From positions 416,001 to 480,000 of the forward strand of contig CBDBCF010000001.1 of NCBI GenBank assembly GCA_965202985.1: a stretch of 64,000 nucleotides of DNA. Reading direction: 5' to 3'. This stretch comes from Longimicrobiales bacterium. Lineage in GTDB: Bacteria > Gemmatimonadota > Gemmatimonadetes > Longimicrobiales > Gaopeijiaceae. Position 1 is the first letter of the stretch, and each line of letters begins with the position of its first letter. The notes beneath the pieces are model-generated. The model was not told the DNA's origin. It saw only the letters and a list, made by a program, of their open reading frames with translations, and ran no database searches. The position numbers and the translations under genes are program-made. Shown piece after piece: positions 1-64,000 of this stretch.

Positions 1-460
1 GCCCGCGGGCCACGCGCACCTTGGGAATCACAACCGCGTCGATCCGCGGTTCGTCGGCTGCCGCTCGGTCGGCGGTCCGAATCGCGGGAGACCTCTCCCG
101 TGCCCGCCCAAGCTCGGAGAGCAGCTCCGCGTCAAGTCGCCCTTCCGCAGAGGCAGGATCGTTGATGCGGACGACCCGCAACGGCCGCCTTCGTTCGCAA
201 TCGTCGTCGCGGTCCATGCCCGCAACGCGTTCCATGCCCCCCGCACCGCCCGCCCACTTGGCAAACAGCACGTGCAGCCCCTCCCGCCCGGCATCCTTGC
301 GTCCAGAGGCCACGGCGTCTTCGAGGTCGATGCACACGGCGTCCGCCGCGCTGGCCAGAGCCTTCGCACACCGGTCGGGGCGGTCCGCCGGCACAAAGAG
401 GATCGAGCGACAGCCGACGAATCGGGCTGCCACGTCCGGCCGACGTTCGGGCGGAGTCAT
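1..460 (-). CDS. CoA ester lyase, CitE/HpcH-HpaI aldolase family (3' end runs off the window)
   Basis: Not in the ORF track. Manual translation from ATG at 460 gives MTPPERRPDVAARFVGCRSILFVPADRPDRCAKALASAADAVCIDLEDAVASGRKDAGR, the typical CitE N-terminus (RSxLFVP...D(L)EDAV). Confidence 0.85.
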   Translation of the reverse strand, partial: MTPPERRPDVAARFVGCRSILFVPADRPDRCAKALASAADAVCIDLEDAVASGRKDAGREGLHVLFAKWAGGAGGMERVAGMDRDDDCERRRPLRVVRINDPASAEGRLDAELLSELGRARERSPAIRTADRAAADEPRIDAVVIPKVRVARG

Positions 461-487
461 TTCCACAAGACGGCCACGTCGATCGCG

Positions 488-1687
488 TCAGAACGACCGG
501 GGAAGCCCCAGCACATGCTGCGCGACATGGGCCAGCACAAGGTTGTTCGCGACCGGCGCCACCAAGTAGAGGCGCGCTTCCCGGAACTTGCGCTCGATAC
601 CGTACTCGGTGGCCATGCCCCAGCCGCCAAAGGCGTCCATCGCCGCGTTCCCCGCCTTCCAGGCCGCCCGCGACGCCAAGTACTTGGCCATGTTGGCCTC
701 AGCGCCCGGGGAACCGCCGGCGTCGTAAAGCTGCGCGGCTTGGTCCCGCACGGTCGCTGCCGCGCGCACGTGCATATAGGCGTCGGCTACGGGAAACTGC
801 ACGCCTTGGTTCTGCCCGATGGGGCGGCCGAACACCTGCCGGTCGCGGGCGTAGTCGGCGGCGCGGTCCACAAAGTACAAGCCGTCGCCAACGGACTCGG
901 AGGCCAGCAGGATGCGCTCCGCGTTCATCCCCGAAAGGATGTACTTGAAGCCTTGGCCCTCCTCGCCGATGCGGTTCTCGACGGGCACTTCCAGGTCGTC
1001 GAAGAAGACTTCGCTGGTGTCGTGGTTGATCATCGTGGTGACGGGCTTCGTCCGCACCGCGTCGCCGGCCTCGCGCAGGTCGACCAGAAAAACCGACAGG
1101 CCGTCCGCGCGCCTCGTTGTCGGGGAGGCGGGCGCAGTGCGCGCGAGCAGCATCATCAGGTCCGAGTGCGCCACCCGCGAGATGAAGACCTTCTGCCCGT
1201 TCACGACGTATCGGTCGCCCTTGCGCTCCGCGAAGGTACGGATGCTGGCTGTGTCGGAGCCGGCGTCGGGCTCCGTGACCGCGAACGCCTGCAGGCGCAA
1301 CTCGCCCGACGCGACCTTCGGCAGGAAGCGCACCTTCTGCTCGACGCTGCCGTGGCGCAGCAGCGTCCCCATCGTGTACATCTGGGCGTGGCACGCCGCC
1401 GCGTTGGCGCCGGACCGGTTGATCTCCTCCAGGATCACGCACGCCTCCGCCAGTCCCAGTCCCGCGCCGCCGTACGCTTCCGGGATCAGGCACGCCAAGT
1501 AGCCCGCCTCGGTCAGTGCGGCGACGAACGCCTCCGGGTAGGCCCGCGCCTCGTCGGCCTCGCGCCAGTAGTCGTTTCCGAAGCGCGAACAAAGGTCGCG
1601 AACCGCCGCGGCGAGCTCATCCGCCTGGGGACCATGTCGGGCGACCGGCGGGACCCCCGTGCGATCGCCGATTCCGGCCGGGTTCAC
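488..1687 (-). CDS. Acyl-CoA dehydrogenase
   Basis: ACAD motifs IPEAYGGAG, FAVTEPDAGSD, VNGQKVFIS, RQVFGRPIGQNQGVQF, FGGWG..EY.IER.FREARLY. GTG start at 1687 overlaps the upstream stop (GTGA). Confidence 0.93.
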   Translation of the reverse strand: MNPAGIGDRTGVPPVARHGPQADELAAAVRDLCSRFGNDYWREADEARAYPEAFVAALTEAGYLACLIPEAYGGAGLGLAEACVILEEINRSGANAAACHAQMYTMGTLLRHGSVEQKVRFLPKVASGELRLQAFAVTEPDAGSDTASIRTFAERKGDRYVVNGQKVFISRVAHSDLMMLLARTAPASPTTRRADGLSVFLVDLREAGDAVRTKPVTTMINHDTSEVFFDDLEVPVENRIGEEGQGFKYILSGMNAERILLASESVGDGLYFVDRAADYARDRQVFGRPIGQNQGVQFPVADAYMHVRAAATVRDQAAQLYDAGGSPGAEANMAKYLASRAAWKAGNAAMDAFGGWGMATEYGIERKFREARLYLVAPVANNLVLAHVAQHVLGLPRSF

Positions 1688-4629
1688 TGGCCTCGTCGGC
1701 CCGCCGGACTTGCGGCCTCCGCTGCGCGGATTACGGCCTGGACCTGCGCCGTCGGTCCGGCGCCCCAGCACGAGCGCCAGGGGTGGCTGACGCACGCCTT
1801 GCGGATGCGCTTGCCCAATTCGGTGCGCATGAAGCGCATGATCACAACGGCGTCGAAGACGGGAAGCTTGCGCTGGAAGTCCTCCAGAGGCTTCTGCCAG
1901 TTGGAGCCCCACCCGGTGTGAATGAAGGCGATCCGGACATGGGGATGGGTCTTTTGCAGCCGCTTGCGGACCAGCGGCTCCGCCCGCGCCTGCACTTCGT
2001 TGCCGCCGACGATCAGCACCTTCACCTCGGGCTTCGGGCCCTGGTCGTCCTCCGCCTCGGCCTGCGCCGACTCGGCAACGAGAGCGTCGTAGCGGTCCTC
2101 CATGTCCTTGTAGTTGGACGGGTCGATCCCGAACTGCTTGATCTTCTCAAGTATGCCTTGCGCGTCGTGGAGTCCGGCGTCGGTTCCCAGGCTGGCGTAC
2201 CCGTGGAAGTAGTCGCGAAGGACCTCCGTGGCTTCTGCGTAGCGGCCCTGGGACTCGTGACTGTGGGCCAGCGCCATCGCCGCGTCTTCGCGAGACCAAG
2301 CGGGCTCGTAGCGGGCGGGGTCGGACAGCAACGCCTCGAACGCCTTGGCGCCCGCCTTCCGCTGAGCCAGCGCCTCGAGGTCGTCGAGCAAGTCCGCCGC
2401 GGCTTCGTGGTTGCCGGCAGCGACGTGGCCGCGAAGGGCAGCTCGCAGGTCGGCGGCAGCCAAGTCGCCTGGCCGATCCTCTCTCCGCCCCCTGTCCTGA
2501 AGCGCCCGGACCGCCGAAGTGCAGTGCTCGAGCACGGACTTGCTTCGGGCGGCGATGTCCAGGATCGAATCGTCCTTGGCCTCGACGACCGCATCGTACA
2601 CCAGACGCCGGTTGGCTTGGTCGGCAAGCTCCATCGCCTCTGCCAGCGGGCGGAAGAGGTAGGGCGGAAGCGTGGCGCCGGCCTTCATGCCCTGGACCAT
2701 GATCTCGGGCCCTCGGGCGAGCCCCGCGCGCGACAGGGCGCCGATGTTGGCGATTCCGAAGTAGAGGTCGGCGGGAGGGCACATCTTCGCGTACCGCTCG
2801 CGGCGGCTCAGGAAAACGGAGCGAGCCTTCGCGAGATGCTCCACGGCTTCCTTGTATTCGTCTCCATCCAGGGCGTCCGCCCCTTCGGCGGCAGCGCGTC
2901 CGATCGCAAGTACGCCGAGACAGTAGTGGGCGTGACAGGCCTCCTCGACGTCATCGGCCACTGCGCTGCGAAAGTTCTCCTCGCCGAGCGACAACTTCTC
3001 CACGATCGTCGCCAGGTCGTCTCGCGCAACGGGGAGCCGCACTTCCCACAGTGCGCCCATGCCGCTGGCCACAAGTCCCAGGTCGGCGTGAACGAGCGAC
3101 CTCATCTTCGCATCCGGACCCCGCTTCAACAGCGCTTGCAGGGCGGCCGCGGCGCCTTGGTGCTCGTTGAGCTGCCGAAGACATTGGGCCTGCCGACGAC
3201 GCGCCTCCAAGAACGCCGGCGCGCGGGCCGACGCGCCGTCCTTCTCCATGGCTTCGGCGGCCTTCACCAGCAGGTCGAGCACGGGGCGGGCCGGCACGGG
3301 GTCTTCCGCCCGCAGCCGCCCGATCGCCGCGTCCAAGAGCAGCTCGTAAAGGTCGAGGCGCCCCGACAGCGCGGGCGTATGCACGAAGCGTGCAAGCTCG
3401 TCCATGCGGCCTTCGTCGGTCAGAGCGCGCACCGTGGGCCCCAACGCTTCTGCGGACGCCAAGTCCGAACCGTCTCCCAGGCCACGGACCACGTTCCTGC
3501 CGTCGTATTCGCGCACGATGCTGGGCCACGCCCCCGTCCGCGCCCATCCTCGTATGGCGCCGGCCCAGTAGAAGCGCTGGCCGTCGCGGTCGAGGGCCAG
3601 CCCCTCTTCCACCGCCGTCGATTGGCCGAACACGGTGTCGCGAAACCCGGCGTGATAGTGGGAGAGCGGCCGCCGCCCGTTGAGCCGAACGAACTCCTCC
3701 ACGGCCTTGTCGACCTCTTCGCGGGACAGGGCGCCGGACATGTCCTGCGCGGTGTCCAGGATCGCCTGGGTCAGCAAGCGGTCGAGGGAGGTCATCGAGG
3801 CGGGGGGGCTGGAGGAGGGGGCGGAGTCGGCGTGGCCGTGCTGTTCTTGAGTCGGGGCGGCGGAAGGGGCTGGGGCGGCATCGCGGCTGGGCGCCGAGGC
3901 TTGGTCCGCGCCCGAGGCAAGAGCTTGATCCCCACCGGGCCGCGCACCGGCGCCGCCGTCTCCCACCGCGTCCCAGGCCTCTGCCTTGTTCGCGAGTCCT
4001 CGCGTCCAGCTTCGGAGATGGCTCGCGTCGAGCGCGCGCCGAAGGACCAGGACCAACAAGTAGAGGACTGCGTTGCGCACGCCGTACTCCCCCGCAAGCC
4101 GGTCGGCGGCGGCGTGAAGGTCGTCCTCTTGGGCGACGATAGGGGTGGTCGAATTGGCCAGCCCGTTTCGCGAATTCGCCCCCAGCAAGTCGTCGAAGCG
4201 GCCGACCATCGCCCTGCGACCCGTCAGGTGAAGCTGTTCCAGCAACGACGACACCAACTTGGCTTCGAGCGAAAACGCGGTCTTGAACTCTCCCGCCAGC
4301 CGCCCGTCGGGCCACCTGCGCACCGTCTCCGGCCTCACGCGTCTGGCAAGGGCGATCATGGAGACGAGGGCCTTCCGGTTCTTGCCCTTCCCCTCCAGGA
4401 CGTACCGCGCCGCCAGCGCTCGCTCGTCCGGCCGCAGCGCCTTCCACAGACCGCTGGCCGTCAGTCGGTCCGGGTCCTCGGTCATCCGCCCCAGCATCGG
4501 CTCCACTCCCAACAGTTCCAGTCCTTCCGCCGTCATCTCGTTCTCCATTGCGTGAGCATTCGATTCCATCTGCGAAGGCGCTCCATCGAGTGCGGTGCCG
4601 CGACCGCCGCCATGTGCTTGATTGATCAC
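1684..4629 (-). CDS. Large hypothetical protein: helical N-terminal domain, TPR-like middle, C-terminal Rossmann-like (DUF2325-like) domain
   Basis: 981-aa ORF with normal composition. TPR-like helices (AHYCLGVLA, AMALAHSHESQGRYAEATEVL). C-terminal KVLIVGG...DAVVIMRFM. True start may be near 4548. Confidence 0.7.
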   Translation of the reverse strand: MINQAHGGGRGTALDGAPSQMESNAHAMENEMTAEGLELLGVEPMLGRMTEDPDRLTASGLWKALRPDERALAARYVLEGKGKNRKALVSMIALARRVRPETVRRWPDGRLAGEFKTAFSLEAKLVSSLLEQLHLTGRRAMVGRFDDLLGANSRNGLANSTTPIVAQEDDLHAAADRLAGEYGVRNAVLYLLVLVLRRALDASHLRSWTRGLANKAEAWDAVGDGGAGARPGGDQALASGADQASAPSRDAAPAPSAAPTQEQHGHADSAPSSSPPASMTSLDRLLTQAILDTAQDMSGALSREEVDKAVEEFVRLNGRRPLSHYHAGFRDTVFGQSTAVEEGLALDRDGQRFYWAGAIRGWARTGAWPSIVREYDGRNVVRGLGDGSDLASAEALGPTVRALTDEGRMDELARFVHTPALSGRLDLYELLLDAAIGRLRAEDPVPARPVLDLLVKAAEAMEKDGASARAPAFLEARRRQAQCLRQLNEHQGAAAALQALLKRGPDAKMRSLVHADLGLVASGMGALWEVRLPVARDDLATIVEKLSLGEENFRSAVADDVEEACHAHYCLGVLAIGRAAAEGADALDGDEYKEAVEHLAKARSVFLSRRERYAKMCPPADLYFGIANIGALSRAGLARGPEIMVQGMKAGATLPPYLFRPLAEAMELADQANRRLVYDAVVEAKDDSILDIAARSKSVLEHCTSAVRALQDRGRREDRPGDLAAADLRAALRGHVAAGNHEAAADLLDDLEALAQRKAGAKAFEALLSDPARYEPAWSREDAAMALAHSHESQGRYAEATEVLRDYFHGYASLGTDAGLHDAQGILEKIKQFGIDPSNYKDMEDRYDALVAESAQAEAEDDQGPKPEVKVLIVGGNEVQARAEPLVRKRLQKTHPHVRIAFIHTGWGSNWQKPLEDFQRKLPVFDAVVIMRFMRTELGKRIRKACVSHPWRSCWGAGPTAQVQAVIRAAEAASPAGRRGQ

Positions 4630-4817
4630 CTGCCTCCGAGCATCCCGACGGCGATGCTATCAGGGGGTCCCCTGTCGGGCAACCGGCGTCTCGCGGTCCG
4701 TAGCCGCGCCAACTCGGTCGTCGCCTGGACGATCCGCACAAACAGTATCGTGGAGCCATACGTTCTCGTTTCTTTTCATTCACGGGATCCTGCGAGACTT
4801 GGCGGACGGAGACCTAG

Positions 4818-6346
4818 CAGTCCGTGGATAAACGGGTTTGGCGCGTGCGCGACGGAACTTGGCGGGACACGGGCGTTTACCGGGCTCTCGACGGCGCGAA
4901 CGCGCGGAATTCGCGGAATTGGGCTTGAAGCGGCCCCAAGAGGCGCTCGAGCGGCCCGAGAGCGGCCGATGGGCGGCAAAATCGGCGCAAAACGGAGGAG
5001 GAGGCGCCCGTTGCGCAGGAATCGAGCACAGCTTGCGCTGCGGCGGGGCGGCCCTGCAGGCCCCGAGGCGTGCCGACGCCGAAGCGCCTTCGCATGAGCA
5101 GTCCGAGGTTGAAGGCGGCGACGTGAATCAGCATCCGCTTGCGGATGTCCTCGTGGCCGCGAACGTGCACGCGGCGAAGCCCGCCCGTCTCCAGCAGGTG
5201 CGCGAACGAGCGCTCGAGCTTCTCGCCCCGCATCCTCAGCAGCGCCTTGCCGCGCTCGCCCCGAATCCGCCGCCGGTTCGCGTAGACCGGCTTCTGGGCT
5301 TCCTTGTTCTGCTTCCAGCTCCGCCGACCGCGCTCGGGCTCGCTCACGTAGCCGCGCAGCCCCCGGTCCTCCAACTCCGTCATCGTCCTGTTCGAGTGAT
5401 AGCCTTTGTCGCACACCACTTCCGCCGCCCCAGCACCCAGCTCCGCCAGCCGCCGCTCCGCCTCGTCCAGCGTCTCCGGCAGCGACGCCACGTCGCCCCC
5501 GTCCGTCGTCTGCACCGTCACGCCCACCACCGCGCCCGACTCCAGGTCCACCGCCTGCTCCAGCTTGTGACCCAGGCGCGTGCGCCCGTCCTTCATCTTC
5601 GTGATCCGCGCCTCCGGGTCCCCCGGATGCACCCACTCCGCGTTCGACCCCTTCTTCGGACGCTTCCGGTCCAGCTTCGCCAACTCCGCGCGCGTCGGCG
5701 TCTCGATCCCCGACGACCGCGCCAGCTCCCGCAGCCACGCCTCGTAGCCCGTGCCCGCGTCCCGACGCACGATCGAGCGCATCGCCGCGTTCGCCTCCAA
5801 AGTCGTCGAGTCCACGCCCAGCGTCCCGCCCCCCAGCAGCCCCGAGTCGTCCACCAGCCGCAGCACGCGCGCGAACACCGCGACGTGCGCCTCCACGCTC
5901 AGCCGCTTGCGCGTCTTCGACAGGCTCGAATGGTCCGGCGGGTTCCTCGTCAGCTCGTACCCCAGGAACGCCCGCACCGAAAACGAGTCCCTGCAACGCC
6001 AGGCGATGCCCCGCTCCGACGAGATGCCCTCCAAGTACCCCACCATCAGCGCCCGGAAGTACACACTCGGAGGAACTCCCGGCCGGCCCACGTTGCCCGC
6101 GTAGAACTCGGCGCACACCTCCTCCGCGAACTCGTCGAAGCCGTCCTCCCGCAACAGCTTGTCCAGCGCGCGGTAGAACGGGTGCTCGGTCACGCTGATC
6201 TCGCTGGTCGCCACGAACAGCGCCTCCTGGCGCACGCTCGGACGCTTGCCCAACGCCATCGCCGTCCTCCTTCCAGGGAATCGTCGCCTCCCTCCAATCT
6301 AACCCCTATCCCCAACGCCGCCCGGAAGGACTTTATCCACGGGCTT
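4818..6346 (-). mobile_element. IS1182-like (IS5-related DDE) insertion sequence
   Basis: Imperfect terminal IRs CAGTCCGTGGATAAA (4818-4832) and TTTATCCACGGGCTT (6332-6346), flanked by CTAG at 4814-4817 and 6347-6350. Confidence 0.85.
4877..6259 (-). CDS. DDE transposase, IS1182-like (DUF772-type N-terminus)
   Basis: GRPGVPP...SERGIAWRCRDS...PDHSSLSKTRKRL, VDSTTLEANA, CDKGYHS, ERSFAH motifs. Confidence 0.9.
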   Translation of the reverse strand: MALGKRPSVRQEALFVATSEISVTEHPFYRALDKLLREDGFDEFAEEVCAEFYAGNVGRPGVPPSVYFRALMVGYLEGISSERGIAWRCRDSFSVRAFLGYELTRNPPDHSSLSKTRKRLSVEAHVAVFARVLRLVDDSGLLGGGTLGVDSTTLEANAAMRSIVRRDAGTGYEAWLRELARSSGIETPTRAELAKLDRKRPKKGSNAEWVHPGDPEARITKMKDGRTRLGHKLEQAVDLESGAVVGVTVQTTDGGDVASLPETLDEAERRLAELGAGAAEVVCDKGYHSNRTMTELEDRGLRGYVSEPERGRRSWKQNKEAQKPVYANRRRIRGERGKALLRMRGEKLERSFAHLLETGGLRRVHVRGHEDIRKRMLIHVAAFNLGLLMRRRFGVGTPRGLQGRPAAAQAVLDSCATGASSSVLRRFCRPSAALGPLERLLGPLQAQFREFRAFAPSRAR

Positions 6347-6383
6347 CTAGGGCTTGATCATCGGCGTTCTCATAATCGCCATT

Positions 6384-6733
6384 CTATCGCTTCACAAGTC
6401 TTCCCAAGTAGATGTCTAGTATCGCTCGCGGACTAATCCTTTCTTGTCCGCGTCCATCCTCGGTTGGATCTGTGTCTGCTTCCGGTTCTATGCCTGCGTT
6501 CCGTAAGTCTCTAAGTCTGTCGTCATCAACATCACTACCAGAATAATATCTGTATCCCATCGGAAAAAAGATGTTGAGAAAATTCGTCATAATATCACTG
6601 GCCGTACCGGCCTTACTGATCATCGCACTGACTTGGCCATGAAAGATATCTTCCTCGCCTGGCTGAGGGCTTCTAGTAAGGCTATCGACAGCAGCGCGCA
6701 ACGCAACAAATGCATCAGGAAGAAAAATTCGAA
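6384..6733 (-). pseudogene. 3' remnant of an unknown low-GC gene truncated by ISL3
   Basis: Open frame of about 116 codons (LRIFLPDAFVALRAAVDSL...GRLVKR*) whose 5' part is cut off by the IS end at 6734. Confidence 0.5.
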
Positions 6734-8127
6734 GGCGCTTCCCCATATGGTGTGGGCTGTGTAGGATCAAGGGGCGACATGGACCATGAACCGAGGAGGC
6801 GAGGATGGAGATGCGGAAGTGGGTGGAGAGCTTGATGGCGTTGGGGCCGGGCTGGGAGGTGAAGGGGGTCGAGGAGGACCCGGTGCTGATGGAGGCGCGG
6901 GTGCGCGTGGCGAGGCGGACGGGCGAGCCGTTGACGTGTCCCGAGTGCGGCCGGCCGTGTCCGGGATACGACGCTCGGGAGCGGGAGTGGCGGCACCTGG
7001 ACGCTTGGGGCTACAAGACGTTCGTGGTCTGCGACCTGCCTCGGGTCGAGTGTCCGGAGCACGGGGTGCGGACGGCATCGATGCCCTGGGCGGCGGACAA
7101 GTCGAGGTACACGGCGGCGTTCGAGGAGGAGGTGACGGCGTGGCTCGGCGAGGCCAGCATCCTGGGGGTGTCGAAGCGCATGAGGATGAGCTGGAACGCT
7201 GTGAGCGGCATCATGGAGCGGGCGGTGCGCCGGGGGCTCGAGCGCCGGAAGGCGGAGCCGGTCCGGCGGCTGGCGGTGGACGAGACGTCGGTCAAGCGCG
7301 GACACCGGTACGCGACGATCGTGTCGGACACGGACACGGGGCGCGTGCTGCACGTGGCGAAGGGTCGGACCCGAGAGTCGCTGGCGCAGTTCTACCGGAG
7401 CAGGGACGGCGGCTGGCTGGCCGGGTTGGAGAGCGTGTCGATGGACATGTGGGGTCCCTACGTGGCGGCGACGGGGGAGTGGGTGCCGGGCGCGGAGCTG
7501 AAGACGGCGTTCGACCGCTTCCACGTGGCCAAGCACCTGGCGGACGCGGTGGACAAGGTGCGGCGCGCCGAGCACCGCGAGCTGCTGGCGCAGGGCAGCG
7601 CCGTGCTCGCGAGGACGCGCTACCGGTGGCTGACTGGACGCGGCAAGATGAGTCACGCCGAGAAGCTGGCGTTCGCGGCGCTGCGCAAGAACGTGGACCG
7701 GACCGCCCGCGCCTGGGCGGTGAAGGAGGCGGCATCGAAGCTGTGGGACTACAAGCTCCGGGGCTCGGCCGAGAACGCCTGGCTGCACTGGCTGCAATGG
7801 GCGTCGGGCTGCGGGCTCGCGCCCGTTCACAAGGTCGCCGAGATGGTCGGCGCCCACCTGTGGGGCATACTCAACGCCGTCGTGCTGCGAGCGACCAACG
7901 GCCCGGCCGAGAGCATCAACAGCAGGATCCAGATGGTCAAGGCCCGCAGCCGCGGCTTCCGCAACTACGACCGCTTCGTCACCGCCATCCTCTTCCACCT
8001 CGGCGGCCTCGACCTCTCGCCCCGCACCGCCCGCCGGTGACCCCGTAGACCCCTCGTCCCGCCTTCCTCGACAAGCGATGCTCAGCACCCTGCCCAACCG
8101 CGAACCCACTAGGTTAAGCGAAGAGCC
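6734..8127 (+). mobile_element. ISL3 family insertion sequence, copy 1 (1394 bp)
   Basis: Ends GGCGCTTCCCC... and ...AAGCGAAGAGCC (imperfect IRs). Near-identical to 10622-12015. Flanks AATTCGAA and AAATCCTT are not a duplication. Confidence 0.93.
6805..8040 (+). CDS. ISL3 family transposase
   Basis: zf-ISL3 CPECG...RVECPEHGV, LAVDE, MDMWGPY, DRFHV, TNGPAESINSRIQMVKARSRGFRN. Confidence 0.95.
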   Translation: MEMRKWVESLMALGPGWEVKGVEEDPVLMEARVRVARRTGEPLTCPECGRPCPGYDAREREWRHLDAWGYKTFVVCDLPRVECPEHGVRTASMPWAADKSRYTAAFEEEVTAWLGEASILGVSKRMRMSWNAVSGIMERAVRRGLERRKAEPVRRLAVDETSVKRGHRYATIVSDTDTGRVLHVAKGRTRESLAQFYRSRDGGWLAGLESVSMDMWGPYVAATGEWVPGAELKTAFDRFHVAKHLADAVDKVRRAEHRELLAQGSAVLARTRYRWLTGRGKMSHAEKLAFAALRKNVDRTARAWAVKEAASKLWDYKLRGSAENAWLHWLQWASGCGLAPVHKVAEMVGAHLWGILNAVVLRATNGPAESINSRIQMVKARSRGFRNYDRFVTAILFHLGGLDLSPRTARR

Positions 8128-10621
8128 AAATCCTTCAGCTTCAAGACACTTCTGGACTTCGTTTTCCACGTACTGTCCGAGCCTTTGATTTCGCCTTACC
8201 GTCTTTCGCCTGGCCGCCTGCTCCTCCAGCACCTCCACCGCCTCTTCCAGACGTTCCGCAGCGCCTCCAGCCAGTGCGAGAATCTTTCCTATACACTCTT
8301 CCAACCGCCTCGACTCTCCGGGATACCACTCTTTCATAACATCATTTGGTGCAATTCCAAGAGCCTTCAATAGCCGGTGAGTCCCCGATCCCGAATCACG
8401 CAGAGCATCCCAGATACCATCGGCACTCGCGCCATCTCCGCGCAACAACTTGGCTATGTTCCGTTCATCCGCCTTCCCTGTACTGTCCTTGCCCTTTGGA
8501 ATCCACCTGTTGTTACGTACCGGCTCCAACCAACTGGCCACCACATACCTATGGCGTGTTCCACACTCGCAGCGTGCCGATTGCTCGAGCACACAATTCT
8601 TCTCTGATACTACGTATTCCGCCAAAAAACGCCACAGCATATACGCCAACCGCGGGCTCTTGCGAACCCGATTCATGATTCCTATGTCACTGGTTTGCAT
8701 ATACGCAATTTTCGTAACGCTCATCTCGTCTTCGGATTCGTGATCACGATCCTCGTCCCTCGGCTCATCGTGATGCAATGTATTGGTCTTCCGGTTGCAA
8801 TGAATCAATAGTTCACTTAGTACGAGCCCTCTCTGTCCAGTACACTCCATGCACTCGCGTCAGGCACAACGGTATAGAACCTTTCCGCCAATATACGTCG
8901 TTTCGGAAACAGATCACTAAACGTACGCGCAGTTGGTTCCCATGCACCCAAAGGAGCCAGTGGAGGATCGCTTCCGCCCAGTTCAATCGTTTCCGCAGAG
9001 TCTCCTTGGGAGTAAACCACAAAGTTTTTCAGTTTGTGCCCATTCTTGCTGCGCCACGAGATAAGAAAAAAGACTGGCACTTGCTTCCTGAAACACTTGG
9101 TCATTCGCCTTCGACATTACTCTCGCGATGAGCCCTGTCAGTACATCCTCTGTGCCTCGATCTCCCTTCCCAGGCTTTTCGTCCAAGGATTTCATGCCTT
9201 GATCACGAAGTTCAAGATCCCAACTCAAGATCCGTGCAATCTTCTTAAGATCATTGTCGATTCCCGTATCCCTGTAGAGTTTGTCCAGTCTACATAAGAT
9301 GCCTTCTTGACTCGGAACTATACAATGCTGCTCACTGTCCTCCCCCATTCCAACCGATTTAAGAAAACCGTGGCATCGACTAATCCATGTCACCGTATTT
9401 TCGCTGCCGTCACCGAGCGCCTTTCTCAGTTGCTCAACAGTCCCAGGACTGTCTTCTGTCACACCAGACTTTTCTGCAATGCATCGGATGAGCGCACGCC
9501 CATCGTATACTTCGTCAAGGTCGGACTTGTGAAATCTAAGCCAACTCCTCAAAGCTTTGGCCCAACCGGCGGCTTCTTCCTGACATACCAGCCTCTCTCT
9601 ATAGTCGATTACTTGTTGGAACAGTTGCCAGAGTTCAGTGACATCACCATTGTCCGTAAACGGCACTGCCGCATCGACACTAGGTACGATTTTGCCAGTG
9701 CAGGTGCGAAGAAGTCGCGTATTGCGAATCCGCGAAATCAAATCCAACAAACAGCGAGTAAGCCACTCATTGTCGAACCATTCTCTTTCCCGAAGAGTAG
9801 GGATCGTAGATAGTATATGGGCGTCCCCTATGTCCTGGGACGACACGCATTTGAGCAAATCGACAAGCAACTCGCAGGCTATGTGAATGAGATTTCGGTT
9901 GGGGAGATCAGGGTCCTTAAAGAAAACGCCGTCGCGTTCGGGGGTCGCCTTGAACAAGCGACTATTGATTACGGCTGGAAAGCTGAAATCCTCGGTGCCA
10001 ACCAACGGAAATCCGACGAATATCCTGGGGACAGGGCCAAGCGGGACGGCTCGAGTGGACGCGATCGGAACAGCCACCATGACATCTGCACGTTCGGCGA
10101 GGAAGTAGCATCGCTCGACCTCCTTGTCGTTCGCTTTTTCGGCTACGGTCACTTGAGTTACACGGTCACAGGATGAAACCGAATCTCGACTCGTCGCCGT
10201 GTAGTCGGTTTGGCCCTCTGGAGTGCTTACGCGAATCCTGCAAAAGTCCTTATTGAAAGCCAGGACGTACGGTGCACAATGTCGCAACTGCGCAATTCCA
10301 GCGGCAACAGTCTTTTCGGCATCAGGCGACATTGGATACTTGAATCGTGTGACTGCGTCTCCTGAAGCTGGGCGTAGGGATGTCTTGAAGTCCTCAAATG
10401 CTTTCTGCATCGCGATAGTCATGTCATCGACTGAAGTCAGAGAACGCTCAAGAAGAAAGCAAAATCCTCTGCCATCCTTCAGATGGCCAGAGACCTCTAT
10501 CTTGGATGAGAGCAAATGTGTCGTGAGGAAGCCGCTACCGTACTGACCGATCGTGTCATCGCTCTCCACTTTTGTGGAGCCATGGTAGATGAGATGAAAT
10601 ACTTCCTTAGAATCGAAACTC

Positions 10622-12015
10622 GGCTCTTCGCTTAACCTAGTGGGTTCGCGGTTGGGCAGGGTGCTGAGCATCGCTTGTCGAGGAAGGCGGGACGAGGGGT
10701 CTATGGGGTCACCGGCGGGCGGTGCGGGGCGAGAGGTCGAGGCCGCCGAGGTGGAAGAGGATGGCGGTGACGAAGCGGTCGTAGTTGCGGAAGCCGCGGC
10801 TGCGGGCCTTGACCATCTGGATCCTGCTGTTGATGCTCTCGGCCGGGCCGTTGGTCGCTCGCAGCACGACGGCGTTGAGTATGCCCCACAGGTGGGCGCC
10901 GACCATCTCGGCGACCTTGTGAACGGGCGCGAGCCCGCAGCCCGACGCCCATTGCAGCCAGTGCAGCCAGGCGTTCTCGGCCGAGCCCCGGAGCTTGTAG
11001 TCCCACAGCTTCGATGCCGCCTCCTTCACCGCCCAGGCGCGGGCGGTCCGGTCCACGTTCTTGCGCAGCGCCGCGAACGCCAGCTTCTCGGCGTGACTCA
11101 TCTTGCCGCGTCCAGTCAGCCACCGGTAGCGCGTCCTCGCGAGCACGGCGCTGCCCTGCGCCAGCAGCTCGCGGTGCTCGGCGCGCCGCACCTTGTCCAC
11201 CGCGTCCGCCAGGTGCTTGGCCACGTGGAAGCGGTCGAACGCCGTCTTCAGCTCCGCGCCCGGCACCCACTCCCCCGTCGCCGCCACGTAGGGACCCCAC
11301 ATGTCCATCGACACGCTCTCCAACCCGGCCAGCCAGCCGCCGTCCCTGCTCCGGTAGAACTGCGCCAGCGACTCTCGGGTCCGACCCTTCGCCACGTGCA
11401 GCACGCGCCCCGTGTCCGTGTCCGACACGATCGTCGCGTACCGGTGTCCGCGCTTGACCGACGTCTCGTCCACCGCCAGCCGCCGGACCGGCTCCGCCTT
11501 CCGGCGCTCGAGCCCCCGGCGCACCGCCCGCTCCATGATGCCGCTCACAGCGTTCCAGCTCATCCTCATGCGCTTCGACACCCCCAGGATGCTGGCCTCG
11601 CCGAGCCACGCCGTCACCTCCTCCTCGAACGCCGCCGTGTACCTCGACTTGTCCGCCGCCCAGGGCATCGATGCCGTCCGCACCCCGTGCTCCGGACACT
11701 CGACCCGAGGCAGGTCGCAGACCACGAACGTCTTGTAGCCCCAAGCGTCCAGGTGCCGCCACTCCCGCTCCCGAGCGTCGTATCCCGGACACGGCCGGCC
11801 GCACTCGGGACACGTCAACGGCTCGCCCGTCCGCCTCGCCACGCGCACCCGCGCCTCCATCAGCACCGGGTCCTCCTCGACCCCCTTCACCTCCCAGCCC
11901 GGCCCCAACGCCATCAAGCTCTCCACCCACTTCCGCATCTCCATCCTCGCCTCCTCGGTTCATGGTCCATGTCGCCCCTTGATCCTACACAGCCCACACC
12001 ATATGGGGAAGCGCC
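10622..12015 (-). mobile_element. ISL3 family insertion sequence, copy 2 (1394 bp)
   Basis: Inverted near-identical copy of 6734-8127. 8-bp target duplication CGAAACTC (10614-10621) / CGAAACTT (12016-12023) with one mismatch. Confidence 0.95.
10709..11944 (-). CDS. ISL3 family transposase
   Basis: Protein identical to 6805..8040 in the ORF track. Confidence 0.95.
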   Translation of the reverse strand: MEMRKWVESLMALGPGWEVKGVEEDPVLMEARVRVARRTGEPLTCPECGRPCPGYDAREREWRHLDAWGYKTFVVCDLPRVECPEHGVRTASMPWAADKSRYTAAFEEEVTAWLGEASILGVSKRMRMSWNAVSGIMERAVRRGLERRKAEPVRRLAVDETSVKRGHRYATIVSDTDTGRVLHVAKGRTRESLAQFYRSRDGGWLAGLESVSMDMWGPYVAATGEWVPGAELKTAFDRFHVAKHLADAVDKVRRAEHRELLAQGSAVLARTRYRWLTGRGKMSHAEKLAFAALRKNVDRTARAWAVKEAASKLWDYKLRGSAENAWLHWLQWASGCGLAPVHKVAEMVGAHLWGILNAVVLRATNGPAESINSRIQMVKARSRGFRNYDRFVTAILFHLGGLDLSPRTARR

Positions 12016-12261
12016 CGAAACTTCCGCCATCGTGCTCGAATACCACACTGTCAGCCGACTGCTTGACAGAGACAGTCAGCTGACCCTGCGAGTCTCGAGC
12101 AGCATCCCTCGCATTCTGCACTAATTCCCATATCCAGCGACTGGTGTCGGGCTGGCCACTTCTGAGCCTCGTAAGGTTGTTGAGAATACTCTGGGCCGTA
12201 TTGTCGGCGAGGACCTGGGTTCTCTGTTCGTCAAAATCGGAATCGTGTCGGTATCTCTTGG

Positions 12262-12486
12262 TCATGTCGGGTATCGCCGCATACATACCTCGTGCCGTAC
12301 TGCGGGTAACACGGTGTCGGGCCGCGTGCGTTGTCCGCCAAGTCGTCGGTATGGTGACCACCGGATTCGTGGTGGCTTTCGAGGGTTGGTACAACCCAGC
12401 CTCAAGCACCGCAGCGTAACCTCCGTGTAGTGACGGGAATTGCTGGCCTCAAGCAGCACCTTGTACGCCACATCAATTACCGTCAC
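12262..12486 (-). pseudogene. HARE-HTH (HB1/ASXL/restriction endonuclease winged HTH) domain, frameshifted
   Basis: MTVIDVAYKVLLEASNSRHYTEVT continues in another frame as AVLEAGLYQPSKATTNPVVTI...RSTARGMY, matching the HARE-HTH pattern MT..E.A..VL.E...LHY.EI....L..GL. Confidence 0.6.
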
Positions 12487-12489
12487 AAT

Positions 12490-14502
12490 TCAGCAGCTCA
12501 CGCACCTGTGATTGTTCTTCGCGCCCAACCGTTCCAGCAGGGCGATCGTGGCCGGGAAGGGCTGGATCCTTTGCACCGGGCCGTTCGCCATGTCGACGGT
12601 GGTCTGGCCGCTCCGAGCAACGGCGGTCGGGTCGGCGCCCTTCTCGACCAAGTATAGGATCATCTCGTTGTCGCCGCGGGCGGCGGCGTGATGCACGGGA
12701 GTGTAGCCGTTGTGGTCGCGGGCGTTCACGTCGGCGCCAAGTTCCTCGACCAGGAAGCGGACGGCGGGCATCCAGCCGTCGGGGACGTGGCGGTGGGAGT
12801 TCCCAGCGAACCCTTGCCCGTACCCGACCCCGGCAGCGGCGTGGATGGGGTAGACGGCCGGCCCGCCGACGGGGACCGGCGGGAGCCCGGAGTAGTCGGT
12901 GTCGTCGCGGGGGCCGAACCGTCGTTGAGGCACCTTGATCGTCGGCAGGGTCGGGTCGGCCCCGTACTCCAGCAGGAGCTTCATGGCCGGCACGTCGGTG
13001 GCGTGGGCGGCGCGCCAAAACGGGGTTGCGCCGGTGCGATCCACGCCCAGGAGGTCGCGGTTGTAGGTCGTGTACCAGAGCGTCCGACTCAACCGGGCGT
13101 CCACATCGGCGCCGGCGTCCAGCAGCTCCCGCATCAGGTCCAGGTACCCGATCTCCTGTTGCTGGTAGACGAGGGGCTGGGGATGCCGGGCCTTGGGTGC
13201 CCAGTGCATGTTCAACACCGCGTAGAGGGGCGTGGCGCCGGCGTCGCTTGCCAAGTTGGGATCGGCCCCGCGGCGCAACAACGCAGCCGCAAGGTCGAAG
13301 TAGCCGTTGATCGCGGCGACCAGCATGGGAGTGGCGCCGTCGGCGGCGCTGGGGAAGTCGATCGGCACGCCGCCCTCCAACAGCGCGAACACCGTCTCCG
13401 CATAGCCCTCGCGCGCCGCCAGGTGAACGGCCGACAAGCCGCCGTGGGTCGCCACCAACCCGGCGAAGTTGAGCGGCACCGGTTCGCCCGTCCGCTGCCG
13501 AATCTCCAACGCCTCCTGGGCGGCTTCGCGAGCTTGGGCCTGTCGGGCCTGGGCATCCTGGGCGGGCGCCTCCCGAGCCGGGGCCGCTTGACGCTGTGCC
13601 TTGTGGGCCTGGACCTCCTGGGCTCTAGCCTCCCGGACGGGCGCACCTGCCGGGGACTTGTCGCCCTCCGCCCGCTCGTCGGACGCGACCTCCGTCGTGC
13701 CCATGGCGCGCGCCCGCGTCGCCGCGACCTCCGTCCGTCGCCGGCGCTCCGACGCCCGATCCGCAATGTCCCGGTCCACCAAGTCCAAGACCCTGGCCGT
13801 GACCAGCGGGTCGGCGCTGGCCGCCAGCAGAGCCTTCACCGCCTCCGTCCGCCCCCGGGCCGCCGCGAAGTGCAACGGCGTCTGGCCCCACTCGGGCTCT
13901 TGGATGTCTACGGCCGCGCCATGGTCCAACAGCACCGACACGGACGGCAAGTCGCCCGAGGCCGCCGCGAAGTGCAGCGGAACCGCACCGGTCGTCGTGA
14001 GGGGCGAAACGTCCGCACCTGCCTCCAGCAGCAACGCGACGACCTCTCCGTGGCCCTCCTTGGCTGCCACGTGAAGCGGTCGGTGGGCACCCAGCCGCGT
14101 CCGCGTCTCCAGCGCCGCGCCCGAAGCGACCAGCAAGCCCGCGACCTCGGCGTCGCCGTTGAACGCGGCCCAGTGGAGGCCGGTCATGCCATCCCCGTGG
14201 GCGGCGTTCGGGTCCGCGCCCTCGGTCAGGAGTGCCCGCACGGCCATTGCATCGCCCCGCCGAGCAGCGTCGGCAACCGGCACATCAGCAGGCGCAACCT
14301 GATGATCGGTAGGCGCAACTTGCTGGTCTGCAGAAGCAACTTGCTGGTGCTGCGCACAGGCCCCGACAGGATCCGCTGCCCAGGCCAGCACCGACAACGT
14401 CGCGGACGCCCAAACCCCTGCCGGCGACACCATGCTCCAGCCGCGTCGCGTCGGCACGCTCAGGCGCGCTCCCGCCGGACGACGCCAAGTCCTCCACGTC
14501 AT
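12490..14502 (-). CDS. Exported ankyrin-repeat protein (paralogue 1) ending NNHRCVSC
   Basis: Many ankyrin repeats (GMTGLHWAA, G.TPLHFAA, GATPMLVAA, GYTPVHHAA). Hydrophobic N-terminus. Start is 14502 or 14433. Confidence 0.9.
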   Translation of the reverse strand: MTWRTWRRPAGARLSVPTRRGWSMVSPAGVWASATLSVLAWAADPVGACAQHQQVASADQQVAPTDHQVAPADVPVADAARRGDAMAVRALLTEGADPNAAHGDGMTGLHWAAFNGDAEVAGLLVASGAALETRTRLGAHRPLHVAAKEGHGEVVALLLEAGADVSPLTTTGAVPLHFAAASGDLPSVSVLLDHGAAVDIQEPEWGQTPLHFAAARGRTEAVKALLAASADPLVTARVLDLVDRDIADRASERRRRTEVAATRARAMGTTEVASDERAEGDKSPAGAPVREARAQEVQAHKAQRQAAPAREAPAQDAQARQAQAREAAQEALEIRQRTGEPVPLNFAGLVATHGGLSAVHLAAREGYAETVFALLEGGVPIDFPSAADGATPMLVAAINGYFDLAAALLRRGADPNLASDAGATPLYAVLNMHWAPKARHPQPLVYQQQEIGYLDLMRELLDAGADVDARLSRTLWYTTYNRDLLGVDRTGATPFWRAAHATDVPAMKLLLEYGADPTLPTIKVPQRRFGPRDDTDYSGLPPVPVGGPAVYPIHAAAGVGYGQGFAGNSHRHVPDGWMPAVRFLVEELGADVNARDHNGYTPVHHAAARGDNEMILYLVEKGADPTAVARSGQTTVDMANGPVQRIQPFPATIALLERLGAKNNHRCVSC

Positions 14503-14512
14503 GGTCGCCGCC

Positions 14513-15907
14513 CTACCCCGACAACGCGAAGGCGTCCGTGCTGTCGCCGAAGCTCTCCACATCGTCCATCCCCAGCTTGTGCATGAGGCTGACCATGACG
14601 TTCGCCATCGGCGTTCCGGGGTCGGCCCGCAGGTGCAGATCGCCGTCCATGCGCCCGTTGGCGCCGCCCACCACGAAGAGCGGGCAGCGCTTGTGGTTGT
14701 GCACGTTGGAGTCACCCATGGGAGAGCCGTAGACGACCATCGCCTTGTCGAGCAGGGTGCCGTCGCCCTCTTGGATGCGGCTCAGCCGGTCAAGCAGGTA
14801 CGGGACCAACCCGACGTGGTAGCGATTGATCTCGGCGAACTCCAACACGTTGGCCGGGGTCCCGCCGTGGTGCGACGACGGATGGAAGCCCTTCTCCACG
14901 CCGCTCTCGGGGTACACGCGGCTGGATGCGTCGCGGCCCATCTTGAAGGAGAAGACCCGCGTCACGTCCGCCTCGAACGCCAGCGCCTGAAGGTCGAACA
15001 TGAGCTTGACGTGCTCGTCGAAAGAATCCGGCACGCCGGCCGGGGCCTCGGGCAGCTCCCGCTCGACGCCGCTCGCGCTGCGCTCGACGACGCGCTGAAT
15101 CCGTCGCTCGATCTCGCGTACGTTCTCCAAGTAGCGGTCCATGCGACGGGCGTCCTCGGGGTCGAGCCGTCGTTTGAGCAAGCCGACCTCGCCAAGCACG
15201 TAGTCCAAGACGCTGCGACCGGCCCTGCGCCTCGCCAAGCGCGCCTCCGGCGTGCCGCCCGCCCCGAAGAGCTGGTCGAAGGCGACTCTGGGATCGCGAA
15301 CCATCGGCAGGGGCTCGTCCGGGGCGGCCCACGAGATCGTGTCCGTGTACACGCACGCGTAGCCGTAGGCGCATCCGCCGGCTTGGTCCACGTTCTCGAT
15401 GCACAGCTGCATCGACGGCACCGGCGTGTCCTGTCCGAAGCGCTGCGCGTACAGCTGGTCCAGCGACGTGCCCGCCAGTACGTCCGAACTCTCGGTCTGC
15501 TTGGGATGCGCCTGGGTGAGGAAGGTGGCGCTGGACCGGAAGTGGTCGCCGCCGATCTCCTTGGGCTTGGTGGCCTCGGCGGCGCGCACGTCGGTGTCGC
15601 TCACAACGGTCAGGTAATCCCGGTAGGGCTCCAGCGACTTGAGCACGCTCGGCCCGAAGTCGAAGCCCCGTCCCGTTTCCGGGGGCGACCAAAGGTGCTG
15701 CTCGGCACCCCAGGCGTTGCTGCCCGCCGCCCCGTGGACCATTTCTATCGCGATCAGGCGGGTCTTGTCCATGGCCGTGCGGGACTTGGTGGCGGCCCAG
15801 GCCTCCCGCGCCGGCGCCATCGCGTTCAGGAAGGGAAGCGCAATCGACGCGCCCGCGCCCCGCAAGAAGGTTCGGCGGGGCAGGTGTCTGCCGGTCAGCA
15901 AGTTCAT
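14513..15907 (-). CDS. DUF1552 domain protein (paralogue 1) with Tat signal
   Basis: MNLLTGRHLPRRTFLRGAGASIALPFLNAM. Family motifs GTSLDQ, YTDTISW, MFDLQALAF..D.TRVFSF, GSPMGDSNVHNH. ATG overlaps the upstream stop. Confidence 0.9.
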   Translation of the reverse strand: MNLLTGRHLPRRTFLRGAGASIALPFLNAMAPAREAWAATKSRTAMDKTRLIAIEMVHGAAGSNAWGAEQHLWSPPETGRGFDFGPSVLKSLEPYRDYLTVVSDTDVRAAEATKPKEIGGDHFRSSATFLTQAHPKQTESSDVLAGTSLDQLYAQRFGQDTPVPSMQLCIENVDQAGGCAYGYACVYTDTISWAAPDEPLPMVRDPRVAFDQLFGAGGTPEARLARRRAGRSVLDYVLGEVGLLKRRLDPEDARRMDRYLENVREIERRIQRVVERSASGVERELPEAPAGVPDSFDEHVKLMFDLQALAFEADVTRVFSFKMGRDASSRVYPESGVEKGFHPSSHHGGTPANVLEFAEINRYHVGLVPYLLDRLSRIQEGDGTLLDKAMVVYGSPMGDSNVHNHKRCPLFVVGGANGRMDGDLHLRADPGTPMANVMVSLMHKLGMDDVESFGDSTDAFALSG

Positions 15908-18534
15908 CGGTGCGCTCCTTCGGCGTCGCGGTCGGCCGGTTCGGCGTTGGCGCTGGACGCGGCCTTCATTCGGAAGGCGTCGCTGCTCGCCACGCCCAGG
16001 ACGAAGGCGGAGAGTCGGTAGCCCTCGGCCTTGGCGGAACGGGCGATGCGCCTTGCCGTCGGCATGTCGTAGTGCTCCAGACGCCGTCCGAGAGCGTAGG
16101 CCATGAGGTTCTCGGTGAAGGTGCGGATCAACGGCTCCGGCCGCTTGAGCAAAGCTGCGCGCAGGTCGGTCGGCGACGCAAGCGGCGTGCCGTCGTAGAG
16201 TTCGCCGGCGGCGTCCACGGGCACGCCCTGGTCCTTGATCCGCCAAGCTCCCGCGACATCGAAGTTCTCCAGCGCCAGGCCGATCGGGTCGATCATCCGG
16301 TGGCACGAGCTGCACGCCGGACTGGCCCTGTGCATCTCCATCCGCTCCCGAACCGTGAGGAAGCGGCCGTCCTCCACGGCCTCCTCTTCCAGCTCGGGCA
16401 CGTCGGGAGGCGGGGGCGGAGGAGGCGTCCCCAGCAGCACTTCCATGACCCACTTGCCCCGCAGCACGGGCGACGTGCGACCCGCATGGGACGTGAGCGT
16501 GAGCACGCTCCCGTGGCCGAGAACGCCCCGGCGCTCTGGATTCGCGTACTTCACCTTGCGGAAGCGACTGCCCGCCACGCCCGGAATGCCGTAGTGCCTG
16601 GCCAAGCGCTCGTCGACGAAGGTGTAGTCCGCCGTGTACAGCTCCAGCAGCGGTCGGTCGTTCTGCACCAAGTGATCGAAGAAGAGCTCGGTCTCCTTGT
16701 GCATCGAGCGCTTGAGCTGCTGGTCGAAGTCGGGCGCCACCCGCACGTCGGGCTGAATCTTCTCCAGGTCCTGAAGGCGCAGCCACTGGGCGGCGAACCG
16801 GGTCGCGAGCGCAGAGGCCCGCTCGTCCCGAAGCATCCGCATCACTTGCGCCTGCAACGACGCTGGGTCGGTAAGGCGGCCCTCGCGGGCTGCCGTCATC
16901 AGCTCCGCGTCGGGTCCGGTCCCCCACAAGAAGAACGACAGCCTAGCGGCCAAGTCCACGTCGCTTATCGGGTAGGCATCCAAGGCACCTCCGGCACCGT
17001 TTCCGCCGGAAGGGAACTCGCCCGGCCCCTCCGCCGCGCCCGGCTCTTCAAAGCGGAAGACGAAGTGGGGACTTGCCAGAATCCCCTCCAGCGCCGTCCG
17101 CACACCGGCTTCGAAGCCTCCGTCCAGATGCGTCGCGGCCGATTGGACTCCGGCGGCGGGCGCGTCATTGCTGGCCGTACCGTCACCAGCCGGGTCGGCG
17201 CCGGCGTCGTACAAGCGCATCAGGACGTCCACCTCCGCCCCGTCCAGGAAGCGTCGGTACGCCTGGGTCGCCAGTCGCTCGATGATTGTCCGCGCGCACG
17301 GCCGCGCCTCCGCGGCCGACCGGGGACTGCACGAAAACACCTTGGCCCGGCTGGGCGTCTCCGACATGCCCGACGGTTCGTACGGCCCGCCGATCGCCAG
17401 GTCGCGCAGGTGCGGCAACGCCGTGAAGCCGTAGGACCCGGCGATGCTCGTGCTGGCCAGCGACCAGTCGTGGGGCGAGATCAAGTCCTGCACCGGCCCC
17501 TCCGTCCGACGGACGAACGCGGCCGCGACTTGGCGCGGTCCGGCCCGCACGTGCACCCTTTCGGTGCGGATGTTCACGCCGTCCGGGTCCGACGTGTGCA
17601 TCCAGCGGTCGATTTCCAGCAGCGCGACGGGCTCTCCGTCCACCGAGACTTCGAGCAGCTCCGGGTTGTCGTCGTCCGTGTGCAGGGCGTTGCGACCATT
17701 GCCGTAGAGCGCACCGGTGGTCTCGTGGTGGAAGGAGACGCGGAAGACGTACTCGCCGTCGGCCGGGAAGTTGTGCACGACGGCGACTCCGCCCCGCGTG
17801 CCGTAGGGCGCGCCCTCCACCCGCTCCGTCTGCGAATCCCAGCGGGACACTCGGTACGTGGCCTCGCTGGCGGTGACGTGAGGGTCGCCCAAGGCTACGC
17901 GGCTCACCTCGGCGGCGGCGCGCAAGTACCCATCCGCCAAAGTGGCGGAAAGGAGCTGCACGTCGGCAATGTTGTCGAAGTTGGCGCTCTTGGTGTCCAG
18001 CGGCAGGTACTTGCCCGCGTCGATCTCTAGATCGAGCAGGTCGCGCACCGAAGCGGCGTATTCGGCGCGGTTGAGGCGCTGGAAGGTCCGCCTGCCGGGG
18101 TTCGGACTCTCCTCGGCCGCCCGGTCCAGCTGCTCCTCCAGAGAAACTGCCAGTCCCGTCAGGACGTCTTCGTCCGGCCGGCGGGCGCCCGGCGGCGGCA
18201 TCATCCCCGCCCGAAGCTTGCGGATCATGCGCTCGGCCAACTCGGCGCTGGCCGTAGCGTCGGCGGCGTCAAAGCGCTCCAGCGACATGCCGCCCAGCAG
18301 CCGTCGGTCGTTGTGACACCGCACGCAGTACTGCCGGACGACCTCGTTGTCGGCAGGCGCAGTTCGAGGGGACGCCGCAGCCCGGTCGGGTGCACCCGGG
18401 CCGCCGAAGTTCTGGCCCGGACCCGGGTGGGCGAGTGCACCAACGGCCAGGCCAGCTCCTACCATCGCGACGGCAAGCTTGCTCATGGCATCCATCGGTG
18501 CCCGTCTAGCCAGAACGAAGGGTCTGCTGAACAT
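15904..18534 (-). CDS. DUF1592/DUF1588/DUF1587/DUF1585/DUF1595 (PSD) protein with two CxxCH haem motifs (paralogue 1)
   Basis: YCVRCHN, KLRAGMMPP, RLNRAEY, LAARLSFFLW..PD, RTSPVLRGKWV, CSSCHRMIDPIGLALENFD. Start probably near 18487-18496. Confidence 0.9.
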   Translation of the reverse strand: MFSRPFVLARRAPMDAMSKLAVAMVGAGLAVGALAHPGPGQNFGGPGAPDRAAASPRTAPADNEVVRQYCVRCHNDRRLLGGMSLERFDAADATASAELAERMIRKLRAGMMPPPGARRPDEDVLTGLAVSLEEQLDRAAEESPNPGRRTFQRLNRAEYAASVRDLLDLEIDAGKYLPLDTKSANFDNIADVQLLSATLADGYLRAAAEVSRVALGDPHVTASEATYRVSRWDSQTERVEGAPYGTRGGVAVVHNFPADGEYVFRVSFHHETTGALYGNGRNALHTDDDNPELLEVSVDGEPVALLEIDRWMHTSDPDGVNIRTERVHVRAGPRQVAAAFVRRTEGPVQDLISPHDWSLASTSIAGSYGFTALPHLRDLAIGGPYEPSGMSETPSRAKVFSCSPRSAAEARPCARTIIERLATQAYRRFLDGAEVDVLMRLYDAGADPAGDGTASNDAPAAGVQSAATHLDGGFEAGVRTALEGILASPHFVFRFEEPGAAEGPGEFPSGGNGAGGALDAYPISDVDLAARLSFFLWGTGPDAELMTAAREGRLTDPASLQAQVMRMLRDERASALATRFAAQWLRLQDLEKIQPDVRVAPDFDQQLKRSMHKETELFFDHLVQNDRPLLELYTADYTFVDERLARHYGIPGVAGSRFRKVKYANPERRGVLGHGSVLTLTSHAGRTSPVLRGKWVMEVLLGTPPPPPPPDVPELEEEAVEDGRFLTVRERMEMHRASPACSSCHRMIDPIGLALENFDVAGAWRIKDQGVPVDAAGELYDGTPLASPTDLRAALLKRPEPLIRTFTENLMAYALGRRLEHYDMPTARRIARSAKAEGYRLSAFVLGVASSDAFRMKAASSANAEPADRDAEGAHR

Positions 18535-18678
18535 CGTTTCGCGGCTGCCCTGGTCCCCGTGGTCGCGTCGTGGTGCACAGGTGCGGACGCGCTCCGCCGA
18601 GGGAAGGGCGACGACGCGCCATGCGAGAAGGTATCCCGGCCGGCGTGCGAGTCAAGGGCCGCGAGTCGCCAGCCATCC

Positions 18679-18808
18679 TGGGCGGAACGGTCCATGCGGG
18701 ACGGCCGCCTTGCCGGGTGTGCGACGAACAGTGCTGCGCGACGGCGCGGACCGCGTCCGTTCAGAGCAGGCCGACAGAATGCGACTACCGCATCAACAGT
18801 CTGTCATC
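18679..18808. repeat. Imperfect ~130-bp direct repeat, copy A (relic of an Rpn 5' region)
   Basis: Shares GGGCGGAACGGTCCATGCGGG...GGACCGCGTCCG...GCGACTACCGCATCAACAGTC with 19887-20020. Confidence 0.85.
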
Positions 18809-18841
18809 GCACAGGGGCCGTAAGAGGAGGCCGGGGCAAGG

Positions 18842-19903
18842 TCAGACGCCGTTCTCCGCTGTCTCCAGCAACTCGTCGCCGGTGTCGCAGTCCACGACCG
18901 CGTCCCCGACCCGAGCCAACTCCTTCGCACCCATCCCCTCCACCAGCCCCTCCAGCCGCTGCGCCGTCTCCGCCCCGAACCGCCGCGAAGCCTGCCGCAG
19001 CACCATCGACCGGCCTTGCTCGGCGCGGCCTTGCTCCCGGCCTTGTTCCCGGCCCTCCGCTCGGCCCCGCTCCCACCCCCGTTGCTCGTGGCCCCTCGCC
19101 CAGTCTTCGTAGGTCTCCATGTCGCCCTCTCCTCTCGGTTCGATGATCCACTCCACCGCCTGCCGCCGGCGCTCCGCCGGCCCGCTCGCAACCCGCAACC
19201 GCTCCTCCGTCCACATCGCCAGCGCACTGCGCACGTCCGAGTGCTCCGGTCCGCCCCAGCGCCTCGCCAAGCTCCGGCGAACACGCGGCAGATGCGTCCA
19301 CGGAGCACGCTCCAACGCCGCAGTCCAACTCAACACGCTGTCCCCCGGAAGCAAGTCTTGCCCGAACGCCGACTGCAAGTCAAGCACACGATGGCCGTGG
19401 GCGTGCGCCAGGTCGCCCCCAAGACCGCGCACCGCCTCCGGCGGGAGCCGCGGCCGCCCGCGCACAAACTCGGCCAGCGTCGCGACCGCATCCCACGGCG
19501 GCACGCCCGAGTAGACGACCACCGACATCGTGTACGGCACCGCGCCGCCCGGGTCCCGCAGGCCCGGATACCGATGGAACGCCAAGTGCGCCGCTTGGCT
19601 GTAGTCCATCGTGCGGAAGAGCATCTCGCGATCCAACGACGACTGGAACTCGACCAGGAACACGACCGACGCCCGACCGTCCTTGAACCACGCCCGCCAC
19701 GCGCAGTCGCCCAGCCGGCGCTGCAACTCCGGGCTCACGCTCTCGGTGGGAAACGGCTCGAGCGTCGCCAGGTCGAGCGTGCGGCTCCAGCCGTGGGCGG
19801 CGAAGTCGCGGATCAGGTCGGCGGCCGGCGGCGCACGCGAGAACAGGAGCTTGTAGGTCTCGTCGTGCCGGCGCGACTCGGGCGCTTGGGCGGAACGGTC
19901 CAT
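18842..19903 (-). CDS. Rpn family recombination-promoting nuclease / putative transposase (YhgA-like PD-(D/E)xK)
   Basis: HDETYKLLFS, LDLATLE, RLGDCAWR, FLVEFQS..DREMLFR, C-terminal G.E.G repeats and RRFG.. helical tail. Alternative start 19942. Confidence 0.88.
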   Translation of the reverse strand: MDRSAQAPESRRHDETYKLLFSRAPPAADLIRDFAAHGWSRTLDLATLEPFPTESVSPELQRRLGDCAWRAWFKDGRASVVFLVEFQSSLDREMLFRTMDYSQAAHLAFHRYPGLRDPGGAVPYTMSVVVYSGVPPWDAVATLAEFVRGRPRLPPEAVRGLGGDLAHAHGHRVLDLQSAFGQDLLPGDSVLSWTAALERAPWTHLPRVRRSLARRWGGPEHSDVRSALAMWTEERLRVASGPAERRRQAVEWIIEPRGEGDMETYEDWARGHEQRGWERGRAEGREQGREQGRAEQGRSMVLRQASRRFGAETAQRLEGLVEGMGAKELARVGDAVVDCDTGDELLETAENGV

Positions 19904-20020
19904 GCGGGGAGCGGCCTCCTTGCGGGGCGTGCGAGGGATCATGCCTCGCGACGGGCGCAGGACCGCGTCCGCCGGAGCAGGCGGACAGAATTGCGACTAC
20001 CGCATCAACAGTCCGTCATC
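19887..20020. repeat. Imperfect ~130-bp direct repeat, copy B (Rpn upstream region and start)
   Basis: See copy A. The 21-bp core GCGACTACCGCATCAACAGTC is identical at 18781-18801 and 19993-20013. Confidence 0.85.
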
Positions 20021-20143
20021 ACGCGGGGGCGAGCGCACTTGCGGCCGGCTCTCGGGGCGGATACCCAAACCATGGGGCCGACCGCTTTTGCAACGCCTGC
20101 CCGCGAATCCATCGGCCGTCGTGTCGGGCGACGGAACTTCCGT

Positions 20144-22000
20144 CTAGCAGGAAACGCAGTTGTGGTTGTTCACGGCCCCCAGGCTCTCCAGCAGCGCCAC
20201 GGTCTCGGGGAACGGCTGGATGCGCTGGACCGGGCCGTTGGCCATGTCCACGGTGGTCTGGCCGCGCCGGCTTACGACCGTCACGTCGGCGCCCTGCTCC
20301 ACCAAGTAGCGGATCAGCTCGTTGTCGCCCCGAGCCGCCGCGTGGTGCAGGGGGCTGTAGCCGTCGTGGTCGCGCGCGTTCACGTCGGCTCCGAGCTCCT
20401 CGACCAAGTACCGCACCGCGGGCAACCAACCGTCGGGAACGTGGCGGTGGGCGTTGGCGGCGAAGCCCTGCCCGTACCCGACGCCCGACGCCGCGTGGAT
20501 CGGATGGACCGCCGGACCCCCGACGGGAACGGGAGGCAATCCCGATTGATCGTCTTCGTCGCCCCCCCTCGAGTAGCGCCGGGACGGCACCTTCACGGTG
20601 GGCGTCGACGGGTCCGCGCCCCGGCTGGTCAGCAGTCGCATCGCCTCCACGTCCAGCGCGTAGGCCGCGCGCCAAAAGGGAGTCGCGCCCTTCGCGTCGA
20701 TCTGCAACAGGTCGAAGTTGTACGACATGAACCAGAGGTGCTTGGTCAGCCGAGCATTGGGATCGGCGCCGGCGTCCAGCAGCTTGCGCATCACCTCCAA
20801 GTAGGTTTGGTCCTGCTGCATGTAGACGTGCTGCTGGGGGTAGCGCGACTTGGGCGCCCAGTGGGTGTTGATCGCCGCGAAGAGAGGCGCGGCGCCCGCA
20901 TGGCTCGCGACGTTGGGGTCCGCGCCGCGGTCCAGGAGGCTCATCGCCAGGTCGAAGTGGCCGTTGATCAGCGCCATGAGCATGGGGCTGGCGCCGTCGC
21001 CGGCGCTGGTCTGGTCGATCTCCGCACCGCCGTCCAGCAACGCCCGGGCGGTCTCGTCGTGGCCTTCCCGGGCTGCGTGCAGAAGCGCCGTGAGTCCTCC
21101 GTGGCCGCCGACCAGCTCGCCGTAGGACAGGGGCTCGGGCTCCTCGATCATCCGCGTCCGACCCTCTTCTTGCGACGCCGCCTCCGCCAGCGCGCGCCGG
21201 GCCTCTTGCCGCTGCCTCTCCGCTTCAGTCTGGCGTCGCTCCGCATCCGCTTGCCGACGCGCCGCCTCCGCCGCTGCCGGATCCCACGCCTCCCCCGCCT
21301 TGAGACGCTTGTTCCGCTCGGCCCGATCGATCCGGTCGGCAACGGCCCGCTCCGCCACGTCGATCACCTTCGTGGCGACGGAGGGGTCGGCCCCCGCGGC
21401 CAGCAACAACCGCACAGCCGAGGTCCTGCCCGCCGAAGCCGCAAAGATCAACGGCGTCTGCCCCCACGCCGTCTCGGCGGCGTTCGGGTCCGCGCCCGCG
21501 GCCAGCAACGCCTCCACGGTGCGCCCGTCTCCCGCCTGCGCCGCAAAGTGGAGCGCCCGCGCGCCGCCCGTCTCCGTGGTGGCCGCCTCGGGGTCGGCGC
21601 CGCCGGCCAGCAGCAGCTCGGTCACCTCCCCCGCCCCGGCCTGCGCGGCCATGTGAAGCGGCGCGTAGTCCCCGATGCGGGTTCCCGCACCCACTTTCGC
21701 CCCCGCTCCCAGCAGGAAGCGCACCAGCGCGGCGTCCCGGTTGCGAGCCGCCCAGTGAAGCGCGGTCATCCCGTCGCCCTGGGGCTGGTTCACGTCGCTC
21801 CCTTGCCCGACCAGCGACCGCACGGCGTCGGCGTCCCCCCGCATGGCCGCGTCGGCAACCGGCGAGGAGAGGCCGGGCCGCAACGCCGCGCCGCCTACCC
21901 GCGACGTCGGCCCCTGGAGAGCCCCGGCGGAGTGGCGCTCGGGGACCGCCCAAGGCGCAAGAACGACCAGCGCCGCCGTCAGCAACGCGCTCCGGCCCAT
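20144..22000 (-). CDS. Exported ankyrin-repeat protein (paralogue 2) ending NNHNCVSC
   Basis: Signal-like N-terminus, ankyrin repeats, C-terminal region closely similar to 12490..14502. Confidence 0.92.
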   Translation of the reverse strand: MGRSALLTAALVVLAPWAVPERHSAGALQGPTSRVGGAALRPGLSSPVADAAMRGDADAVRSLVGQGSDVNQPQGDGMTALHWAARNRDAALVRFLLGAGAKVGAGTRIGDYAPLHMAAQAGAGEVTELLLAGGADPEAATTETGGARALHFAAQAGDGRTVEALLAAGADPNAAETAWGQTPLIFAASAGRTSAVRLLLAAGADPSVATKVIDVAERAVADRIDRAERNKRLKAGEAWDPAAAEAARRQADAERRQTEAERQRQEARRALAEAASQEEGRTRMIEEPEPLSYGELVGGHGGLTALLHAAREGHDETARALLDGGAEIDQTSAGDGASPMLMALINGHFDLAMSLLDRGADPNVASHAGAAPLFAAINTHWAPKSRYPQQHVYMQQDQTYLEVMRKLLDAGADPNARLTKHLWFMSYNFDLLQIDAKGATPFWRAAYALDVEAMRLLTSRGADPSTPTVKVPSRRYSRGGDEDDQSGLPPVPVGGPAVHPIHAASGVGYGQGFAANAHRHVPDGWLPAVRYLVEELGADVNARDHDGYSPLHHAAARGDNELIRYLVEQGADVTVVSRRGQTTVDMANGPVQRIQPFPETVALLESLGAVNNHNCVSC

Positions 22001-22009
22001 GGCCGCCCC

Positions 22010-23401
22010 CTACACCGCCAGCGAGAAGTCGCCGGTGCTGTTGCCGAAGCGTTCCATGTCGTCCATCCCCAGCTTGTGCGCCAGAGAGAGCATGACGTTG
22101 GCCATCGGCGTTCCCGGCGCCGCCCGCAGGTGCATGCCGCCGTCCAACGCGCCGTTCGCCTTGCCGGCGACGAACAGCGGGCAGCGCTTGTGGTTGTGCA
22201 CGTTCGGGTCGCCCATCGGCGAGCCGTAGACGATCATCGTGCGCTCCAGCAGGTCCGCGTCGCCGTCCATCGTCTCGCGCAGCCGGTCGAAGAAGTAGGT
22301 CAGCTGCCCCACGTGGTAGCGGTTGATTTGGGCGAAGTCGGTGATGTTCCCTTCGTTGCCGCCGTGGTGGGACGCCGGATGGAAGGGCTTGTCCACGCCG
22401 CTCTCGGGGAAGATGCGGGCCGACGAGTCCCGTCCCATCTTGAAGGAGAAGACCCGCGTGGCGTCCGACGCGAACGCCAGCGCCTGCAGGTCGAACATGA
22501 GCCGCACGTGTTCCTCGAACGAGTCGGGCACGCCGGCGGGCGCTTCGGGCAACTCCCTTCCCTCGCCGCTGGCGTTCCGGGCTTCCACGGTCTCGATGCG
22601 CCGCTCCAACTCGCGCACGTTCTCCATGTAGCGGTCCAGCCGGATCAGGTCGGCCGGCCCCAGCGTCCGCTTCAACTGGGCGACCCGCCCAGCGATGAAG
22701 TCCAGGATGCTCCGGTTGGCCAAGCGCCGCGCAGCCCGCTCCTCCGGCGAGCCGCCCGCGCCGAAGATCTGGTCGAAGGCGACTCGGGGGTCGCGCACCA
22801 TCGGCAGCGGTTCGGTGGGCGAGGCCCAGCTGATCGTGTCGGTGTAGACGCAGGCGTAGCCGTAGGCGCACCCGCCGGATTGGTCCACGTTCTCGATGCA
22901 GAGCTGCATCGACGGAATCGGCGTGTCCTGGCCGAACCGCTGGGCGAACATCTGGTCCAGCGACGTGCCGACGAAGATGTCCGAGCCCTCGGTCTGCCGC
23001 GGGTGCGACTGGGTGAGGAAGGTGGCGCTGGAGCGGAAGTGGTCGCCCCCGATCTCCTTGGGCTTCTTGGCTTCCGCCGGCTCCACGTCGGTGTCGCTGA
23101 CGATCGTCAGGTAGTCCCGATACGGCTCCAGCGGGCTGAGCGCGCTGGGCGACAGGTCGAAGTGCCGTCCCGTCTCCGCAGGCGACCAGTAGTTCCGCGT
23201 GGCGCCCCACTCGTTGCTCCCCGCCGCCCCGTGCACCATCTCGATCGCCACCAGGCGGGTGGGTCCGCTCGCCGCCGAGGCCGCCCCCGACGCCCGCAGC
23301 CCCGCCGGGATCATCGCGTCCAGGAACGGCAGCGAAACGGTGGCCCCCACGCCTTTCAGGAACACGCGGCGGGGGATGCTGGCTCCGGTGATCAGGCGCA
23401 T
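22010..23401 (-). CDS. DUF1552 domain protein (paralogue 2) with Tat signal
   Basis: MRLITGASIPRRVFLKGVG. Highly similar to 14513..15907. RBS AGGAGG upstream. Confidence 0.92.
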   Translation of the reverse strand: MRLITGASIPRRVFLKGVGATVSLPFLDAMIPAGLRASGAASAASGPTRLVAIEMVHGAAGSNEWGATRNYWSPAETGRHFDLSPSALSPLEPYRDYLTIVSDTDVEPAEAKKPKEIGGDHFRSSATFLTQSHPRQTEGSDIFVGTSLDQMFAQRFGQDTPIPSMQLCIENVDQSGGCAYGYACVYTDTISWASPTEPLPMVRDPRVAFDQIFGAGGSPEERAARRLANRSILDFIAGRVAQLKRTLGPADLIRLDRYMENVRELERRIETVEARNASGEGRELPEAPAGVPDSFEEHVRLMFDLQALAFASDATRVFSFKMGRDSSARIFPESGVDKPFHPASHHGGNEGNITDFAQINRYHVGQLTYFFDRLRETMDGDADLLERTMIVYGSPMGDPNVHNHKRCPLFVAGKANGALDGGMHLRAAPGTPMANVMLSLAHKLGMDDMERFGNSTGDFSLAV

Positions 23402-23498
23402 GGTCTCTGCCTCCTGTGGCGCGGTCCACTTGGCGGCCTGGGGTTCAGGAACGCCGATTCCAAGCTACCGAGACGGGGCCGCCCGCGCCAATTCCGCC

Positions 23499-25109
23499 TC
23501 ACATCCCCCAGACTTCGATCTCGACGCCGCTCTCCGCCCTTCGGCTCCGGCGAAAGACCTTCTCTTCCCAGCTGCGGCCCTCCCGGCGGTCGAAGACGAC
23601 CAGATGGCCGGCCTCCGCGTCGCAGCGGTCCATGTAGCCCGCCGTCTGCTCCACGCCGTCGGCGACGGTGCGCTCCAAGCTCGCGTGCAACACCTTGCAC
23701 TCGATCACGAACTTTTGCGTCCGGCCGGCTGGCGCGGCCCCCGAATCCAATTCGGCCCGGCCCTCCGGCCACGTCACCAACAGGTCCGTGCGCCCGCGTC
23801 CCAGCCCGTACTCCCGCTCGATCCGCCCACCGCTGTTGACGACCCTCTGCAAGAACGCCTGCAGGAGCAGCTGCGGTCCCGCCTCCTGGTACTGGAATCG
23901 TCCCGCCCAGTGCTCCGAGTGCTCCCGGAAGAACTGCTGGAACGCGGCCAGCAGCTTGTCCATCCGCAGGTTGCCCGAGTCGTCCACATACCATGTGATC
24001 TCGTCCGCCATCTCCTCTTGCGGCAACAACGAGAGCTCCCGAGGCACCACTTCGGCGTAGATCGGATTCGCCATTCGAACCGGCCGGTCCTGGGCGATCA
24101 AACCCAAGTCCCGAACGTACTCGACGTCGCGCAGGGCGAACCGCCGCTCGGGCGCGCCGGTCAGCAACGGTTCGACGACGCGGCGCACGCGGTCTTCCTG
24201 CAACTTGTCCGTCAACTGATCCAGATGGGTGTCCCGCCGAAGGATCAGCGCCTCCCGGGCCTCCAGCACGTCGGCTTCGGCTATCTGACGGGACCTGTCC
24301 TTTGCCGGGGCGCCGCGAAAGCAGGTCTGATAAGCGAGCGCATTGACCAGCCACGGCTGGCCCCTGGTCTGTGTCCAGACGGCCTTCATCGCATCGTCGG
24401 CGAAGGGCTGGCCCGTCTCCTCGGCGTGCTGCCGGAGCAATGCGCGCACTTCGTTCTTGGAGAAATCGCCCAGGCGCAACGACTCCGCCTTGATGTTGAA
24501 CGCGCTGCCGCCTGCGATCATGGTGTTGGCCGAGCCGGAACGGATGCGGTAGTCGCGCACGTCGCGCACGCCGCACAGCACCACGCTCTGGGGGAAGCCT
24601 CCGGGGCGCAGGTCGTACCCCGCGCGCAGTTGTCGCAGGACCGACAGGAGAGCGTCGCCCACGAGCGCGTCGATCTCGTCGATCAGGAGCACCAGCGGCT
24701 GGACGACGGCGCGGGCCCAGCGCGTCAACGCCTCGCGCAGGGCGCTGTCGGGACCGCGCTTCTCGAGGATTGCCGGCCAGATCTCCTCCAACGACTCGTC
24801 TCCAACCGCGTCGTAGGCCCGCGACGCGAGCTCGGCCAGCACGGTGCCCACGACCCGCGCCACGTCTTCTCGGGCCGGTTGCCCGGCTTCGACGTTGACG
24901 TAGACGCAACGGTAGCGACCCTCGGCGTTCAGCAGGTCTTGCAGCGCAAGCAACGCGGAGGTCTTGCCGGTCTGGCGCGGCGCATGGAGGACGAAGTAGC
25001 GATTCTGGGCGATCAGCCCTTGAATCTCTGCCAAGTTCACCCGGTCGAGAGGCGGAACGCAGTAGTGGTCGCTTGCCACCACCGGACCGGACGTGTTGAA
25101 GTAGCGCAT
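23499..25109 (-). CDS. AAA ATPase (AAA_35-like) with C-terminal PD-(D/E)xK nuclease-like domain
   Basis: MRYFNTSGP, Walker A APRQTGKTS, Walker B LLIDEID, SAFNIK, GQPWLVNAL, C-terminal REYGLGRGRTDLLV...VIECK. ATG overlaps the upstream stop (TGATG). Confidence 0.88.
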   Translation of the reverse strand: MRYFNTSGPVVASDHYCVPPLDRVNLAEIQGLIAQNRYFVLHAPRQTGKTSALLALQDLLNAEGRYRCVYVNVEAGQPAREDVARVVGTVLAELASRAYDAVGDESLEEIWPAILEKRGPDSALREALTRWARAVVQPLVLLIDEIDALVGDALLSVLRQLRAGYDLRPGGFPQSVVLCGVRDVRDYRIRSGSANTMIAGGSAFNIKAESLRLGDFSKNEVRALLRQHAEETGQPFADDAMKAVWTQTRGQPWLVNALAYQTCFRGAPAKDRSRQIAEADVLEAREALILRRDTHLDQLTDKLQEDRVRRVVEPLLTGAPERRFALRDVEYVRDLGLIAQDRPVRMANPIYAEVVPRELSLLPQEEMADEITWYVDDSGNLRMDKLLAAFQQFFREHSEHWAGRFQYQEAGPQLLLQAFLQRVVNSGGRIEREYGLGRGRTDLLVTWPEGRAELDSGAAPAGRTQKFVIECKVLHASLERTVADGVEQTAGYMDRCDAEAGHLVVFDRREGRSWEEKVFRRSRRAESGVEIEVWGM

Positions 25110-28042
25110 CAGGCGCGCGTGGCCTTTCCGCCGTGCACGGTGGGCTCGGCGCACCAGCTGCTCCGCAGCGCCGCCAAGCCGTCCAGAAGCTCCTCGGGCA
25201 GCCCCAGCACGTCCACCAGCAACGCCCGGTCCAGCTCCTGACGCACCGGGTCGCGGTACGCCTCGTTGGCAGGCAACATCTTGCGGTCGCGAAAGTCGGC
25301 GAACACGGCTTGGGCACGGGCCGACTGCTCCTCCGACAGCGCCCGCGCGTCAAGTGCAAGCAGCTCGGGCAGGCGACTGATCGTGAGCATCGCTCGTCCC
25401 TGTTGCTGACGCATGCCCAACCACCAGAAGCCGATCAACCCCAGCGTGCTGTTCGCCCAAAGCGCCAACGGCTTCTCCCACTCCGACCGATCGGCCACGA
25501 AGTTGGGCCACGCCCGGCCGCCGATGCTCTTCTCCGGCGTCAGGCAGGCGGCCAAGCTCTGAGAGTTGAGCTGAAAGTCCAAGTTGAAGTGCAACTGGGA
25601 CGCCGTCTTCTGCCACACGTCCACGGCCTGCGCTCCCTTGCCCTCCCGGACGACGCCCTCTCTGTCGGGAGCGACCACCAAGCGTCGTTCGCGGTCGGCG
25701 TCGTGAGCCCAAAGGACCGGGTACAACGGCTGGTCGCGCGCAACCAGAATGTCGAACGGACCCCTGGGCGCGCCACCGGGGTGCTTGCCCGAGATGTCCC
25801 GGTGAAGCAGCCCTCGCCTCCCAAGCCGGCCCAAGGGTGCGACCGGGACCGCGGGGCGTTCGCTTGTCCTGGGAAGCGCGAGCGTGCCCGCCCGAAGCGA
25901 CAGCATGGCCTCCGCCAGCGTCGGCTCCCGCAACGCCGCGCATCCGCCCTCCGCCAACGGCGCGCGAACGAAGCTGCCGGCGTCGTCGGCATCGCCCAGC
26001 TTCAGCCGTCCGCTTCGGCGCTGCGGGTCGATCCGCCGCACGACGTCGGCCAGCACCGCCGCCTCCCCCAGCGTGCGCGGACGGCGAAGCAGGTTGATGA
26101 AGAGGGCGTCTCCCGACTCCGAATCCGCTTCGGCGCTGCGCTTCCTGGTGCCGACGACCAGCGCTTCCGCCATTCCCGTGTCCGCCGAGAACGCCCGCTC
26201 CGTCTTGCCGCTGGCCGCGATCGACACCACCAACACATCCTCATAGTGGCGGGCCAGCAGGACCCGGGCCGCCTTCCACGAACCGCCCTGCACGAAGGCG
26301 GCAGGCAACACCAAGGCTACTACCCCACCGGGCTTCGTCTTCACATGAGCCAAGTCCACGAAGTACGACGCCAGCCCCGCGTTTCCCGCCCCGGCCGGTG
26401 CGTCCAGCCCTTTTCGCAGCCGGGCGAGCTTGCCCGACATGGCCTTCTGCTCGGCTTGCGACGTCTCGAAGCCCGCGAACGACGGCACCGGGATCGTCGT
26501 GGACTCGTGGTTGGTGGGCCGCGTGAACGGGGGATTCATGATCAGCAGGTCGCCGCTCTGGTCGGAAAGGTCCACCACGTGCGGGTCGGCGGCCTCTTCG
26601 GCCTCGCCTGTGCCGCGAACCTGCTTGCGGCCCGTGCCGAAGGCGTCGATCTGCAGGCTTGGGCCCGTGCCCATCAGGGATCGCGCCGACTCCTGGCCCA
26701 AGAGGTCCAGCGATCCGATGGAGAGCGGGCGGCCCGTTTCCGACGGCTGCTCCCCATAGGGCATCGTCACGATGCGCGTGCCGCCGAAGGGGACGGTCGG
26801 ATGAGCGCCCGATAGGATCGAGGCCGTCAGGTGCGTTGCGGCTGGCATGATGTCCGCCGCGATCAAGGCCCCCTCCATCATCCCGGCATGGATGTGCTGG
26901 TCGTCTCCGGCGGCGCGGCGGTGACGGGCGCGGACCGATTGGTAGGCGGCGTTCAACAGGGTGCCGGTCCCGCACGCCAAATCGGCGATCCGCAGTCCGC
27001 ACACGTCCTCAGGAGTGCCCCACTCCACGTCCAGGCGCGGAACCGACAGCTCCGACAACAGCGTCGCCGATGCCGGCAAGGTGTAGAAGGTGGCCAAGAA
27101 CTTCCGGTCCACGATCAGACGCTGGAACATCTGGCCCGACAAGTCGTGCGTCCCCGCCGCGCCTATCTGGGCCAAGCTCCTTGCCGCGGGCACCAGTCTG
27201 TTCAGGATCACGCACCCAAGGTCAACGGGAAACGGCCGCAGCAGGTCGGTGGCTATCTTGAAGATTGGCCAGTAGTTGATCTCGCGCAGGATTCTGCGCC
27301 AGCAGTCCAGGACCAGGGCCTTGTCGAAGTTGCCCGTGTTCTGGAAGCGCAAGTCGTCGAGCGGCGAAATGTCGTGGGAACCCTCGATCGTCACGTGAAA
27401 GGTGAGCGCGTTGGCGACGATCGCCATCGCCATCCGCGTGGTCTGCTCGCTCGGCTCCTGGTGCAGCACGGCGGAGATGCGGTCCAGCGTATTCTTTTTC
27501 TGCCACCGCACGAGTTCTTCCAGTCGGAACGCCGCTTGCCGGACCGCGACTTCGAGGATCTCGGTACCCTCGGCGACTTTCCGTTCCGACAGGGCCGCGT
27601 GTTCGATGCACGCCGCCAAGTCGTTCGCATCTCCGTCCAGCCAGCCTGCCTCCGGCCACCGGACGGGCGCTTCGGGCTCGCCCGCCAAGACGGCGTAGCG
27701 ATATCGAGCTTCCGCGACTCGGTTGGCAAGTGCTCCCTGGCCGGTCCGAAGTTCGCGCGGCAATAGAACGGCGATCGCCTGTTCCACAACCTCGCCGGGC
27801 CTGTCCATGACTTGCCCCAGCCGAGCGCACGCGTCCTGTTCGACTGTCGCCCCAGGCGCGAACTCCGTCTCAACGACAACGACTTGGCCGCCGGGGTGAC
27901 GGACTACGATGTCAGGGCGCCTCGCCGCCTCCCGCAGGACGCGCGACTGCTCCACGCCAATTCCGTCCCGCCAAGCCGGGTGCTTCGTGCGCAGGAGATC
28001 GCCCAGCTGCACGTTGACGGTTGCTTCGCTGTTGGTCGGCAT
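25109..28042 (-). CDS. Type IIG-like restriction-modification fusion (nuclease + N6-adenine methyltransferase + target recognition region)
   Basis: N-terminal RRPDIVV...VVETEF, FYT motif X, motif I IADLACGTGTLL, motif IV IMNPPF (gamma order), long C-terminal TRD-like region. Confidence 0.85.
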   Translation of the reverse strand: MPTNSEATVNVQLGDLLRTKHPAWRDGIGVEQSRVLREAARRPDIVVRHPGGQVVVVETEFAPGATVEQDACARLGQVMDRPGEVVEQAIAVLLPRELRTGQGALANRVAEARYRYAVLAGEPEAPVRWPEAGWLDGDANDLAACIEHAALSERKVAEGTEILEVAVRQAAFRLEELVRWQKKNTLDRISAVLHQEPSEQTTRMAMAIVANALTFHVTIEGSHDISPLDDLRFQNTGNFDKALVLDCWRRILREINYWPIFKIATDLLRPFPVDLGCVILNRLVPAARSLAQIGAAGTHDLSGQMFQRLIVDRKFLATFYTLPASATLLSELSVPRLDVEWGTPEDVCGLRIADLACGTGTLLNAAYQSVRARHRRAAGDDQHIHAGMMEGALIAADIMPAATHLTASILSGAHPTVPFGGTRIVTMPYGEQPSETGRPLSIGSLDLLGQESARSLMGTGPSLQIDAFGTGRKQVRGTGEAEEAADPHVVDLSDQSGDLLIMNPPFTRPTNHESTTIPVPSFAGFETSQAEQKAMSGKLARLRKGLDAPAGAGNAGLASYFVDLAHVKTKPGGVVALVLPAAFVQGGSWKAARVLLARHYEDVLVVSIAASGKTERAFSADTGMAEALVVGTRKRSAEADSESGDALFINLLRRPRTLGEAAVLADVVRRIDPQRRSGRLKLGDADDAGSFVRAPLAEGGCAALREPTLAEAMLSLRAGTLALPRTSERPAVPVAPLGRLGRRGLLHRDISGKHPGGAPRGPFDILVARDQPLYPVLWAHDADRERRLVVAPDREGVVREGKGAQAVDVWQKTASQLHFNLDFQLNSQSLAACLTPEKSIGGRAWPNFVADRSEWEKPLALWANSTLGLIGFWWLGMRQQQGRAMLTISRLPELLALDARALSEEQSARAQAVFADFRDRKMLPANEAYRDPVRQELDRALLVDVLGLPEELLDGLAALRSSWCAEPTVHGGKATRA

Positions 28043-28090
28043 CGCTCACCTGGCTTTCGGACACAAGAGCCTCCACGAGAATAACGAACG

Positions 28091-29488
28091 CTAACTTCTT
28101 CCGCCCCTCGACAGATTGCAATGCCGGTGCACCAGTCTGGCGTTCTCAGGAATGGTAGCTCCTCCTCGCCAGTAGTGCTCGTCGTGATCAAGGGCGGCAT
28201 CATCTATGAGACGGACATCGTTGCCACAGATTGCGCAGGTAGAATTTTGCTCAAACATTTCCTTCTTCAACTGCCGCGAAAATACTCGACTACTATCGGC
28301 GGGCCGCGAATCTTTCAACAGCAGATCAAGTCTAGACGACCAAGTGTCGAAGACGTAAGACAACCTTGTCTTTTCCCCGGTTGCACGACGAACGCAATCA
28401 ATCCAACGATCATCGCGTGTGATCAAGTCTATGTATTCTTCGTGAATGCGATCTGCCATGCTAGTAATCTGGCCCAGGCTGTACGGCGAAAAAGAGGTGG
28501 AAATGCATTGAAACACAGAAGCGTTGACCCGTGTAGCCCATTCGGTAGAATGAGAACCCTTCTTCGGGTCGTTCCTCAAGCGAAATCCCATATCGCCGAA
28601 CACGGTGAATGAGGCTTTCATGCATTTATCGAAGACATTCCTGAATTCGGTCAGCTTCTTCTCGGAAGGATTGCGGTATGTTTCCAAGAAGTCATTCAAG
28701 AACTTCTTCAAGCCATGAGTGCATTTATGATGGGTTCGCTCATAGAAAGCCATGAATCTGAGAACAAGAGCCCGATCGTTCATTCTCTTCTGAAGCGTGC
28801 TTTGATTCACGTACTTGACGAAGTGGGTATTGCTCGACAGTTCCTTGATCAAGGTGTTGGTGGTTCCTTTGTATATGCAGTTCCTGATTTCCGTGTCGTT
28901 GAGCTTTGTGCCGCCGGTATTGAGTCGCTCGAAGACGATAAAGTGAATGTCTGGATCCGTACTGCTCGACAGTTCGAACGATCTAAGCGTAGCATTCTTG
29001 AGCGTCCGCTGACTAGCTTCGTCAAGATCGCTAAACCGCTTCCCATTGAGTTCGCGTCTGATGTTCAGACCGATCAGCTTATATTTGTCAGCAAAGAAAT
29101 TGAAAACGGACGTGAGACGTTGAAGGCCGTCAATTACTTCATATCGTTGGTCTTGAGTTCGGGAAAGGTAGACTACCGGTACCGGGATATTGAGCAAGAA
29201 CGATTCGATTAGCTTTGATGCCTGCGGATTGCTCCACACGTAGTTTCTTTGCCATTCTGGATCAAGGACTAGCTCGTTGTCGTCGTGCCAGCGCCTAAAT
29301 TCCCAAAGACTTCTGTCGCTCTTCTCCAAGGAAATGCGTGAACTAGACGCATTCAAGACACCTTCGTCACTGCCTTCAAAGTCCGAATCTTCCGGCAAGG
29401 CCAGGTCGTGGTCTTGTTGTTCCACCGCATCGTCGCCACTATCGGGCGTGACAGGCGTTGTGGCGTCCTGCGGTGTTTCTCTTGTCAT
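28091..29488 (-). CDS. DUF262 (GmrS/ParB-like) - HNH endonuclease fusion, GmrSD-like
   Basis: PEWQRNYVW, LIESFLLNIPVP, VIDGLQRLTS, FERLNTGG, C-terminal CAIC...DH...GG.T...N..L.H..CN. ATG at 29488 with AAGGAAGG RBS. Low GC. Confidence 0.9.
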   Translation of the reverse strand: MTRETPQDATTPVTPDSGDDAVEQQDHDLALPEDSDFEGSDEGVLNASSSRISLEKSDRSLWEFRRWHDDNELVLDPEWQRNYVWSNPQASKLIESFLLNIPVPVVYLSRTQDQRYEVIDGLQRLTSVFNFFADKYKLIGLNIRRELNGKRFSDLDEASQRTLKNATLRSFELSSSTDPDIHFIVFERLNTGGTKLNDTEIRNCIYKGTTNTLIKELSSNTHFVKYVNQSTLQKRMNDRALVLRFMAFYERTHHKCTHGLKKFLNDFLETYRNPSEKKLTEFRNVFDKCMKASFTVFGDMGFRLRNDPKKGSHSTEWATRVNASVFQCISTSFSPYSLGQITSMADRIHEEYIDLITRDDRWIDCVRRATGEKTRLSYVFDTWSSRLDLLLKDSRPADSSRVFSRQLKKEMFEQNSTCAICGNDVRLIDDAALDHDEHYWRGGATIPENARLVHRHCNLSRGGRS

Positions 29489-29556
29489 CGACCCTTCCTT
29501 GCGTTTTCTGGAGTTCACTTTCGACGCCGACGGATGGAGTTCGGCACCAGCCGTCG

Positions 29557-32061
29557 CTAGTGCCGTTCGCCCATTTCCGCTCCGTCGTCCATCACGGCCG
29601 GAACCATCGCCAAGCGGAACGGCTGGCTCCGCGCCACTTCCTTGACGAACACGTCCAGGCGCCAGTCGGCTTCGCCGGCCGCTCGGGCTATGCGGCGGAC
29701 CGCAGGCATGTCGGCGTGCTCGACGCGGCGTCCCACGGCATAGGCCAGCAGGTTCTCGGCGAAGGTGCGGGCCAGCGGCTCGGGGCGGCTCAGCAGCGCG
29801 GCCCGCAGGTCGTCCGGGCCGTGGATGGCGGTGCCGTCGTACAGTTCGCCGGCGGTCTCCACGGGCGTGCCGTTGTCGCGCACGCGCCAAGCGCCGGTCA
29901 CGTCGAAGTTCTCCAGGGCCAGGCCGATGGGGTCGATCACGCGGTGGCACGAGGTGCACGCCGGGTTGGCGCGGTGCTCCTCCAGGCGCTCGCGGACCGT
30001 CAGGAACCGGCCTTCGGCGGCGCCTTCGGTGGCCTCCAGCTCGGGCACGTCCGGCGGAGGGGGCGGCGGCGGGGTCCCCAGCAGCACTTCCATGACCCAC
30101 TTGCCCCGCAGCACTGGGGATGTGCGGTTGGCGTGGGACGTGAGGGTCAGGATGCTGCCGTGGCCCAGGACGCCCCGACGTTCGCCGCGCGCATACGGCA
30201 CCTCGCGGAAGTGGTCTCCGGCCACGCCCGATATGCCGTAGTGGCGGGCCAGGCGTTCGTTCATGTAGGAGTAATCCGCCGACAGGAGGTCCGCCAGCGT
30301 GCCGCCCCCCTGCATCAGCGCGTTGAAGAACGTCTCGGTCTCGCGGCGCATGTCGCGCGCCAGCTGCTCGTAGAAGTCGGGGAACCGAAGGGCGTCGGGG
30401 TGCACTTTGTCCAGGTCCTGCAAGCGCAGCCACTGGGACGCGAAGCGAGTGCCCAGCGCTTCCGAACGCGGGTCGGCCAGCATTCGTTCCAGTTGGGCGT
30501 CGAAGACGGCGGGCTCCAACAGGCCGCCGGAAGCCGCCGCCTGGACCAGCGCGGCGTCGGGAGGCCGTCCCCACAGGAAGAACGACAGGCGCGACGCCAA
30601 CGCGGGAGCGGCGACCGGGTAGACTTGGCCCGGACGCGCGTCCGACGCCGGCGCCTCGAAGCGGAAGATGAAGTCGGGGCTGGCCAGGACGCCCTGAAGC
30701 GCCGTGCGCACTCCGATGTCGAAGCCTCCGTCCGCCGCGCCCAGTGCGAACAGCTCCATGAGACCGTTGATCTCGGGCTCGGAGACCGGGCGGCGAAAGG
30801 CCCGCGTGGCCAAGCCGCTCACGATCTCCCGGGCGCACGACCGCGCCCCCGTCGAGGCCGAGGCCGGGCGGGAGGAAGCTGCGTCCGTGCCCGATGCCGC
30901 TTCCACGCCCAACACCGCTTCGCGCTCCGCCTCGGGCCGGCAGGTCGCGATCCGGTCCGACGCCGGCGTGCGCGAGACGCCCGTCACGTTGTACGGCCCG
31001 CCGATCGTCATGTCCCGCAGGTGGGCCAAGCCCGTGATCCCGTACGAATAGCCGATCTTCTTGTCGGCCAGCGACCAGCCGTGGGGCGAAGTCAGGTCCT
31101 CCACCGGCCCTTCCGCCACCTTCAAGAACGCGGCCGACACGCGGTGCGGTCCCGCCGAGACCTTGATCGGGTCGGTGACGACCTCCACGCCCATGGGGTC
31201 CTGGCGGTGCATCCAGCGGTCCAGGGGAATCAGAGCGACCCGCGCGCCGTCGATCGACACTTCCACGTGCTCGTCGAAGGGCGCTGTCTGGCCGAAGAAG
31301 TTGCCGGTGGATTCGTGCTGGAACGCCAGCCGGAAGTAGTACTCGCCGTCGGCCACGAAGTTGTGCACCACCGAAATGCCGCCTCGGGTGCCGAACGGCG
31401 CGCCCGGCACGTGCTCGCGCTGCTCGGCGTAGCGGGAGACCTCGTAGGTGGCCTCGGACGGCGTGGCGGCAGCGTCTCCCAGCGCCAAGCGGCTGACCTC
31501 GCTGGCCGCGGTCAGGTAGGCCTCCAGCAAGGTGGCCGACAGGTTCTGCACGTCGGCGATGTTGTCGAAGCCCGCGCTCACCGTCTCGCCCGGCAAGTAG
31601 GCGGAGGCGTCGATCTCGATCCCCAGCAGGTCGTGGACGGCGCGCTGGTACTCGGCACGGTTGAGGCGCTGGAAGGTGCGGCTTCCCGGGTTCGGGTTGC
31701 GCGCGGCGGCCGCGTCGATCCGCTCTTCCATCGACGCCGCCAGCGCTTGCAGCACCTCCGGTTCGGGCCGGCGCGCCCCCGGCGGCGGCATCATTCCGGC
31801 CCGGAGCTTCCGGATCATCTTCTCGGCGACGGGCACGTTCGCGACCGGATTGGCGGCGTCGAACTCTTCCAGCGACAGGTTGCCGCGCAGCCGGCGCTCG
31901 TTGTGGCACCGCACGCAGTACTGCTGGACGACCTCGTTGTCGATGTCGAACGCGACGGCTCGATCGGGGGGCCGAGGGGCAGGCGCGGGCGACGACGCCG
32001 TCGCAACCAAGCCCAGGTTGAGGATCGTTGCCGCGGCCAGAACGGCGGCTAGTCTAGTCAT
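29557..32061 (-). CDS. DUF1592-family PSD protein with two CxxCH haem motifs (paralogue 2)
   Basis: Signal peptide MTRLAAVLAAATILNLGLVA, YCVRCHN, CTSCHRVIDPIGLALENFD. Paralogue of 15904..18534. Confidence 0.92.
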   Translation of the reverse strand: MTRLAAVLAAATILNLGLVATASSPAPAPRPPDRAVAFDIDNEVVQQYCVRCHNERRLRGNLSLEEFDAANPVANVPVAEKMIRKLRAGMMPPPGARRPEPEVLQALAASMEERIDAAAARNPNPGSRTFQRLNRAEYQRAVHDLLGIEIDASAYLPGETVSAGFDNIADVQNLSATLLEAYLTAASEVSRLALGDAAATPSEATYEVSRYAEQREHVPGAPFGTRGGISVVHNFVADGEYYFRLAFQHESTGNFFGQTAPFDEHVEVSIDGARVALIPLDRWMHRQDPMGVEVVTDPIKVSAGPHRVSAAFLKVAEGPVEDLTSPHGWSLADKKIGYSYGITGLAHLRDMTIGGPYNVTGVSRTPASDRIATCRPEAEREAVLGVEAASGTDAASSRPASASTGARSCAREIVSGLATRAFRRPVSEPEINGLMELFALGAADGGFDIGVRTALQGVLASPDFIFRFEAPASDARPGQVYPVAAPALASRLSFFLWGRPPDAALVQAAASGGLLEPAVFDAQLERMLADPRSEALGTRFASQWLRLQDLDKVHPDALRFPDFYEQLARDMRRETETFFNALMQGGGTLADLLSADYSYMNERLARHYGISGVAGDHFREVPYARGERRGVLGHGSILTLTSHANRTSPVLRGKWVMEVLLGTPPPPPPPDVPELEATEGAAEGRFLTVRERLEEHRANPACTSCHRVIDPIGLALENFDVTGAWRVRDNGTPVETAGELYDGTAIHGPDDLRAALLSRPEPLARTFAENLLAYAVGRRVEHADMPAVRRIARAAGEADWRLDVFVKEVARSQPFRLAMVPAVMDDGAEMGERH

Positions 32062-32173
32062 GCTGCGGCTTCCGGGCTCGAGTGGGCGTGGGCGCAACTC
32101 GCAACATCGAAGGTAACGCGCCCCGCGCCGGCCTTGCCAGCAGGCCGCCGTGCAGAGCCCGGCCCGGCCCCGT

Positions 32174-33916
32174 TCACTCCTGTCGGCCGGCCTCCACCAC
32201 CACGGCGAGCGCAAGCCGCTGGTCGTCTCGCAACACCACGACCTCGACTTCGTCGCCAGGCTCCAGGTCCTGCAAGGCGTACATGTAGCCGTACACGTCC
32301 TCCACGTCGCGGCCGGCGAAGCGCACGATCACGTCGCCCCCCTGCAGGCCGGCCTTGGCGGCGGGGCTGCCGTCGCGGACTCCGGTGATCCGCATTCCTC
32401 CCGACACGTGGGCGTAGTCGGGGATCGTGCCCACGCGCACCCGGAAGCCGCTTCGCGCCGTGCCGCCGTCCTGGGGCGCGGCAGCACCGTGCGGGTTGCC
32501 CGCCCCCGCCACCGGCGTCAGGGACGCGAGGCCCGCCGTCGGCACGACTTCGCGAACCACGGACGCCAGAAGCTCCACGACGCGGTCCATGCCCTCGGCG
32601 TTGACCAGATGCCAGTCGTCCTCGACGCGGTGGTACTCCGGGTGCGTGTTGGAGAAGAAGTGGAGGACCGGGATCCCCTTGGCGTAGAAGGAGCTGTGGT
32701 CCGATGCGCCGAAGCCGTCGTTCACGAAGCGCAGGTCCAACGGGCGCGCGGCGCCGGCGTTCGCGGCCTCCAGGACCCGGGGCCACTCCTCCGCCGTGCC
32801 GACGCCCAGGACCGCGAGCACGTCGTCCCGGACGCGCCCCACCATGTCCAGGTTGAGCATCGCGACGGTCTGCTCCAAGGGAACGAGCGGCGTCTCCACG
32901 TACTTGGCCGAGCCCCACAGTCCTCGTTCTTCGCCCGTGAACGCCAGGAACAGCATGTCCTGGGCCAGGGGCGGCCCCGACGAAAGCGCGCGGGCCAGCT
33001 CCAGCAGCACCGCGGTGCCCGAAGCGTTGTCGTCGGCGCCGTTGTGGACGACTCCGACTGCGTTCGGCGAAAGGGAGCCGAAGCCGCCGAAGCCGAGGTG
33101 GTCGTAGTGGGCGCCGACGATCAGAGACTGGCGGGCGGGCGCTCCGCCGACGCTCCGCAGAAGGGCGGCCACGTTCCGGGCCTCGCCGTGCACGGGGGTC
33201 GGGTGGACGGACATTGTGGCCTGCGGCGGCGCCTCGGCGCCCAGCGCTGCGCGCACATCCGCGGCGGCCCCGGCCGTCAGGGCCGCGACGGGGATCGACA
33301 GCGCGGCACGACGCTCGGCGGAAGGGTCCGGCAGCGGATCGTGGTCCCCCAGCAGCACGACGACGCCCGACGCGCCGGCGGCCGCCGCGTTGCTGGCGAA
33401 CCGGTGGGCGTCCACGGCCGGACCATGGGGATGGGCCGCCCCTTCAACGACCCATATCGTGCCCGGTCGGCCCTGTTGGCCGGTCCCGGGGCCGACGCGG
33501 CTCATCGTTCCCTGGACCGTCGCCGAGGCCGAGAAGCCGTAAGGGGTCCACGCGACGCCCTCGATTCTCGCGGCGCCCTCGAGTGTGAACCGCGACGCTT
33601 CGCCCACCTCGGTTCCCGTACGCACGGTCCAGGACTGGAAGTAGGTCCCTTCGTCGCCGGCGGGCTCGAGGCCGAGTTCCCGGAAGCGGTCTGCGATGTA
33701 GTCGCCGGCGCACCGCTCGCCCCGGGTCGCAACCTCGCGGCCCTCCAGCAGGTCGTCGGCCAAGTAGCGGACATGGGCCAGCGTCCCGTCCAGGTCCAAG
33801 TCGGCCAACAACTCTGCGGGCTCGGGGCAGCGCCACGGGTCCTGCTGGGTCGCTGCCGGCATCGCTGCGACGGTCCCGGCGACGACGCACGTTGCGACGG
33901 CAAGCCAGCGCTTCAC
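32174..33916 (-). CDS. M28 family peptidase with PA-like and C-terminal PDZ domains
   Basis: GAHYDHLG, NGADDNASG, FTGEERGLWGS, NLDMVGR, SDHSSF, YHR..D; PDZ GTIPDY..GSPAAKAGLQGGDVI. GTG start with signal peptide. Confidence 0.92.
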   Translation of the reverse strand: MKRWLAVATCVVAGTVAAMPAATQQDPWRCPEPAELLADLDLDGTLAHVRYLADDLLEGREVATRGERCAGDYIADRFRELGLEPAGDEGTYFQSWTVRTGTEVGEASRFTLEGAARIEGVAWTPYGFSASATVQGTMSRVGPGTGQQGRPGTIWVVEGAAHPHGPAVDAHRFASNAAAAGASGVVVLLGDHDPLPDPSAERRAALSIPVAALTAGAAADVRAALGAEAPPQATMSVHPTPVHGEARNVAALLRSVGGAPARQSLIVGAHYDHLGFGGFGSLSPNAVGVVHNGADDNASGTAVLLELARALSSGPPLAQDMLFLAFTGEERGLWGSAKYVETPLVPLEQTVAMLNLDMVGRVRDDVLAVLGVGTAEEWPRVLEAANAGAARPLDLRFVNDGFGASDHSSFYAKGIPVLHFFSNTHPEYHRVEDDWHLVNAEGMDRVVELLASVVREVVPTAGLASLTPVAGAGNPHGAAAPQDGGTARSGFRVRVGTIPDYAHVSGGMRITGVRDGSPAAKAGLQGGDVIVRFAGRDVEDVYGYMYALQDLEPGDEVEVVVLRDDQRLALAVVVEAGRQE

Positions 33917-34002
33917 GCCGGAAGCTCCGCGCCCGCTTGCGGGTCCTGCGCCTGCCAGTTCGCTTGCCACGCCTACGGCGGCGGAGGTCGCGCCGGAACC
34001 CG

Positions 34003-34212
34003 TCAAACGATGATGGCGGCGGGCAACAAGACGACGTAGCCCACGACCAGCAACACCGGCGCCCATGTGATCGACCCTTGGCTGAGCAGGTAGTAGCCCA
34101 GGGAAATGACCGCCAAGCCTGCCAGCGCGCACAACAAGTTCGCCTTGGAGAACTCGAGCGAGGGTCCCGTTCGGGACGCCGCCTTCCTGGCCTTCGCGCT
34201 TGTCGCCCTCAT
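34003..34212 (-). CDS. Small two-TM membrane protein (DUF3098-like)
   Basis: 69 aa, basic N-terminus then two hydrophobic helices (..GYYLLSQGSITWAPVLLVVGYVVLLPAAI). Confidence 0.7.
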   Translation of the reverse strand: MRATSAKARKAASRTGPSLEFSKANLLCALAGLAVISLGYYLLSQGSITWAPVLLVVGYVVLLPAAIIV

Positions 34213-34243
34213 GACCGGACGCTACCCGGAACGGGCGGCGAAG

Positions 34244-35245
34244 TCAACCGGGAGACGAGGCCAGGAGCGCCCACTCGCGGACCTCCGCCAACTCGGGCGG
34301 CAACGGCGCCTCGAAGGTCATGGGCCGGCCCGAGACCGGGTGCTCGAACGCCAGCCGGCCCGCGTGAAGGAACTGGCGGGGGGTTCTCTTGGCCAGTTCG
34401 GCCGCCCATCGCAGTCCAGGACCGGAGAAGCCGCGCTCCCGGCCCGCCCCGTAGGTCGTGTCGCCCACGACCGGGTGGCCCAGGGCCAAGGCGTGCACTC
34501 GGATTTGATGGGTCCGGCCCGTGTCCAGCCGGGCTTCGCAGAAGCACGCGGTCCGCCACTCCTCGACGGCGCGGAAGCGGGTGCGGGCGGAGCGGCCTTC
34601 TGCGACGACGGCCATGCGCGTCCGATCCTTGGGGTGTCGCCCGACCGGTCGATCCACGATGACGGGCGACTCGGCCAGGCGCCCCCAAAGCGCGGCCAGG
34701 TACCGGCGCTCCACGCGCCGCTCCTTGAGCGCCTCGGACAGCCCGCGATGCGCCCGGTCCGTCTTGGCCGCCACCATGAGGCCGGAAGTGTCCTTGTCCA
34801 GCCGATGGACGATGCCGGGACGCAGCGCGCCTCCGATCCCCGCCAAGTCGCCCACATGATGCAGCAGCGCGTTGACCAGGGTTCGGTCGGGATGGCCCGG
34901 TGCCGGGTGCACCACCAGCCCCGCCGGCTTGTCCACCACCACCAAGTCCCGATCCTGATGGACGATCCTCACGGGGATGTCCTGGGGCTCGGCCTCGATC
35001 GGGACCGGCGCCGGCACGTCCACCTCCACGCATTGGCCCGCGCAAACCCGCTCCGACTTTTTGGCGGCCCGCCCGTCCACCAGGACTCGCCCGTCCGCCA
35101 CCAGCGCCGCGGCCCGCGTTCGCGACAGGCCCAAGCGAGCGGCCACGTGCAGGTCCAGTCGCCCGGCCGCGCCTTCGTCCGCAACCCACCGGCGGCGCCC
35201 GGCCTCGTCGCCGGGCCCGCCCGCTCCCAGCCCCGCAGCGGTCAC
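34244..35245 (-). CDS. rluD: RluA family 23S rRNA pseudouridine synthase (RluD-like)
   Basis: S4 domain RLDLHV...SRTRAAAL, VDKPAGLVVHP, HRLDKDTSGL, TGRTHQIRVH. GTG overlaps the ileS stop. Confidence 0.9.
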   Translation of the reverse strand: MTAAGLGAGGPGDEAGRRRWVADEGAAGRLDLHVAARLGLSRTRAAALVADGRVLVDGRAAKKSERVCAGQCVEVDVPAPVPIEAEPQDIPVRIVHQDRDLVVVDKPAGLVVHPAPGHPDRTLVNALLHHVGDLAGIGGALRPGIVHRLDKDTSGLMVAAKTDRAHRGLSEALKERRVERRYLAALWGRLAESPVIVDRPVGRHPKDRTRMAVVAEGRSARTRFRAVEEWRTACFCEARLDTGRTHQIRVHALALGHPVVGDTTYGAGRERGFSGPGLRWAAELAKRTPRQFLHAGRLAFEHPVSGRPMTFEAPLPPELAEVREWALLASSPG

Positions 35246-38200
35246 GCCTTCGACAACCCCAAGACGGCGTCCTCTCCGTCCAGCGTGGTCCTGCGGAGCC
35301 ATGCGTACCCGCCGGCGGAGTCGTCGTCGCTCCCCAGCCCGTCGCCGCCCACCTCCACGGCCACGGCCAGCGTCTCCCCGGCGACCACGTCCGTGTGCTC
35401 GCGAGCCGCGGCCAAGACCGCCGCCGTCCCCCGCACCCCCAACCGTATGCGGTCGGTGACTTCGAGCCCCGCGTCCCGGCGCAGGCGCTGAACGCGGCTC
35501 ACCAGTTCGCGGGCCAACCCCTCGCGGCGAAGCTCCTCGGTGACGGCGGGGTCCAGCGCCACCGTGCACGGCCCCTCGGACCGCACCACCCACGCCCCCC
35601 GCGCCTCTTCCACCACATCCAGGTCGTCGTTGCCCAGCTCGTGGCGCTCGCCGTCCAGCTCCACGTGCAGAGCGGAGCCCCCGCGGAACGCCTTCAACGC
35701 CTCCGGCGACAGCGCTCGCACGTGCTCCGCCACCTCTTCGGTGCGCTTTCGGAAGCGTCGTCCCAGCGCCCGATAGTTGGGACGCGCCGACAGCGCCACC
35801 ACATCTTCGGCGGAGCCCGCGAACGTCACCGACTTCACGTTGAGCTCGTCCTCGAGAAGGGCCAAGACGGGACCCGACGGGGGATCGCCGGGGACCACGG
35901 CAAGGACCCGTCCCAACGGTTGCCGCACCCGGACGCGGGCGTCCTCCCGCGCAGCGCGCCCCAGCGTGCACAACGCGCGCACGACGGCCATCTCGCGCTC
36001 GAGCTCCTCGTCCATCAGGGCGCGGGCCGGCTCCGGGAAGCGCTCCAGATGGCTGGACCGCCCCGCAAGCGCCCTGTGCAGCCAGTCCGACGCGAACGGG
36101 ACCACCGGCGCCAGCAGCAGCGCTACGACCCGCAGCGCCTGGTGCAGCGTGGCGAACGCCGCCGCCGAGTCGGCTTGCAGGTCCGAGTCGGCCGGGCCGT
36201 CCGCGCGCTCGCCCCCCCAGAAGCGGGGTCGCGCCCGGCGCACGTACCAGTTGGACAGGTCGCCGTCCAGAAAGGCGGCCACCTCGCGGTAGGCCCGCGT
36301 CGGGTTGTAGCCGTCCAGCTCGCGGCGCACCAACTCCGCCAGGCCGTTCAGCCTGGACAGCAGCCAGCGGTCCAAGACGGGGCGCTGGGCCGGCGGCGGC
36401 GCCCGTTTCGCGTCCTGCGGCGCCCAGCCCTCCACGTCGGCGTACAGCGCGAAGAACCGGTACGTGTTGAAGAGCGTGTCGAAGAAGCGGGAGGCCGACT
36501 CCCGCACTTTCGCCGAATCGAAGCGCGTGGGCAGCCACGGGTTGCTGACGGTGATCATGTACCAGCGGACGCCGTCGGCGCCGTGCTCGCTCACCGCGTC
36601 CCAGGGGTCCACCACGTTGCCTCGGGACTTGGACATCTTCCGGCCGGCGGCGTCCAGGATCAGGTCGTTCACGACCACGTTCCGGAACGCCGGCCCCAGA
36701 CCCAGCATGGTGGAGATGGCGTGGAGCGAGTAGAACCAGCCCCGCGTTTGGTCCACCGCCTCGCAGACGAAGTCGGCCGGGAAGTGCCGGCGGAAGCGCT
36801 CCCGGTTCTCGAAGGGATAGTGCCACTGCGCCCAGGGCATCGCGCCCGAGTCGAACCAGACGTCGATCACCTCCGGCGTCCGCCGCATGACCGCCCCGGT
36901 GGCGGGGCACTTCCACGTCACGTCGTCGATGAAGGGCCGGTGCGGATCGAAGTCGTCGGGCAGTCCGCCGGCCTTCTCCGCCAGCTCGGCCAAGCTGCCG
37001 ATCCACTCCACGCGCGAAGGATCGTCCTCCGAGACCCAGACGGGGAGCGGCGTGCCCCAGTAGCGGTCCCGCGACAAGGCCCAGTCCACGTTCCCCTTGA
37101 GCCACTCGCCGAAGCGCCCCTCGCCCGTCTCCGGCGGGTGCCACGCCACCTGCGCGTTGTTTTCCAGAAGCTCCTTCCGAAGGGCCGACGTGCGGGCGAA
37201 CCAGCTGTGGCGGGCCATGTAGATCAGGGGCGTCTCGCAGCGCCAGCAGTGCGGGTAGGCGTGCGCTTGGCGACTGTAAGCGAAGACGAGTCCGCGCGCC
37301 TTCAGGTCGGCCACCAGGGGTTCGTCGGCGTCCTTGAAGAACAGTCCTCCGACCAGGGGCAGGTCGGGGTCGAAGGCGCCGTCGGCGCGCACCGGCTCCA
37401 GCACGGCCAGGCCGAACTCCTTGCCCGCGCGATAGTCGTCGTCGCCGTACGCCGGGGCCATGTGGACGATCCCCGACCCCTCTTCGGCCGAAACGAAGTC
37501 GCCCGGCACGATCTCCCAGGCGCGGCCGCGGACCTCGTTCTGGGGCACGATGTCGAAGGGGCGGCGGTACTTGCGGCCCAGCAGCTGCTCCACCGGCACG
37601 GGCTGGGCGACGCAGTCCTCGCCGAAGAGCGCCGCCGCCCGGTCGCGCGCCGCGACGACGCGCTTGCCGGCGTGCTCGACCTCCACGTAGGCCACCTTCG
37701 GGTTGACGGCCAGGGCCGCGTTCGAGACCAGCGTCCAGGGCGTGGTCGTCCACACCAGGACGTGCCGGCCCGACCCGTCCAGCAGCTCGACGGTCAGGTA
37801 GAGCGACGGGTCCTCCACCTCGCGGTAGCCCAGCGACAGCTCGTGGGACGACAGCACCGTCTGATCCTTGGGACACCACGGGACCACCTTGTGGCCCCGG
37901 TAGAGAAGGTCGCGGTCGGCCATCTGCTTGAGGAGCCACCACACCGACTCCACGTAGGCCGCGTCGAAGGTCACGTAGGGACGCGAGTAGTCCAGCCAGT
38001 AGCCGATCCGCTCGGAGAAGCGCTCCCATTCGTCCTTGTAGACGAAGACCGAGGCCCGGCACTGCTCGTTGAACCAAGCGATCCCGCGCGCTTCGATCTC
38101 CTTCTTGTCCTCGATGCCCAGCTGCTTCTGGGCCTCGATCTCCACGGGCAGCCCGTGCGTGTCCCAGCCGGCGATGCGGGTGACGTGCTTGCCCCGCATG

Positions 38201-38415
38201 GTCTGGTAGCGGCAGACCAGGTCCTTGATGGCGCGGCTGATGACGTGGTGGAGGCCCGGCCGACCGTTGGCCGTGGGCGGTCCCTCGTAGAAGACGAACT
38301 CGGGGGCGTCGCGGGTGGCCTCCAGGGACCGGGCGAAGGTGTCCTCCCGGCGCCACGTCTCGAGGACGGACTCCTCCATGGCGACCCGGGAGGCCGGCGG
38401 GCGGGGAAACGGCAT
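35242..38415 (-). CDS. ileS: Isoleucine--tRNA ligase, type 2
   Basis: FYEGPPTANGRPGLHH, GWDTHGLPVE, WTTTPWTL, DWALSRDRYWGTPLP, DQTRGWFYSL, KMSKS. Type-2 C-terminal EGLARELVSRVQRLRR. Confidence 0.97.
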   Translation of the reverse strand: MPFPRPPASRVAMEESVLETWRREDTFARSLEATRDAPEFVFYEGPPTANGRPGLHHVISRAIKDLVCRYQTMRGKHVTRIAGWDTHGLPVEIEAQKQLGIEDKKEIEARGIAWFNEQCRASVFVYKDEWERFSERIGYWLDYSRPYVTFDAAYVESVWWLLKQMADRDLLYRGHKVVPWCPKDQTVLSSHELSLGYREVEDPSLYLTVELLDGSGRHVLVWTTTPWTLVSNAALAVNPKVAYVEVEHAGKRVVAARDRAAALFGEDCVAQPVPVEQLLGRKYRRPFDIVPQNEVRGRAWEIVPGDFVSAEEGSGIVHMAPAYGDDDYRAGKEFGLAVLEPVRADGAFDPDLPLVGGLFFKDADEPLVADLKARGLVFAYSRQAHAYPHCWRCETPLIYMARHSWFARTSALRKELLENNAQVAWHPPETGEGRFGEWLKGNVDWALSRDRYWGTPLPVWVSEDDPSRVEWIGSLAELAEKAGGLPDDFDPHRPFIDDVTWKCPATGAVMRRTPEVIDVWFDSGAMPWAQWHYPFENRERFRRHFPADFVCEAVDQTRGWFYSLHAISTMLGLGPAFRNVVVNDLILDAAGRKMSKSRGNVVDPWDAVSEHGADGVRWYMITVSNPWLPTRFDSAKVRESASRFFDTLFNTYRFFALYADVEGWAPQDAKRAPPPAQRPVLDRWLLSRLNGLAELVRRELDGYNPTRAYREVAAFLDGDLSNWYVRRARPRFWGGERADGPADSDLQADSAAAFATLHQALRVVALLLAPVVPFASDWLHRALAGRSSHLERFPEPARALMDEELEREMAVVRALCTLGRAAREDARVRVRQPLGRVLAVVPGDPPSGPVLALLEDELNVKSVTFAGSAEDVVALSARPNYRALGRRFRKRTEEVAEHVRALSPEALKAFRGGSALHVELDGERHELGNDDLDVVEEARGAWVVRSEGPCTVALDPAVTEELRREGLARELVSRVQRLRRDAGLEVTDRIRLGVRGTAAVLAAAREHTDVVAGETLAVAVEVGGDGLGSDDDSAGGYAWLRRTTLDGEDAVLGLSKA

Positions 38416-38431
38416 CGGAGGGGACGACTCG

Positions 38432-39328
38432 CTAGCGGAGGCCGGCCACCAGCCCCGACACCAGGCAGGTCAGCTTGGGTTCGGCCGCCTGGGTAACGGC
38501 AATGATCTCGGCCACGTCGACCTCCGTCAGCGCGTCGGGAAGGCACTGGTCGGTGACGACGGCCACCGCCAGGACGCGCATTCCCATGTGACGGGCGGCC
38601 ACGACTTCGGGGACCGTGGACATGCCCACCACGTCGGCCCCCAGGGCGCGCAGCAGGCGGTACTCGGCCCGGGTCTCCAGCTGGGGGCCGGGAACCGCCG
38701 CGTAGACGCCTTCGCGCAGGACGATTCCCTGGGCCAGGGCCAAGGCTGCCGCCGACCGCCGCAGCTCCGGGTCGTACGGGGCGGACATGTCGGGGAAGCG
38801 GGGACCCAGCGCGTCCAGGTTGGGACCGGCCAGAGGACTGTCGCCCATGAGGTTGACGTGGTCGTCCAGAAGGACCAGGTCGCCGGGCGCCCACAGCGGG
38901 TTCATGCCGCCGCACGCGGCCGACACGAACAGGGTCTCCGCGCCCAAGAGCTTCGCGACCCGCACCGGGAAGACGACGTCGTGCAGCGCGTAGCCCTCGT
39001 AGGCGTGGAGGCGGCCCTGCATGGCCGCGACGGGAACGCCCTCCAGCGTGCCCAGCAGGAGCTTGCCGACGTGGCTCTCGACGGTGGAGACCGGAAAGTG
39101 GGGAAGCTCCTCGTAGGGGACTTCGGCCTCTACCGACATGGCGTCGCCCAGCCCCCCCAGCCCGGTGCCCAGGACGATCCCCGCCCGGGGCTCCAGCGCG
39201 CACCGGGCGCGGACGGCGGCAACCGCCTCTTCCAGCCGCGCCATCTGACCCGACGCCTCGGCCGCCCGCTCGGCAGCGCCGCCCCCGTCGCCGGACGTCG
39301 CCCTGCCGGCGGCATCACCCCCCGTCAC
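38432..39328 (-). CDS. punA: Purine-nucleoside phosphorylase (PNP-I)
   Basis: GIVLGTGLG, HFP.STV.SH.G, MQGRLHAYEGY, GPQLETRAE, GADVVGMSTVPE. Start is GTG 39328 (coupled to yggS) or ATG 39244. Confidence 0.92.
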   Translation of the reverse strand: MTGGDAAGRATSGDGGGAAERAAEASGQMARLEEAVAAVRARCALEPRAGIVLGTGLGGLGDAMSVEAEVPYEELPHFPVSTVESHVGKLLLGTLEGVPVAAMQGRLHAYEGYALHDVVFPVRVAKLLGAETLFVSAACGGMNPLWAPGDLVLLDDHVNLMGDSPLAGPNLDALGPRFPDMSAPYDPELRRSAAALALAQGIVLREGVYAAVPGPQLETRAEYRLLRALGADVVGMSTVPEVVAARHMGMRVLAVAVVTDQCLPDALTEVDVAEIIAVTQAAEPKLTCLVSGLVAGLR

Positions 39329-40059
39329 CGGGGCCGCTCTCCCAGCAGCGCCGTGCCCAGGCGCACCATGGTGCTCCCCTCCGCCACCGCCAGCTCGTAG
39401 TCGTTGGACATCCCCATCGACAGCTCCCGCGCATCGAAACCCGAGACGTTGGCCGCCTCCTCCAAGAGCCCGCGCACCCGCCGGAAGGTGGCGCGCAGCA
39501 CGGCCTCGTCGCGGGTGAACGGCGCCATCGTCATCAGGCCCTGCACCCGAAGCCCCGGCAGCGCGGCCACTTGGGCGACGGCCTCCAGCGCGGCTTCCGA
39601 CCCGTCGCCGACGGCGAAGCCCCCCTTGGCCGGCTCGCCCGACGCGTTGACCTGCACCAGCGCCGCCAGCCGCCGCTCCTGGGCCTCCGCCGCGCGGGAA
39701 AGCCTCTCCGCCAGCCGGAGCGAGTCCACGCTGTGGACGATGTCGGCCAGGCGGGCGGCCCGAGTCGCCTTCCGGCCCTGCACGTGCCCGATCATGTGCC
39801 ATCGGACGTCCCGGCCCCGGAACGCGGCCTCCTTGTCCTCCAGCTCCTCCACCCGGTTCTCCCCCACGTCGGCGAGTCCCGCACCCAGAACCGCCTGGAT
39901 CGCCCCTGCCGGATGGCCCTTTGTGACGGCCACGATCCGCACTGAGCCCGGCTCCCGGCCGTTGCGCCCGGCCGCCGCCTCGATCCGCTCGCGGACTCGC
40001 GGCAGGCGCTCCGCCAAGCAACGGTCGAACGGCGTCGCGTCCACGGGTTCCGCGCCCAA
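39325..40059 (-). CDS. yggS: YggS family PLP-binding protein
   Basis: VAVTKG, GENRVEE, WHMIGHVQ, LVQVN, GLMTMAP, LSMGMSNDY, GSTMVRLGT. Start uncertain by a few codons. Confidence 0.93.
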   Translation of the reverse strand: MGAEPVDATPFDRCLAERLPRVRERIEAAAGRNGREPGSVRIVAVTKGHPAGAIQAVLGAGLADVGENRVEELEDKEAAFRGRDVRWHMIGHVQGRKATRAARLADIVHSVDSLRLAERLSRAAEAQERRLAALVQVNASGEPAKGGFAVGDGSEAALEAVAQVAALPGLRVQGLMTMAPFTRDEAVLRATFRRVRGLLEEAANVSGFDARELSMGMSNDYELAVAEGSTMVRLGTALLGERPR

Positions 40060-40062
40060 AGG

Positions 40063-40099
40063 AAAAACGCCCCGCCGGCCGCTGGGGACCGGCGGGGCG
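40063..40099 (-). terminator. Rho-independent terminator after tonB
   Basis: 11-bp perfect stem CGCCCCGCCGG (40068-40078) / CCGGCGGGGCG (40089-40099), followed on the minus strand by TTTTT. Confidence 0.8.
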
Positions 40100-40125
40100 C
40101 TCCCGCCCAGCGGAGGCAGAAAGCC

Positions 40126-40791
40126 CTACCGGGTCGTGAAGGTAATGGGGAACTCCACCCAGACCGGCACCACTTTGTCGCGGTTCAGGGCCGGGGTGAA
40201 GTTGAACACCGGGGCCACGCGCAGAGCAGCGTCGTCCAGCGCGGTGTGTCCGGAACTCGTCTCCACCACCGCGTTCTGGACCACGCCCTCCTCGTCGATG
40301 AAGAAGTTGACCAGGACCGTCCCGCCGATCCCGGCGTCCCGGAGCAGCGCCGGATACTCGCGCTCCAGCGCCCGTTGGACTTCGCGGGCGTTCGTGTAGC
40401 TGGGCCGTACGGTGTAGGGCGTGAAGGTGGGGGCCGCCGAGATGTCGGTCTGCACCTCGGACGGAGGCGGCGGCAGGTCCTCCACCGCGACCGACTCGAA
40501 GGTGTTCACCTCGATGGTGATCTCGTCGTCGATCACCGCCTCGGCGACCACGGGCGTGGCCGGGCGGGCGATGGCCTCCGGGGGCGGCGGGATCTCGACC
40601 TCGGGCGGGATCTCCACGGCCTCCAGCTCGTCGGCGGTGAAGCTCACGTCCTCGGCCTCCAGGTCGGGCCACATCAGGAACACGGCGAAGTGCATCACCG
40701 TGGCCGCGATCATGGATCCCCAGAACCAGCCGGAGAACGACTTCTTGAAGCGTTCGTTGGCGCTCTGCTGTTCGATCGTCTGCTCGCTCAT
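40126..40791 (-). CDS. tonB: Energy transducer TonB
   Basis: N-terminal TM with His, Pro-rich linker, TonB_C YP..LRDAGIGGTV..F.IDEEG.V...SSG...LD.AAL. Confidence 0.92.
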   Translation of the reverse strand: MSEQTIEQQSANERFKKSFSGWFWGSMIAATVMHFAVFLMWPDLEAEDVSFTADELEAVEIPPEVEIPPPPEAIARPATPVVAEAVIDDEITIEVNTFESVAVEDLPPPPSEVQTDISAAPTFTPYTVRPSYTNAREVQRALEREYPALLRDAGIGGTVLVNFFIDEEGVVQNAVVETSSGHTALDDAALRVAPVFNFTPALNRDKVVPVWVEFPITFTTR

Positions 40792-41234
40792 CGTCTCTCC
40801 CTTGTCATGGTCTGTTCAAGCTCGGTCGCGAATACGACCCGGAGCACGTTGGCGGACACAAGTTCTTCTTGCACCGCGTCGATGAATCGGTATGGAACGG
40901 AGCGGTCGGAGCGGATGGAGATCACCAGGCTGCGGTTGCTGCCGTATAGCGGCCCCACGATGCCGCCCACTTCGGACATGGCCACCTGCACGTCGTTGAT
41001 GAAGACGGCGCCGTTGGTCTCCACCCAGATGTTGAGGATGTTCTTCTGCTTCTCGTCGATCTTCTCCGTGGCCTCGGCCGCCGCCCACTCGATCGGCCGG
41101 TCCTTGTCGGTCTGGAAGACCGTGGACACCATGAAGAAGATGAGCAGCAGGAAGGCGATGTCGGCCAGCGAGGAGGAAGGGATCTGCTGGGACGCCTTGG
41201 ACTTCCGCTGAAGCCCGCCGGATTTGAGGCCCAT
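40788..41234 (-). CDS. exbD: Biopolymer transporter ExbD
   Basis: IPSSSLADIAFLLLIFFMV, IRSDRSVPY. Confidence 0.92.
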   Translation of the reverse strand: MGLKSGGLQRKSKASQQIPSSSLADIAFLLLIFFMVSTVFQTDKDRPIEWAAAEATEKIDEKQKNILNIWVETNGAVFINDVQVAMSEVGGIVGPLYGSNRSLVISIRSDRSVPYRFIDAVQEELVSANVLRVVFATELEQTMTRERR

Positions 41235-41241
41235 GCTCGTG

Positions 41242-41664
41242 CTACTCCAGGATCTGAAGCGAGATGCGTTCGGCGCCCGCCGACTGCAGGGCGTCCAGGA
41301 CGTCCACCATGAAGCGGTAGGGCGCGTCGGGGTGGGTCTTCACGGCGGCGATGAGTCCGTCGTTCTGCGCCACGTCCTGCCGCCAGATCGCCTCCACGGC
41401 GTCGGGCCTGACCGTCTGCTCCTGCTGGCTCTCGCCCCGTTTGATCGTCACGGCGCCGTTCGGGTTGACGATGATGTGGAGGATGTTCTTCTGGCTGACC
41501 TCCTGCTCTTCGCCCTTCTCGGGCAGGACGATGGCGAGCCCCTTGTCCTTGGGGAACGTCGTCGTCACCAGGAAGAAGATGAGGAGGAGGAACGCGATGT
41601 CGGCCATCGACGAGGAGGGAATCTCGTCGGAGACCTTGGATTTCTTTCCGCCCAGTACCGCCAT
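41242..41664 (-). CDS. exbD: Biopolymer transporter ExbD (second copy)
   Basis: MAVLGGKKSKVSDEIPSSSMADIAFLLLIFFLVTT, with GGAGG RBS. Confidence 0.92.
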   Translation of the reverse strand: MAVLGGKKSKVSDEIPSSSMADIAFLLLIFFLVTTTFPKDKGLAIVLPEKGEEQEVSQKNILHIIVNPNGAVTIKRGESQQEQTVRPDAVEAIWRQDVAQNDGLIAAVKTHPDAPYRFMVDVLDALQSAGAERISLQILE

Positions 41665-41684
41665 CTCTGCCGACCTCCGTTGAG

Positions 41685-42350
41685 TTAGGTCCCCGCCACC
41701 ACCCGCAACTTGCCGTCCCGCTCCAAGTCCCAGGCGATGTTGAGGATCTTTTGCGTGCTCTGCTCCATGTCCACGATCAGCTTGTCGATGCGCGTCACGA
41801 AGAAGTTGTAGCCGATGTTCACCGGGATGGCGATGGTGAGGCCCGCCGCCGTCGTCACCAGCGCAACCTTGATCCCGCCCGCGACCAGTCCGGGGTCCAC
41901 GTTCCCGGCGGATTCGATCGAGGCGAACGCCAGGATCATCCCCGCCACGGTCCCCAGGAAGCCCATCAGCGGCGCCACGTTGGCGACGGTGGCCAAGATG
42001 ACCAGCCCCCGCTCCAGGAAGCTGAGCTCGATCGCTCCCGCCGTGGAGATCGCCTGCTCCAGCTCGCCCCGGTTCAAGGTGAGGCTTCGGATGCGCCGGA
42101 GACCGGCCAGCAAGATGGCGGCCGCCGGCCCCGGCGTGGCAGCGGCGACCTCGGCTGCCTCGTCCAGCCGGCCCGCGACCGCCGCCTCTTCGACCTTCTC
42201 CAAGACCGACACGGTGTCCTTGTGGGCGATCCAAAGCGTCCACGCCTTGGCGATGACCACGCCCAGGGCGATCAGGGAGCACACGATCAGCGGGTACATC
42301 ATGGGACCGCCGTCGGCGAACAGGGTGGTGAGGTCGTAGCTGTTGTTCAA
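41685..42350 (-). CDS. exbB: MotA/TolQ/ExbB proton channel protein
   Basis: GGPMMYPL, APLMGFLGTVAGMI, GIKVALVTTAAGL. TTG start at 42350 with GGAG RBS. Confidence 0.92.
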   Translation of the reverse strand: MNNSYDLTTLFADGGPMMYPLIVCSLIALGVVIAKAWTLWIAHKDTVSVLEKVEEAAVAGRLDEAAEVAAATPGPAAAILLAGLRRIRSLTLNRGELEQAISTAGAIELSFLERGLVILATVANVAPLMGFLGTVAGMILAFASIESAGNVDPGLVAGGIKVALVTTAAGLTIAIPVNIGYNFFVTRIDKLIVDMEQSTQKILNIAWDLERDGKLRVVAGT

Positions 42351-42419
42351 GTTCCGCTCCGAAGAGATGAGGCCGTCTCGAACCGGCGAGGCGTCCCGCT
42401 GGGCAACGCGACGTTCCGC

Positions 42420-42448
42420 AATGTAGGAAGCCGTCCTGTTCGAGTCAA
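42420..42448 (-). promoter_or_regulatory. Sigma70-type promoter for exbB-exbD-exbD-tonB
   Basis: Minus strand TTGACT-N17-TACATT, about 70 bp upstream of the exbB start, in an AT-richer intergenic region. Confidence 0.65.
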
Positions 42449-42562
42449 CAATTGGGTTATTGTAGGGCGATCCGTTCCGGCAAGGCAAGCCGCTCCGTCT
42501 TCGGGGCCGGGCCGGTGCGTCGGCAAACCCAGGCTGCGGCGTCCAGGGGAGAATACCGCACG

Positions 42563-43363
42563 GTGGACCAGTTCTTTCGGCAAGTCCAGTTCCTGCGGCC
42601 CGGTTGGGGCGATCTGGCCGAGATCGCCATCGTCTTCCTGCTGACGTACCGCGTGCTCCTGCTGGTTCGGGAGACGCGGGCGACCCAGATGCTCCTGGGC
42701 GTTCTGCTGCTGGGGGCCATGCACCTGGCGGCGACCGTCTTGGGGTTCTCCATGATCCGCAGCCTGATCGCCGGCGTGTTCCAGTACGGCGCCATCGCGG
42801 CGCTGGTGGTGTTCCAGCCCGAGATGCGGGCGGCGTTGGCGCGCTTGGGCGAGAGCCGCTTGGTCCGGCTGCTGGGGCCGGCGCGGGAGACGCGCATCGT
42901 GGACGGCATCGTCGAGGGCGTGGTGCAGCTGGCGCGTTCGGGAACGGGCGCCATCGTGGCCGTTCAGCGAGAGACGGGGCTGCGCGAATACGCGCGTTCG
43001 GGGAGCCGGGTGGACGCGCGACTGTCCCCCGAACTGCTTCGCTCGATCTTTGCGCCGCAGTCGCCGCTTCACGACGGCGCCGTCGTGGTGGTGGGCGACA
43101 CGATCCGGGCCGCGCGGGCGATCCTGCCTCTCACGCAGCACCCCGTGCCCGACCGCTCGCTGGGCACGCGCCACCGGGCCGCGATCGGCCTGAGCGAAGA
43201 AACCGACGCCCTGGTGATCGTCGTGAGCGAGGAGACGGCGCGGATCTCTCTCGCGCAGCGCGGCCGACTGGAGGTGGGGGTGGACGCCGACCGCCTGCGC
43301 GAGGTGCTGGAGCGGTCGATCCCGCGCAGCCCCGGGTTGGAGCTGGAGGCGGACCGGAGCTAA
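42563..43363 (+). CDS. cdaA: Diadenylate cyclase CdaA
   Basis: Three N-terminal TM helices, VVFQPEMR, SPLHDGA and LGTRHRAAIGLSEETDA catalytic motifs. Confidence 0.95.
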   Translation: MDQFFRQVQFLRPGWGDLAEIAIVFLLTYRVLLLVRETRATQMLLGVLLLGAMHLAATVLGFSMIRSLIAGVFQYGAIAALVVFQPEMRAALARLGESRLVRLLGPARETRIVDGIVEGVVQLARSGTGAIVAVQRETGLREYARSGSRVDARLSPELLRSIFAPQSPLHDGAVVVVGDTIRAARAILPLTQHPVPDRSLGTRHRAAIGLSEETDALVIVVSEETARISLAQRGRLEVGVDADRLREVLERSIPRSPGLELEADRS

Positions 43364-43429
43364 GGAGCGGACCGGAGCCGGGAGCCCGGCGCGCGCCCCA
43401 GTCCCCAGATCAGCCGGGCGCCCCCCGAA

Positions 43430-45487
43430 TCAGCCGGGCGACGGAAGCGGCTCGGCGGGGTTCAGTCCAGCCTGCGGCTTGGCCTTGGGCTTGGGCTCCG
43501 CGCCGGGGAGCGACAAGAGGAGCTGCTCCACGTCCAGCTTCGCCGCCAGCGGCGGCAGCTCCTTGCCGTCCAGCAGAAGCTGAATCTCGTCGCCGTCCAG
43601 GGTCTCGCGGTCCAAAAGGGCTTCCGCGATGGCGTCCAGCAGGCTCCGGTTGTCTTCCAGCACGCTCCGCGCCCGGGCGTGCGCCTCGTCCAAGATGCGC
43701 TTCACCTCTTCGTCCACTTGGCGAGCGGTGTGCTCCGACACCTCGCGGCGCTGCACTAGCTCGCGTCCCAGGAAGACCTCCTGGTCCGAGTCGCCCACCG
43801 CCATGAGGCCGATCCTGTCCGACATGCCGAAGCGCGTGACCATGCGCCGGGCCATCGACGTGGCGCGCTCGATGTCGTTCCCCGCGCCGGTGGTGACCTT
43901 CTCCGGCCCGAACACCATCTCTTCGGCCACGCGGCCTCCGAAGAGCATGGCCAGCTGTCCGCGCATCCAGTCGCGCGTGTAGGAGTGGCGGTCCTCTTCG
44001 GGCAGCGAAGCCGTCAGCCCCAACGCCCTTCCCCGGGGTACGATCGTGACCTTGTGGACGGGGTCCAGACCCGGAACCTTGACCGCGATGACGGCGTGGC
44101 CCGCCTCGTGGTAGGCCGTCAGCTTCCGCTCCGAGTCGTTGAGCACCATGCTTCGCCGTTCGGCGCCCAGCATGATCTTGTCCTTGGCCTGGTCGAAGTC
44201 CTCCATGGCCACGCGGTCCACGCCCCGCCGGGCCGCGAACAGAGCGGCCTCGTTGCAGATGTTGGACAGGTCCGCGCCGCTGAGTCCCGGCGTTCCGCGG
44301 GCGATCAGGGACAGCTCCACGTCCTCTTCCAGCGGCAGCTGCTTGGCGTGGACGCGGAGGATGCCCTCTCGGCCTTGAAGGTCGGGCAGGTCCACGACCA
44401 CTTGGCGGTCGAAGCGGCCGGGGCGAAGCAACGCGGGGTCCAGCACGTCCGGCCGGTTGGTGGCGGCCAGCAGAATGACGCCCTCGTTGGCCTCGAAGCC
44501 GTCCATCTCGACCAGAAGGGCGTTCAAGGTCTGCTCGCGTTCGTCGTGGCCTCCGCCCAGCCCGGCGCCGCGGTGCCGGCCCACGGCGTCGATCTCGTCC
44601 ACGAAGATGATGCACGGGGCGTGGACCTTGCCCTGCTCGAAGAGGTCGCGGACCCTGGACGCCCCGACGCCCACGAACATCTCCACGAAGTCGGAACCCG
44701 ACATCTGGAAGAAGGGCCGCCCGGCCTCGCCGGCCACCGCGCGCGCCAGCAGGGTCTTGCCCGTGCCCGGCGGGCCGATTAGAAGCACGCCCTTGGGCAG
44801 GCGTCCCCCCAGGCGCGAGAACCGGGGCGGGTCCTTGAGGAACTCGACGACCTCTTCCAGCTCCTGCTTGGCCTCTTCGGCGCCGGCCACATCCGCGAAG
44901 GTGACCTGCGACGTGTCCGGGGCGATCAGCTTGGCCCGAGACCGGCCGAACTGGAAGGCGCGGTTCCCGCCGCTTTGCACGGAGCGGATGATCCAGATCA
45001 AGAAGCCGATGAAGAGGAGCCACGGAAGCGCGCCCAGCGCGAGACCCCACCACGACACGCCCTGGGGCTTGGCGGTGACCTCCACGTCGCGCGCTCGGAG
45101 GAGCTCGGCCAAGTTGGCGGCGTCGCCGGGCACCAGGACGGTCGCGAACTCGTGCACCTCGCGGTCGTCCACGGTGAGCGTGTGGCGAAGTTCGCCCTCC
45201 AGCCGCGTCTCGCCGTAGAAGGTGACCTCCAGGACGTTCTGGTCTTCCAGCTGCCGGTGCAGGTCGGACAGCGAGAACTCGTGCGGGGCGCCTTGCTCGG
45301 ACTCGCGCATGAACTGGAAGGCCAGGGCCGACATGAGGGCCAGGAGGATCCAGAACAGGGCCGCGCGCGACATCTTGGCCAGCTTGGGCGGACGCGGCTC
45401 CTTCTTGTCGGGGCCTTCCTTGGCCTCGCTCTTGGCGTCCTTCTTGTCCGGGCGGGGCTCCTTCTCGGCGGGCTTCTCGTCCGGCAT
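43430..45487 (-). CDS. ftsH: ATP-dependent zinc metalloprotease FtsH
   Basis: Two TMs, [43 protein letters not shown]. Confidence 0.98.
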
Positions 45488-45514
45488 GGTGCGTGCTTCG
45501 CCTCCGTCCGGCGG

Positions 45515-46075
45515 TCAGATCGAGCCGATGAAGGGCAGGTGCCGGAAGTCCTCGCCGTCCCCCAGTCCGTAGCCCACGAGAAACTCCTTTGGCGCGTCGA
45601 ACCCTACCCAGCGGGGCTCCTGCGCCACCCGCGCCGTGCGTTTGTGGAGAAGAGTGCAGACCTCGAGGCTAGCCGGGTTCCGGTCCCGCAGGAGCGGAAT
45701 CATGTGGTTCATGGTGGTCCCGCTGTCCACGATGTCCTCTACTAGGATAACACTTCGGCCCTCCAGGTTGGCCCTGGGGTCGTACAGCAGACGCACTTCG
45801 CCGCCGCTGGTGCGCGCGTTTCCGTAGCTGGACGCGCGGATGAAGTCGACTTGGACGGGACGCGGAATCCGGCGCACCAAGTCGGCGATGAAGATGAACG
45901 AGCCCTTGAGCAGGCCCAGCACCAGCACCTCTTCGTCGGGGCCGTAGGCGGCGCCGATCTGTCTCCCCATCTCCCGAACCCGGTCCTGGATCGCGTCCTC
46001 CGTGAAGACGACCCGTTCGAGCCGCTTGTCTCCCAGTTGGAGCGCGGCGAAGGCGTCCAGGGCGTGGACGTTCAC
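45515..46075 (-). CDS. hpt: Hypoxanthine phosphoribosyltransferase
   Basis: LLKGSFIFIADL, SSYG, VILVEDIVDSGTT, FLVGYGL. Conserved tilS-hpt-ftsH order. Confidence 0.95.
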   Translation of the reverse strand: MNVHALDAFAALQLGDKRLERVVFTEDAIQDRVREMGRQIGAAYGPDEEVLVLGLLKGSFIFIADLVRRIPRPVQVDFIRASSYGNARTSGGEVRLLYDPRANLEGRSVILVEDIVDSGTTMNHMIPLLRDRNPASLEVCTLLHKRTARVAQEPRWVGFDAPKEFLVGYGLGDGEDFRHLPFIGSI

Positions 46076-47490
46076 GGGCGGTCCAGCACGCGGACGCCGA
46101 CGCAAAGGGGCGCAGGAAGCGAAGACGGCGCGTCGGGCGCGCTCGATTCCGGCGGGTTCGTCAGGCCGGGAAGCCAGAGCACGGCGCCGGTTGCGCCGGC
46201 CAGCACGGGGACGCCGTCGCGCCGGTCGGTCGGGATGCGCGCTTCCAAGAGGAGCTTCTTGACCTTTTTCTTTCCGTAGGGCAGCGAAACCCGGTCTCCG
46301 GGGCGCCAGGGACGGACGGCAAGGGGAAATTCTACCTCTGGAGGCGAAAGGCACGCAACGAAGGGGAACCCTGCCGGCGGCGACGGTCCCCACGCGACTT
46401 GGACCCGATGCGCACCGCGTTGGTAGTCGCCTTCGCCCCGGCTGCGGTCGGCGATCCGGACGGCGGACGGGGTGGGCGGTTCGCCGGCGTCTCGAGCGGG
46501 GCGTAGGCGCAGCTGGCCCAGGGATGCAAGGACCGCGACCCCTCCCTTTACGGTGGTCCGGCGACCGCTCCGGGCTTCCCTGACGAACCGCGCGAGTTCG
46601 CGCGTTCCGGCGCGGCTGGGGCGCCCGCCCACGCGGGCCAGGGCGCGGCGCAGAACCAGGACGAGCAGCGGATCGGGCAACGCGCGCAGGATCTCGATCT
46701 CCAGCGAGAGCCCGCCGGGCGGGGGCGGGGCGCCCCGCGAGTCGGCGGCGGACGCGGCTTCGATCCGGTCGTCCAGCAGGTGGTCCAGGGCCGCCGTTTG
46801 CTGGCGGCACGTGTCGGCAAGGGTGGCCAGGGCCGCCGTGGCCCCAGGCACCGCTTCTTCCAGGGCCGGCAGCACGTGGCGACGGAGCCGGTTGCGGGTC
46901 CAGCGCGAGTCTCGGTTGGACGGGTCTTCGCGGAAGGGGACGCCGTGGCGGTCGGCGAACGCGGCCAGCTCGCGCCGTCGGAAGGGAAGCAGGGGCCGGA
47001 CCACGAACGGCGCGCGCAGGGGCAGGATGCCGGCCAAGCCGTGGGGGCCGGCGCCCCGGGCGGCGCGAAAGAGCACGGTCTCGGCTTGGTCGTCCGCGGT
47101 GTGGGCGGTCGCCGCCCAGGCGTCGGGGTCCAGTTCCCGTCGGGCCTCTTCGAAGAGGCGGTAGCGCAGTTTCCGACCTTCGGCCTCGGACCGGACCGGC
47201 GCCGGGGCCGCGCGAACTCGGCACGGCACGTTCCAGCCCGCGCACGTCCGGGCCACCCAGCGAGCATCGGCGTCGCTGCCGGCGCGCATCCGGTGGTCCA
47301 CGTGGACGACTTGAAGGCGAAGAGGACTCGCTCGCTCCGCGCGGCGCGCCACGCGCTTCAACAGAAAGAGCAGCGTCATCGAGTCCAAGCCCCCCGAGAC
47401 GCCCACCACCAGCGCCTCGGCTTCGCACATCGAGGCCAGCTCCGCCCAGTGCGCGCGGAAGCGGTCCTCGAGGTCCGCCGCGCCGCTCAC
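46072..47490 (-). CDS. tilS: tRNA(Ile)-lysidine synthase
   Basis: VSGGLDSM, HVDHRMR, TAHTADDQAETVL, VRPLL, EDPSN...RNRLR. Confidence 0.95.
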   Translation of the reverse strand: MSGAADLEDRFRAHWAELASMCEAEALVVGVSGGLDSMTLLFLLKRVARRAERASPLRLQVVHVDHRMRAGSDADARWVARTCAGWNVPCRVRAAPAPVRSEAEGRKLRYRLFEEARRELDPDAWAATAHTADDQAETVLFRAARGAGPHGLAGILPLRAPFVVRPLLPFRRRELAAFADRHGVPFREDPSNRDSRWTRNRLRRHVLPALEEAVPGATAALATLADTCRQQTAALDHLLDDRIEAASAADSRGAPPPPGGLSLEIEILRALPDPLLVLVLRRALARVGGRPSRAGTRELARFVREARSGRRTTVKGGVAVLASLGQLRLRPARDAGEPPTPSAVRIADRSRGEGDYQRGAHRVQVAWGPSPPAGFPFVACLSPPEVEFPLAVRPWRPGDRVSLPYGKKKVKKLLLEARIPTDRRDGVPVLAGATGAVLWLPGLTNPPESSAPDAPSSLPAPLCVGVRVLDRP

Positions 47491-48332
47491 CTGTTCGCCC
47501 GGCGGGTCGCCGTCGAAGCGCTCGCCGGGGCTGGGGGACGGCCCGCGACCTCGGACAGCACGGCGGCCAAGCGGTCGGGTCGATCGGTCTGGATGCCGTC
47601 CACGCCCCAGTCCAGGAGCGTGCGCACGCGGGAAGGTTCGTCCACGACCCAAGCGTGAACGGGGATGTTGCGACGGTGGGCGGCTCGCACCAGCGAACGG
47701 GTCAGCACCGGGAGCCGTCCGTACCGCTCGGGCACTTGGAAGGCGCATGCATTGGGGACGTACCACCGCCCGGCGACGGGCACGCGGTAAGCGAACCAGA
47801 ACGGCGCCAGCTGCCTGCGGGACGCGCCCCACGGCCCGGCGTGCCCGCGCGCGCCCCTTCGAGTGGATTCGCGAACGGCGCCGACGAGCACCCGGTGCTG
47901 CGCGCCGTGGCGGCGGATGCGGTCGGCCAGGGGGGCCGCGGCCTCGGGCGCCTTCGGCTCCACGATGATGCGCGTGTCGGGAAACGTCTCCAAGACCTGC
48001 TCGAAGAAAGGCACGCGCACGCCCTTGCCCCGAAACGAGCGGGCGCCGTCCGAGTCGCGAAATCGGTGTCCGGCGTCCAGCTCCCGGAGCTGGGGCCACG
48101 TCATGTCGCGAACGGCGCCGGTCCCGTCGGTGGTGCGGTCCACGGTCTCGTCGTGGAGGACCGCCATGCGACCGTCGGCGGTGAGGCGCACGTCCATTTC
48201 GAGCACGTCGGCGTCCCAGTCGTCCACGGCCCCGCGAAAGGCTTCCATGGTGTTCTCGGGCGCCAGCTTGGCGCCGCCTCGGTGGACCATGAGAAGGGGC
48301 GCGCCGGCGAAGTAGGGATGGCCGGGACGCAC
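47487..48332 (-). CDS. Glycerophosphodiester phosphodiesterase
   Basis: HRGG...PENT, EMDVRLTADG...HDETVDRTT, GVDGIQTDRPD. Confidence 0.92.
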   Translation of the reverse strand: MRPGHPYFAGAPLLMVHRGGAKLAPENTMEAFRGAVDDWDADVLEMDVRLTADGRMAVLHDETVDRTTDGTGAVRDMTWPQLRELDAGHRFRDSDGARSFRGKGVRVPFFEQVLETFPDTRIIVEPKAPEAAAPLADRIRRHGAQHRVLVGAVRESTRRGARGHAGPWGASRRQLAPFWFAYRVPVAGRWYVPNACAFQVPERYGRLPVLTRSLVRAAHRRNIPVHAWVVDEPSRVRTLLDWGVDGIQTDRPDRLAAVLSEVAGRPPAPASASTATRRANR

Positions 48333-48336
48333 CGCG

Positions 48337-49119
48337 CTAGCTGGGCACCTTGCGCGCCGCGGCGTCGTAGAGCGCGCGAGGCAGAGCGCGGCACAGGCTT
48401 GCGGGAACAGCCAGCTGCCACGGGAACGCCAGCGCGCGCCGACGGGCCAAGATCGCCCGCGCAATGCGGTCGGCGGCCGAGTCAACGTCCATCATGAAAG
48501 GACGGGGGCGATCGTCGCCCAGTTCGGTCATTTCGGTGCGAACGAAGCCCGGGTTCGCGATCGTGACCGCCACCCCCCGTGGCCGAAGCTCCAGCCGCAG
48601 GCTCTCGAAGAAGTGGATCATGGCGGCCTTCGACGCCCCGTACGCCGCCCTGCCCCGCAAACCGCCGAGGCCGGCCAGGCTGGCCACGGCCGCCAAGTGC
48701 CCCGATCGGCGGCGCAGCATCTCGGGAAGGACGGCCTCGACCGCGTAGACCGCGCCCATGAAGTTCACGCGAACGATGCGCTCCACCTCCTCGGCGTCCA
48801 GGCCGTCCGCGCTGTCCCGGAGCGCCACTCCGGCGTTGGCCACCAGCAGCTCCACGGGACCTAGCGCCACTCGGCACTCCGCCACGGCACGGCGCACCTG
48901 TTCGGGATCGGACACGTCGCAGGGGTGAACGGAAGCGGCGCCGTCGCGGTCCGAGATGTCGGCCGCGACCTCTTCCAGCCGGTCCTGGCGACGGGCCGCC
49001 AGCGCGACGGCGTACCCCGCCCCGGCCAAGCGGATGGCCAGCGCCCGGCCGATTCCGGAGGACGCGCCGGTCACGAAGGCGACGGGCGGATCGGGGCGGG
49101 TCCGGAAGGGCTGGGTCAT
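48337..49119 (-). CDS. SDR family NAD(P)-dependent oxidoreductase
   Basis: TGASSGIG, NAG, YGASK, PGFVRTEMT. Confidence 0.93.
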   Translation of the reverse strand: MTQPFRTRPDPPVAFVTGASSGIGRALAIRLAGAGYAVALAARRQDRLEEVAADISDRDGAASVHPCDVSDPEQVRRAVAECRVALGPVELLVANAGVALRDSADGLDAEEVERIVRVNFMGAVYAVEAVLPEMLRRRSGHLAAVASLAGLGGLRGRAAYGASKAAMIHFFESLRLELRPRGVAVTIANPGFVRTEMTELGDDRPRPFMMDVDSAADRIARAILARRRALAFPWQLAVPASLCRALPRALYDAAARKVPS

Positions 49120-49187
49120 CGGGAGCGATTCGGGCGGTGGGGAAGCAAGTCTTGCGCTAGGCGTAGTTCCTAGTCAAGGCTGAGTGC

Positions 49188-50171
49188 ATGGGAGACCCGA
49201 AGATGAAGGCGGCGCCTGACGACCCGACGGCAACCGAACCGGCTCTACGCGCCCCGGACGAGCTTGGCGCGCACGTCTCCGTGGCGGGCGGCCCCGAGAA
49301 GGCGCCTGGGCGCGCTGCGGAGATCGGCGCCGTCGTGCTCCAGATGTTTACGAAGGCACCCAGCCGGTGGGACGACCCGGCGTGGCCCGCGGGCACGGGC
49401 GCTCGATTCCGAGCCGAAGCCGCGCGGGCCGGCGTGGTCTACGCCGCCACTCACGACTCCTACTTGATCAACATGGCGTCGCCCGATCCGGTCTTGCGGG
49501 AGCGCTCGGTGGTGGCGTTCCGGCGCGAGTTGGAGCGGGCCGGGCGGCTGGGACTGGACGCGGTGGTGACGCATCCGGGGAACGCCACGGACGGAGACAA
49601 GGCCTCGGGCGTCGATCGGAACGCGGAGGCGGTCGCGGAGGCCATTGAAGGGGCGAGCGGAGCGGGCACCACCGCCGGCGGAGCGTCCTCGGGCGACGGG
49701 GATGCGGGCTCGGGCGGACCGCGCGTGCTGTTGGAGCTCACGGCGGGGGCGGGCACGTCGGTCGGGGGGACCTTCGAGGAGTTGGCGACGATCATTCGTC
49801 GGGTGCCGGAGCCGTGGCGGCGGCGGGTCGGCGTCTGCTTCGACACGTGCCACGCGTGGGTGGGCGGCTACGACCTGGTGGCGGACTTCGACGGCGTCGT
49901 GGCGCGCATGGACGACGCCTTCGGGGCGGACCGGATCGGGCTCTTTCACCTGAACGACGCCAAGACGCCCTTCGGGTCTCGCCGGGACCGTCACGAGCAC
50001 ATCGGCCAGGGCTCCATGGGCGAGGAACCGTTCCGGCGGCTGCTGAACTCGGACCGGTTCCGACACGTGCCCAAGGTCCTGGAGACGCCCAAGGGCGGGG
50101 ACGCGACGAAGTCGGACCGGGCGAACTTGGCCGTGCTGCGGGGCCTGCGCCTCGACGTCTCGGGATCGTAG
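49188..50171 (+). CDS. nfo: Endonuclease IV (deoxyribonuclease IV)
   Basis: LGAHVSVAGG, HDSYLINMAS, CFDTCH, HLNDAK...DRHEHIGQG, LETPK. Confidence 0.95.
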   Translation: MGDPKMKAAPDDPTATEPALRAPDELGAHVSVAGGPEKAPGRAAEIGAVVLQMFTKAPSRWDDPAWPAGTGARFRAEAARAGVVYAATHDSYLINMASPDPVLRERSVVAFRRELERAGRLGLDAVVTHPGNATDGDKASGVDRNAEAVAEAIEGASGAGTTAGGASSGDGDAGSGGPRVLLELTAGAGTSVGGTFEELATIIRRVPEPWRRRVGVCFDTCHAWVGGYDLVADFDGVVARMDDAFGADRIGLFHLNDAKTPFGSRRDRHEHIGQGSMGEEPFRRLLNSDRFRHVPKVLETPKGGDATKSDRANLAVLRGLRLDVSGS

Positions 50172-50183
50172 CCGCCGGGTCAA

Positions 50184-50768
50184 ATGTCGTTCGCCGTCAC
50201 GCGCACGCCGATCTCGGACCTGCTGATCGTGGAGCCCCAGGTGCACGGCGACGACCGCGGGCATCTCTACGAGGTCTTCTCGGGACCACGCTTCGCCGCC
50301 TTGGGGCTGCCGGACGCCTTCGTGCAGGAGAACCACTCCCGGTCGCGACGGGGCGTGGTGCGGGGGCTGCACTTCCAGTGGGACCCGCCGATGGGCAAGA
50401 TGATGCGGGCCACGCTGGGCGCCGTGTTCCTGGTGGCCGTGGACATCCGCAAGGGATCTCCCACGCTGGGCAAGTGGTTCGGCATGGAGGCCAGTGCCGA
50501 ATCGAAGCGCCAGCTTTGGGCGCCGGCCGGGTTCGCCCGGGGGTTCTGTGGGCTGAGCGCGTGGGCCGAAGTCCAGTACTTGTGCACGGGGCCGTACAAT
50601 CCGGCGTGCGAGTCGGGCATCCGGTGGAACGACCCGGAGGTGGGCGTGGCGTGGCCCGTGCCAGGCGGCGAAGCCCCGTTGCTGTCGTCCAAGGACCGAC
50701 AAGCGGGAACGCTGGCCGACTGGCTGGCCCGCCCCGAGTCGGAGCTGTTCGTCTACGAGCCGGGCTGA
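50184..50768 (+). CDS. rmlC: dTDP-4-dehydrorhamnose 3,5-epimerase
   Basis: DDRG, FVQENHSRS, VRGLHFQ, VDIRKGSPTLGKW, PAGFARGF, GIRWNDP, LSSKD. Confidence 0.93.
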   Translation: MSFAVTRTPISDLLIVEPQVHGDDRGHLYEVFSGPRFAALGLPDAFVQENHSRSRRGVVRGLHFQWDPPMGKMMRATLGAVFLVAVDIRKGSPTLGKWFGMEASAESKRQLWAPAGFARGFCGLSAWAEVQYLCTGPYNPACESGIRWNDPEVGVAWPVPGGEAPLLSSKDRQAGTLADWLARPESELFVYEPG

Positions 50769-51778
50769 CGGCGGCGGGAAGACGAGGCCGGTCCGACACG
50801 GGCGCCGATGCGGTCCGCGATTCGGCGGCGCAGGTCGTCCAGCTTGTCGGACTCCCATGTTATGTGGTGATACTGCCTCGTGTCGAAATGCAGCTTATTG
50901 ATGCAGTCCTTGCGACATGTGGAGAAGACTTCGATCCCGAGGCCGCGAGCAAAGCCGGCCTCGAAGTAGACGCTGCCCCGAATGCCGTCCTCGCCGTGCG
51001 TGAAGTCCGCCAGCACGAAGCGGCATCGGCGAATGCCGGCCATGATCGCGTCGTCGATCTTGTCCACGTTCTTTTCTCGATCGATCCGGACCGCCTTGTA
51101 TCCTGCGTCCTCGATTCCCGGCCTGATCCCTTGATCGTACACTGCGTCCATCGACTCGTCGAGCCACATCGCCACGAACGCCTCGTTTGATTCGGAATCC
51201 GGGGGACTGTCGAGGGCGGCGTAGCCTTGAACCGTCACCTCGACGCTGTAGTTCGGGTCGGTTGGTGGCCTTGCGATACGGATCCAGTTCTTGTCGGCCA
51301 GGTATTGACATAGGAATTTCAGCTCGTCAGCCGTCGTCGATTCCGACCATGCCAATGCTCTCTGGCCTACTTCCGACATCTGCGGGGGTGCATTCGGGCC
51401 GCTCGTATAGTGGTAGAGGGTGATGTCTTGGCCGATCGCCGGCGACCAGCGTGCAAGCTGTTTCATTAGTCGCTGGACGCGATCGGGGACCGAGAGACTT
51501 GCGGCCAGCACGTCATGGGCGTCGGTCTCAAGCCATTCCAGGGTAATCACCAGGGGGCGACCCGTCTCCTGCCGATGGTCGATCAGGCGAGTCGTTAGGC
51601 GCGCCTTCGCCGCATCCTCCGACAACACCCTAACCTGCTCCAGTAGGTTCGCAGCTGCCTCTGTGATCCCGTAACATCCGCCGGCTCGCGACGAGTCTAC
51701 CCACCACAGAGCTTTTCTCTCGTCCCCATGAAGGTCGGCTCGGCAATCCGGCCAGATAAAGCAACGGCCATTCGTCAT
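50753..51778 (-). CDS. Hypothetical protein with C-terminal nucleoside 2-deoxyribosyltransferase/TIR-like domain
   Basis: AFVAMW, RID....KIDD.I...IRRCRFVLADFT, RGSVYFEAGFARGLG, HFDTRQY. The middle region looks winged-helix-like (ELKFLCQYL..KNWI...EVTVQGY). Lower GC. Confidence 0.8.
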   Translation of the reverse strand: MTNGRCFIWPDCRADLHGDERKALWWVDSSRAGGCYGITEAAANLLEQVRVLSEDAAKARLTTRLIDHRQETGRPLVITLEWLETDAHDVLAASLSVPDRVQRLMKQLARWSPAIGQDITLYHYTSGPNAPPQMSEVGQRALAWSESTTADELKFLCQYLADKNWIRIARPPTDPNYSVEVTVQGYAALDSPPDSESNEAFVAMWLDESMDAVYDQGIRPGIEDAGYKAVRIDREKNVDKIDDAIMAGIRRCRFVLADFTHGEDGIRGSVYFEAGFARGLGIEVFSTCRKDCINKLHFDTRQYHHITWESDKLDDLRRRIADRIGARVGPASSSRRRQPGS

Positions 51779-51798
51779 CGCACTTCTCCGGGCGAGCC

Positions 51799-52611
51799 CT
51801 ACCGCCGCCGCTCCCGCTGCGCCGCCGCTTTCTCGACGAGCCGCCGCAGCTCGGCGATGGGCTCCGGGTGGTCGTCCACTTGCAGGCGCAGCACCACGTC
51901 GTTGTTGAGCCAGACGCCGCCGTCTTCTTGGACTACCAGCATGGCCGCCGACTGCATTCCGCGGGTGTCGCCGCCAGCGGCTTGGCCTGCTTCGAGGGCG
52001 GCTTGGAGTCGGAGGGAGATGTGCCCCTGGGTGGACTCGAAGGCGGCCACCATGTCGTCCACGACCGCCGGCCCGGCCAAGATGTTGCCCTGGGCGGAGC
52101 AGTGCTCGCCGATTCGGTGGCCCGCCCACTCGCTGGCTCGGGGACCCGTGTGGGTCGCGACCTCGCCGGCGGCGTTCATGACGGAGAACTGGCGACCCAG
52201 CTTGGTCCAGCGTTCGGGGTCGGGATCGGGGTCGCGGGAGAGGACCTCGCGGACCACCTCGTCCGGGGACAGGCCCTGCCGCAGCAGCTCCAGCGCCTGG
52301 GGGCCGTAGCTCACGTCCACGATCGCCTGGGTGGCGACCACGCCCACGCCGGCTTCGCCCCAGACCACGCCGTTGCCCACAGAGAAGACACGGGACTGGA
52401 CGGCCACGCCCACTTCGCCGGTGGCCGGATCGAAGCCGACGATCGAGAAGGTGGCAGCGGGCGGCCAAGGAGCGGCGGGAAGGTCTTGGGCGACAAGGGC
52501 GACGAGCGGTCGGAGTGGGGCGGCGCCGAGGGCGGCCATGACCACGGCGGCCACGACGGCAACGGTCGGCGCAACCGGCGCCGGACGGGGGGTGCACGGC
52601 GGAACGGTCAT
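51799..52611 (-). CDS. DUF1028 domain protein (Ntn-hydrolase-like), exported
   Basis: ATFSIVGFDPATGEVGVAVQS, GVVATQA, QGNILAG, AGGDTRGMQSAA, LQVDDHPEPIAEL. Confidence 0.9.
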   Translation of the reverse strand: MTVPPCTPRPAPVAPTVAVVAAVVMAALGAAPLRPLVALVAQDLPAAPWPPAATFSIVGFDPATGEVGVAVQSRVFSVGNGVVWGEAGVGVVATQAIVDVSYGPQALELLRQGLSPDEVVREVLSRDPDPDPERWTKLGRQFSVMNAAGEVATHTGPRASEWAGHRIGEHCSAQGNILAGPAVVDDMVAAFESTQGHISLRLQAALEAGQAAGGDTRGMQSAAMLVVQEDGGVWLNNDVVLRLQVDDHPEPIAELRRLVEKAAAQRERRR

Positions 52612-52816
52612 GTCGTCTCCAGGTTCATGTGCGCGGCGGTCGGTGGGGGCGGTTCGGGCGCAATGCTCCGGCAGCGGCGCGTCCGCTCGGCCTCGGGACG
52701 CGACGTTCCAAGGGTCTCGGAAGCTTCCCCGCTTCCCGGCCTTCGAGCAAGGGCGGCGGGCGTCCGGGCGAACTCGATGGTGTCTCGCAGGACCGGGCTG
52801 TTCCATTTGACTGCAC

Positions 52817-53860
52817 TTGCATCGGGCGAAAGGTTACGGGACTCGTCCTGCCCTTTCCTCGCGCCGAGTTTCGTCGTTGCCTGCACTTCCCACGCGGCCA
52901 CTGGGGTTCGGCGAACTGCTGGACCTGTCGTTTCAGGTGTACAGGCGGGATTTCCTGGACTACACGCTGATCGCCGCCGCCGGACAGGCGCCCGCTCACG
53001 CGCTGGTCAGCCTCGGCTTGCTGACCATCGAGCCTTTGGCGGTCGGGCAGCCGCTAGGTCCCGGTCAGCTTTCCTCGGCCTTCATTGGGACCGGGGTCGC
53101 TGCGTTGATCTTCTCGGCGATCGCGTGGACGGCTTTGGCTTCGGCGATCGCGGGGCGGATCAAGGCGGGCGACGCCGACCAGGATGGACCGGGCGACGGA
53201 GGGCCCGGGTTCGGGGCAAGCTATCGCCTGGCCCTGCGCCGGCTCCCGACGTTCTTGGCCGCCGGGGTCTTGGCAGCGCTGCTGCTGACCGTCGTCTTTT
53301 TCGTCCCAGCCTTCGTCTCGGTGCTCGCAGGCGTGCTCATGGGGTCGTTCGTGGTCGGGGTCGCGCTGACGATCTTCTGCACCTTGGCCGGCTTCATGTG
53401 GTGGGCATCGTCGGTCTTTGGACTGCTGCCCGCCGTCGTCGTCGAGGGCTGCGGCCCCGTGGGCGCGTTGCGTCGCTCGTTTGCGCTGGCCCGAGGCGGG
53501 CGCTTCCGCATCTTCGGGACGCTGGCGGTCGTGGGCGTCATGCTCGCCTTGCCGGACTTGGCGCTTCAATCGTTCGCATACGGCGTGTCCAGCGTGTTCG
53601 CGGCCGAACCAGCGGGCGTCGTGAGCAACGCCAAGTACTGGGGCGTCTCCACGGGTTCGTTCGTCCTGTCGTCCGTGACCACGCCGCTCATGGTCTCGTG
53701 CGTGATGCTGGTCCACTACGACCGGCGGGTGCGTCGCGAGGGCTACGACCTGGAGGCCGCGGCGGCTTCCCTTGCCGCGACGGCGCCTCGTTCCGCGACG
53801 GCGCCTCGTTCCAGTACGAGGGCCGGCGCCGGGGCGGCTTCCCCTGCGGACCGCTCGTAG
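52817..53860 (+). CDS. Multi-pass membrane protein of the MoxR-associated cluster
   Basis: RPLGFGELLD.SF..YRR, several TMs, ALRRSFAL..G, HYDRRVRREGYDL. Start uncertain. Confidence 0.8.
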   Translation: MHRAKGYGTRPALSSRRVSSLPALPTRPLGFGELLDLSFQVYRRDFLDYTLIAAAGQAPAHALVSLGLLTIEPLAVGQPLGPGQLSSAFIGTGVAALIFSAIAWTALASAIAGRIKAGDADQDGPGDGGPGFGASYRLALRRLPTFLAAGVLAALLLTVVFFVPAFVSVLAGVLMGSFVVGVALTIFCTLAGFMWWASSVFGLLPAVVVEGCGPVGALRRSFALARGGRFRIFGTLAVVGVMLALPDLALQSFAYGVSSVFAAEPAGVVSNAKYWGVSTGSFVLSSVTTPLMVSCVMLVHYDRRVRREGYDLEAAAASLAATAPRSATAPRSSTRAGAGAASPADRS

Positions 53861-53861
53861 C

Positions 53862-54575
53862 TTGGTCCGGGAAGGGGCGGACTCGATCCAGGAGGGGTCT
53901 TTCGCCGTCCAGGAGGCAGCGTCCGCGTACCCCGGCGATGTGCGCACCTACGACGAGGTGTCCGGCGCACTGGCGGAGATACTTCGCGGACCCGATTTCC
54001 AAGTGGCGGAGCCCGGCTGGTTCGACCGCACGATGATGGCGATCCTCGAGGCCTTGGGCGAACTGCTGGGCGAAATCGGGCTGCGGATCGGCGACGGCCC
54101 GGGCGTGATCGCGGCGTGGGCGCTGGGGGGCGCGGCGGCGGTCGTGCTGGCCGTGGCGCTGGGCAGCGTGTTGCGCCGGCTGATCGGTCGACTGCGAGGT
54201 CGCAAACAGAGGTTGGTCGAGGGCCCGGAGAGCTTCCGAACCACCGCCGGCTGGTGGCGGGTCGCCGCCGAGAAGGCCGAGCAAGGGGACTATCGCGGCG
54301 CGGCCACCGCACTGTACCAAGGCGTCCTGCTGGCGCTGGACGGCGACGGCGTGGTGGCGTTCCATCCGTCCAAGACTCCGGGCGAGTACGCGGCGGAAGC
54401 AGGGGCGAAGCCGGCGGGAGGAGACGCCAAGCGGTTCCTGGGGGCGTTCCAGCGCGTCTCGTTTGGTCGCCGGGTCCCCGCCGCCGAAGCGTACCGGCGC
54501 CTGGAACGCCTTGCACGGGGGCTGGCCGGGCTCGGGCAGGCGTCGAACGCCGCCTCCGCGGGCCGGGCCCGATGA
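53862..54575 (+). CDS. DUF4129 domain membrane protein
   Basis: One TM, then A..GDYRGA...LY...L..L.......KTPGEY...F.RVSFG. Start uncertain. Confidence 0.78.
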   Translation: MVREGADSIQEGSFAVQEAASAYPGDVRTYDEVSGALAEILRGPDFQVAEPGWFDRTMMAILEALGELLGEIGLRIGDGPGVIAAWALGGAAAVVLAVALGSVLRRLIGRLRGRKQRLVEGPESFRTTAGWWRVAAEKAEQGDYRGAATALYQGVLLALDGDGVVAFHPSKTPGEYAAEAGAKPAGGDAKRFLGAFQRVSFGRRVPAAEAYRRLERLARGLAGLGQASNAASAGRAR

Positions 54576-55819
54576 GCCGCCCGGCTGGACCGTTGGCGGG
54601 ACGAGGAGGCGCCGTGGCCTGCACCGTCGCGGTGCTGGGGCTGACCGCCCTGGCGGTGCTCGTCGCCCGGCCGCGCACGGGCCAAGTGGCGCTGGGCGGC
54701 GACGTGCGAAGCTCGTTTCGGACGACCCCGGACGGGGTGGCCGCGCTGTACGCCGCGGTCTCGGCGCTGGGGGTTCCGGCGGCGCCCCGCATGACTCCGC
54801 TCGCGGACGCGGACTCCATTCGGGGGCCGCTCGTGCTGCTGGAACCGACCGAGAGGCCCAGCCCGCGCGAGGTGCACGCGCTTCTCGACTGGGTCCGGCA
54901 GGGAGGCACGCTGCTCTACGCGCCCCGGATCGAGGCGCGCAGTGCGCCGGCGGTGCTGGACTCGCTGGGGCTCGTCGTCCGGCAACCGGAGTCAGGCGCG
55001 CGCAACCTCCGATGGATACCCCACCGCTTCACCGTGGACCTGCCGCCGCCTCGTCTTGTCCGCCGCCTCGTCGCGGTGCCGGCGGAGGCGGACACGCCGT
55101 CGCAGCCGGATGCGCCGTCGCAAGCCGATCCGGCGCCACGCCCGCCGCCAGCCCCCATGCAACCGCTTCTGTCGGCCGACGCCCCCGACAGCGCGACGGG
55201 CGCGGCAGCGGCGGTGATCGCGCTGGGTCGGGGCCGCATCGTCGCGTTCGCGGACGCGGAACCGCTCTCCAACGAACACGCGGGCGAGGACCCGCTGGCG
55301 GTCCTGGCGTTGCGCGCCGTGCTCGCGTTCACGCCTCCCGGCGACACGGTCTTCTTCGACGAGTTCCACCACGGCGTGCGCGGGCTGGGTTCCCCGGCGG
55401 AAGCAGCGACGGCCTTCGTTCTGGGCACCGACGGCGGACGCGCCCTTCTCCACCTGGGCATCGTGGTGCTGCTGGCCCTGGCAGTGGCGGGCGCGCGCCT
55501 GGGAGCGCCGTCCGACCCGCTGCCCGACGAACGTCGCTCCCCCCTGGAGCACGTATCCGCCCTGGCCCGCCTCTACCAAACCGCCGGCGCTCGCGACACG
55601 GCGGCGCTTCTGCTCCTGGCTCGAGCGGCTCGCGCCGCGGGGAGAGCGCCGCCCAAGACCCTCCCGGAAGCCCAGGCGATGATCGAGGCGATGCGAGTCC
55701 GCGGCGACTCCGAGCAGGCGTGTCGCTTGGTGCGGCAAGGGTTGCAGGCCCAGCCCCGAGATTTGAAGGTGATCGCAGCCGGAATCGACGAGTACTGTCA
55801 ACGAGGACGCCGCTCATGA
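54572..55819 (+). CDS. DUF4350 domain protein
   Basis: SSFRTTPDGVAALY, LLDWVRQGGTLL, LGRGRIV, VFFDEFHHG, EHVSALARLY. ATG overlaps the upstream stop. Confidence 0.82.
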   Translation: MSRPAGPLAGRGGAVACTVAVLGLTALAVLVARPRTGQVALGGDVRSSFRTTPDGVAALYAAVSALGVPAAPRMTPLADADSIRGPLVLLEPTERPSPREVHALLDWVRQGGTLLYAPRIEARSAPAVLDSLGLVVRQPESGARNLRWIPHRFTVDLPPPRLVRRLVAVPAEADTPSQPDAPSQADPAPRPPPAPMQPLLSADAPDSATGAAAAVIALGRGRIVAFADAEPLSNEHAGEDPLAVLALRAVLAFTPPGDTVFFDEFHHGVRGLGSPAEAATAFVLGTDGGRALLHLGIVVLLALAVAGARLGAPSDPLPDERRSPLEHVSALARLYQTAGARDTAALLLLARAARAAGRAPPKTLPEAQAMIEAMRVRGDSEQACRLVRQGLQAQPRDLKVIAAGIDEYCQRGRRS

Positions 55820-56910
55820 CGCGGAACCCCACGGAACCGCAACCGCAGGATCGGACGCCCGAGGGGGACGAAGGCGACGCGCCCGCCCCGGACGAACGGT
55901 CGGGACCGGACGGCTCGCCCGCCCTGGACGGCCAGCCCGAGCCGCCCGGCTCCCCCGCCCCGCCCGGCCGCCCGGACGCCGCAGGCCGGTTGCTGGACGG
56001 GGTCGAGCAGGTCGTGCTGGGCCAGTCCGCCGTGGTGCGCCAGCTTCTGGTCACCTTGCTTGCCGGCGGTCACGCGCTGGTGGAGGGCGTGCCGGGGACG
56101 GCCAAGACGCTGGCGGTGCGGGCGCTGGCCAGGGGGATGGGGCTCGAGTTCGGAAGGGTCCAGTTCACGCCGGACCTGATGCCTGCGGACTTGGTGGGCG
56201 TGAACGTGCTGGACGAAGCGGCCCGCGACTTCGTGTACCGGCCCGGCCCCGTGTTCGCGGAACTGCTGCTGGCCGACGAGATCAACCGCGCGCCCCCCAA
56301 GACCCAGGCCGCGCTGCTGGAGGCCATGGCCGAACGCCAGGTCACGGTGGACGGCAAGACGCGCCCTTTGCCGGAGGCGTTCACGGTCTTCGCCACGCAG
56401 AACCCCGTCGAGCACGAGGGAACGTACCCCCTTCCCGAAGCCCAGGTGGACCGCTTCCTCATGAAGATCGTCGTGGACTACCCGCCGGAGGCAGCGGAGC
56501 GCAGCATCCTGGACCGCTACGACGCCGGCTTCCGCGCCAGCGACGAATCCACCTACCCGATAGTCGACGCCATGACCCGCGCCGAGCTGCTGGAGGCTCG
56601 CTGCCTTGCGGGTCGGCTTCACGTGGACGAACGCATCCGGCGCTACGTCACGAAGATCGTCCGCGCCACCCGGCAGGACGCCGCCTTCGCTCTGGGCACC
56701 AGTCCGCGGGCAGGCGTGGCGCTGTTCCAAGCCGCCCGCGCCCAGGCCTACTTGGACGGGCGCGACTTCGTGACTCCCGACGACGTGAAGCTGCTGTCGT
56801 TCCCGGTGCTCCGACACCGCGTCGTCCTTACGCCCGAGGCGGAAGTCGAGGGGCGGTCGTCCGACGACGAGCTGCGCGCGCTGCTGGAGACGCTGGAGGC
56901 GCCCCGGTAG
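55816..56910 (+). CDS. MoxR family AAA+ ATPase
   Basis: GHALVEGVPGTAKT, RVQFTPDLMPAD, LADEINRAPPKTQAALLEAM, ATQNPVEHEGTYPLPEAQVDRF. Confidence 0.95.
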   Translation: MTRNPTEPQPQDRTPEGDEGDAPAPDERSGPDGSPALDGQPEPPGSPAPPGRPDAAGRLLDGVEQVVLGQSAVVRQLLVTLLAGGHALVEGVPGTAKTLAVRALARGMGLEFGRVQFTPDLMPADLVGVNVLDEAARDFVYRPGPVFAELLLADEINRAPPKTQAALLEAMAERQVTVDGKTRPLPEAFTVFATQNPVEHEGTYPLPEAQVDRFLMKIVVDYPPEAAERSILDRYDAGFRASDESTYPIVDAMTRAELLEARCLAGRLHVDERIRRYVTKIVRATRQDAAFALGTSPRAGVALFQAARAQAYLDGRDFVTPDDVKLLSFPVLRHRVVLTPEAEVEGRSSDDELRALLETLEAPR

Positions 56911-56915
56911 CTGCC

Positions 56916-58367
56916 ATGCGCGGTCCAGGACATCGCGCCGGGATGGCGCCGTCCGCCCGAGGAGCAGCTTCGGCGTCCGCTCCGACGGTCGGCGACCCGG
57001 CCGAGAGCGTGCGCGAAGCAGCCCCCGCGGGCTTGGCGACGCAGCCGCGGATCCCCCTGCTCCCCAGTGTGCGAACGATCGCGCTGTTGGCGTCAGCATC
57101 GGCGTTCTTTCTGGCGTCCGCCGCCGCCGGGGCCGTCGCCGACCTGCTGATCCTGGCGCTGGCGTGGCTGGACGGGCGCCGCGCCGCCTTGCCCCGCTTG
57201 GTCCGCCGAGTCCCCCGGGCCGTCTTGCTCGGGGACGAGGCACGGGTCGTCCTGGAGGTGTCGAACCCCAGCCGACGGGCCGTTCGGATCCTGCTGACGG
57301 ACGACCTGGACTCGAGACTGGAGCGCCGGCCCGACCGCGAGTCCCCTGGCCCCGACGATTGGGAGCGCGGGGTCTCGGTCGATCTAGCCGAAAGGTCCTC
57401 GGTTCGGCTGACCTACCGGATTCGACCCCGGACGCGGGGGTTCCTGCGACTGGGCAGCGTTCACATGCGCTCGTTGGGAACCCTGGGACTGGCGTGGGCG
57501 CGAACGACCGTGGCCATGGAAGACACGTTGCGGGTCCAGCCCGGCGCCGCCGGTCGCTCCCGGTCCGTGCATCACGCCGTTCGCCGCCACCTGCGCGAAG
57601 CGGGACCGCGGCCCGTTCGCAGGCGGGGCGAAGGCCGCGAGTTCGAGAGCCTCCGCGAGTACGCCAAGGGCGACGATCCGCGGACGATCGACTGGAAGGC
57701 ATCGGCGCGGCATCGGGGGTTCGTGGTTCGGAGCTACCAGGCCGAACGCCACCAGAACGTGGTCCTGGCGATCGACGCCGGCCGCCACATGAGGGAGCGG
57801 GTCATGGACCGGGAGCGGGCCGACTTCGCCCTGGCCGCGGCGATGACGCTGGCCGGACGGGCCAAGCGCTGCGGCGACCGCGTGGGCACGCTGGTCTTCG
57901 ACGACCGGATCCGCCACGCTTCGCCGGCTCGGCGGCCGGACTTGGGGCGGATGGCCGACATGCTGGCCGGGGTCGAGACGCGGTTGGTGGAGCCCAACTA
58001 TCCGCTGGCCGCCGCCACGCTGGCCCGGACGTTCCGCAAGCGCTCCCTGGTGGTCCTCTTCTGCGACGTGATCGACGAGGCCGTGTCGCGGGCCCTGGTC
58101 GCCTCGCTGTCTCGGGTCGGCCGCGCCCACTTGCCTCTGGCCGTGGCGATCCGCAACCCGGCGCTGGAAGCGGCGGCGGCGCGCACTCCCGCGACCGAGG
58201 CGGAGGCGTTCCGGAGGGCCGCAGCCGAGGAGATGAGCCACGCGCGGGCCGTCGCCTTGGAACGGATGCGCCGCTCCGGCGTGCTGGTAGTGGACGCCGC
58301 GCCCGGCGAAGCCATGTCGCGCACCCTGGACAAGTACATGGAGGTCAAGGAGCGGGGACTGCTGTAG
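56916..58367 (+). CDS. DUF58 domain protein (vWA-like)
   Basis: GEGREFESLREYAKGDDPRTIDWKASAR, IDAGRHM, GDRVG. Confidence 0.92.
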   Translation: MRGPGHRAGMAPSARGAASASAPTVGDPAESVREAAPAGLATQPRIPLLPSVRTIALLASASAFFLASAAAGAVADLLILALAWLDGRRAALPRLVRRVPRAVLLGDEARVVLEVSNPSRRAVRILLTDDLDSRLERRPDRESPGPDDWERGVSVDLAERSSVRLTYRIRPRTRGFLRLGSVHMRSLGTLGLAWARTTVAMEDTLRVQPGAAGRSRSVHHAVRRHLREAGPRPVRRRGEGREFESLREYAKGDDPRTIDWKASARHRGFVVRSYQAERHQNVVLAIDAGRHMRERVMDRERADFALAAAMTLAGRAKRCGDRVGTLVFDDRIRHASPARRPDLGRMADMLAGVETRLVEPNYPLAAATLARTFRKRSLVVLFCDVIDEAVSRALVASLSRVGRAHLPLAVAIRNPALEAAAARTPATEAEAFRRAAAEEMSHARAVALERMRRSGVLVVDAAPGEAMSRTLDKYMEVKERGLL

Positions 58368-58389
58368 CGAAGTCGGCTGGCGGCAATAG

Positions 58390-60171
58390 CTAGGCCGTGT
58401 GCCGGCCCGAACCCGCGGGCGCACCCCGGCGCGCGAAGTAGGCCGCCAGGAGCACGGCCGTGCTGCCGCCGAACAGGAACTTTGCCGTGGCCGGCAGCGT
58501 GGACGGCGAGACGAACCCCTCCACGATCCCCGCCAGGACCAGGAGCACGGCGGCGCCGCCCAGGATCGACAACGCCTCCCGTCCGCGCATCGCCAGCGCG
58601 GCCCGGCGGGTGCGCCGTCCCGGCGTCAGCATCCCCGTCGCCAGCACGAGACCCGCCCCGCCGGCCAAGCAGATCGCCGTGAGCTCGAGCACGCCGTGGG
58701 GCGACACGAAGGCCAGCAGCACGTCCAAGACGCCTTGGTTGGCGTAGAGCCCGAAGGCCGCGCCGAGGTGCACGCCGTTGAAGACCAGGATCGTCGCCGT
58801 GCCGACCCCGGCCAGGACGCCCCCGGCAAAGGCGATGAAGGCGACCTGCAGGTTGTTCGTCATGATCGTCGACGAGAACATGGGCATGGCGGCGCCGGGA
58901 ACGTCCACGTAGGCGGCGTCGATGTCGCCGGGCGCGGTGTTCTCGGCACGGGCCATCATTCCCGCCGGCATGATGTTGCGCGCCAGGGCCGGGTCGGCGC
59001 GGACGGCCCCGTAGGTCGCCGCCATGGGCCCGAAGAGCAGCAGCCCCGCCAGCAGCACGCTCCACCTTCTCGCGCGAACGGCAGCGGGAAGGCCAGCCGT
59101 CAGCCACCGCCGCACCGGCTTCCCCGACGACCGACGCGGGGCGCGATAGAGCAGGTTGTGGCCTGCTCCCGCCCACCTCTCCAACGCCGACAGTACGGCC
59201 GGGGGCGCGCCGTAGGTCCGCGCCCGCTCCAAGTCGGCGGCCACGCCCCGGTACAGTCGCCCGAAGGAGCGGACTTCGCCTTCGGAGAGCGACGGGAGGC
59301 TTCGCACCACCGCTTCGTCGACGCGGCGCCGGTAGTCGTCCCAGGACTGCTTGCGTTCACGCACCAAGGCCGCGGCCTGCAGGTCCCACTTGACTCGGCC
59401 GCCCGCATGGCGCGGAGCTTCGTCGGCGTGCAGCCGGAGCAGGAAGCCGTGCCGGGGCATGGCGTCGTCGAAGTCGGGGTGGGCCTCCGCCTCGGGGCGA
59501 AGGGCTTCCAGCACCGAGTTGGCCACCCGGTCGCGCGCAGCTCGGGGCAAGCGGGCCTGCCGCTCGACGAACGACGCCAGCAGCTCGAACTGCGAACCCG
59601 CGAGCAGCGGACGCCCGGGAGCGGCGGCAGGCGGATCGGGCCAAGCGAGGTCTCCCGAGCCGCGGTCGCGCACCACGATCGTGTCGGCGGCCAGGTCGCC
59701 CAGGCGCTGCGTGCGGCGGCCGAGCATCATGAACGCGCCCCCCAGCACGCCGGTGGGGAAGGGCTGCAGGTCCACGACCCGCACCAAGTTGCGGATCGCC
59801 GAGCCCTGAAGCGTCAGCGGCTGGCCGCCCGAGTGAACGACGCGCAGTCCGAACAAGCGCTTCCCGGGTGTCCGTCCGTCGTGGAACGCCTCGAACAGCA
59901 GAAAGTAGCCCCACTGGAACAGGAACAGCACGAAGATCAGCACCGCTAAGACGGTCCCGGTCGCGTACTCCGAGACGCCGAGCCGCGCCACGAACACGAA
60001 GCCGAGCACCACGGTCGCGAACGCCGCGACCACGAGCGCACCGTCGGCCGCCATCGCCGCGAACCGGGACCCCAGGTCCGCCAAGTCGTAGCCCAGCCGG
60101 ACGTGTTCCGGCGTCTCGACTTGGACGCGACGGGACAGAGGGAGGGACGAAGGGGAGATCGACGGCTTCAT
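58390..60171 (-). CDS. RDD family - stage II sporulation protein M (SpoIIM/DUF95) fusion
   Basis: ETPEHV...LADLGSRF.A...D, GRTPGKR, RNLVRVVD, QRLGDLAADTIVV, then IMTNNLQVAF, PHGVLEL, AGIVEGFVSP. Confidence 0.9.
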   Translation of the reverse strand: MKPSISPSSLPLSRRVQVETPEHVRLGYDLADLGSRFAAMAADGALVVAAFATVVLGFVFVARLGVSEYATGTVLAVLIFVLFLFQWGYFLLFEAFHDGRTPGKRLFGLRVVHSGGQPLTLQGSAIRNLVRVVDLQPFPTGVLGGAFMMLGRRTQRLGDLAADTIVVRDRGSGDLAWPDPPAAAPGRPLLAGSQFELLASFVERQARLPRAARDRVANSVLEALRPEAEAHPDFDDAMPRHGFLLRLHADEAPRHAGGRVKWDLQAAALVRERKQSWDDYRRRVDEAVVRSLPSLSEGEVRSFGRLYRGVAADLERARTYGAPPAVLSALERWAGAGHNLLYRAPRRSSGKPVRRWLTAGLPAAVRARRWSVLLAGLLLFGPMAATYGAVRADPALARNIMPAGMMARAENTAPGDIDAAYVDVPGAAMPMFSSTIMTNNLQVAFIAFAGGVLAGVGTATILVFNGVHLGAAFGLYANQGVLDVLLAFVSPHGVLELTAICLAGGAGLVLATGMLTPGRRTRRAALAMRGREALSILGGAAVLLVLAGIVEGFVSPSTLPATAKFLFGGSTAVLLAAYFARRGAPAGSGRHTA

Positions 60172-60219
60172 TTGGACCTGGCCAGCGCTTCGTTCGGTCC
60201 TGCGCCCAGCGCGGGAAAG

Positions 60220-60293
60220 TGCCGGAGGAGGGACTCGAACCCCCGACACGCGGATTATGATTCCGCTGCTCTAACCAGCTGAGCTACTCCGGC
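60220..60293 (-). tRNA. tRNA-Met (CAT), elongator type, CCA not encoded
   Basis: GCCGGAGTAGCTCAGCTGGTTAGAGCAGCGGAATCATAATCCGCGTGTCGGGGGTTCGAGTCCCTCCTCCGGCA. Full cloverleaf with paired 1:72 and no 3GC initiator stem. Confidence 0.95.
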
Positions 60294-60303
60294 GGGGGAA
60301 GGG

Positions 60304-60332
60304 AAGCTCCCAACGCCGGGCGCGACTGTCAA
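60304..60332 (-). promoter_or_regulatory. Putative sigma70 promoter for tRNA-Met
   Basis: Minus strand TTGACA-N17-GAGCTT ending about 10 bp before the tRNA. Confidence 0.55.
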
Positions 60333-60335
60333 GCC

Positions 60336-60367
60336 GAGGGCGACCCGTCAGGAGGGCGACCCGTCAG
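60336..60367. repeat. 16-bp tandem duplication
   Basis: GAGGGCGACCCGTCAG x2, immediately upstream of the tRNA -35 box. Confidence 0.85.
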
Positions 60368-60587
60368 GCCGACGGTCGGGTGCCCAACCCGGAGTGCTGG
60401 GGTCGTTCGCGACCGGGGCTGGCGGCCACGCGTCGCGCGCGTGCAAGCGAGGGCAGCGTGCCCACGATGACCCCGCGAGCGACCAGGTCGAGAATCCCCA
60501 AGCGCTGCGCGTGCGAGCGAAAGGATTCCGCGCCTTGCAACCGTCAACAGGTTGCGCAAGGTTCTTTGCACCAAGGGAGGCGTCCGG

Positions 60588-62233
60588 ATGCGGGAGTTCA
60601 ACACGGAAGGTCCGGTGGTGGCGGAAGACCACTACCACATCCCTCCTCTCGACCGCGCGAACCCTGCCGAGATCCAGCGGTTGCTGGCCCGGAAGCGCTA
60701 CTTCGTACTCCATGCGCCTCGGCAGACCGGGAAGACATCTGCTCTTCTGGCGTTGCAGGGCCTGCTGAACGCGCGGGGCGACTACTTGGTGTGGTGCGTG
60801 ACCAGCACCGAGGCGTCGGGGCCTGCTGAACGCGCGGGGCGACTACCGTTGCGTCTACGTCAACGTGGAAGGCGTGACAACGGCCCGCGAAGACGTGGAA
60901 GCTGCCGTCCGCACCGTCCTCAGCGAGCTGGCCGAAGCCGCTCGCGACACGCTGGGAGACGACTTCCTTGCCGAGACTTGGCCCGCCGTGCTGGCCAAGA
61001 GCGGCGGACACAGCGCATTGCGGGTGGCGCTGACTCGTTGGGCGCGGAACAGCGACCGACCGCTGGTCCTGCTCCTCGACGAGATCGACGCGCTGGTGGG
61101 CGACTCGCTCTTGTCGGTGTTGCGACAACTCCGGGCAGGCTACCACCTGCGCCCCGCGGGCTTCCCCCAGAGCGTGGTCCTGTGCGGCGTCCGGGACGTG
61201 CGCGACTACCGCATCCGCTCCGGTTCGGCGAACACGATGGTCGCCGGAGGCAGCGCCTTCAACATCAAGGCCGAGTCGTTGCGCTTGGGCGACTTCTCCC
61301 CGGACGAAGTGCGCGACCTGCTCGGACAGCATACCGCCGAAACCGGCCAGCCGTTCACCGATGGCGCGTTGGGCGCGGTCCGGACGCAGACCCAGGGCCA
61401 GCCCTGGCTCGTCAACGCACTGGCCTACCATGCGTGCTTCCGCGGCGAGCTGGCGAAGGACAGGTCGCGCGCCGTGACCGAAGCCGATGTGCTTGACGCC
61501 CGGGAAGCGTTGATCCTGCGTCGCGACACCCACCTGGACCAGCTCACCGACAAGCTGCGCGAGGACCGCGTCTGGCGGGTCGTGGAGCCGATCCTGACCG
61601 GCGCCGGCGAGTCGTCCTACACCGCTCGGGACGTGGAGTACATCCGAGACCTGGGGCTGATCGCCCGCGATCCGCCGGTCCGCATCGCCAACCCCATCTA
61701 CGCCGAGGTCGTGCCTCGGGAGCTGACTTGGTTGGCCCAGGACGACCTGCCCCACGATCCGGCCTGGTACGTGGACGCCTCCGGCGCACTGCTGCTGGGC
61801 AAGCTGTTGGAGGGCGTTTCAGCAGTTCTACCGCGAGAACTCGGAGCACTGGGTCGAGCGCTACGGCTTCAAGGAGGCGGGACCGCAGCTGCTCTTGCAG
61901 GCGTTCTTGCAGAGGGTCGTCAACAGCGGCGGGCGGATCGAACGGGAGTATGCGCTGGGGACGGGTCGCACCGACTTGCTGATCGTCTGGCCGGAAGGCG
62001 ACGCGGTGCGCCGGTACGTGGTCGAGTGCAATGTTCGCCACGAGCGTCGGGGCCTGGAGCGCACCGTGGCCGAGGGCGTGGAGCAGACGACGGTGTACCT
62101 GGATCGATGCGGCGCCGAGGCCGGGCACTTGGTCGTTTTCGACCGCGACCAAGGGCGCAGTTGGGACGAGAAGGTGTTTCGCGGCAAGCACACCACCGAG
62201 AGCGGCGTCGAGATCGCGGTGTGGGGGATGTGA
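60588..62233 (+). pseudogene. AAA ATPase-PD-(D/E)xK paralogue of 23499..25109, frameshifted twice
   Basis: MREFNTEGP..APRQTGKTS. A net 61-bp insertion at 60786-60846 and an extra G at 61812-61814 break the frame. C-terminal VECN replaces the paralogue's IECK. Confidence 0.9.
60758..60846. repeat. 28-bp direct repeat - 33-bp unique insert - 28-bp direct repeat (CRISPR-like single unit)
   Basis: GGGCCTGCTGAACGCGCGGGGCGACTAC at 60758-60785 and 60819-60846, flanking TTGGTGTGGTGCGTGACCAGCACCGAGGCGTCG. Confidence 0.95.
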
Positions 62234-62380
62234 TCGCGATGCCAAGCCCGCGACTTGTCAGCCGGCCCCTCGGTCCTCCAATTGGGAGATCGCGCCGGGC
62301 TGTCGTCGCGCAAGTCGCGACTCGGGCCGGAGCGGCTGGCCGGCGTTGGGCGACCGACCGTCTTCTCGCAGGAGGAAATC

Positions 62381-63364
62381 ATGGAACTGGCATTCTTGGT
62401 CGGGGCGGGGGCGTTCGCCCTCACGGGCGTCTTGAGTTCGCTTCGCATCCTTTGGGAGTACGAGCGGGGCGTGGTCTTCCGCCTGGGCAAGCTGACCCGC
62501 GCCAAGGGGCCCGGCATCGTCTTCCTGGTGCCCTACGGGGTCGAGCGGATGCGGAAGATGGACCTGCGCATCATCGCCCTGGACATCGCGCCCCAGGACA
62601 CGATCACCAAGGACAACGTGAGCTGCACGGTGAACGCCGTGGTGTACTTCCGCGTGGTGGACCCCTCCAAGGCCGTGGTGGAGGTGGAGGACTACTACTT
62701 CGCGACCAGTCAGATCGCCCAGACCACCTTGCGCAGCGTGGTGGGCCAGTCGGAGCTGGACGAACTGCTGGCCGAGCGCGAGCGCATCAACGAGATCGTG
62801 CGGCGGATCATCGACCTGGAAACGGACCCGTGGGGGATCGAGGTCACCAGCGTCGAGATCAAGGACATCGACCTGCCCAAGGAGATGAAGCGCGCGATGG
62901 CGAAGCAGGCCGAAGCCGAGCGCGAGCGTCGGGGCAAGGTGATCGCCGCCGAGGGCGAGTTCCAGGCGTCCAAGAAGCTGTCGGCGGCGGCCCAGGTCAT
63001 TGCGCAGCATCCGGTGGCGCTGCAGCTGCGCTTCCTCCAGACCGTGGTGGAGGTGGCGGCGGAGAACAACTCGACCACCCTGTTTCCGATCCCCGTGGAC
63101 CTGTTCGCGCCGTTCCTGGGGAAGTCGGCCGAAGGCGCGGCGCTCGCCCCCGAGACGGCCAAGGCCCTGGCCGAGACCACGGCCCTGGGCCTGGGACTGG
63201 ACCAAGCCGAGGTGGCGCGGGCCGTCGAGTCGGGCGACGCCCGCAAGCTGCTGGAAGGCGCACGGAAGGCCCTGGGAGTGGGCGAAGAAGACGACGCCGA
63301 AGCCGCGGTTGCCGCCGGCGCAGCCCACGCCGACGAAGCCGCCTCGCCGGCGGAGAAGAAGTAA
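62381..63364 (+). CDS. SPFH/stomatin-like (slipin) protein
   Basis: [21 protein letters not shown]...[45 protein letters not shown]. Confidence 0.94.
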
Positions 63365-63368
63365 CCGG

Positions 63369-64000
63369 CTACCGAGCGACCGTGGCGCCGTTGGCCGCCT
63401 CGGCCAGCAGGTCGTCCCCCGTGTCGCACTCCACCACAGCGTGGCCAACATGGACCAGTTGGTCGGGACCCATCGCCCCCACCAGCCCCTCCAAGTGCTT
63501 CGCCGTCTCCGCCCCGAACTTCCGCGACGCCAAACGAAGCACCATCTCCCGGTGACCTCGGGCCACCCCCTGCTTCACGCCCCGCTTCACGCCCTTCGCC
63601 ATGCCCGTGCGCTGTTGTTCCTCCACCCACTGCTCGTACGTTTGTTCCATCTCCGGCGCCTCCTCTGGTTGAATGATCTGCCGCTCGACGACCCGCCTCC
63701 GCTCCGCCGGCACGCCCGCCGCGCGCATCCGCTCGTCCGTCCACTTCGCGAACGCCCGGCGCGCCGACGCATGCTCCTCCCCGGCCCACTGCTTTGCCAA
63801 TGAAGCGTGCACCCGCCGAAAGGCGTCCCACGGCTTCCGTTCCAGTGTGCCCAGCCAGCCCAGCAACGAGTCCTCCGGCAGCAAGTCTTGCGCCGACGCC
63901 GACTGCAAGTCAAGCACTTCGTAGCTGTGCGTGCTCGCGCCAGCGCAGGCCCAGACCGCACCGGGAGGCGGCTGCGGCGTCCGCGTCAGGGCGGCCAAGC
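63369..64000 (-). CDS. Rpn family nuclease paralogue (5' part outside the window)
   Basis: VLDLQSA..QDLLP.DS.L.W...LE and MVLR.ASR.FGAETA..LEGLV..MG...L..VG.AVV.CDTGD.LL shared with 18842..19903. Confidence 0.85.
   Translation of the reverse strand, partial: LAALTRTPQPPPGAVWACAGASTHSYEVLDLQSASAQDLLPEDSLLGWLGTLERKPWDAFRRVHASLAKQWAGEEHASARRAFAKWTDERMRAAGVPAERRRVVERQIIQPEEAPEMEQTYEQWVEEQQRTGMAKGVKRGVKQGVARGHREMVLRLASRKFGAETAKHLEGLVGAMGPDQLVHVGHAVVECDTGDDLLAEAANGATVAR

What the first reader, a model, noticed from the sequence alone, without database searches (positions are those of the whole stretch)
60758..60846. Scar with type I-E CRISPR geometry (28-bp duplication + 33-bp insert) inside a gene: candidate natural off-target Cas1-Cas2 integration (neo-CRISPR)
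Seen: a perfect 28-bp direct repeat flanks a 33-bp unique sequence, a 61-bp period. Removing one repeat plus the insert restores the frame (QGLLNARGDYRCVYVNVE, against QDLLNAEGRYRCVYVNVE in the intact paralogue at about 24.9 kb). So the repeat is duplicated host coding sequence and the 33-mer is the inserted piece. Established: E. coli-type I-E Cas1-Cas2 integrates 33-bp prespacers, duplicates 28 bp of target, and can do so at repeat-like off-target sites. Seen: the reverse complement of the duplicated site, GTAGTCGCCCCGCGCGTTCAGCAGGCCC, resembles the first half of I-E repeats (GT..TCCCCGCGC...). Inference: a fixed ectopic spacer acquisition knocked out a putative defence ATPase-nuclease gene, i.e. 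CRISPR adaptation acting as an insertional mutagen. IS target duplications are much shorter, and simple slippage would not add unique sequence.
Basis: partly seen in the sequence, partly recalled or inferred. Interest (0 to 1): 0.9.

Follow-up and report, generated by a model that had tools for sequence, protein, structure and literature searches.

The report
Misplaced CRISPR spacer inside a gene
A 61-base insertion in a broken gene of a sponge-associated bacterium looks like a CRISPR memory unit pasted in the wrong place by a CRISPR system whose genes this genome no longer seems to carry, a natural case of a misfire known mainly from the laboratory.

Summary
The 28+33+28 unit is real. Contigs from 3 of 4 runs (two studies) span it without mismatch; a related strain in the fourth carries the empty site with one 28-mer. 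Best reading (about 0.85): off-target integration by type I-E Cas1-Cas2. Read forward, the I-E ruler motif GCGGG ends exactly 8 nt before the insert, as measured in E. coli; only 1 of 22 paralogous sites examined has this, the inserted one. The genome has no I-E genes, only type I-G with 69-75-bp periods, but keeps one I-E repeat where a congener has an I-E array; 2 of 3 congeners have I-E systems with 28/33 arrays. Against: no protospacer or PAM found, 13/28 identity to the repeat, no first inverted repeat, no leader, and a second 31+32 unit that fits no array seen. The gene has two further lesions, so 'knocked out by the spacer' is not shown. A new member of a known kind (neo-CRISPR); this scan noted similar scars before in other genomes.

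The parts
60758..60785 (+). Copy 1 of the duplicated 28-bp target (host coding sequence); begins with G and ends with C, like the I-E repeat
   Evidence: single copy in the empty allele of run X5
60773..60777 (+). GCGGG at positions 16-20 of the target, 8 nt before the insert: the I-E IR2 ruler anchor in register
   Evidence: rule from PMC5039180; same position in the relic repeat and the congeners' repeats
60786..60818 (+). 33-bp unique insert, the presumed spacer; source not found; no terminal inverted repeats
   Evidence: searches
60819..60846 (+). Copy 2 of the duplicated 28-bp target
60588..62233 (+). Pseudogene of an AAA-ATPase with a C-terminal nuclease-like domain, one of about two dozen paralogues; after 66 native codons the frame runs through the insert and out of frame to a stop at 61496
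   Evidence: (AAA_22 weak on the middle piece); the nuclease label rests on a recalled PD-(D/E)XK-type motif, no family hit
61810..61812 (+). Second lesion: one extra base in a G run, shifting the frame before the nuclease-like domain
   Evidence: 4 of 4 paralogues lack it; kept in part of the depth of X1 and X2; an X5 contig with 2 other letters lacks it
62030..62032 (+). Third lesion: Asn where 15 of 16 captured motifs of this family in the genome have Lys (E-C-K)
   Evidence: (X1 and X2 contigs agree with the window, X5 has G at 62032 in 26.9 of 26.9 depth)
60219..60293 (-). tRNA-Met beside the gene (context only)
23499..25154 (-). Intact paralogue used for comparison (AAA_22, E 3.3e-10)

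Best explanation
A type I-E Cas1-Cas2 integrase, present in an ancestor of this strain, inserted a 33-bp prespacer at a chromosomal site that mimics half of its repeat. One prespacer end was joined at the G that starts the 28-mer; the other was joined on the opposite strand 8 nt past the GCGGG anchor; gap filling duplicated the 28 bases between. The result is a one-spacer neo-CRISPR inside an ATPase-nuclease gene. The I-E genes were later lost or are unassembled; one I-E repeat survives at the CRISPR locus. The unit is most likely inert. Shown: the insertion, its sizes, the empty allele, the motif register, the relic repeat, I-E systems with matching sizes in congeners. Inferred: the enzyme, the order of events, the foreign origin of the insert.
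For: (1) Empty allele with one 28-mer in run X5; filled allele in X1, X2, X10. (2) Sizes equal the congeners' I-E arrays: 28-bp repeat, 51 of 52 and 33 of 34 spacers of 33 nt, beside I-E operons (7 proteins scanned in G001, 4 in G002). (3) GCGGG ends 8 nt before the insert, the rule measured in E. coli (PMC5039180). Chance about 0.7% for either orientation, about 0.1% with the terminal G and C, which match the G preferred as acceptor by E. coli Cas1 (PMC4574026). (4) 1 of 22 equivalent paralogue sites in this genome and 0 of 8 distinct sites in congener loci carry the motif in register; the one is the inserted copy, which is also the closest to the repeat (13 of 28; others 5-11). (5) One I-E repeat, 27 of 28 identical to both congeners' repeats, lies at G000:C2:294418-294445, at the position and on the strand of a decayed I-E array of G002. 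(6) The first base T occurs in 4 of 52 and 2 of 34 congener spacers. (7) A site only 43% identical to the repeat supported full-site integration in P. furiosus in vitro (PMC6698737).
Against: No protospacer, hence no PAM (best 27 of 33 among 95 loci; 0 of 200 other family genomes at up to 3 mismatches). No I-E cas2, cas7 or other I-E gene in this 92%-complete assembly. Overall identity to the repeat is 13 of 28, reached by about 3% of genomic 28-mers. The first inverted repeat is missing, and E. coli lost about 100-fold of its adaptation when either one was mutated. No leader-like sequence upstream, and C rather than the preferred G at -2. A second exact duplication around a unique insert (31+32 bp, G000:C1:962983) fits no array seen in the genus, so another route to such units may exist. 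No second 28+33 scar was seen in G000 or, by a restricted pattern read by eye, in G001-G003.
Confidence: 0.85

Rival explanations
1. A repair or recombination accident: staggered nicks or a template switch captured a stray 33-bp fragment and duplicated 28 bases; sizes and motif are coincidence.
For: The genome holds a second unit of similar size (31+32 bp) with no matching CRISPR geometry. No I-E genes in the assembly. No protospacer found.
Against: The insert is not copied from nearby: longest shared stretch with 300 bases either side is 8 nt, as for control spacers (7-8 nt in 65 of 86). Both lengths must hit the congeners' values, and the motif must fall in register (about 0.7%), in the only one of 22 paralogue sites that has it.
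Confidence: 0.08
2. Remnant of an integrated mobile element (IS, MITE, prophage, casposon): the 28-mers are its attachment sites or target duplication and all but 33 bp was deleted.
For: The gene sits beside a tRNA in a lineage-specific slot. Long direct repeats flank integrated elements (general knowledge).
Against: No terminal inverted repeats in the insert and no second copy in the genome. The casposase studied in PMC5137440 makes 15-bp duplications, once 22. The only cas1 here is the I-G one. A deletion leaving exactly 33 bp with both repeats perfect is an extra coincidence.
Confidence: 0.04
3. Off-target integration by the genome's present type I-G Cas4/Cas1/Cas2.
For: It is the only adaptation module in the assembly, with a long array (133 repeats matched).
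Against: Its array has 36-37-bp repeats and periods of 69-75 bp, not 28 and 61. No I-G-sized scar was seen outside the array.
Confidence: 0.02
4. Assembly or chimeric-read artefact.
For: None beyond the genome being a metagenome assembly.
Against: Contigs from three runs in two studies span the unit without a difference.
Confidence: 0.01

Closest known systems
Non-canonical (off-target) spacer integration giving neo-CRISPR loci in E. coli type I-E (Nivala, Shipman and Church 2018; not held; known here from passages of 10.1101/148544, PMC7054753 and PMC11788318)
   Same: Spacer-length insert with a repeat-length duplication at a partly repeat-like chromosomal site outside the array.
   Different: I could not compare with that paper's off-target consensus.
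Type I-E repeat rulers (Goren et al. 2016, PMC5039180)
   Same: Insertion 8 nt after GCGGG; 28-bp duplication.
   Different: The IR1 anchor (CCCCGCG, 16 nt) and the leader are absent; there both inverted repeats were needed for efficient adaptation.
Orphan or isolated CRISPR arrays (three proposed origins incl. off-target acquisition, as summarised in PMC13142298; Shmakov et al. 2020 not held)
   Same: Repeat-spacer-repeat far from cas genes.
   Different: The repeat is host coding sequence, 13 of 28 like the true repeat, with no I-E hairpin (fold z -0.82) and only one spacer.
Casposon integration (PMC5137440)
   Same: Cas1-family enzyme making a target duplication.
   Different: Duplication of 15 bp there, terminal inverted repeats on the element; neither here.

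Membership tests
Off-target type I-E integration product (neo-CRISPR) | Insertion into a site that pre-exists as a single copy | tested here: met
   Empty allele in X5; 4 of 4 aligned paralogues lack the 61 bases
Off-target type I-E integration product (neo-CRISPR) | Duplication and insert lengths equal the cognate repeat and spacer | tested here: met
   28 and 33, as in G001 and G002 arrays
Off-target type I-E integration product (neo-CRISPR) | IR2 anchor GCGGG 8 nt before the insert | tested here: met
Off-target type I-E integration product (neo-CRISPR) | G as acceptor base at both ends of the target | tested here: met
   G...C ends; weak, about 12% by chance; preference from PMC4574026
Off-target type I-E integration product (neo-CRISPR) | Cognate Cas1-Cas2 in the lineage | tested here: inconclusive
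   Absent from this assembly; present in 2 of 3 congeners; relic repeat here
Off-target type I-E integration product (neo-CRISPR) | Insert matches a protospacer flanked by the system's PAM | tested here: inconclusive
   No protospacer found
Off-target type I-E integration product (neo-CRISPR) | Cas1-Cas2 integrates at this site | not testable with these tools
   needs an in vitro or in vivo assay
Canonical type I-E CRISPR array | Repeat with both inverted repeats forming a hairpin | tested here: not met
   IR1 absent; fold z -0.82
Canonical type I-E CRISPR array | Leader upstream and cas operon nearby | tested here: not met
   Upstream is coding sequence unlike the congeners' leaders, by eye; no I-E genes
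IS, MITE or casposon remnant | Terminal inverted repeats and further copies | tested here: not met
Known anti-phage defence system (host gene) | Match to a PADLOC model | tested here: not met
   0 families for the intact paralogue and two pieces at E 0.01

The most novel reading that the evidence does not exclude
The scar is a fossil of a type I-E system that this lineage has since lost, and it shows that in nature half a repeat (the GCGGG anchor plus the terminal bases) without leader or first inverted repeat is enough for full-site integration, so that the integrase picked out the one paralogue of a large gene family with that half-site and killed it. On this reading the 31+32 unit at G000:C1:962983 is a second scar (33-bp spacer, 30-bp duplication at a palindrome with a longer loop), and such scars can be used to read off lost CRISPR types and real off-target rules from genomes.
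Probability: 0.3. Interest if true: 0.65.

Novelty: new member of a known kind. Interest (0 to 1): 0.5.

Why it matters
Off-target spacer integration is known mainly from over-expression in E. coli and from in vitro work; a 2018 preprint calls its natural frequency unclear, with circumstantial evidence in two species (10.1101/148544). This case has both alleles in natural populations, an exact fit to a measured ruler, a built-in control of 21 uninserted paralogue sites, and a relic of the system that could have made it. It supports CRISPR adaptation as an occasional insertional mutagen and gives a defined natural substrate for asking how little of a repeat the integrase needs. It is one event, probably inert, and not a new mechanism.

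Tried and rejected
Source of the insert: exact 33-mer absent from viral and metagenome contigs; a wobble-tolerant pattern for one reading frame absent from viral, metagenome and genome contigs; both 21-base ends absent from viral contigs; 16-22-base parts gave 95 loci, best 27 of 33, judged chance or a common coding motif; phage and plasmid BLAST best E 4 and 0.02; 0 of 200 other family genomes. An 18-nt exact match at G000:C1:130043 does not extend; 1 of 86 control spacers reaches that length, so it is left as a weak lead. The PAM could not be derived: 86 congener spacers gave only 3 partial hits in G000. Further scars: none of 61-bp period in G000, none of I-G size (23 clusters read by eye), none among the 32 pattern matches in G001-G003 (read by eye; the pattern excludes sites with A at position 22 or without G at position 1), none in the congener loci scanned. 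The N-terminal piece scanned was in the wrong frame, so its blank says nothing. PMC8616872 had no passage on off-target integration. Paper searches listed no report of a natural gene-disrupting case with both alleles, but the two key papers are not held, so this is no proof that none is in print.

Full report
Observation. The window has an exact 28-bp direct repeat at 60758-60785 and 60819-60846 around 33 unique bases. The bases outside the copies differ on both sides, so 28 and 33 are fixed. In the 3.86-Mb assembly (G000, 2 contigs, 92% complete) it is the only two-copy unit of 61-bp period outside the CRISPR array, even at 23 of 28 identity. It lies in one of about two dozen paralogous AAA-ATPase genes (31 tblastn segments at E below 1e-20; AAA_22 in the intact copy) and adds exactly 61 bases against 4 of 4 aligned paralogues.

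Both alleles exist in nature. Of 11 runs listed 4 were laid; all are contigs, not reads. X1 and X2 (study P1) and X10 (study P5) each have one contig across the unit with no difference. X5 (study P2), a related strain, has a joint from 60757 to 60819 that skips 61 bases with 28 fitting on either side, at depth 30.6. The 28-mer is thus host sequence that was duplicated when 33 bases went in. X1, X2 and X5 are labelled sponge metagenome; one run may be the source of the assembly.

Which integrase. G000 has one cas1, in a type I-G operon (Cas3g, Csb2, Csb1, Cas4) whose array has 36-37-bp repeats and periods of 69-75 bp: the wrong size. It has no I-E cas2 or cas7, and seven I-E proteins of G001 found only a weak hit to the I-G cas3. 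But I-E cas2 was found in 2 of 3 congeners, 0 of 21 other genomes of the family and 1 of 16 of the order. Both congeners have I-E operons and arrays with a 28-bp repeat and 33-nt spacers (51 of 52 and 33 of 34). G000 itself keeps one I-E repeat, 27 of 28 identical to both, beyond the far end of its I-G array (C2:294418-294445). DNA next to the I-E operons of both congeners matches the two flanks of G000's CRISPR locus, and G002 has a decayed six-repeat I-E array at the position and on the strand of the relic. The simplest reading is that this lineage had a I-E system at this locus and lost its genes (inference; unassembled genes cannot be excluded).

Does the site look like a target. Overall identity to the I-E repeat is modest: 13 of 28 forward, 12 of 28 reversed; about 3% of genomic 28-mers reach 13. 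The position of the matches is what counts. Goren et al. (PMC5039180; parts 1 and 2 of 4 read) showed that E. coli I-E inserts the spacer 8 nt after GCGGG (IR2) or 16 nt after CCCCGCG (IR1). GCGGG in that register occurs at about 0.7% of sites in either orientation, about 0.1% with the terminal G and C; E. coli Cas1 prefers G at the acceptor base (PMC4574026, passages). The paralogues give a control: of 22 equivalent sites captured in G000 only the inserted one has the motif in register, and 0 of 8 distinct sites in the congener loci fetched (11 rows, 3 duplicates dropped). Full-site integration at a site 43% like the repeat is reported in vitro for P. furiosus (PMC6698737, passages).

Against. 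No protospacer was found in viral, metagenome or genome contigs, phage or plasmid records, or 200 other family genomes, so the PAM is untested; the insert's first base, T, is among those seen in congener spacers but is a minority (6 of 86). IR1 is missing, and mutating either inverted repeat cut adaptation about 100-fold in E. coli. There is no leader, and the -2 base is C, not the preferred G. A second exact duplication around a unique insert exists at G000:C1:962983 (31+32 bp, in frame, absent from three tandem paralogues). It fits no array seen in the genus. Either another process makes units of about this size, which weakens the argument from size, or it is a second, mis-measured scar: read as 30+33 it keeps G...C ends and has CCCG at position 7 as the relic repeat does, with CGGG 7 rather than 8 nt from the end. 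I cannot tell which.

The gene. It also has an extra base at about 61812 and Asn for the Lys kept in 15 of 16 captured motifs. X1 and X2 support all three lesions; X5 appears to have none. No allele with only some of them could be shown, so the order is unknown and 'knocked out by the spacer' is possible, not shown. The family has no PADLOC match; its nuclease domain is named from a recalled motif, and a defence role is untested. In all three congeners the slot next to tRNA-Met lacks this gene, so the copy is lineage-specific.

Mechanism and function. Most likely (0.85) a I-E Cas1-Cas2 carrying a 33-bp prespacer joined one end at the first G of the 28-mer and the other on the opposite strand 8 nt past GCGGG; repair of the gaps duplicated the 28 bases. 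Shown: sizes, empty allele, register, relic, congeners' systems. Inferred: enzyme, timing, foreign origin. The unit is unlikely to work as an array: no I-E hairpin (fold z -0.82), no leader, no I-E genes, one spacer only.

What is known. Off-target integration giving neo-CRISPR loci was shown in E. coli with over-produced Cas1-Cas2 (Nivala et al. 2018; not held; seen only through passages of 10.1101/148544, PMC7054753 and PMC11788318). It is one of three proposed origins of isolated arrays (PMC13142298, passages; Shmakov et al. 2020 not held). Host factors suppress it in other systems (PMC13769266, passages). Casposase duplications are shorter (PMC5137440, passages). The scan's own index has 79 notes in at least 53 genomes that hold my search words, two of the eight shown with the same 28+33 sizes; these are unchecked AI notes and not support. 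They prompted the search for I-G-sized scars, which found none.

Verdict. Real, and best filed as a natural off-target type I-E integration: a new member of a known kind. Its value lies in the evidence around it (both alleles, exact ruler fit, paralogue control, relic of the lost system), not in a new mechanism. Interest 0.5.

Noticed in passing
G000:C1:962983-963076 (L004): Second exact duplication (31 bp) around a unique 32-bp insert, in frame, in one of four tandem paralogous genes; the other three lack the 63 bases. The target holds a short inverted repeat; it may be a 30+33 Cas1-type scar or have another origin.
   Followed up: partly
G000:C2:293900-294900 (L002:9900-10900): Beyond the end of the I-G array lie a roughly 230-bp tail in two diverged copies and, between them, a lone I-E repeat, 33-37 unique bases and a decayed I-G repeat: traces of two CRISPR types succeeding each other at one locus (read by eye).
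   Followed up: partly
L010:4141-4460 (G002): Decayed, reverse-oriented six-repeat I-E array upstream of cas3, syntenic with the lone repeat of G000.
   Followed up: yes
G000, genome-wide: About two dozen paralogues of the ATPase-nuclease gene, several in tandem and several broken; many copies also in the congeners. No PADLOC match.
   Followed up: partly
window 60219-62233: The slot between tRNA-Met and the next conserved gene is empty in G001, G002 and G003, so this paralogue is a lineage-specific arrival.
   Followed up: partly
L008:17300-17600 (G001): The distal end of the G001 I-E array is interrupted by about 200 bp of other sequence before two more repeats; possibly a mobile-element remnant.
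   Followed up: no
window 60786-60817, minus strand: One frame of the insert reads like protein and resembles a stretch of ATPase-like genes hit; the family label is recalled and the likeness is too short to name a source.
   Followed up: partly
window 6700-8050 and 10700-12000: Two sets of ORFs with the same lengths in opposite orientation (420, 411, 147, 108, 103 aa) suggest an inverted duplicate of about 1.3 kb, perhaps an IS pair.
   Followed up: no
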